32,000 nt of DNA from Aeropyrum pernix K1 (GTDB lineage Archaea; Thermoproteota; Thermoprotei_A; Sulfolobales; Acidilobaceae): NCBI RefSeq assembly GCF_000011125.1, contig NC_000854.2:420001-452000 (forward strand), read 5' to 3'. Both the position numbers and the translations under genes were made by a program. Of the stretch, positions 1-32,000 are shown in pieces. Within the stretch, counting starts at the first letter, position 1, and the number at the start of each line of letters is the position of its first letter. Below the pieces are notes generated by a model that saw nothing but the letters and a program-made list of their open reading frames with translations, did not search any database and was not told where the DNA came from.

Positions 1-3000
1 TATGGGGCTTATCCTGAGCTCCACTTTCCCGGGCTCGTCGACGGTGAAGGTGAATGTCGTGTCCACCCTGTAGAAGGACTGGCCGGCCTCGGGGGTTAGC
101 CTGGCCTGGTAGGTCCCCGGCGGGAGGGAGAGGAGGGCTTTACCCCTGACCACGGTCTCCACGCTATAGCCGAACCCCCCTTCGGGGGCCTGCCTCTCCA
201 GCTCGACGATGTAGGGGAACCCTATCGGCTCGCCGGTTAGGGCGTCGAGGAGCCAGAGCTCCACGGTGAACCTCCTGTACTCTACCGTTAGTACGCCGGG
301 GAGGAGCGCGCCCTCCTGGGTCACGGTCAGCCTGAGCTGCGTGTCTGTTAGGAGCGTGTTCTCCTCGAGAATTTTAACCTCGGCTATGTAGCTTCCAGGC
401 CTGACGCCCTCAAGCCTCAGTATAGGGCCCTCGCCCCGGGCCCTCAGCTCGAGGGGGAGGCTGGTATGTCTAAGGATAAGCTCCACCTCCTCCTCAACTG
501 GGTTGCCGTCTGGATCCGCAAGCCTTATAGCCACCCCGAACACTATGGGCTCCATCTCGACCTCCAGACTAGCGTCCCCCCAGATTTCCAGCGTTGTGCT
601 CGCGGGCTTGAAGCCCAGTGCCCTCACCTCCAGGGTCGCCAGCCCGGGGGGCAGCTGGAGCACCGCCTCCCCGCCTATCCCCTCAACCTCGCCCTCCAGC
701 TCGCCGAAGGGGCCCGAGTATATGTAGGCTACCGAGAACTCGGGGAGCCTAACTGAGAACTCCTTGTCGACAGCAGCTATCTTGACAGCGGCGAGCGGCG
801 GCTTCAAAACCACCTCAACGCCGCCACCCTCCTCCGGCACCACTATGCTGCCCGCGTCAACCGCCACCTCAACACCGGCTATCGAAACCCTGTACTCGGC
901 CCTGTAGACGCCGGGCCTGAGCCTGGCCTCGCCGCCGCCCTGGCTTATCTCAACCTCGAAAGGCCTCTCCTCCTCTATGGAAGCGTGGTCCAGGTAGAGG
1001 GCGCCCCATAGCACCGGCACCCTAGACCCGCCGACATCTGCTGAAACTGTGAACGCGACGTCCACCTTGAGAGGCTCTATGGGGATGTAGACTGTCCCGG
1101 GGGAGCTTATGGCGGCCTCAACGGTGGACCCCGGGTAGCCCTCGGCTGACACCTCCAGCGTGTAGACGCCCTCGGGCAGCACCGCTCTCTCGGGCAGCGT
1201 GAACTCCAGGGGCTCCTCTAAGGTAACGCCGTTGAACGCTATTAGAACTGCCCTGGCACCCTCTATCACCCCCCTCTCAACGCCGAGGTCCTGGTCGTAG
1301 CCCACGAGGTCGACGGTGTAGGCCTTAGGCTTTATCGATATAGACACTGCAGTCGTCTCCTCCCCTATGAATGCTCTCGAGCCGCTTACGGAGCTGCCTG
1401 CAGCGGCCTCTATTATGTACGAGCCGGCCCTCACGCTGGCCACTGCTGAGCCCGTTTCGTCGGCAACCACGGAAACAGGGTCCACTCCCAGGGCTTCTAG
1501 CACGGGGTCGTCGGGCCTCAGGGTCACCGAGGCCAGCCCGGCGGGGGATGGTGGGAGATCCACTTTCGAGGAGCCTATTATAGCGGTGGAGTGGGAATAG
1601 TAGACGTTAACCTCCACCTCCACTACCACAGGGTCGAGCGTTATTGTTGCGAAAACCCTGTCCTGCGCCAGAGTCAGGCTGTACAGGCTCGGCCTATAGT
1701 AGCCGGGCAGCTCGGCCTCGAGGGTGTAGCTGCCGAAGGGCAGCCTTACCAGGGCTGTGCCCCCCTCCACCTGGAGGGTCTTCTGGGATGACTGGCTGTA
1801 CCCGTGCCACGTTATCCTGAGTAGGGCTGAGGGGAGCTCGACGCCCAGGTCCGAGTCGAGCAGGGCTACCTCTAGCTCGCCGTAGATAGGCTTCAAGCCG
1901 AGTTTAACCTGGACACCGCTCCGGCTAGCCTTGAAAAGGTCTATCTCAAGCCTGGCGCCCTCAGTGTAGGGGTGTGTGACGGTGATCTCGTAAACGCCGG
2001 GTCTCAGCAGGAACACCGCCCTACCCTGACTGTCTGTTGTCTGCACCTCGCTCGCCACCTCCACCGGCGTCTCCAGCGGTGTCGCCACTACGAGGGCGTC
2101 TCCAACCCCCCCGACAGCGACGCCTGTGGGGTCGTTGTAGACAGCCTCCACCAAAAGGGGTATCTTGACCGGCTTTAGCGAAAGCGTAACCGACTCTCCA
2201 GCACCCCGCTCGAGGGACAAGCTGGCCTCCGTGTCCTCGTAGTAGCCCTCCAGCGACGATACCAGGATCCTGTAGAGGCCCTCGGGGGCCTCTAGGGAGA
2301 AGCTACTAGAGCGTGTCACGAAGCTCCGCGACTCCCCGGTGAGGAGGTAGGTTAGGGTTACTGTGAAGCCCCCGGGAGCGTCAACCCCCAGCTCGCCGTC
2401 TATAAGCCTGAGGGAGAGGCTCGAGGCCCCGGCGGGGAGGGGTATCTCGAGGGGGCCGGGGGAGAGTATCTCCACGCCGCTGTAGACCGTCTTGCCTAGA
2501 ATGTGGTGCTCCACCTCAACTCTGTAGACGCCGCTCCTGAGTGTTACCTGGGCCTCGCCCTCCTCCCCCGTGTCAACCTCCACCCTGTACCCTAGGCTCG
2601 GCTCCTCCAGCGTGAAGGCTATCCTAGCCCCCTTAATGCTGCCGCCGAAGAGGCCCGTGGGGTCGCTCAACACCGCCCTAACGGTTACCTCGTTGTACGC
2701 GGGCTCCATGAGCACGGTGACTAGCGAGGCAGCCCGCCCCACCTCCGCCTGGGCTTCGGCGGGGCTGTAGCCAGGAGCCTCAACCCTTATGATGTATGAT
2801 CCCGGGGGGAGGGGGATCCTGACGCTGTCGCCCGGCTCCGCAACCCGGGCGCTCCGTCCTGTGGGCGCGGTTATCTCCACCGAGCTGGGCTTGACCTGGA
2901 ACGCCACCCCCGCCTGGTATGCCTCCGCGTCGTAAACCACTATGTCAAGCGGGTACAGGCTAAGCACCGCCTCAACCGTGAACGGCCCCAGCCCCCAGGC

Positions 3001-5475
3001 GGCAACGCTCCCCTCGACCCTCGACACCACCTCCGAGGAGCCGTCAACGCTGTACTCAACCCCGCTCCAGAGTATGGCCGTCGCCCTCCCATCATCCCCG
3101 GTTACGGTAGCGACGGGCAGGGGGTCGGGTGTGTAGCCGAGGTCCTCAGTGGCGGCCTGGGATGGTGCTAGGGTCAGCTCCACCCCCCCTACGGGGCCTG
3201 AGTAGAGATCGTACGCCACCCTGTACTCGGGGCTCGGGGGCGTGGCGGGCACTACAGCCTCCACCACAACCTCCCTTAGGGCGACCTCAATGCTGTCTAG
3301 TATGAGGGGCTGGAGGACCTCCACCTCCCTGTAGAGCTTGCCCAAGCCCGGCAGCTCGACCTCTATAGTATAGTCTCCCCGGGGGACGTAGAGGGTTATG
3401 GAGCCCCTCTCCCACACCTCCTCGTCCACGGCATAGACCTCGCCCCCTGGGCCACGTATAGCCGCTCTGGAGCCGCCGCCCAGGCCCAGATCTCCGGGGC
3501 CGACCTCCCGGGCTCCCCCAACCGTTTCAAGCACAACCCTGAAGTCCAGTATGATTGGGTTCAGGTCGAACCCCGGGCTCTCGAACGTGTATATGGAGCC
3601 GCCGCCCAGGGAGGCGATCACCGCGGGCTCGGCTGTGACGCTGACTATAACGGGGTTATCCAGCCCCGTCTCCACCCCCTGGAACCCGGGGAGGTTCCTC
3701 CATAGGGGCTCCCACCTCCCAACATCCACGGCCTGGAGGAGGCCCTGCTGGCTAGCCACTATTATGTGTGTCTCGAGGTTTAGTATGGAGGTTACGGGGC
3801 TCTCGTCCACCGAGAGGGACCGGGACACTGTGTAGAGCCCTGTGTCCGGCCTATACTTTAGCATGTAGACGTGGCCGCTGGAGGTGCCAACGTATATGAC
3901 ACCTCCCCCCGAGGCTATCTCCACCTCCGTGGGCGCGCCCCCCAGGAATATGGACTGGGGGGCCGGCTTGCCGGAGGCCGGGTAGCCGTTGTCGTCGAGG
4001 TAGTATATGTGGAGGAAGCCCTGGGGGCTGCCCACCAGGAGCAGCTTGGAGAAGTCCTCGAACACCGGGTTCACAGGAGTGTAGACCTCAGCCACCGTAG
4101 CACCCTCGAGGCCGCCGCCCCTTAGGTCCTCGGGCATGGGGAGCCAGGCCATCCACGTGTCGGCGACATAGTCGAACCCTGCCTGGCTGCTCTCCAGAGT
4201 CATGCCCAGCAGTGGCTGGAGCGTCCTCACCCCCGGCTCCAGGCCTAGTATGTCCATGCACGACTCGAGGCTGTCGGCATCGCTCACCAGATCCATCACG
4301 ACTATGTCAAGGTCCACGCTGGAGCCTGGGGGCGGGTCTAGGGTCTCCTCCGCCGCGTAGCATACTGTGCTTACGAGCCTCTCGTTCCCCTGCTCGTCTA
4401 CTAGGTACGTCTCTTCAGTGTAGATAAACACGAGGGTCTGGTCGGAGGCGGGTATAAATGCGTCGAGGACCTCGCTTGGCAGCACGGCAAGACCCGTCTC
4501 CTCGTCGACATAGCCCGCCTCCCCCTCAAGACCCGACCAGCTCGGCTGCACTAGGATGCGGAGGCCCTCCGCCGGGGTTGAAGCCATGTATAGGGTGTAC
4601 CTCGTCAGCACCCCCCTCTCGCTGTCGAGTATCTCCTGGGGAGTCGCGGGAAGTATAGCCCCGGAGGGTGTCCTGTAGAACAGGAGGCCCGAGACCCGGG
4701 CGTCGAGGCCCTCGTAGTATGAGTCAGCGGTGTTGGAGAGGGTGGAGCCGTTCTGCAGCGAGCCGAACACCAGGTAGGCTGTCGAGCCCAGGCTCCACCG
4801 GCCCCCCTGGAGGACTATCTTGTCGCCCAGCACAGCCGAGAAGGGCGGGGAGTGGAAGCCCTTCTCAACCCCCCCGCCGCCTGTGGGGCTGAACTCGACC
4901 CACCCCTCCTCTGTGGGGTCTGCGAAGTACGCAGCCCCACCTCCATCAACCACCACTAACCTTGGGCTGTCTCCCCCGCTCCACACTAGGAGGCTGGTTA
5001 CGCCTAGCCTGGAGGCTGTGTAGAAGTCGGCCCTCACGCTGGGGTTGTCAAGGCTTACGACCGCCACTTCTCCCGTGGAGGTGCCGACCGCCGCCCAGGA
5101 GCCTGTGGAGCCGTCTACCGCGAGCTCCACCGGGTCGCCGACCAGGGCCTGGCTCCAGGATAGCCTCCTAGACTCAAGGTCGACACCCATAATCAGGCTC
5201 CCGAGCCCCGGCGCGGAGCCGGCCGCCACCAGGAGGCCCCTGCCCTCGGAGTACGCCGAGAGCTGGACCGCAACACCCCCGGGCAAGCTATAGCCCCTAA
5301 GCCCGTACACCCTGGTGTAGAACCACTCCAGCTCCTCGCCGACCAGAAGGGCCTGCTGGGGGCTTTCGCCTGGTGCGGCGGAGTAGAGTGGCGGCGATAC
5401 CGCCAGGGCCAGTATAGCAAGCATCGCGAGAGCAGGTAGGAGGCGTATGGGCCATGGCGAGGCGTGTATATTCAA
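1..5475 (-). CDS. giant secreted/cell-surface protein, C-terminus beyond window edge: signal peptide, ~600-aa propeller-like region, then at least 12 tandem ~85-100-aa PEGA / carboxypeptidase-regulatory-like beta-sandwich modules
   Basis: Absent from the ORF track because it has no stop inside the window. My translation of the minus strand (codon triplets at plus positions 1-3, 4-6, ...) is open from the TAA at 5484-5482 down to position 1. I checked it base by base at 1-240, 601-660, 1129-1180, 1681-1740, 2761-2820, 3541-3600, 3841-3900, 4201-4260 and 5400-5484. No other minus ORF of 60 aa or more is listed across 1-5192. Start is TTG 5475 (MNIHASPWPIRLLPALAMLAILALAVSPPLYSAAPG, signal-peptide shaped) or ATG 5424. 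The strand motif P-x-G-x-Y-x-h-x-V...G-Y recurs about every 255-310 nt. Confidence 0.8.
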   Translation of the reverse strand, partial: MNIHASPWPIRLLPALAMLAILALAVSPPLYSAAPGESPQQALLVGEELEWFYTRVYGLRGYSLPGGVAVQLSAYSEGRGLLVAAGSAPGLGSLIMGVDLESRRLSWSQALVGDPVELAVDGSTGSWAAVGTSTGEVAVVSLDNPSVRADFYTASRLGVTSLLVWSGGDSPRLVVVDGGGAAYFADPTEEGWVEFSPTGGGGVEKGFHSPPFSAVLGDKIVLQGGRWSLGSTAYLVFGSLQNGSTLSNTADSYYEGLDARVSGLLFYRTPSGAILPATPQEILDSERGVLTRYTLYMASTPAEGLRILVQPSWSGLEGEAGYVDEETGLAVLPSEVLDAFIPASDQTLVFIYTEETYLVDEQGNERLVSTVCYAAEETLDPPPGSSVDLDIVVMDLVSDADSLESCMDILGLEPGVRTLQPLLGMTLESSQAGFDYVADTWMAWLPMPEDLRGGGLEGATVAEVYTPVNPVFEDFSKLLLVGSPQGFLHIYYLDDNGYPASGKPAPQSIFLGGAPTEVEIASGGGVIYVGTSSGHVYMLKYRPDTGLYTVSRSLSVDESPVTSILNLETHIIVASQQGLLQAVDVGRWEPLWRNLPGFQGVETGLDNPVIVSVTAEPAVIASLGGGSIYTFESPGFDLNPIILDFRVVLETVGGAREVGPGDLGLGGGSRAAIRGPGGEVYAVDEEVWERGSITLYVPRGDYTIEVELPGLGKLYREVEVLQPLILDSIEVALREVVVEAVVPATPPSPEYRVAYDLYSGPVGGVELTLAPSQAATEDLGYTPDPLPVATVTGDDGRATAILWSGVEYSVDGSSEVVSRVEGSVAAWGLGPFTVEAVLSLYPLDIVVYDAEAYQAGVAFQVKPSSVEITAPTGRSARVAEPGDSVRIPLPPGSYIIRVEAPGYSPAEAQAEVGRAASLVTVLMEPAYNEVTVRAVLSDPTGLFGGSIKGARIAFTLEEPSLGYRVEVDTGEEGEAQVTLRSGVYRVEVEHHILGKTVYSGVEILSPGPLEIPLPAGASSLSLRLIDGELGVDAPGGFTVTLTYLLTGESRSFVTRSSSFSLEAPEGLYRILVSSLEGYYEDTEASLSLERGAGESVTLSLKPVKIPLLVEAVYNDPTGVAVGGVGDALVVATPLETPVEVASEVQTTDSQGRAVFLLRPGVYEITVTHPYTEGARLEIDLFKASRSGVQVKLGLKPIYGELEVALLDSDLGVELPSALLRITWHGYSQSSQKTLQVEGGTALVRLPFGSYTLEAELPGYYRPSLYSLTLAQDRVFATITLDPVVVEVEVNVYYSHSTAIIGSSKVDLPPSPAGLASVTLRPDDPVLEALGVDPVSVVADETGSAVASVRAGSYIIEAAAGSSVSGSRAFIGEETTAVSISIKPKAYTVDLVGYDQDLGVERGVIEGARAVLIAFNGVTLEEPLEFTLPERAVLPEGVYTLEVSAEGYPGSTVEAAISSPGTVYIPIEPLKVDVAFTVSADVGGSRVPVLWGALYLDHASIEEERPFEVEISQGGGEARLRPGVYRAEYRVSIAGVEVAVDAGSIVVPEEGGGVEVVLKPPLAAVKIAAVDKEFSVRLPEFSVAYIYSGPFGELEGEVEGIGGEAVLQLPPGLATLEVRALGFKPASTTLEIWGDASLEVEMEPIVFGVAIRLADPDGNPVEEEVELILRHTSLPLELRARGEGPILRLEGVRPGSYIAEVKILEENTLLTDTQLRLTVTQEGALLPGVLTVEYRRFTVELWLLDALTGEPIGFPYIVELERQAPEGGFGYSVETVVRGKALLSLPPGTYQARLTPEAGQSFYRVDTTFTFTVDEPGKVELRISPI

Positions 5476-5491
5476 CCTAGGTTAACCCCTT

Positions 5492-5499
5492 GGGTATAG
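5492..5499 (-). promoter_or_regulatory. TATA-like box (TCTATACC on minus strand) ~20-25 nt upstream of the TTG 5475 start; suggests a leaderless transcript
   Basis: AT-rich octamer in an otherwise GC-rich spacer, at the position expected for an archaeal TATA box relative to the start codon. Confidence 0.35.
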
Positions 5500-5588
5500 A
5501 GTGGCCCGCGGGGGGGTTTATGGTCTTGCCTGCGTAAAGTGAGTGGTCGTGGTGTACAAGGGCGCGGGCCGGGTATCACCCCAGTGTA

Positions 5589-5870
5589 GTGTGGGTGGGC
5601 GTGTTGCGGGTGAGGTGTGTCCAGGAGGCTATTAGGAGGGCCTATTACGATAGGGACGCCTCCAGGGGGCTCTTCCAGACCTTCTCATGGCTGGTGGAGG
5701 AGGTGGGAGAGCTGTCGGAGGCATTGAGGAAGGGTGATAAGGGTAGTATGGCCGAGGAGATCGCGGACGTCATAGCGTGGACTATTAGCATAGCCAACCT
5801 GGTCGGCGTGGATGTGGAGGAGGCCCTCAGATCAAAGTACGGGGGCGAGCTATCGGGCTGCGAAGGCTAG
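5589..5870 (+). CDS. small MazG-like nucleotide pyrophosphohydrolase (all-alpha NTP-PPase)
   Basis: 93-aa ORF. LVEEVGELSEAL ... EEIADVIAWTISIANLVGVDVEEAL..KY matches the EExxE...ExxD MazG helix pair. The true start may be an internal GTG/TTG. Confidence 0.7.
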   Translation: MWVGVLRVRCVQEAIRRAYYDRDASRGLFQTFSWLVEEVGELSEALRKGDKGSMAEEIADVIAWTISIANLVGVDVEEALRSKYGGELSGCEG

Positions 5871-6640
5871 GCGCTCTTGAAGGCCTCCACAACATCGGCG
5901 AGCTTCCCCGGGCTCTCCTCGGCCAGAGTGCCGGTTACTAGCACATCAGCCCCTGCCTCGGCTAGCATCCTCGCGGCCTCGGGAGTCCTAACCCCTCCAC
6001 CGACCGTAAGGAGGACCTCGCCCCCGTAGCCCGCGGCGTCTACGAGCTTTCTGGAGGCCGCCACGGCCTCCGGGGGCACAGGCTTGGGGGCGCCGCTCCC
6101 GGCCTCGAGATATATTATCCTCCCCCCCATCATGGCCCCGGCTAGCGCGTGCAGCGCGGCCAGCTCTGGCTTCTCATAGGGTATGGGCCTGGCCCTGGCG
6201 ACGAAGCCTGCGGCGCCGCCGTACCCCACGATGATGTAGCTCGTGGGTATAGCCTCGAGCCCCAGCTTGAGCGCCAGGGGGGCGCCGAGTATCTGGGCCT
6301 GCACTATGTAGTAGGGGTTGTCGCTGTTCATGACGGTCAGGAAGAGCACCGCGTCGGCGTGCCTGCTGGCGTTGGTGTGGCCGCCGGGGAAGAGTATCAC
6401 CGGCAGGCCTGAGCGCTTCGCAGCCTTCACAACCCCGTCAGTCTCCTCGAACGTGACACCTATGCTCCCGCCAACAAGTATTGCGTCACTCCCCGCCTCG
6501 GCAGCCCTGGCCGCTATCTCCCCTGCCTCGCCGGGCCCGGTCTTGTCGGGGTCTATGAGGGTGAAGTGGAGCCTCCCCCTAGACCTCCTCTCCAGGAGCT
6601 TCTCCAGAAGCCTCCTCCTCTTCACCGCCAACCTCGCCAC
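5867..6640 (-). CDS. geranylgeranylglyceryl phosphate synthase (PcrB/GGGPS family)
   Basis: 257-aa ORF. HFTLIDPDK, ILVGGS, FPGG and a C-terminal GGGV...G.D.LVTG pattern typical of the TIM-barrel GGGPS. GTG start. Confidence 0.85.
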   Translation of the reverse strand: MARLAVKRRRLLEKLLERRSRGRLHFTLIDPDKTGPGEAGEIAARAAEAGSDAILVGGSIGVTFEETDGVVKAAKRSGLPVILFPGGHTNASRHADAVLFLTVMNSDNPYYIVQAQILGAPLALKLGLEAIPTSYIIVGYGGAAGFVARARPIPYEKPELAALHALAGAMMGGRIIYLEAGSGAPKPVPPEAVAASRKLVDAAGYGGEVLLTVGGGVRTPEAARMLAEAGADVLVTGTLAEESPGKLADVVEAFKSA

Positions 6641-6917
6641 ACCCCCTGCCTTCGAAGTAGGCGTCGCTCACAAGGTTGTAGACGTCAACCTTCTCAAGCC
6701 CCTCAGGCACCTCCATCTCACAGCGCAGCCCGCAGTTCCCGCAGACGGCCACGGCCCTCTTGACACCGGCCTTCACGTTGCCCTCCTCATCCTTAGCCTG
6801 GGTCAGGGTTATGGAGAGTGTCAGGCTCCCGCAGCGTGGGCATGTGAAGTACCTCTTGTAAACCTGGGGGACCGTCCTCACCTGCCTTCTCATCCTCTTC
6901 CTACGCCGCCTACCCAA
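6579..6917 (-). CDS. transcription elongation factor Elf1 homolog (zinc ribbon)
   Basis: Basic N-terminus MGRRRRKRMRR, then F-x-CPRCG ... CGNCG ... VDVY...DAY, then an acidic tail. This order matches the Elf1 family. Confidence 0.7.
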   Translation of the reverse strand: MGRRRRKRMRRQVRTVPQVYKRYFTCPRCGSLTLSITLTQAKDEEGNVKAGVKRAVAVCGNCGLRCEMEVPEGLEKVDVYNLVSDAYFEGRGCGEVGGEEEEASGEAPGEEV

Positions 6918-7180
6918 AGTCTACAGGCACCCCTCATGGTAGCAGGGTTTGCCCAGAGCCCTTTTAGCCTTGGCCTGCAACCGCTTGGCCCACTGCTTTC
7001 CAAAATTTATAGTGATTTGCACGTGCTGTAGAGTGCACAACGGGCCTATCTACTGCGAGCCCGTGGGGCCCGGAGCACCGCTCCCATCGCCCCCCGGGCC
7101 TTCCCTGCTACACAACGCTATAACACAATCATATTATTTAAACACCCCTGCACCTCTGGGGGAGAAGGGTGTGATGTGGC

Positions 7181-8431
7181 TTGGCCCAGGGCTTCAAGGT
7201 TAGAGACCTCTCCCTCGCCGGGGAGGGTAGGATGCAGATAGAGTGGGCGGAGAGGCATATGCCCGTGCTGATGAGGCTCCGCAGCAGCATGGGCGGCGAT
7301 AAACCTCTTAGTGGGGTTAGGGTTGCCGCGTGCCTCCACGTCACCAAGGAGACTGCTGTGCTGGTTGAGACCTTGAGGAAGTGGGGTGCCGAGGTTTACC
7401 TGGCCCCCAGCAACCCCCTCTCCACCCAGGACGAGGTTGCAGCGGCCCTGGCGGAGGCTGGTATAGGGGTCTTCGCCTGGAGGGGTATGACGCCTGAGGA
7501 GTATAAGTGGGCCCTATCCACTGTGGCCGGGAGGGAGCCGGATATTGTTATCGACGATGGCGCCGACCTCCACGTCCTCCTGCACGAGGAGATGAGGAGT
7601 GTGGGGGAGAAGGTGTGGGGCGGCACCGAGGAGACCACCACCGGCGTTATAAGGCTTAGAGCCCTAGAGAGGGAGGGGAGGCTCCTATACCCGGTCATAG
7701 CTGTTAACGACGCCCTAACCAAGTTCATGTTCGACAACAGGTACGGTACGGGGCAGAGCACTGTGGACGGGGTTCTCAGGGCTACTAACATACTTATAGC
7801 GGGCAAGACCGTCGTCGTGGCAGGCTACGGCTGGGTCGGGAGGGGTATAGCGGCGAGGTTCAGGGGTATGGGGGCTAAGGTGGTCGTGACAGAGGTCGAC
7901 CCGGTGAGGGCTCTGGAGGCCGCTATGGACGGGTTCACAGTAACCACCATGGATGAGGCCGCCTCCCTCGGGGACGTGTTCATAACAGCCACCGGCAACA
8001 TAAACGTGATAGACGCTAGGCACATGGAGAAGATGAAGGACGGGGCTATACTGGCCAACGCCGGCCACTTCAACGTGGAGATAAACGTCGCCGCTCTCGA
8101 GGAGATGAGCGTCTCGAAGAGGAGGGTGAGGAGATACCTTGACGAGTACAGGCTCCCCGACGGGAGGCGCCTCTACCTCATAGGTGAGGGGAGGCTGGTC
8201 AACCTGGTGGCTGCTGAGGGCCACCCGAGCGAGGTTATGGACATGAGCTTCTCCAACCAGGCCCTAGCAGTGCTGAAGATAGCGGGGGAGAGGGGGAGGC
8301 TTGAGAAGAGGGTGCACAGGGTTGAGAGGATCCAGGACGAGATGGTGGCTAGGCTGAAGCTAGAGACCATGGGCGTGAGGATAGATAGCCTGACGGAGGA
8401 GCAGAAGCTATACCTGCAGAAGTGGAAATAG
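7181..8431 (+). CDS. ahcY: S-adenosyl-L-homocysteine hydrolase
   Basis: 416-aa [31 protein letters not shown] and GYGWVGRG (NAD Rossmann) motifs. TTG start, with an in-frame TGA just upstream. Confidence 0.95.
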
Positions 8432-8454
8432 CATGGAAACGGAGCTGGAAACAG

Positions 8455-8461
8455 TATTAAA
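8455..8461 (+). promoter_or_regulatory. TATA-like box (TATTAAA) ~39 nt upstream of the tRNA 5' end
   Basis: The only AT-rich heptamer between the ahcY stop and the tRNA. Confidence 0.3.
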
Positions 8462-8496
8462 CCCTGGGAGGAATTGTAGATAGCTGTGGGAGGCCT

Positions 8497-8611
8497 GGGC
8501 CCGTAGCTCAGCCAGGTAGAGCGCCCGGCTCATACCGCCGGGTCTCGGGTTCGAGACAAGCCCGCGTGAGACACCGGGTGGTCGGGGGTTCAAATCCCCC
8601 CGGGCCCACCA
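8497..8611 (+). tRNA. tRNA with CAU anticodon (elongator Met or Ile2) carrying a 38-nt intron at 8535-8572; CCA is genomically encoded
   Basis: Hand-folded cloverleaf: acceptor GGGCCCG/CGGGCCC, D arm GCTC-AGCCAGGTA-GAGC, anticodon stem CCCGG/CCGGG, loop CU-CAU-A[intron]A, variable TGGTC, T arm GGGGG-TTCAAAT-CCCCC, discriminator A. The junctions fit a bulge-helix-bulge: CUCA (8529-8532) pairs with UGAG (8567-8570), flanked by 3-nt bulges UA|C and AC|A. Confidence 0.9.
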
Positions 8612-8620
8612 CATCCTAGC

Positions 8621-8688
8621 CAGCGATGAGGACGGTGGAGCGACGCTGACCAAGGTAGGGGATGAGGAGCGACACTCCCCTGAGCACG
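8621..8688 (+). ncRNA. candidate C/D box sRNA (2'-O-methylation guide)
   Basis: C box AUGAGGA at 8626-8632 (one mismatch to RUGAUGA), 13-nt spacer, D' CUGA at 8646-8649, 12-nt linker, C' AUGAGGA at 8662-8668 (same variant), 11-nt spacer, D CUGA at 8680-8683. Box order and spacing match archaeal C/D sRNAs. Confidence 0.5.
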
Positions 8689-8874
8689 GCCCCGGCAGAC
8701 CTGTTGAGGGAGGGCCCTACGCCGAGTCCAAGGGTGTAAACTTCTTAAGCCGGCTGGCTACAACCCAATGGATAATGGGGGCGGAGGCGCCCTCCCAGAG
8801 GTTCCGCCGGATACAGGCAGAGGCGACTGGCCGGAGGGCGAGAGCGCCCATATCCAGAGGCTCCCAGGTGGCTG

Positions 8875-9201
8875 GTGGGCAGTCGACGTGGAGAGAGTGG
8901 TGTTGTGGAGATGGCGAGCGTAAGGTTCGAGGACCTGAGGGTTAACGGCAGTGTAGTCTGCCCCAGGTGCAGGATACCGATGTACTACGCCAGCGAGACG
9001 GTGAAGGAGGGGGGTAGACACAGGATAACGAGGTTCTACGTATGCCCCTCCTGCAAGCTCAAGCTGGTGGACGAGAGGATAGTGGTAATCCCCTCCTCCA
9101 GCACAGTCGAGGTGGAGGTGGCAGGCGACAGAAAGACAATCTACAGGCAGCATGTTGACAGGCCTAGGAGGCAGGCTAGGGGTAGAGCCGTAAGGAGATG
9201 A
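8875..9201 (+). CDS. small zinc-ribbon protein (CPRC...CPSC) with Arg-rich C-terminal tail; function unknown
   Basis: Plus-frame codon usage (AGG, ATA) matches neighbouring genes; the opposite-strand 156-aa ORF is Pro/Gly-rich junk. The likely start is ATG 8911 (MASVRFEDL). Confidence 0.55.
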   Translation: MGSRRGESGVVEMASVRFEDLRVNGSVVCPRCRIPMYYASETVKEGGRHRITRFYVCPSCKLKLVDERIVVIPSSSTVEVEVAGDRKTIYRQHVDRPRRQARGRAVRR

Positions 9202-9236
9202 GGGCGTGAGAAGCCTGCGTATAGGCAAGCAACCCG

Positions 9237-9242
9237 TTTTTT
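9237..9242 (+). terminator. oligo-T tract (T6) ~35 nt downstream of the zinc-ribbon gene
   Basis: CCCGTTTTTTAAAC. Archaeal termination commonly uses T5 or longer runs. Confidence 0.3.
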
Positions 9243-9337
9243 AAACACCACGATCCTATAGACCGTCGTATCCCGCTTCACCCATCCTAATCTCCTATTT
9301 CCCCTCGAACGCCTACACACTCATACCCCGGTGCGCG

Positions 9338-9961
9338 TTGGTGAGACGCCTGAGGGAGATGTACCTGGAGTATAAGAGGATAGTGAACGTTTACCCCGAC
9401 ACCCCCTCCATAGCTAGGAGGATGTTCGTGACAAACGGTTTCGACGGCCTCCTGGCGGCTATAGGCGTCAACATAGGGGGCTTCAGCGGCGGGGCCGACC
9501 CTGTTGTCATGGTTCTCAGCATTATGGGGGGGTCGCTGTCTATGGGCGTGTTGAGCGGTGTGGTGGGCGTTTATCTGAGCGAGAGGGCTGAGAGGCTGAA
9601 GGAGCTGTCGAGGCTTGAAAAGAAGGTGTCGAGGAGCCTGAGGAGGAGCATCTACTGGAAGGCGGCCAACATCATACCCCTGTATATCGCCCTGTGGAGC
9701 GGGGTGGGGGTCATAGCCTTCCCCCTGATAAGCGTCCTCCCCTACATAGCCGCAGCCTACGGCATGCTCGCCATAGAGGAGGCTTTCGCCGCCTCCCTCG
9801 CGATAGCTCTGGCCCTGGCCGGAGGCCTTGGCCTCTACCTGGGTGTGGTGAGCGGCGAGAGCAAGCTGTACTCCACGCTCAGGGGACTCATGCTCGCCGT
9901 CGGTGCCATAATTCTGGTGCACATCTTCAAGTTCGCCGTTGCAGGGCCACTGCCAGGGTGA
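9338..9961 (+). CDS. integral membrane protein, tentatively VIT1/CCC1-like
   Basis: 207 aa with several hydrophobic spans. RRMFVTNGFDGLLAAIGVNIGG resembles the VIT1 G-x-x-DG-l-v-s motif. The functional call is weak. Confidence 0.6.
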   Translation: MVRRLREMYLEYKRIVNVYPDTPSIARRMFVTNGFDGLLAAIGVNIGGFSGGADPVVMVLSIMGGSLSMGVLSGVVGVYLSERAERLKELSRLEKKVSRSLRRSIYWKAANIIPLYIALWSGVGVIAFPLISVLPYIAAAYGMLAIEEAFAASLAIALALAGGLGLYLGVVSGESKLYSTLRGLMLAVGAIILVHIFKFAVAGPLPG

Positions 9962-11186
9962 TGGGCAGCCTGGCGAACGTCTCAACGAGGAACCTCAGCT
10001 CGCCCAGGTCGATGTGCTCGTCGGGAGCGTGGGCCAGCTCGCCGCGGGGGCCGTATGCCAGGGCCTTAGAGCCTTTGACCGTGTAGTACCACATGTCGAG
10101 GCCTCCGGGGCAGACGACGGGCTCGCCGATGCTCCTGCCGGACTGGCTGGCCGCCTCCCTCAGGGCCTCGTACAGCTCACCCGGCTCGTTTATAGCGGGC
10201 TCGGCCGAGATAACCTCCTCCGCCTCAACCTCCGCCCCATGCTTCACCGAGAGCCAGGTCAACACCCCCAACAGCTCGTCCCTAGCCTGCGATACAGTCT
10301 CCTCGGGTATGAGCCGCCTGTCCACGGTGAAGTAGAACTCGCCCGGCACCTGGTTCGTCTTACCTCCCCCCGTCACCCCCGCCTCGCCACCTAGCGATAC
10401 AGTGGGCTTGGCCGACTCCTCAGGCTCTATCCTGTGCCTGCTCCTCCTGCCAGCGTACATAGAGGCCAGCGCCTGCTGGAGGTCGAGGGCTATGGCCGAC
10501 GCCAGGAGGAACGCGTTCCTCCCGTGCCACGGCGTGCTGGCGTGGGCGGTCCTCCCCTTCACCCTAACCTTCATCCACAGTATACCCCTGTGGCCGTGCC
10601 ACGGCTTCTCAAGGCCGCTGGGCTCGGGCAGCACGACGTACTCGGGGGTCACCCCCATGCCGTTGACTAGATAGCCTGTGCCACACTCTCCCCCGATCTC
10701 CTCGTCGGGCACGAAGGCCGCCTCAACCCTTAGCCCCTGGGGCCAGGCCCCGGAGAGGTGGAGGGCCTTGAAGGCGCCGAGGGCCGCCGCTATACCCCCC
10801 TTCATGTCTATAGCGCCGCGGCCGTAGAGCTTCCCATCCTTGACCACGGGCTTGAAAGGCTCGGTTACACTCCACCCCGGACCCCCAGGGACCACGTCGT
10901 AGTGGCCGTTGAAGTGGAGGGCCGGGCCCTCGCCCCTCCGCCCATATACTATAAACCTTGGATTGTCGGAGGCGTGCCTACACTTCTCCCTCTGATACTC
11001 GGAGGGGACCCTCTCCACAACCGTCTCGAAGCCCAGGGACTCCAGCTCCCTGGCCAGAAGCTCGGCGGCCTCCCCATAGTGGTCGCCCTGCGGCGCGACG
11101 GTCGGTATTGATATGAGCCTCTTCAACACGTCAACAGAATAGCCGAAAGCCTCCTCTAGAGCACCAGGGTTTAGAGAGGCGGTCAA
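9927..11186 (-). CDS. M20 family metallopeptidase (ArgE/DapE-like deacylase)
   Basis: 419 aa. HFNGHYDVVP, GRGAIDMKGG, and DEE.GG metal-ligand motifs. Confidence 0.85.
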   Translation of the reverse strand: MTASLNPGALEEAFGYSVDVLKRLISIPTVAPQGDHYGEAAELLARELESLGFETVVERVPSEYQREKCRHASDNPRFIVYGRRGEGPALHFNGHYDVVPGGPGWSVTEPFKPVVKDGKLYGRGAIDMKGGIAAALGAFKALHLSGAWPQGLRVEAAFVPDEEIGGECGTGYLVNGMGVTPEYVVLPEPSGLEKPWHGHRGILWMKVRVKGRTAHASTPWHGRNAFLLASAIALDLQQALASMYAGRRSRHRIEPEESAKPTVSLGGEAGVTGGGKTNQVPGEFYFTVDRRLIPEETVSQARDELLGVLTWLSVKHGAEVEAEEVISAEPAINEPGELYEALREAASQSGRSIGEPVVCPGGLDMWYYTVKGSKALAYGPRGELAHAPDEHIDLGELRFLVETFARLPITLAVALQRRT

Positions 11187-11449
11187 ACAGGCTCACCAGC
11201 TTTAGTATGGGGGGAGGCAGAAATATTAGGTTGACGCATAATAGCCGGGGAGAGAGGTCCTCGGGAATCTAGCGTAAACCAAGGCTGCACCTCAGCTAGG
11301 CTGGCGAGGCTGCAGGGCCGCCATGGAGCCCGGCTGCAGGTGGGCCTGTAAAGTAATGTAGTAATGTATCGCTTGAAGGCTGCCCTAGGTGCTGGTCTAG
11401 CCATGCTAAAGCAGCCGGAGACCGACACATCTCTTGAGGGTGCTGGCGG

Positions 11450-12202
11450 GTGTCGTGCGCCGAGCTGTACTTCCTAGGTACCGGGGCTGCTGTGAACCCC
11501 CGGAGGATGCAGTCCTCACTGCTGCTAGACTATATGGGCGTCACGGTTCTCGTAGACGCCTCCTGCGGGGCCGCCAACGCCCTCGAGGCCCTGGGCTATC
11601 CCCCCGAGTCTATCGGAGCTGTGGTTGTGACCCACGGCCACTACGACCACGTGTGTGGCCTGGGGCTCCTGTCGTTCATAAAGTCCTTCCGCGGCGGCCC
11701 CCCTCTGAAACTGCATTCGCCCCCTGCCGCGGAGGGGGTTGTGAGGTCTGTTGTGGAGGCGGGGCTGAGGTCCTCAGCCAGGGGTGGGGTCGGGTACTCT
11801 ATACTCCCCCTCAGGCCTGGTGGAGAGGCCGGGTTTGGGGGTGTGGTGCGCGTGAGGGGGCTCAGGGCCGACCACACCGTGGAGGCCCTGAGCCTTGAGA
11901 TAGGGCTCGCCGGGCTGGGGTTCATACTTGTCAGCGGCGACACCAGGCCGACGGAAGAACTGGAGGCTAGAGCCCCTCGGGCCCTCGCTACCGTGCACGA
12001 GGCGACCCTCCCGTCCGGCATGGCCGAGAAGGCCGCTGCCACTGGCCACTCGACGGTGGGGGAGGCTGTGGGGGTGGCCTCGAAATCGGGGATAGGCCTG
12101 CTATACCACCTCACGCCCGAGAGCGAGGAGGAGGCTCTACGCGCCTCCAGGGGTACCAGGGTTATGGTGCCCCAGGACCTCCAGGCGGTGAAGATATGCT
12201 GA
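11450..12202 (+). CDS. metallo-beta-lactamase fold hydrolase (RNase Z/ElaC-like)
   Basis: 250 aa. FLGTGAA...R, VVTHGHYDHVCG (HxHxDH), and a later H...D pattern. Confidence 0.8.
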   Translation: MSCAELYFLGTGAAVNPRRMQSSLLLDYMGVTVLVDASCGAANALEALGYPPESIGAVVVTHGHYDHVCGLGLLSFIKSFRGGPPLKLHSPPAAEGVVRSVVEAGLRSSARGGVGYSILPLRPGGEAGFGGVVRVRGLRADHTVEALSLEIGLAGLGFILVSGDTRPTEELEARAPRALATVHEATLPSGMAEKAAATGHSTVGEAVGVASKSGIGLLYHLTPESEEEALRASRGTRVMVPQDLQAVKIC

Positions 12203-12246
12203 GGCAAGGCCGGTGTTAAAAAGAGTGTGTGGACTAGGCTCCGCGA

Positions 12247-12268
12247 CCCCCCGGCGGGCGCCGGGGGG
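12247..12268. terminator. perfect 9-bp GC hairpin (CCCCCCGGC-GGGC-GCCGGGGGG) between convergent genes
   Basis: Read directly from the sequence. It lies 45 nt after the MBL stop and 6 nt after the speH-like stop. Its function is unproven. Confidence 0.25.
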
Positions 12269-12273
12269 ATTTA

Positions 12274-12678
12274 CTATTCCAGGTGCCTCTCGGCGACCCC
12301 CTTCTCCACTCTAGCCGGTTTTAGGGCTTCTGCGAGGACCTCGAAGGCCCTGTGGGGGTTTGTGTGGCCGCCGCAGCTGTACACGTCTACAGTTGCGAAC
12401 CTGTACTCCGGCCACGTGTGGACCGTTATGTGGCTCTCTAGGATTATGGCTACGACGCTAACCCCCTCACCTATCTTCCAGGATTTGATGTCTAGGACTG
12501 TCATGCCGCCCTCACGGGCCGCCTCCAGGACTACCTTCTCCAGCTCCTCAGGGCTCTTCAGGAGCTCGGTGTTGGCGCACTCATAGAAATTCCCGTACAC
12601 GTGTAGGCCGAAAACCCTCATCTGCGCCCCCGAGCCGTTGGTCCTCGAGGACGGTATCTGAGCCAATAATGGTCTCAC
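12274..12678 (-). CDS. speH: pyruvoyl-dependent S-adenosylmethionine decarboxylase proenzyme (SpeH family; could be the crenarchaeal arginine-decarboxylase paralogue)
   Basis: [11 protein letters not shown] ... [13 protein letters not shown] (the E|S self-cleavage site) ... VDVYSCG. The probable real start is ATG 12621 (MRVFGLH), giving ~115 aa. Confidence 0.85.
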
Positions 12679-12768
12679 CCCCTACTTTGCCCCGGTGTTC
12701 TCCGGGGCATTTAAGGGTTATACGAGCCCGCCCCCAACAGAGTGTTTGATGCGGGTGCTGCATAGGCT

Positions 12769-13542
12769 ATGTCAAGCGGCGTCGGCATAGTCACCAGGAT
12801 ACAGAGCGTCTCCCCGGCGATAAGCGCAGTGCTGCTGGACCACCCGGGAGTCTACCTGAGGACGGTTAGGGGTGCCTCCGCTATATACGGTGGGGAGTAT
12901 ACTGGGATGCCCGGCTTCCGTTTCACCGTCGGCAGGATAGGAGACGCCAGCCTCCTCATAGGCCTCATACCACCCTACCCCCAGGCCGTCGCCGAGGCCG
13001 TCTACGAGCTCTTCATACTAGGTATAAGGAATGTGATAACGATAACCCGCGGCGCCAGGCTCGGAAGGAGGGTTGAGGAGGGTGAGAGGGTGGTTCTGGC
13101 TAAGGCCGCCATACCCCTGGACGGGGTCTCCCAGAGGATAGCCCCGCCCGGCACGCCCCTCCTCGCCTCTGCCGAGCTACTCAGAGGCCTCCTCGCCTAC
13201 GCCGAGCTGGGCGTTCTGAAAGGCTCTGTTAACCCGGGAACCACCGTCACCATGCAGAGCCTGAGGATGGCCTGGAGCTACGACGACGCGGAGGAGTATA
13301 TAGGCTTGAGGGACGTGAGGGCTGCCGACACGGTGACCGCGCCCCTCTACGCTCTCCAATACCAGTTCGAGAGGCTCAACGCCCTCTCAGTCGTCGTGGC
13401 GGAGAGGCCCCTCACCCCCACGCCCAGGCCCGTGGAGACTGATGCGAGAGCCCTGGAGAGGCATGACGAGAGGGAGGCGGACCTCATATCAAAGATCCTC
13501 ATAGCCGCCGTCGAGACTATAAAGGCCGTGGCCGGGGAGTGA
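12769..13542 (+). CDS. nucleoside phosphorylase superfamily-like protein (PNP_UDP_1-like, divergent)
   Basis: 257 aa. The layout G..Y.G..v.v.....G...a......eL...Gi.nvI.i..g..L.......Ge.VV...AI.LDGVS resembles uridine/purine phosphorylases, but the canonical Gly-rich phosphate loop is degenerate. Confidence 0.5.
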   Translation: MSSGVGIVTRIQSVSPAISAVLLDHPGVYLRTVRGASAIYGGEYTGMPGFRFTVGRIGDASLLIGLIPPYPQAVAEAVYELFILGIRNVITITRGARLGRRVEEGERVVLAKAAIPLDGVSQRIAPPGTPLLASAELLRGLLAYAELGVLKGSVNPGTTVTMQSLRMAWSYDDAEEYIGLRDVRAADTVTAPLYALQYQFERLNALSVVVAERPLTPTPRPVETDARALERHDEREADLISKILIAAVETIKAVAGE

Positions 13543-13554
13543 AGCTGGGGCGCT

Positions 13555-14658
13555 TCAGCCCCCGTATATCTCCCTAGCCTTCTCCACCTTGAGGCTCCAG
13601 GGCGTTGCGCCCACCAGCTTGTCCACTATCCTCCCTTCCTTGTAGAACACTAGGGTTGGCGTGCCCTCCACACCGGCCTTGTTCATCTCGAGCCTGGCGG
13701 CGGAGAGCTCCCTCTCCCCTATGAGGCTGCCCCATATGAACATGACTATGGGCACATCCACCTCCTTCGAGGCCTGGATCAGCTGTGGCCAGTCCCTGTG
13801 GCAGTGGGGGCAGGTTTTGCTGTAGACCGCCAGTATAGCGTCGCCCTGGAGCAGCTGCCTGAACTCCTCGGGGGTTATGTATATTAGCCTCCCGTCCTCC
13901 AGGACGGCGAGACCCTCCTTCACGTAGCTTAGGTTGCTGCTGAACCCGTCCGCGGTGCACTCCCACTCCACGCTAACCATCGTGTCGGAGCCGGAGACGC
14001 TAGCCTCCACCAGGCTCTGGGTGTAGCGTATGGATAGGCCGCCCCCGACTATGCCGGCTTCAAAGGCCTCAAGTATCCCGTCGCCCCTGTAGACCGCTTT
14101 GACAGCTATAGTGTAGTCCCCCACGTTTGCGTAGCCTCTGTATGTGTACCCGCCTGCCTCCCCGGCTTCTAGCGTTAGCCTCATGCAGAGGCCTGAGCGG
14201 CCGGGCGGTATGTACACGGGTATCACAATCTCCTGCATACCCAGATACTCCTTCGGCAGGGCTAGAAGGGTTGTGGTGAGCACACCCTTCTCCGGCGTCG
14301 ACGTTACAACCGGGTCTCCGGCCTCCAGGAGCTGGACCTCAACACTGCTCTCGGGCCAGCCTGGCTCGACTATGGAGACCGCGTTTGTGGCCACGTTGGT
14401 GCCGCTCGCTGACGTGGAGGTGGACTCGTATACAAGCCTATCCCCTCCTGCGAGGGGTAGGGTATATGATACCGTGGGGAAGAGGCCCTGCGGCTCCTCC
14501 AGCCCTCCCTCCTCCCCGCCGCCGGAGGGGCTGGAGCCGCCTCCCTGCGGCGCTGTCAGGCCGAAGCCCTGGAACACTACTACGAAGGTCGACGCGACCA
14601 TCACCAGCCCTAGGAAAACGCCTACCAATAGCCTAACGTTCAACCCGCCTACTCCCAA
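13555..14658 (-). CDS. membrane-anchored extracytoplasmic thioredoxin-fold oxidoreductase (CPHC active site) with unknown ~260-aa N-terminal domain
   Basis: N-terminal TM (LLVGVFLGLVMVASTFVVVF), a Gly/Ser/Glu linker, then a C-terminal thioredoxin fold: AVYSKTCPHCHRDWPQL ... GTPTLVFYKEGR (cis-Pro loop). Confidence 0.7.
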   Translation of the reverse strand: MGVGGLNVRLLVGVFLGLVMVASTFVVVFQGFGLTAPQGGGSSPSGGGEEGGLEEPQGLFPTVSYTLPLAGGDRLVYESTSTSASGTNVATNAVSIVEPGWPESSVEVQLLEAGDPVVTSTPEKGVLTTTLLALPKEYLGMQEIVIPVYIPPGRSGLCMRLTLEAGEAGGYTYRGYANVGDYTIAVKAVYRGDGILEAFEAGIVGGGLSIRYTQSLVEASVSGSDTMVSVEWECTADGFSSNLSYVKEGLAVLEDGRLIYITPEEFRQLLQGDAILAVYSKTCPHCHRDWPQLIQASKEVDVPIVMFIWGSLIGERELSAARLEMNKAGVEGTPTLVFYKEGRIVDKLVGATPWSLKVEKAREIYGG

Positions 14659-14753
14659 CCCCCCAATTGTATAGGGGGAGGTTTAAGCTTGAGCACTCCG
14701 GGGAAGATTTGTGGCGGGATTCGGCGTCTACTTAAGGCTGCCCTCCTGAAACG

Positions 14754-15854
14754 GTGTTAAGGGGGAGAGTGCTGGGCGCTATGGGCACGGTAGCAGGTGT
14801 TAGGCTGAGGAGGGGCAGGCTGCTGGGAGACCCTTTGAAAGCGCTCCTAGCAGGCTCTAGGGGCGTCTGGATGGCGCGTGGCTGCGACCTGTGCTTCCCG
14901 GGTAGGAAGGCTGTCGTGTTTGTGACTGGGCTCTGCGACGACTCCTGCTTCTACTGCCCAGTTAGCAGGGCCAAGCTTGGTAGGGACGTGTTCTACGTTA
15001 ACGAGGTTCCTGTGGCTAGTGTTGAGGAGGCTGTGGCCGAGGTCCTGAGGACTGGGGCCTCGGGGGCGAGCCTCACCGGGGGGGACCCCCTGGTGGCTCT
15101 CCATAGGACCCTTGATGTTGCTAGGGCGTTGAAGTCCGAGCTGGGGAGGGGGTTCCACATACACCTGTACACTAGCGGCCGGAGGATGACTCCCGAGGTT
15201 GCTAGGGCGCTTTGGGAGGCGGGTGTCGACGAGGTCAGGATACACCCTACTGAGAGGAGCCTCCTATCGAGGGTTGGGATGGTTAAGAGGTATACCGGTA
15301 TGAGCGTGGGGGTTGAGATGCCCATAGCCCCTGGCCTCGAGGAGCTTGCTATCGAGGCTGTCAAGACCGTAGAAGCCGTGGGGGGCGACTTCGTCAACCT
15401 CAATGAGATGGAGATAGTAGAGCCCAACGCCAGGGCCCTCCTCGCCAGGGGTTATACTGAGAGCGGTGAGAGGCCGTTCACGGTGAGGGGGGCCCTCGAG
15501 GCAGTCTTAAGGGTGCTGGAGTGGGCCGCCGAGAACAGCAGCGTGCCCGTCCACTTCTGCCCCGCGAGCTTCAAAGACTCCATACAGACTGGGAACAGGC
15601 TGAGGTCCTCGGCCGCTAGAGACGCCTACTGGTATGAGGAGCCCACGCCCCACGGCACCCTCACGTGGGGGGAGGTCCGGGGCGGCTCCCCTCCCCCGGG
15701 GCTGGGAGAGGAGAGGGGTGGGAGGATAATGCTGCCCCCCCGCGCGGACCTCCTCGAGACTGTTGTCAGGATGTACGGGGGGGAGGCCTACATAGTGGAG
15801 GCCCATCCAACCCCCTCTAGGACGCCCATTGTATCGGAGAGGAGAATAGCCTAG
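14754..15854 (+). CDS. radical SAM protein (pyruvate formate-lyase activase-related, function unknown)
   Basis: CDDSCFYC = CxxxCxxC cluster motif, plus GGDPL (SAM-binding-like). The start may lie downstream (MARGCDLCF). Confidence 0.75.
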   Translation: MLRGRVLGAMGTVAGVRLRRGRLLGDPLKALLAGSRGVWMARGCDLCFPGRKAVVFVTGLCDDSCFYCPVSRAKLGRDVFYVNEVPVASVEEAVAEVLRTGASGASLTGGDPLVALHRTLDVARALKSELGRGFHIHLYTSGRRMTPEVARALWEAGVDEVRIHPTERSLLSRVGMVKRYTGMSVGVEMPIAPGLEELAIEAVKTVEAVGGDFVNLNEMEIVEPNARALLARGYTESGERPFTVRGALEAVLRVLEWAAENSSVPVHFCPASFKDSIQTGNRLRSSAARDAYWYEEPTPHGTLTWGEVRGGSPPPGLGEERGGRIMLPPRADLLETVVRMYGGEAYIVEAHPTPSRTPIVSERRIA

Positions 15855-15865
15855 GAGGGCCTGGG

Positions 15866-16312
15866 GTGGATGTGGTGTCCGGCTCGAGCCTGGATGAGGC
15901 CGCCTTGCTAGTGGAGGCTCTCCAGGGGGCCTTCGACTTCGCGGGCGTCGAGAGGTTCGACGTCGGGGGGCTTGACGTCACTGTGCTCGACGCCGGCTTC
16001 ATATCTGGCAGGAGGGTGGTTATAGTGGTCCTCCCGGAGGGGTCAAAGATAAGCATATGGTCCTCCCGGAGGGCAGTAGCAGCCGGCCTCGCAATAGGAG
16101 GGGGGAGGGACCCCCTCATAGTCATTTACACCAGGAGGGGGAGGATCGGGAAGGCCGGCTACCTCTACCTGGGCTACCTGGCCCACAGGCACGGGTTCGA
16201 CGTTGTCGTGGTTAACGGGGGGCCGGGCGAGGTTAGGGAGGTGCTTGAGATGCTGTCGAAAACTGGCAGGATTGTAGTTAGGGAGGATAAGCTCTACCCC
16301 GTCAGGCCCTAG
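15866..16312 (+). CDS. hypothetical protein, 148 aa
   Basis: Starts 12 nt after the radical SAM gene on the same strand. Codon usage (AGG, ATA, GAG) is gene-like. I recognise no motif. Confidence 0.5.
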
Positions 16313-18771
16313 AGCCTGGAGAGCCTGGAGCCCAGCTCCTCCAGCCTCTCCAGCATTATCCTCCTCTCTATGCTGGCAACCTGCCTTCTCACCCTCACCA
16401 CGGCGTCGGGGTTGACGCTTATCGAGTCGATGCCCCTCCTCACCAGGAACTCTACCAGCTCCGGGTAGACGCTGGGGCCCTGGCCGCATATACTGACAGT
16501 CGCCCCCTGGCTGTGAGCCTTCTCTATAAGAATCTCTATCGACCTTAGAACGGCGGGGTCCCTCTCGTCGAAGTAGCCCATCTTCGCCAGGAACCCGCTG
16601 TCCCTGTCCACGCCGAGCACGAGCTGGGTTAGGTCGTTGCTGCCTATGCTGAAGCCGTCGACCATCTTTGCGAACTCGTCCGCCAGGAAGACTGTGCTCG
16701 GCACCTCAACCATTATCCACACCTTAAAGTCCCTGCCCCTAGAGAGGCCCTCCTCCTCCATTATCTTCAGCGCCCTCTCCAGCTCCCAGGTCGTCCTCAC
16801 GAAGGGGAACATGACCCAGACGTTCTTCAGTCCCCACTCCTCCCTGACCTTCTTTATAGCCCTAACCTCAAGCCTGAAGGCGGGCTCGTAGTTGGGGTGT
16901 ATGTACCTGGAGACGCCCCTCCACCCTATCATCGGGTTCCTCTCGTCCAGTGTCTCGTACTTCTCCCCGCCCTTCAGCCTCCTGTACTCGTTGGTCTTGA
17001 AGTCGCTGAACCTCACCACGACAGGCCTGGGGTATATGGCGCTGGCGACCTTCGCAACGCCCTCGGCGAGCTTGTCTATGAAGTAGACGCCCCTGCCCTG
17101 CTCTATGAGGTACATCGGGTGGTAGCCTATCCAGCTCGAGATTATGAACTCTATCCTCATGAGGCCTATGCCCTCGAACGGCAGGTGCTTATACCTGTCA
17201 ATCTCCTCCGGGTGGCCCAGGTTCATGTAGATCTTCGTGGCGGTCACAGGGTAGACCTCGGAGAGCACCTCGGCAACAGCGGCACCCAGCTCCGGCCTGG
17301 CCTCCTCCTCCCTGGCCTCCTCAGTCTTGACTGCCCCGGCGTAGACCACACCCCTGCTGCCGTCCACCGTCACCAGCATGCCGTCCTTCAGCTTCTTGGT
17401 TGCGTCGCCCGTCCCAACGACCGCGGGTATGCCTAGCTCCCTGGCCACTATTGCGGCGTGGGCCGTCATGCCCCCCTCGTCCGTCACTATGGCGCTGGCC
17501 ATCTTCATGTAGGGGACCCAGTCGGGGTCGGTCATCTTTGTCACGAGAACGTCGCCCTTCTCCATCTTCTTGGCAGCCTCCTCGACGGTCAGGGCAACCT
17601 TGACCCTGCCGGAGGCCACGCCGGGGCTGGCGGGAACCCCCCTGACGAGGACCTCACCCTCCGGCACGGCCTCCTCCTCAGGGGGCTTCGCCTCCGCCTC
17701 CTCCTTCTTCCTCGACCACACCGTCTCCGGCCTTGCCTGGAGTAGTAGGATGTTCTCGGGCGGGCTGAGCTCGAAGTCTATAGCCCACTCTATGTCCATC
17801 GGCCTTGCGAAGTGGTTCTCAACCTTTATGGCAAGCCTGGCCAGCTCCTTAACCTCCTTCTCGGAGAGGGAGGGTGCGTCCGGCCTTATACCATACTTCT
17901 CGACAACCTCAGCCACCGCGGGGTGCTTCCTCCTGAGGTCCTCCAGCTCCTCCCCGCTCTCCGGTATCTTTATCTCGACGTTCTCGTTGAGATCGGGATC
18001 GTAGAACAATGCCTTATCCTTCCTGGATATCCTCACCTCCAGGATCTCGAGGTCCGACTTGCTGACTACAAACCTGTCAGGGGTGACCTTCCCCCCGACA
18101 ATGTACTCCCCTAGCCCCCATATCGACTCGATAACGATCTTGTCCTCCTCACCGGTGACGGGGTGTATCGTGAACATCACCCCGCTGCTGCGGCTGCTCA
18201 CCATCTTCTGGACTACGACGGCCATCAAAGCCGTCTCATGGTCTATGTTAAGGCTGTCCCTGTAGCTCAGCGCCCTGGCCGTCCACAGGCTGGCCCAAGC
18301 CGTCTTAACCTTCTCCACAACCTCCTCCTCACCCTTGACATTCAGGTACGTCTCCTGCTGGCCCGCGAAGCTGGCCTCAGGGAGGTCCTCGACTGTGGCG
18401 CTGCTCCTGACAGCTACCCTCGGCTCCTCCACCCCAACCAGGGTGCCCAGCTTCCTGTAGGCATCGACTATGGCCCTCCTGAGATATGGTGGCATGGGGG
18501 TCCTGACGAACTTGCTCCTGATGAGCTCGCTAGCCTTCTCATACTCCTCGGGCCTTCCGCTGACTATGGTCTCCTCCAGAATATGCTTTATAAAACCTGC
18601 TATTCCCGTCTCGAAAACAAACCTCCTGTAAGCCTCACTCGTGACTACAAAACCGGGGGGGACGGGTATGCCCGCCTTGATCATCTCCCCAAGACCGGCG
18701 GCCTTGCCGCCCACGAGGGGGAGGAGGTCCTTAGAAATCTCGTCAAGCCAGAGGATAAGCCTCCTCTCCAC
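16309..18771 (-). CDS. ppsA: phosphoenolpyruvate synthase (pyruvate, water dikinase)
   Basis: LWLDEI...[11 protein letters not shown] at the N-terminus, [17 protein letters not shown] (phospho-His domain), and GSNDLTQ in the C-terminal PEP-utilising domain. The maximal ORF reaches 18861, but family N-termini fit the GTG at 18771 ([11 protein letters not shown]). Confidence 0.95.
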
Positions 18772-18937
18772 ACACAAACACCATATAAAAGGGGTTAAAC
18801 CCGGAGGTAAATGAATAAAGTATTTAAAGAGGACACTTATTCTCACATATCCTTCACACAAAAGGACCCGGAGAGGGTGATCAACGGCATGTAGACCTAT
18901 CCTGCCGGCACCCAGTACCCTAGGTATTACACCGCTG

Positions 18938-19117
18938 CTACGGTACGGCGGGCAGGAATATGTGTGCGGCAGCTACCACTGCGGAGACTAGAATAGCGGC
19001 CCCGACGACTATAGTGGGGCTTATCTTTATCTTCCCCTCATACTCTTCGTAGAACGACAGCAGGCCTGCGGCTGTAACCGGGGTGGCCCTCCTCTCCCTC
19101 CTTCTCCTCACCGACAA
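18938..19117 (-). CDS. secG: preprotein translocase subunit Sec61beta (archaeal SecG)
   Basis: [22 protein letters not shown]....[24 protein letters not shown]: a basic N-terminus, the AGL motif and a single C-terminal TM. TTG 19117 gives ~59 aa; the maximal ORF runs to 19219. Confidence 0.75.
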
Positions 19118-19310
19118 GACACGCCAACCCCCTGGAACTCTCCCTCCAGTAACATGAGTATGTGGAGAGTTAAATCTTAGCATGCCATAATATGGCTGTG
19201 ATGAGTGACGCATACCCACACTTTACTGAGGTGCAGCTCCAAACCAAGGTTTGGGTGAGGGTTAAACCGCCTTCATGATGCTCTGGGGGGTGGAGGGCTC
19301 CGGGCGGTTG

Positions 19311-20357
19311 TCAGGATGTTTTGAAGCTTGCTGACGATAGTATTGGAAGAAGGTCTCCCGAGACTGATTTCAGTATGCAGACCGTCTTCACCTCCTCGAG
19401 TCCTGACACTACAGTGACCCTTGTTTTGAACCCGGCGAACCCGGCGTTCACGCCTATAGTAGCGTCCCCCAGGTCTATCGTGTAGAGGTAGGAGAGGTTG
19501 TCCATGTCGAATATGTTGGTGTAGACGGTCTTCCCCGGCTCCACAGGGTTTCTAGTGGCGAGGCACTCGTAGCTCCCCGAGGGGAGTATCACGTCCTCTC
19601 TGAGCTGCTCCTGGGTGTCGAGGACCTCGAGGGCCACGCCAGGCTCTGGCTCCAGCTGTACAAACGCTAGGCTAACACTAACGGATTTGCCCTGGCAGTC
19701 GAAGACTAGATCCCCCTGCACCATCCTGACGGAGGCTTTCATATACACCACAGCGGTCTTGCCCTGGCCCGCTCTCACCTCCGAGACCCTGCTCAGGTCT
19801 AGCTCGGCCTCCACAACCCCGCCTTTGAAGCTCCTCTTACCAACCTTCACAGGAACCTCGAACTCGGCCCGCGGCTTCTCCCCGTCGGGTTTAAGGTTTA
19901 ACAGTATTGTGTCATTCCTGCTCAAGGCAAGCGCCAACACGGACTTCACCACAGCAGGCCCCTCCACCCGGGACCCCTCGACACCCCTCAAGCTACACCC
20001 CGGCGCCAAGCCCTCTACCGGTACGACGCCCTTGTCTACAGCCCATGCCGGCCCTGGCAGGGGGAGGGGGTAGGTTCTCTTCTCCACCACGTAAACCCTC
20101 ACACCCCCCTCCACAGGCTCTAGGGCTAGCGTGTAGCCGGGGGATGGCGTCCTCACCAGGATGTAGCCTTTCCCCCTCTCGAACACGGGCTCCATGCTGT
20201 AGACTAGCCTATCACCATCAACACCCACGATGACCACGTCGCTCTCGAGGGCGTATCTAGGCTCCACAGTTATAGTCACGCTATACGCTATAACAACAAG
20301 TATTATCAGGGTTAGCAGCACGTTAGTCGCCCTGCCGAAAACCTCCCTAGCGCTCAA
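19311..20357 (-). CDS. hypothetical N-terminally membrane-anchored (probably extracellular) protein, 348 aa
   Basis: Signal-anchor NVLLTLIILVVIAYSV followed by a beta-rich sequence with 4 Cys. No motif recognised. Confidence 0.6.
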   Translation of the reverse strand: MSAREVFGRATNVLLTLIILVVIAYSVTITVEPRYALESDVVIVGVDGDRLVYSMEPVFERGKGYILVRTPSPGYTLALEPVEGGVRVYVVEKRTYPLPLPGPAWAVDKGVVPVEGLAPGCSLRGVEGSRVEGPAVVKSVLALALSRNDTILLNLKPDGEKPRAEFEVPVKVGKRSFKGGVVEAELDLSRVSEVRAGQGKTAVVYMKASVRMVQGDLVFDCQGKSVSVSLAFVQLEPEPGVALEVLDTQEQLREDVILPSGSYECLATRNPVEPGKTVYTNIFDMDNLSYLYTIDLGDATIGVNAGFAGFKTRVTVVSGLEEVKTVCILKSVSGDLLPILSSASFKTS

Positions 20358-20384
20358 ACCCGTAATCCCGGAGGCCTAGAGGGT

Positions 20385-21779
20385 TTACGGCTGGAGGCTA
20401 AAACTCTCCCCCACACCCCCCGGGGGCTCAGGAGGGCTTGGGCCGGGGGAGAATGCCCACTCAAGCTTCATAGGGCGGGGCGGCCTCCGGCCCGCGGGCC
20501 TCCTGCCCGGCGGTGCTGTAAGGTGCCTTAGCCTGCCCTCCCTGGGCGTGTAGACGCCCGGCTGCAGCGCCCGGGGCACCGGGGTCTCGAGGGGCCTGGC
20601 TTCTCGCGAGGCGTAGCCGCAGCGGGGGCACCTGTAGCCCCTCCCCCTGCCCGCGCTCTCCATCCTGGCCCCGCAGCGGGGGCATAGGGGCGAGTGCCTC
20701 TCGTAGACTGGGGCCAGGCGCCGCACCACCAGCTTGTCCACAGCCACTGTCCAGAGGCCTCGGGGCCTGTAGGGCCTGACGCTCCCCATAGCCTCGACAG
20801 AGTCGCCGGGGGCCAGGAGCCTGGCAACCCTGTTCAGGGGGGATGCCTCCCTGTAGAATACGAGGTCGGCCTCGCCCTCCCCCGTCGAGGCCCTCACCAC
20901 AACGTGGCCCCCAGGGAGTGTTTGGGGCGTGCCGAGGACCTCAGCCTCTACAGTCACGTAGGAGTAGGGGTAGATCCTCCTCTCAAGCCCCCGGGGGGCG
21001 TCTGTATGCTGGTTGCTGCGGTATAGAACCCAGAAGTGGGGCTCCTCGCAGAGGGCCTCAGAGTACCTGGGCAGCAGGTGTGGGCAGTCACCCCGGAAGC
21101 CGGCCAGCACCGGGTCGGGGCCCGCGGGGGCGGCTGCAACCCTCCCCTCAGCCATGTCTATATTGTTGAAGGTGCAGGGCGGTAGGGTGGACTCAACTTT
21201 GACAGCGGCCTCCCAGTCTACGCACCTCGCCGCCCCCCACGCCTCCGGCCTCCTGTAGGCCACAAGCTCCCACGTGTAATCCTCCGCCGGCCCCAGGGCA
21301 GCTAGAGACGCTGCCGCACCTATGATACCCCGCCCCCCGTAAACCCTGCCCCCCTCCTTCTCCACAGCACCCGCCGCAGACTCCCTGTCAAGAACCCCGG
21401 CTAGAGCCCTCTTGTACAGAGACTCTAGCCGGGGCCTGTAGGGGTCTCCCACCAGTACTGCCATGCCAGGCCCCTTACCCGCCTCACTTGGCCTCCCGCC
21501 GGTGTAGTCCCACATGAGCTGGAGGGCAGTCTCGACAGCGTCTAAAGCCTCGTCCTCGCCCCGGGCCCAGAGCCTGAGGACTACAGCCGCGTTGCCCCTG
21601 GTCTTCCACGGTATACCCGGGTTTAGCCTGGCCAGTATGGGGTAGTCGGCCAGGGTGTAGCCGCCCCTCCTGGCCAGAGTGTGTAGGAGGAGGCCTGCGA
21701 AGTGTGTTGTACAGCCTCCCCCCCTAAAATCTACGTCGTCGAAGCCTATGTTCAACAGGAGGATGCCCGGCCCCCCCAC
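20385..21779 (-). CDS. tiaS: tRNA(Ile2) 2-agmatinylcytidine synthetase TiaS
   Basis: IGFDDVD..GGCTTH, RLNPGIPWKTRGNAAV, GRGIIGAAA, ELVAYR, and a C-terminal zinc ribbon CPRCGARMESAGRGRGYRCPRCG. The order matches TiaS (DUF1743 plus OB plus Zn ribbon). Confidence 0.85.
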   Translation of the reverse strand: MGGPGILLLNIGFDDVDFRGGGCTTHFAGLLLHTLARRGGYTLADYPILARLNPGIPWKTRGNAAVVLRLWARGEDEALDAVETALQLMWDYTGGRPSEAGKGPGMAVLVGDPYRPRLESLYKRALAGVLDRESAAGAVEKEGGRVYGGRGIIGAAASLAALGPAEDYTWELVAYRRPEAWGAARCVDWEAAVKVESTLPPCTFNNIDMAEGRVAAAPAGPDPVLAGFRGDCPHLLPRYSEALCEEPHFWVLYRSNQHTDAPRGLERRIYPYSYVTVEAEVLGTPQTLPGGHVVVRASTGEGEADLVFYREASPLNRVARLLAPGDSVEAMGSVRPYRPRGLWTVAVDKLVVRRLAPVYERHSPLCPRCGARMESAGRGRGYRCPRCGYASREARPLETPVPRALQPGVYTPREGRLRHLTAPPGRRPAGRRPPRPMKLEWAFSPGPSPPEPPGGVGESFSLQP

Positions 21780-21793
21780 AGCTCCGGAGGGGT

Positions 21794-22057
21794 CTACCCC
21801 TTGTTCTTAACCCTCCTCGTCACTATCACCATGGTAAGGGTCATCTTGACCCCGTCCACCTTCCTTATCTTACCGGTTATAGTCTCCCTCAGCTGGTCCA
21901 TCGTTGGGGCCTCGACTAGGGCTATTATTTCGTATATCCCGTATACCATGAACACCTCCTTAACCTCGGGCATCTCCAGCAGCTTGTTAAACACTTCATC
22001 CTCCTTCCCTACGTTGACGTTGATGGCGACAAGCGCTTCCGGCATCTCGAACACCAT
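21794..22057 (-). CDS. stand-alone Lrp/AsnC-type RAM (ligand-binding) domain protein
   Basis: 87 aa. A.INVNVGKEDEV...L...PEVKEVF.VYG.YEIIALVEA..MD.L ....I matches the AsnC_trans_reg fold pattern. There is no HTH. Confidence 0.75.
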   Translation of the reverse strand: MVFEMPEALVAINVNVGKEDEVFNKLLEMPEVKEVFMVYGIYEIIALVEAPTMDQLRETITGKIRKVDGVKMTLTMVIVTRRVKNKG

Positions 22058-22124
22058 ACACCATCTAATACGATATTACGGGTTTAAAACCTTATAGTGG
22101 ACATAATCTTGAATTCTGGTAGAG

Positions 22125-22481
22125 GTGCGGTTTGTAGAGATGAGCGGAGAAGCAGGTGTGAGGCAGTGCTGTCTCGACCCGTCCACGTTCTCCCATAGGG
22201 AGGGCGATATAGCCAGGGCCATGGGCCTTAGCGGGGAGGATGCGTCCCGCGTGAGGAAGTATGTCGAGGACCTGCTGAAACAGAGTCCACCGCCCAAGGT
22301 GAGCGAGGCGCTGGAGAGAATATGGGCTAGGGACTGCGGGAACCTGTCTCTCGAGCAGAGAATATACGCCACCTTCATACTAGGGGTGAGCATATACGGC
22401 AGCATGGTTCAGGAGTATCTCATAAGGTCTATGAGTAGTAGGGAGGCTAAGGGTGCCTCAGGTGGCAGGAGGTCGCCCTAG
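22125..22481 (+). CDS. hypothetical protein, 118 aa
   Basis: Gene-like codon usage. Overlaps the hisS start by 29 nt. No motif recognised. Confidence 0.4.
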   Translation: MRFVEMSGEAGVRQCCLDPSTFSHREGDIARAMGLSGEDASRVRKYVEDLLKQSPPPKVSEALERIWARDCGNLSLEQRIYATFILGVSIYGSMVQEYLIRSMSSREAKGASGGRRSP

Positions 22482-23769
22482 ACCCCCCCGGGGGTTCAGG
22501 GACTTTCCACCCGAAGTCATGATACTCAGGAAGAGGCTCCTCTCCAGGCTCGAGAGAGTTTTCGAGAGCTACGGCTTCGACCCGCTGGACACGCCGGCGG
22601 TGGAGTATTGGGAGACCCTCTCCGGTAAGTATGGTGAGGAGGCGGAGTCGAGGCTGATATGGAGGTTCCAGGACCCGTGGAGCGGGAGGTGGTACGCGCT
22701 AAGGTACGACCTCACTGTCCCCCTAGCCAGGTTCGTGGCCTCAAACCCGGGGCTGCCGATGCCTTTCAAGAGGTACCACATAGGGAAGGTTTGGAGGCAC
22801 GAGGAGCCGCAGAAGGGGAGGTACAGGGAGTTCGTCCAGTGCGACGCAGACATAGTCGGCAGCCCCTACCCGGAGGCGGACGCGGAGATTGTAAGCCTTG
22901 CTGTGGACAGTATCGACGCCCTGGGGCTCCCAGGGTTTAGGGTTAGGGTTAACGATAGGCGCCTCCTCGCCGGGGTTTTCGAGGAGGAGCTGGGGTTTGA
23001 CAACCCCCTCCCCATCTACAGGGCTATAGACAAGCTGGATAAGATAGGTGTGGAGGGTGTTAGGAGGGAGCTAGAGAGGCTGGGGCTCCCGGGATCCACC
23101 GTTGAAAGGATCATGGAGATTATCTCCTGGAGGGGGAGGCCCGGCGAGGTCCTGGAGTCCGTCAGGAGGGGTTACGGCTCCAACGAGAAGGTTAGGGAGG
23201 CGCTTGACCATCTAGAGGAGATGCTCTCCCTCGCCGACGATAAGAGGGTAGAGCTTGACATGAGCCTCGTTAGGGGCCTCGACTACTACACCGGCCCTAT
23301 ACTCGAGGTAGTCCTAGACGAGCCGAGGATAGGTAGTGTAGCGGGGGGAGGGAGGTACGACGGGCTTGTGGGGATGTTCGCGGGGAGGGATATACCGGCC
23401 ACTGGCGTGAGCATAGGAATAGAGAGGATCATAGACGCTGGCCTCGAGCTCGGGGTTTACAGTCTAGACGTGAAGACAGTAGCCCAGGTTGCCGTCGTCG
23501 TGCTAGACCGGAGGTACTACAGGTACGCCTGGGAGGCGGCCCGCATACTCAGGAGGGGTGGGCTAAACGTTAGGATAGACCTCTCCCGGGCCAGCGGCCA
23601 GGTTCAGAGGAGGAAGGCCTCGAGGCTGGGCATACCCGTCTTGGCTTTCGTGGGGGCCAAGGAGGCTGAGGGCGGGTTCCTAACGCTCTACAGCGCCGCG
23701 AAGGGTGAGAGGGTTGCAGTGCCGCTGGGGGAGGCTGTGAAGGCGGTGGAGAGGCTCCTCCCCTCCTAA
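22453..23769 (+). CDS. hisS: histidyl-tRNA synthetase
   Basis: PRGFRDFPPE, YGF.P.DTP..E, YHIGKVWRHE.PQKGRYREF.Q.D, GGGRYD (class II motifs). Confidence 0.95.
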   Translation: MPQVAGGRPRPPRGFRDFPPEVMILRKRLLSRLERVFESYGFDPLDTPAVEYWETLSGKYGEEAESRLIWRFQDPWSGRWYALRYDLTVPLARFVASNPGLPMPFKRYHIGKVWRHEEPQKGRYREFVQCDADIVGSPYPEADAEIVSLAVDSIDALGLPGFRVRVNDRRLLAGVFEEELGFDNPLPIYRAIDKLDKIGVEGVRRELERLGLPGSTVERIMEIISWRGRPGEVLESVRRGYGSNEKVREALDHLEEMLSLADDKRVELDMSLVRGLDYYTGPILEVVLDEPRIGSVAGGGRYDGLVGMFAGRDIPATGVSIGIERIIDAGLELGVYSLDVKTVAQVAVVVLDRRYYRYAWEAARILRRGGLNVRIDLSRASGQVQRRKASRLGIPVLAFVGAKEAEGGFLTLYSAAKGERVAVPLGEAVKAVERLLPS

Positions 23770-24122
23770 CCCGCCGAAAGCCTCCTCCTAACAGTGACCG
23801 CCAGCCCGGTGGAGTAGACCTCCAATACAACCTGCCTTACCTCCCCCGGCTCCACTGAAACCCTCCTGAACCTGCCGCTCGAGACCGCCGCCTTAAGCCC
23901 CCTCAAATGCTTACACCCCCAACCCCCCTTCACAAGGCTCCCCGCCATGCTGGGGCAGGAGCAGTACAGCCCCTCCACAAGTATATAGTCCCTGGACTCG
24001 CCCAGGTACACCCAAACCCCCTGCCCCCCGCCCGGCTCAAGCCTAACGAACCTACCGGAATGGCCGAGGACCTCGTCGGGCTCCAGAGCCAGGTACTCCA
24101 GGCAAGCGTCCCTCACCCCCAA
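23766..24122 (-). CDS. small SWIM zinc-finger-like protein
   Basis: YCSCPSMAGSLVKGGWGCKHL fits CxC-x(n)-CxH. The TTG start lies 1 nt after the rpiA stop. Confidence 0.55.
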   Translation of the reverse strand: MGVRDACLEYLALEPDEVLGHSGRFVRLEPGGGQGVWVYLGESRDYILVEGLYCSCPSMAGSLVKGGWGCKHLRGLKAAVSSGRFRRVSVEPGEVRQVVLEVYSTGLAVTVRRRLSAG

Positions 24123-24123
24123 T

Positions 24124-24837
24124 CTAGACCGCCCTCCCCCTGTAGGGGCCTAGAACCCTGTAGCCGCAGCTGGACAGCCCCACGACAATATAGTCAGCCA
24201 GCCCGAGGAACAGGCCCGTCTCCCTCACGCCAGGCACATTCCTGAGCATAGACTCCAACCCCCGAGGGTCCTCCAGGGGGCCTGTGAGTAGGTCCACTAT
24301 AACCCCGCCCCAGTCGCTGACCACAGGCCCCCTTTTACCCGGCGAGGTCCTCACCCGCGGGTTAAGGCCCAGCTCCTCCAGGCTTGCGAGAACCATCGAG
24401 ACGAACCCGGGCTCTACCTCCACAGGAACGGGCGTCTTCTCCCCCAGCCTCCCCACGAGCCTGTCCTCGCCGACTATGAATATGTTTAGCTTCGACCTGG
24501 AGGAAAGTATCTTCTCGCCAAGCAGAGCCCCCCCGCCCCCCTTCACCATATACCCTCTCCCGGGCTCTGCCTCGTCCGCCCCGTCAACATAAACGTTAAC
24601 CCCCCGGTATACACGGGGGTCACCCACACTCCACCCCAAACCAGCCAGCTCAACAGCAGTCTCGAAACTACTGGGCACAGCCACCCCCGGCTCCACCCCA
24701 CGGGCGCTGGCCTCGCGGAGAAACCTCATCACAGTCCTACCAGTACCCACGCCGAGAACGCCGAGCTCCCCGCCAATCCTGCCTAGAAGGTCGAGCGCTC
24801 CCCGGGCGGCCTCATCCATAGGATCACAACCACCCAC
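24124..24837 (-). CDS. rpiA: ribose-5-phosphate isomerase A
   Basis: GVGTGRTV, DGADE and KGGGGALLGEKI motifs. Start is GTG 24837 or ATG 24819. Confidence 0.9.
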   Translation of the reverse strand: MGGCDPMDEAARGALDLLGRIGGELGVLGVGTGRTVMRFLREASARGVEPGVAVPSSFETAVELAGLGWSVGDPRVYRGVNVYVDGADEAEPGRGYMVKGGGGALLGEKILSSRSKLNIFIVGEDRLVGRLGEKTPVPVEVEPGFVSMVLASLEELGLNPRVRTSPGKRGPVVSDWGGVIVDLLTGPLEDPRGLESMLRNVPGVRETGLFLGLADYIVVGLSSCGYRVLGPYRGRAV

Positions 24838-24916
24838 AACCTACACCCGAAACACCAGTAGGATGGAGGCTCAAAATTAAGCTAGAAAGCGGGTCCAGAT
24901 AGCTAGACTTAGGATG

Positions 24917-24938
24917 CTCCACAGGAAACGGAGGGGTC
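24917..24938 (+). repeat. ORB-like box a: CTCCACAGGAAACGGAGGGGTC
   Basis: Perfect 22/22 match to 25197-25218. Internal dyad CTCC/GGAG followed by GGGG. Confidence 0.75.
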
Positions 24939-24990
24939 CTTATAAACCCCCGGCAACCACGCCACGCCGCACCCCGCAGGAAAGCCCCAC

Positions 24991-25011
24991 ACCCCCCAGG
25001 TTCCTCTGGAG
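24991..25011 (-). repeat. ORB-like box b (minus strand CTCCAGAGGAACCTGGGGGGT, followed by GTGGGGC)
   Basis: 17/21 identity to box a by hand alignment, in inverted orientation. With its GATG flank it forms a 15-bp inverted repeat (1 mismatch) with 24913-24927. Confidence 0.6.
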
Positions 25012-25035
25012 CATCAGAAGCGTATACTCCTCCCG

Positions 25036-25133
25036 AATAGTGCTCTTGAAGAATGCCAATATAATGATACAAAAACCCAGTTTTAAACAAATCAAGCTAG
25101 AAACAAACAAAGACACACTATAATCCAGAACTG
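25036..25133. other. AT-rich putative duplex unwinding element
   Basis: I count 31 G+C in 98 nt (~68% A+T), with runs such as AATATAATGATACAAAAA, TTTTAAACAAATCAA and AAACAAACAAAGA. This is the most AT-rich stretch in the window. Confidence 0.6.
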
Positions 25134-25147
25134 CACAGCCTGAGAGG

Positions 25148-25168
25148 ATCCAGCGGAAAACAGGGGGT
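25148..25168 (+). repeat. ORB-like box c (ATCCAGCGGAAAACAGGGGGT, followed by GTGGGGGC)
   Basis: 14/21 identity to box a. It shares the TCCAG..GGAA..GGGGGTGTGGGGC layout with box b, on the opposite strand. Confidence 0.5.
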
Positions 25169-25196
25169 GTGGGGGCTTAGTGTGTCAGCTCGCCGT

Positions 25197-25218
25197 CTCC
25201 ACAGGAAACGGAGGGGTC
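25197..25218 (+). repeat. ORB-like box d: CTCCACAGGAAACGGAGGGGTC
   Basis: Perfect copy of box a, 280 nt away, in the same orientation. Confidence 0.75.
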
Positions 25219-25312
25219 GTATACCGGGGGGTTAACAACCTGCGGGAAGCGCATCCACCCCCACCCCCAACCATGAGGAGCCAGAACTAGCTGTCAACCA
25301 TCACTATGCATA

Positions 25313-25656
25313 CCCGGGAGGCGGCGCCGGCCATAACCCGCCTTCTGTACTTCGGCGGCATTGGGCTAAGCGGTCTCCCCCCGGGCTTCGCGCGGCCCTC
25401 ACCGCCCGGGGGCCTTGCTCCGCCGGGGGCGGCCGTTTCACCGCATCCCCGGGGTTCCTCTGCGGTTTGCTGCCGCCCTGTTGCCAGGGCGGCCTAGCCG
25501 CGTCCTCGACACGCCCCGGGGCCGTGTCGTTTCTGTGCCGTTGCCACGGGTTTCACCCGTGCCCCTTGCGGGGCCCGGCCGCCGCGGGGAGGGCGGAGTT
25601 TCCTCAGCCCCCCTGGCTGGGGGGCCGTGGGCCGCCGGCCGGCGCCGCCTCCCGGG
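25313..25656 (-). ncRNA. rnpB: RNase P RNA (archaeal type A-like)
   Basis: Read on the minus strand. A perfect 20-bp terminal helix joins CCCGGGAGGCGGCGCCGGCC (25656-25637) to GGCCGGCGCCGCCTCCCGGG (25332-25313). GAGGAAACUCCGCCC (25605-25591) resembles CR-I GAGGAAAGUCC. There are GGUGAAACCC and GGUGAAACGG elements. GUACAGAAGGCGGGUUAUGG (25350-25331) resembles CR-V ACAGAA..GG.UUA. The preceding GCCCCCC-AGCCA-GGGGGGC forms a P3-like hairpin. Confidence 0.85.
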
Positions 25657-25708
25657 TTTACTCATTATTTTCCGCCGGGTTTTTACTGTTGGTTTTTGGG
25701 TTGGGGGT

Positions 25709-26722
25709 GTGCTTGCTAAGAAGTACCCGTTTCTCCTCGGTCTTGATAGGGTTTTGGAGCTTGTGACGGGGTTTAGGGGTGAGGCTGCTCGCCGTGTGTT
25801 GGCTGGTGATGAGGATCTTGTTGGGCTAGGTTTTAGGAGGGCTGTGGCGGCTGTTGAGGGCTGGCTTGACTATCCTTTTGCCGATACTGTTGAGGGCGAG
25901 GTTGCGAGCTTCTACTTGGGCTTGGCTATAGCCTATAGGGCTGGGCCTGCCGCGGTGTCTAGGGTTGTTGCCGGCGAGTATCTCAGGGCTTCGAGGCTGT
26001 TGGCCGGCGAGCCTGGGGAGGTCGCCTCGGGTATACTGGGGGGGCTGGGGTTTCCCGTTGAGCGTGGCGGGCTGAGTGTACCCTGGGTTGTGGATAGGCG
26101 TGGCGTTGTTATGCTCCCTCTGGGCTGGAGGATGGGGGTGGATGTTTTCCTGAGGCTCTCCGCCGCCGACGAGTCGAGCCCTGAGCTGAGGCTGGCTAAC
26201 CAGATGCTCCTATCTGGGAGTGTCTACCTTAGCGACGCTAGGCTTCGGGCTCTGGCGTCGGCAGCGTCGAGGCTGGCTATAGAGTCTAGGGTCTCTGAGG
26301 CCGCCTCCCTGGAGTCTGAGGCTGTGGAGAGGTATGCCAGGCATCTCGCCGCGCTGGCCGAGGGGGGGCTCCCGTTTATACCGGAGGCGCTTCCCCAGTG
26401 CATCAAGAATGTTTTCGCAAAGGCTGTTGGGGGGGAGAGGCTGGGCTGGCTGGAGCTCTACCTGGCCCTGGTCTTCCTGGCCAGGATAAGGGCTGGGCCG
26501 GATGCGGTGGAGGAGCTGTTGACCCCTAGCTTGGGAGAGAGGGTTGCAAGGCTGTTGGCTAGGGTTTACAGCCAGGCCCCGCCCGCCGACCACCAGCTAC
26601 CCCCCTGCGAGGTCCTCGCAGCCTCAGGGGTGTGCAGATGCCGCGGGAGCCTCCTCTCCGAGTATAGGAGGAGTGTGAGGAGCCTCCTCGGCCTGCCCGA
26701 CCGGGGGGCGGGAAGGAGATAA
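25709..26722 (+). CDS. priL: DNA primase large subunit PriL (Fe-S domain)
   Basis: LPQCIKNVFAKAVGGERLGWLELYLALVFLARIRAGPDAVEELL resembles the PriL PPCI...G..L.h..R..l..FL motif. Four Cys (PQC, PPC, CRC) could bind a 4Fe-4S cluster. The track ORF starts at 25415, but that part overlaps rnpB; the GTG at 25709 (VLAKKYPFLLGL) is the first plausible start past it. Confidence 0.65.
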   Translation: MLAKKYPFLLGLDRVLELVTGFRGEAARRVLAGDEDLVGLGFRRAVAAVEGWLDYPFADTVEGEVASFYLGLAIAYRAGPAAVSRVVAGEYLRASRLLAGEPGEVASGILGGLGFPVERGGLSVPWVVDRRGVVMLPLGWRMGVDVFLRLSAADESSPELRLANQMLLSGSVYLSDARLRALASAASRLAIESRVSEAASLESEAVERYARHLAALAEGGLPFIPEALPQCIKNVFAKAVGGERLGWLELYLALVFLARIRAGPDAVEELLTPSLGERVARLLARVYSQAPPADHQLPPCEVLAASGVCRCRGSLLSEYRRSVRSLLGLPDRGAGRR

Positions 26723-26760
26723 TTCCCCCGGGCGCACCTAGACTATAAAATATTATGGGT

Positions 26761-26848
26761 GCGGGGGTGCCCGAGCCAGGGCGAAGGGGGCGGGCTCAAG
26801 ACCCGTTGGCGTAGGCCGGCGTGGGTTCAAATCCCACCCCCCGCACCA
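26761..26848 (+). tRNA. tRNA-Leu (CAA), long variable arm, no intron, encoded CCA
   Basis: Acceptor GCGGGGG/CCCCCGC, anticodon stem GCGGG/CCCGU with loop CU-CAA-GA, variable arm UGGCGUAGGCCGGCG, T arm GTGGG-TTCAAAT-CCCAC, discriminator A, CCA. An AT-rich tract CTATAAAATATTAT sits just upstream. Confidence 0.92.
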
Positions 26849-26853
26849 CCCCT

Positions 26854-27540
26854 CTACACTGGCCACTTCTCCATCCTCCACGCCATATCCCAGAACATGT
26901 ACTCGTATCTAGTGGCCTTCCTGAATATCCTCTTTAGCCTGCTGTAGACTCCACCTTCCTCCGCCCACAGCCTGTCTACGGCTCTCCTATACTCTTCCAC
27001 CGCTTCTCCATACTCGCTGCTAAGGTATACCGACGCCCACCTCCTATACAGGTCTACACTGTTCTCCCTGAGGAGCCTCTCGTTGGCTATTGCTATCTCC
27101 CTGTAGCTCCAGTAGCATGGGAGGAGCGATACCATGCACTCCAGGGCGGTGCCGGTGCTGCAGGTTGCTATCATGAAGTTTACGTAAGCCTCGTTGGTGG
27201 GGGCGGGCTCCTCCCTGAGGACCTCGCTCAGGCTGAGCCCGAGCTCGCCCAGCAGCCTCTCGTAGTTGGCCATCTCCGTGGAGGCTAGGAAGCTTGCGTG
27301 GGACAGGGCCAGCCTGGCCACCTCGAAGCTCCACGACTTGGATGCTGCGATGCTTAGGCTCCTCACAAGGCCTACCAGGTAGTTATAGTCCTGGACAGCG
27401 TAGAACCTGAACTTATCCAGGGGGAGGCTCCCGCTGTAGAGTGCTTTGACGAAGGGGTGGCTGGGCAGCAGGCTCCAGAGATCCATATTATCCCTCTTCA
27501 GCCTATCACTCAGAAGCGACTCTCCCATACGGGGCACCAT
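26854..27540 (-). CDS. tenA: TenA family thiaminase II / aminopyrimidine aminohydrolase
   Basis: 228 aa. HPFVKAL..G.LP...F..Y..QDY.YL, and a C-terminal E..FWDMA pattern. Confidence 0.85.
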   Translation of the reverse strand: MVPRMGESLLSDRLKRDNMDLWSLLPSHPFVKALYSGSLPLDKFRFYAVQDYNYLVGLVRSLSIAASKSWSFEVARLALSHASFLASTEMANYERLLGELGLSLSEVLREEPAPTNEAYVNFMIATCSTGTALECMVSLLPCYWSYREIAIANERLLRENSVDLYRRWASVYLSSEYGEAVEEYRRAVDRLWAEEGGVYSRLKRIFRKATRYEYMFWDMAWRMEKWPV

Positions 27541-27562
27541 TGTTTTGGAAGGGGACTCCGGG

Positions 27563-27569
27563 ATATAAT
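27563..27569. promoter_or_regulatory. single ATATAAT element shared by divergent tenA and MFS genes
   Basis: Its centre is ~26 nt from the tenA ATG (27540) and ~30 nt from the MFS TTG (27596). The spacer is only 55 nt. Confidence 0.4.
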
Positions 27570-27595
27570 GCGGTTTAGCAGTAGCGCTGGGTGGC

Positions 27596-28753
27596 TTGCA
27601 GATGGATAGGGGTGGGGTTCTGAGGGTTGCAGCGGCGGCGCTTCCAGCCTACGCCTACTTCTACAACGTGGGCTCCATAGGCTTCTGGCTCCCCCTCCAC
27701 GTGAGGGAGCTCGGCTGGCCATACACCTACATAACGCTGATAGCCACCTGGTACTTCGTCGCCGTCACCCTGGCCACCCCCCTCGTCGGCCTGCTCTCCG
27801 ACCTGACCAGGAGGCCGGGCTACATACTGGCTGGCGGCATGGCTGTGGTGGCCGCCACCTCGGTGGCCATACCCCACGTGGAGAACCCTCCACTACTCAT
27901 GGCACTCAGGGCCCTCCAGGGCCTGGGGCTGGCCGTGGGTCTCCCGATAGCCCTCGGCAGCCTCTCGCTTATACAGGGTGTTAGGAGGGGTGTGGCCTCG
28001 ACTGTTATAGCCTCGGGGCTGGGAATGTCGGGGGGAGCATTCCTCTCCGGCCTCATGGTGGAGTACCTGGGGTTCCCGGCGCTCTTCTACGCGGCCGCAG
28101 TCCCCGCTGCACTCTCAACCCTAGTGGCTTTGGGGTGGAGGCCGCCTCCCCCTCCCTCCGGGAGCCCCGGGCTCCTGGCCGCCCTCCGGAGTATGCCGTG
28201 GGAGGTGCTTGTTGTAATGGCTGGTATAGCGGTTAGGAACACGTTCGCCAGCGGGGTGTTCAGCGTTGTATCCATTATTTTTAACAAGATAGTGGGGATA
28301 TCCTATACAGCCACCGGAGTGGTGCTGGCTATAAACCCCGCGGTGCAGGCTTCCGTCACAACAGTTTTCGAGAGGATCATGAGGGGCCGAGCTCTCCTCC
28401 TATACTCCACAGGCCTGAGCGGCACCGCTCTAGCGTTCTACCTCTACCTGACAGCAGGCTCAGCGCTGGACCTAGCAGCCGCCCAGATAGCCCTAGGAGC
28501 CTTCTACGGCGCCACCGTAGTCTCCGGAAACACCATGATAATAGCCCTGGCCCCCAGCGAGATAAGGTACACCGCATCAAGCCTCTACACATTCGCCTTC
28601 AACATAGGCTGGATACTAGGCACTAGCATAGCCGGGAAGGTTATGGACGCGGCCGGCGTAGACGCATGGATAAAGCTGGCTATCGCAGGCACCCTAGTCT
28701 CAGGGCTGATACCCCTGACACTGCTGGCGTCACCCAGGGCGAGAAGGATATAG
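27596..28753 (+). CDS. major facilitator superfamily transporter
   Basis: 385 aa with about 10-12 hydrophobic spans. GLLSDLTRRPGY resembles MFS motif A (G-x-L-x-D-R-x-G-R). Confidence 0.8.
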   Translation: MQMDRGGVLRVAAAALPAYAYFYNVGSIGFWLPLHVRELGWPYTYITLIATWYFVAVTLATPLVGLLSDLTRRPGYILAGGMAVVAATSVAIPHVENPPLLMALRALQGLGLAVGLPIALGSLSLIQGVRRGVASTVIASGLGMSGGAFLSGLMVEYLGFPALFYAAAVPAALSTLVALGWRPPPPPSGSPGLLAALRSMPWEVLVVMAGIAVRNTFASGVFSVVSIIFNKIVGISYTATGVVLAINPAVQASVTTVFERIMRGRALLLYSTGLSGTALAFYLYLTAGSALDLAAAQIALGAFYGATVVSGNTMIIALAPSEIRYTASSLYTFAFNIGWILGTSIAGKVMDAAGVDAWIKLAIAGTLVSGLIPLTLLASPRARRI

Positions 28754-28892
28754 AGCCTCTACATACATCAAAATATCCTAATCTTGCTTCTCCTCCTCTC
28801 GGCGGCCGTGGCTAGTGGGAGGCTGGAGCGGGAGACGGTTCATCCCGCCCTGCAAACGCGGCAAATGCTCCTAACGCGGGGGGTATGATGCC

Positions 28893-28905
28893 GGGGAAAA
28901 ACCCC
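28893..28905 (-). terminator. GGGG-TTTTT-CCCC element ~40 nt downstream of mdh
   Basis: The minus strand reads GGGGTTTTTCCCC: a T5 run with flanking complementary G4/C4. Confidence 0.3.
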
Positions 28906-28943
28906 TATGGTAGGATGGCCTGGTCTGGGAGGTGGTTTTGGTG

Positions 28944-29885
28944 TTACTCTCTGAGCTGTGGGGGTAGTGTTTCGACTAGCTTCTTCACAGCCTGCACTGC
29001 CTCGTCGAACTTTCTCTTCTCATCCTCGGTTAACGGCAGCTCTATTATCCTCTCTATACCGCTCTTGCCTATGACCGCGGGCACTTCAGCCACTATGTCG
29101 TTGTACCCGTACTCGCCCTGGAGGTAGAGGCTGTAGGGGTATATCCTCTTGGAGTCCCTCTTTATCGCCTCAACCGTGAGCACTAGCCCTGCCGCGGGGC
29201 CGTAGTTGCTGCTGTACCCCCTTAGCTCGGTTATCTTCGCCCCCGCGTTCACCGTCTCTGAGACAACCTCCTCTATCTCCTCCTTGGACATGAGGTGCTC
29301 CAGCGGGACGCCGCCCACGCTGGATAGCCTGGGCACCGGGAACATCTTCTGGCCGTGCATACCTAGCACTATGGCGTTGACGCTTTTGAAGCTGACTCCA
29401 AGCTTCTGGGAGATGTAGTAGGCCATCCTGGCGGAGTCGAGTATGCCGCTGAACCCTATAACCCTCTCCCTCGGGAACCCGGTCTTCTTGTACATTACGT
29501 AGGTCATCGCGTCGACAGGGTTAGTGGTTATAACCACTATGGCGTCCTTAGCGTAGGCCTTGATCTTCTCGGCCAGGTCGGCCATGGTGTTGGCGTTTGC
29601 CTCGAGGAGCTGCTCCCTAGTCATGCCGGGCTTCCTGCCTATACCTGCGGTAACCAGAACTATGTCGCTCCCCCTCATGTCCTCGTAGCTGTTGCTCCCA
29701 CTGATCCTTATGTCGACTCCGAGCTCGGCGGCGGCGTGGGCCAGGTCGAGCGCCTCGCCCTGGGGCTTCCCAGGGGTCCTGGCTATGAGTAGGAGGTCGT
29801 CGTAACCCCTCATCATAAGCATGACCGCTGTGGCCATTCCGACCTTGCCAGCGCCAAGTATTGTTATCAAGGGCTGTCCCACCAT
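28944..29885 (-). CDS. mdh: malate dehydrogenase (LDH-like MDH family)
   Basis: ITILGAGKVGMATA (GxGxxG), VTAGIGRKPGMTREQL, and the catalytic-His region VLGMHG. Confidence 0.92.
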   Translation of the reverse strand: MVGQPLITILGAGKVGMATAVMLMMRGYDDLLLIARTPGKPQGEALDLAHAAAELGVDIRISGSNSYEDMRGSDIVLVTAGIGRKPGMTREQLLEANANTMADLAEKIKAYAKDAIVVITTNPVDAMTYVMYKKTGFPRERVIGFSGILDSARMAYYISQKLGVSFKSVNAIVLGMHGQKMFPVPRLSSVGGVPLEHLMSKEEIEEVVSETVNAGAKITELRGYSSNYGPAAGLVLTVEAIKRDSKRIYPYSLYLQGEYGYNDIVAEVPAVIGKSGIERIIELPLTEDEKRKFDEAVQAVKKLVETLPPQLRE

Positions 29886-29907
29886 ATCCTCATAGTCTAA
29901 AGATGTA

Positions 29908-29918
29908 GAATTAATAAG
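29908..29918 (-). promoter_or_regulatory. TATA-like box (CTTATTAATTC on minus strand) ~28 nt upstream of the mdh ATG
   Basis: The position fits a leaderless transcript. Confidence 0.4.
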
Positions 29919-30024
29919 TCTCCGGAGTAACCGGCGGAACTCCGCGCCACGGGAATTTCTTAATTACGCTTGCTCTCCCAGGGCTAATTGGGATTGCGGG
30001 GGACGGGTGTTGCTGCTGCCCAGG

Positions 30025-32000
30025 ATGCTGGAGGAGGTGGTGTTAGCGGTCCCCGCCAGGGATTACGACAGGGTTGTGGCGGGGCTGGCAGTTGAGGGTA
30101 TATTCCACGTCGACTCGCCGCCCCAGGGCGTCAAGGGGGAGGTGGACAGGAGCTACAGGGCCCTGCTGACCCAGGCTTCCGAGAGGTCCTCGAGGATAAG
30201 GCAGTATTTCGACCTAGCGGGGGTGGAGCCCTACAGGGTGTCGGGGGTAGAGATAGAGGTTGGAGGGTGGGGCGAGAGCTGGAAGAGGTATCTAGAGAAG
30301 TACTCCGGGGTGGAGAAGTTCTACTCTGGCCTCCTTGAGGAGTACTCCGAGGCCGAGGCCAGGCTTAAGGAGCTTCTCGACATCGAGGCCAGGATAGCCC
30401 CTGTGGCGCATTTAGATGTTGATATAGCCAGGCTCTACAGGTCGGGGGCCTTCGACTTCGCAGTCTACTACGGGAGCTACTCTGAGGGGCTGGAGTCTAG
30501 GGTCGGCGAGATAGTGTCGAGGGTCGGCGGGCTCGCCGCCGTGGAGGCCTCGGGCGGCTCTGTGGTCGTCGCTGTTGCGGTTCCGAAGGGCGCTCTGTCA
30601 AAAATATCCCCCGAGATTCTCAGGCTGAACCTCTCGATATACACCCCCCCAGAGGGGGTTCCGGGGAGCCCGAGGGAGGCTATGGAGTACATTAGGGGGG
30701 AGAAGGCTAGGCTGGGTAGGAGGCTGGTTAGCATACAGGAGATGGCCTCCGAGAGGCTCGGCGAGCTGGCCGAGTTCTACACCGTCGTCACTGCGTTCGA
30801 AAACATCTTCAAGTTCTTAGTGTCGACCCTCCGGAGGGGTGAGACCAGGATAGTCAGGGGGTTTGTAGACGTCCGCGACTCTGGGAGGCTCAGGAGCATA
30901 GTGGATAGGATGACGCGGGGCAGCTACGTCCTCCTCAGCCTCGGCGTCAGGAGGGGCGGCGAGGCCCCAATCCCCAGCAAGGTGGACCTCCCCCAGTTCC
31001 TCAAACCCTTCTCCAGGGTTGTGGAGCTCTACGGGTATCCAGAGCCGAACGAGATAGTACCCACGGTGTTCCTCGCGATAACCCTACCCCTGACATTCGC
31101 CTTGATGTTCCCCGACGCAGGCCAGGGCCTCCTCGTACTCCTATTCTCGCTATTCTACCTGAGGAGGGTGAGCAGGGACTGGGCGTACGTGATAGCCGTT
31201 ATGGGGGGTGCGAGCGTAGTCTCGGGCCTGCTGGCGGGCGAGGTGTTCGGCCCTCTCGTGTCTAAGATGCTAGGTCTGCCGGAGCTGTGGTACAGGCTGG
31301 GTCTCGAGACGCCGCCCTACGCCATGCCGACGTACGCCATAGACCACGGTGAGGAGGAGCTTGTGCCTGTACTCGTCTATAGGGCGTTGAACGTCAGCCT
31401 CTTCATGGGCGCCTTCATGCTGAGCTTCGGAACTTTTCTCGGCGTTGTGAACGGGGTTATAAAGAGGGACTGGGTCGGCCTGGTGGAGTCTAGGCTGCCG
31501 AGGTTCCTCCTGTTCGCCTCGATAACAGGACCCTTCCTAGTCTACATGGACGCGGGGGAGGCTGGATCAGTCTTAAGGCAGGCCCTCCTAGAGCTGGGGG
31601 GCGACAGCATAGCGGCTAAGCTGGTTCTAGCCGGCTCTGTGCTCGGCCTGGCCTGGATGCTGCTGGCAGGCCCCATAATCTACATGCTCGAGGGCCACAG
31701 CCCCCTGGCAGGCCTAGCCAACAGCTTCCTGGAGGCCTACGAGTCTCTGCTCATGCTGGTGGGCAACATACCCAGCTTCCTCAGGATTATGGCCCTAGCC
31801 CTCGCCCACTCCAGCCTGATGTTCGTCATCTACTACCTAACAGTCATGATAATGCAGGGCGGCATACTGGCCGACGTTGTGGGTGCCCTCCTGTACGTGG
31901 GAGGCAACCTCGCCGTGGCTGCTATGGAGGGGCTGCTGGCGTTCGCCCACGCCTCGAGGCTGCACTTCTACGAGTGGTTCAGCAAGTTCTACAGCGGCAC
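30025..32000 (+). CDS. atpI: A-type (V-type) ATP synthase subunit I, C-terminus beyond window edge
   Basis: Not in the ORF track because it has no stop in the window. My translation is open from 30007 to 32000. It has a hydrophilic N-terminal half, then TM segments with PSFLRIMALALAHSSL and SRLHFYEWFSKFY, the hallmark a/I-subunit motifs. The start could be GTG 30007, TTG 30010 or ATG 30025. Confidence 0.9.
   Translation, partial: MLEEVVLAVPARDYDRVVAGLAVEGIFHVDSPPQGVKGEVDRSYRALLTQASERSSRIRQYFDLAGVEPYRVSGVEIEVGGWGESWKRYLEKYSGVEKFYSGLLEEYSEAEARLKELLDIEARIAPVAHLDVDIARLYRSGAFDFAVYYGSYSEGLESRVGEIVSRVGGLAAVEASGGSVVVAVAVPKGALSKISPEILRLNLSIYTPPEGVPGSPREAMEYIRGEKARLGRRLVSIQEMASERLGELAEFYTVVTAFENIFKFLVSTLRRGETRIVRGFVDVRDSGRLRSIVDRMTRGSYVLLSLGVRRGGEAPIPSKVDLPQFLKPFSRVVELYGYPEPNEIVPTVFLAITLPLTFALMFPDAGQGLLVLLFSLFYLRRVSRDWAYVIAVMGGASVVSGLLAGEVFGPLVSKMLGLPELWYRLGLETPPYAMPTYAIDHGEEELVPVLVYRALNVSLFMGAFMLSFGTFLGVVNGVIKRDWVGLVESRLPRFLLFASITGPFLVYMDAGEAGSVLRQALLELGGDSIAAKLVLAGSVLGLAWMLLAGPIIYMLEGHSPLAGLANSFLEAYESLLMLVGNIPSFLRIMALALAHSSLMFVIYYLTVMIMQGGILADVVGALLYVGGNLAVAAMEGLLAFAHASRLHFYEWFSKFYSG

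Follow-up and report, generated by a model that had tools for sequence, protein, structure and literature searches.

The four-box ORB locus between rpiA and rnpB of Aeropyrum pernix K1, almost certainly the chromosomal origin oriC1

What is the role of the DNA between rpiA and the RNase P RNA gene (rnpB) of Aeropyrum pernix K1, which holds no credible reading frame and carries a perfect 22-nt direct repeat? An earlier note on the window, the 32-kb stretch of DNA analysed here, proposed an Orc1/Cdc6-type replication origin in which four origin recognition boxes (ORBs) surround a duplex unwinding element (DUE) in the order ORB-ORB-DUE-ORB-ORB, and it regarded the absence of a nearby initiator gene as a surprise. 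Here, we present a computational analysis of this locus, comprising its boxes and spacer, its counterparts in other genomes, its neighbouring genes and flanking elements, and its relation to the origins described for A. pernix and other archaea.

Four boxes and an AT-rich spacer

The gap measures 484 bp from the start of rpiA to the 3′ end of rnpB, slightly more than the 475 bp estimated earlier, and contains only short open reading frames (ORFs) of 58-88 aa which overlap the boxes. Direct reading of the region and a repeat search both recovered the 22-mer CTCCACAGGAAACGGAGGGGTC in exactly two copies, located at 24917-24938 and 25197-25218 and both on the plus strand. Within the window, to which this count refers, no third copy exists at up to three mismatches. 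Matches to CTCCACAGGAAACGGAGGGGTC were found in none of 100 dinucleotide-preserving shuffles, and 0 are expected by chance. The left copy represents the outer left box, ORB1, and lies 79 bp upstream of the GTG start codon of rpiA; the right copy is the outer right box, ORB4. Two degenerate boxes are located between them and correspond to those of the earlier note in position, strand and degree of matching. ORB2, the inner left box (24991-25011, minus strand, CTCCAGAGGAACCTGGGGGGT), is inverted, matches at 17 of 21 positions and possesses an extended G-string that reaches 24985. ORB3, the inner right box (25148-25168, plus strand, ATCCAGCGGAAAACAGGGGGT), is the most degenerate of the four and matches at 14 of 21 positions. 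Taken together with their extended G-strings, ORB2 and ORB3 form a 31-nt inverted repeat with 77% complementarity, the arms of which lie at 24985-25015 and 25144-25174. In origins of this class, a G-string follows a short dyad (TCCA-N-GGAA) in each box, and the four boxes share this design. In the inner pair, the sequence shows that the dyad halves point towards the AT-rich spacer, with the G-strings on the outer sides. A scan of the whole window for the TCCA / GAA / GGGG core returned ORB1-ORB4 only.

The spacer between the inner boxes (25012-25147), with a core at 25036-25133, is read here as the DUE. The A+T content of the core amounts to 68.4% compared to 38% for the 32-kb window, which bears out the earlier estimate of about 68%, and the GC content falls to 0.33-0.39 in 100-nt windows across the spacer region. 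The arrangement of an AT-rich element flanked by the inverted boxes ORB2(-) and ORB3(+) is a further characteristic of the origin class. Inside the spacer, the motif ATGATACAAAAA at 25064-25075 is conserved in a four-way alignment of the window, two Aeropyrum MAGs and an Acidilobaceae MAG. In this alignment, the boxes appear as islands of identity in diverged and indel-rich spacers, which is the footprint expected of protein-binding sites and argues against the short ORFs in the gap. The length of the gap, its short ORFs, its unconserved spacers and the absence of an Rfam family also agree with the non-coding intergenic location of origins. A structured RNA was considered for the region and rejected, as an Rfam search at E<=1 over 24780-25360 yielded nothing beyond the rnpB end and a miRNA match without meaning. 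The GC skew over the 32 kb follows the gene strand and is uninformative at this scale.

Counterparts of the locus in other genomes

The pattern CTCCASAGGAAMCNGRGGGGT was searched in 185,579 species genomes (one per GTDB species) and gave 33 loci, 28 of which are archaeal, with one or two matches per genome; the genomes of A. pernix K1 and A. camini are not among the sources of these loci. The Thermoprotei loci (n=14) harbor three to six ORB-like boxes each, and three to four of these boxes cluster in a span of a few hundred bp. The bacterial loci (n=5) are unclustered and comprise four singletons and one locus with a second box, at seven mismatches, in a distance of about 740 bp. Identical order and polarity, that is ORB1(+), ORB2(-), a gap of 79-171 bp, ORB3(+) and ORB4(+), were found in ten loci. 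These are the window, an Aeropyrum MAG (L026), Acidilobaceae/Acidilobus MAGs (L011, L013, L030, L032 and L037), Thermoprotei and Desulfurococcales MAGs (L027 and L029) and a Pyrodictiaceae MAG (L010). In all ten, the gap between ORB2 and ORB3 has a higher A+T content than the locus to which it belongs, although the difference is only 3 points in L032. The elements TCCA, GAA and GGGG are invariant in the 40 boxes from these loci, which give the consensus CTCCACAGGAAACAGAGGGGT, and orthologues of the degenerate ORB3 occupy the equivalent relative position in the relatives. ORB1 is located 45-80 bp upstream of the rpiA start in the relatives examined. A four-box module beside rpiA in several Thermoprotei families could aid the annotation of origins in MAGs of uncultured Thermoprotei.

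The far flank of the locus is formed by the 3′ end of TiaS in most relatives and by rnpB and priL in A. pernix K1 and L026. A comparison of window positions 20385-24837 with L032, L013, L037 and L019 places the K1 TiaS gene beyond hisS, on the opposite side of rpiA at a distance of 3 kb. The replacement of the TiaS side by rnpB and priL, together with the position of TiaS beyond hisS in K1, indicates that the region was rearranged locally and that the breakpoint lies immediately beyond ORB4 and the element flanking it.

Boxes of the crenarchaeal type were also observed in other phyla. A Woesearchaeota MAG carries one such box (L016:5202-5222), 365 bp from an Orc1-1-type gene (L016:3602-4837), and in a Methanosarcinales MAG two tandem boxes (L021:923-1029) precede an MCM gene (L021:1763-3796) by about 750 bp. 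In addition, a viral contig from IMG/VR with 33% GC contains a single exact match to CTCCACAGGAAACAGAGGGGT (L039:8991-9011). A viral or plasmid source of the boxes was dismissed, since this match is isolated, belongs to no cluster, is accompanied by no related genes and is consistent with chance.

Neighbouring genes and elements abutting the outer boxes

The neighbours rpiA, RNase P RNA and priL had been named from the sequence by the earlier note, and a Pfam search, an RNA match of 142.8 bits and NCBIfam, respectively, identified all three. The left neighbour rpiA (24124-24837, minus strand; Pfam Rib_5-P_isom_A) encodes ribose-5-phosphate isomerase A and is an exact match to BAA79637.1. The archaeal rnpB gene (25322-25647, minus strand) faces ORB4 with its 3′ end. 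A perfect 21-nt inverted repeat at 25312-25332 and 25637-25657 represents the terminal helix of the RNase P RNA, formed by pairing of the 5′ and 3′ ends, and runs about 10 nt past the Rfam match on either side. The priL gene (25709-26722, plus strand; NCBIfam PriL, E=7.5e-9) codes for a divergent member of the large/regulatory subunits of DNA primase. Its 337-aa product in the window is an exact match to WP_148678930.1 and clusters with the K1 PriL entry BAA79640.1 (395 aa; “putative DNA primase large subunit”). Among the other proteins of the window, AdoHcyase is an exact match to BAA79594.2 and TenA clusters with the K1 entry BAA79642.2 (224 aa). An ORF of more than 1827 aa on the minus strand (1-5481), which runs off the window start and contains CarboxypepD_reg and PEGA repeats, probably encodes a large surface protein.

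Pfam scans of the 20 long ORFs covering the window revealed no Cdc6_C, no Cdc6_lid and no initiator-type AAA+ domain. The Orc1-1-type protein of the Woesearchaeota MAG (Pfam Cdc6_C, 6.5e-32; PDB 2qby_A, 6e-112; 2v1u_A, 5e-104) served as query for tblastn, which detected no Orc1 in the 32-kb window or in any related locus; in the latter, flanks of about 2-6 kb on each side were covered and are free of orc1. The ORF at 12769-13542, with a tblastn match to an Orc1 winged-helix segment at E=0.39, was tried as a WhiP/Cdt1-like or Orc-like candidate and discarded because it looks weakly nucleoside phosphorylase-like instead. The locus thus lacks the adjacent orc1/cdc6 gene which is typical, not obligatory, for archaeal origins. 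The absence itself is as real as the earlier note had it, whereas the surprise is not warranted: the arrangement has already been published for A. pernix, where neither cdc6 gene adjoins an origin according to a passage in PMC5333045, and so it opens no new question.

Two elements abut the outer boxes. Directly after ORB1, the TATA-like sequence TTATAAA is located at 24940-24946, within a segment in which TCCTTATAA (24937-24945) is invariant in five loci, namely the window, L026, L019, L032 and L029. It is probably a TATA box, most likely that of rpiA, and ORC1 bound at the abutting ORB1 may affect transcription of this gene. Directly after ORB4, a conserved element, GTATACCGGGGGGTTAAC, is found at 25219-25236 on the plus strand. 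In the relatives, the element adjacent to ORB4 is the palindrome GTTAACC-GGGG-GGTTAAC with a 7-bp stem, which abuts ORB4 in most related origins (L026:1167-1182, L011:5180-5195, L037:6414-6429, L030:7870-7885, L032:5839-5854 and L019:6607-6622, and also L013 and L029). The TiaS reading frame ends directly at this palindrome in L037, and in L026 the palindrome is positioned just past the 3′ end of rnpB. The hairpin may block transcription that heads towards the origin. We know of no earlier description of this palindrome.

Owing to two changes, the stem is imperfect in K1 and the element equals a second sequence. The latter is a perfect inverted copy of all 18 nt within rpiA (24595-24612) and there codes for the conserved peptide VYRGVN. 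Each of the two 18-nt arms differs from its orthologues at two positions and yet equals the other arm, an identity that looks like the outcome of gene conversion. Several copies of TTAACCGGGGRGTT occur around the origin in Acidilobaceae and were considered as a second, parS-like class of origin-flanking sites. This proposal found no support, as most copies are coding: they specify LTGE[LF] twice in TiaS, VYRGV in RpiA and VNRGVYA in a small ORF, and only the copy adjacent to ORB4 is clearly non-coding.

These features could be combined into one conserved “rpiA-linked” oriC module common to Aeropyrum, Acidilobaceae, Pyrodictiaceae and other Thermoprotei. It would consist of boxes in an asymmetric and fixed polarity (+ - DUE + +), of a TATA-like element by ORB1 that is probably the promoter of rpiA, and of a hairpin directly after ORB4 facing transcription of TiaS or rnpB, with the initiator gene always encoded elsewhere. 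We consider a module of this full extent rather unlikely and put it forward as a tentative generalization; to our knowledge, it has no prior description. If its additional elements were functional, ORC1 occupancy would couple the state of the origin to the supply of ribose-5-phosphate, and read-through transcription would be kept out of the origin by the hairpin.

Assignment to oriC1 and comparison with known origins

A link between the boxes and published DNA came from a double-stranded oligonucleotide, TCTCCACAGGAAACGGAGGGGT, which served as a generic 22-mer probe in a DNA-binding assay unrelated to origins (PMC5376975). It is exactly identical to window positions 25196-25217, and its 5′ T precedes the right-hand copy of the 22-mer only. 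In a full-text literature search for the ORB sequence, this oligonucleotide was the sole match, and a search for “ORB4” together with A. pernix gave no match. TCTCCACAGGAAACGGAGGGGT is probably the ORB4 22-mer of PDB 2V1U, and the authors of the binding assay presumably have links to the laboratory behind that structure. The A. pernix origin described by Grainge 2006 (J Mol Biol 363:355) reportedly contains four ORBs, paired on either side of an A+T-rich DUE, and the window shows exactly this arrangement.

Secondary sources provide the remaining background. In PMC1904270, which cites Grainge 2006, the A. pernix origin is stated to contain ORB repeats and ORC1 to recognize a 22 bp ORB. The ORC1-ORB complex of A. 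pernix has been crystallised (PDB 2V1U) according to reviews, one of which (PMC3089459) describes a minor groove deformed by the initiator-specific motif (ISM), part of the AAA+ domain, beside the contact of the helix-turn-helix (HTH), and a bend in the DNA of about 35 degrees. Specific binding of the initiator to the ORBs of A. pernix oriC1 is credited by secondary sources to Grainge 2006 and Gaudier 2007. Two A. pernix origins were identified by biochemistry and 2D gels, as summarized in passages of PMC4010727 and PMC3269012, and DoriC lists two origins for NC_000854.

The locus is almost certainly oriC1 of the A. pernix K1 chromosome, an Orc1/Cdc6-dependent archaeal origin. This identification is based on the secondary citations, the identity of the organism, the box length of 22 bp and the match of the oligonucleotide. 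The underlying reading as an origin with the layout ORB-ORB-DUE-ORB-ORB, as put forward by the earlier note, is supported by the source of the DNA, A. pernix K1, by the literature on the 22-bp ORB, on 2V1U and on two origins, and by the occurrence of the four-box layout in nine other Thermoprotei genomes. On the basis of the published structure and biochemistry, ORC1 of the Orc1-1 clade, encoded elsewhere on the chromosome, would bind to ORB1(+), ORB2(-), ORB3(+) and ORB4(+) and would contact the boxes through its winged-helix domain and the ISM. Binding would be cooperative, would bend the DNA by about 35 degrees and would alter the topology of the origin. By analogy with Sulfolobus, the inverted inner pair may then direct the loading of MCM and the melting of the duplex to the AT-rich spacer (25012-25147).

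Other functions of the boxes have to be weighed against replication initiation. The boxes might serve mainly as operators of a transcription regulator, or bind ORC1 solely as a repressor, at the rpiA promoter, in which case the locus would not be a firing origin. In all relatives examined, ORB1 precedes rpiA by 45-80 bp, and in five loci the invariant TATA-like TCCTTATAA abuts it; both speak for such a role, and a protein bound to ORB1 would probably affect rpiA transcription for these two reasons. However, the four boxes extend over 300 bp, and the inner two are inverted about a segment of 68% A+T, an architecture that belongs to an origin and not to an operator. The box also matches the pan-archaeal ORB, other phyla have it near an Orc1-1-type gene and near MCM, and PMC4010727 and PMC3269012 report that A. 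pernix oriC1 is active as an origin in vivo. We regard a purely regulatory function as very unlikely; a regulatory side-effect on rpiA is plausible, being compatible with the origin reading and no replacement for it.

Alternatively, the cluster might bind ORC1 and be dormant, or merely a minor origin, in vivo. Dormant origins with ORBs do exist in haloarchaea (PMC4595724), but both A. pernix origins are described as verified by 2D gels (passages in PMC4010727 and PMC3269012) and the module is strongly conserved in relatives, so that this variant appears scarcely credible. There is next to no chance that a dispersed repeat or mobile element gave rise to the 22-mers as its ends or copies, with the AT-rich segment as cargo or insertion scar: two perfect 22-nt copies 280 bp apart and a perfect 18-nt inverted repeat (24595-24612 / 25219-25236) bracketing the region could suggest it, but the 22-mers are in direct and not inverted orientation, no further copy exists in the 32 kb, the 28 archaeal genomes have one or two pattern matches each, the module keeps the same syntenic position beside rpiA across several families, the Pfam scan of the neighbours revealed no transposase or integrase, and the left arm of the 18-nt repeat codes for a conserved RpiA peptide.

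With the assignment to an active oriC1 preferred, the main finding contains nothing new, as both the locus and its lack of an adjacent initiator gene are already known. Minor details without an earlier report are the hairpin next to ORB4, the TATA-like element beside ORB1 and the syntenic placement of the origin relative to rpiA and TiaS. The value of the analysis lies mainly in its use as a positive control, in which a textbook archaeal origin was recovered from raw sequence alone, together with what is probably the 22-bp ORB of the ORC1-DNA crystal structure.

In comparison with the published oriC1 of A. pernix K1 (Grainge et al. 2006; Gaudier et al. 2007 Science 317:1213; Robinson and Bell 2007 PNAS 104:5806), the window agrees in the organism, the 22-bp ORB and the absence of an adjacent cdc6 gene, and no difference is detectable in this comparison via secondary sources. 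The oriC1 of Sulfolobus (Robinson et al. 2004; Samson et al. 2013, PMC3607249) shares ORBs composed of a dyad and a G-string, an initiator of the Orc1-1 clade and inverted ORBs flanking an AT-rich region; a passage in PMC3607249 aligns the A. pernix ORC1-ORB structure to ORB2 of S. islandicus oriC1. According to PMC4010727 and PMC1904270, it differs in its location directly upstream of cdc6-1/orc1-1 and in ORBs of 36 bp, respectively, whereas the window has rpiA and rnpB/priL as neighbours and a box of 22 bp. Similarly, the oriC of Pyrococcus resembles the locus in its ORB and mini-ORB repeats, its AT-rich regions and its inverted ORBs bound by Cdc6/Orc1, as described in part of PMC1904270. 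In contrast to the Pyrococcus origin, which lies immediately upstream of cdc6/orc1 and contains many 13-bp mini-ORBs, the A. pernix locus has four boxes only and would be served by an initiator acting in trans.
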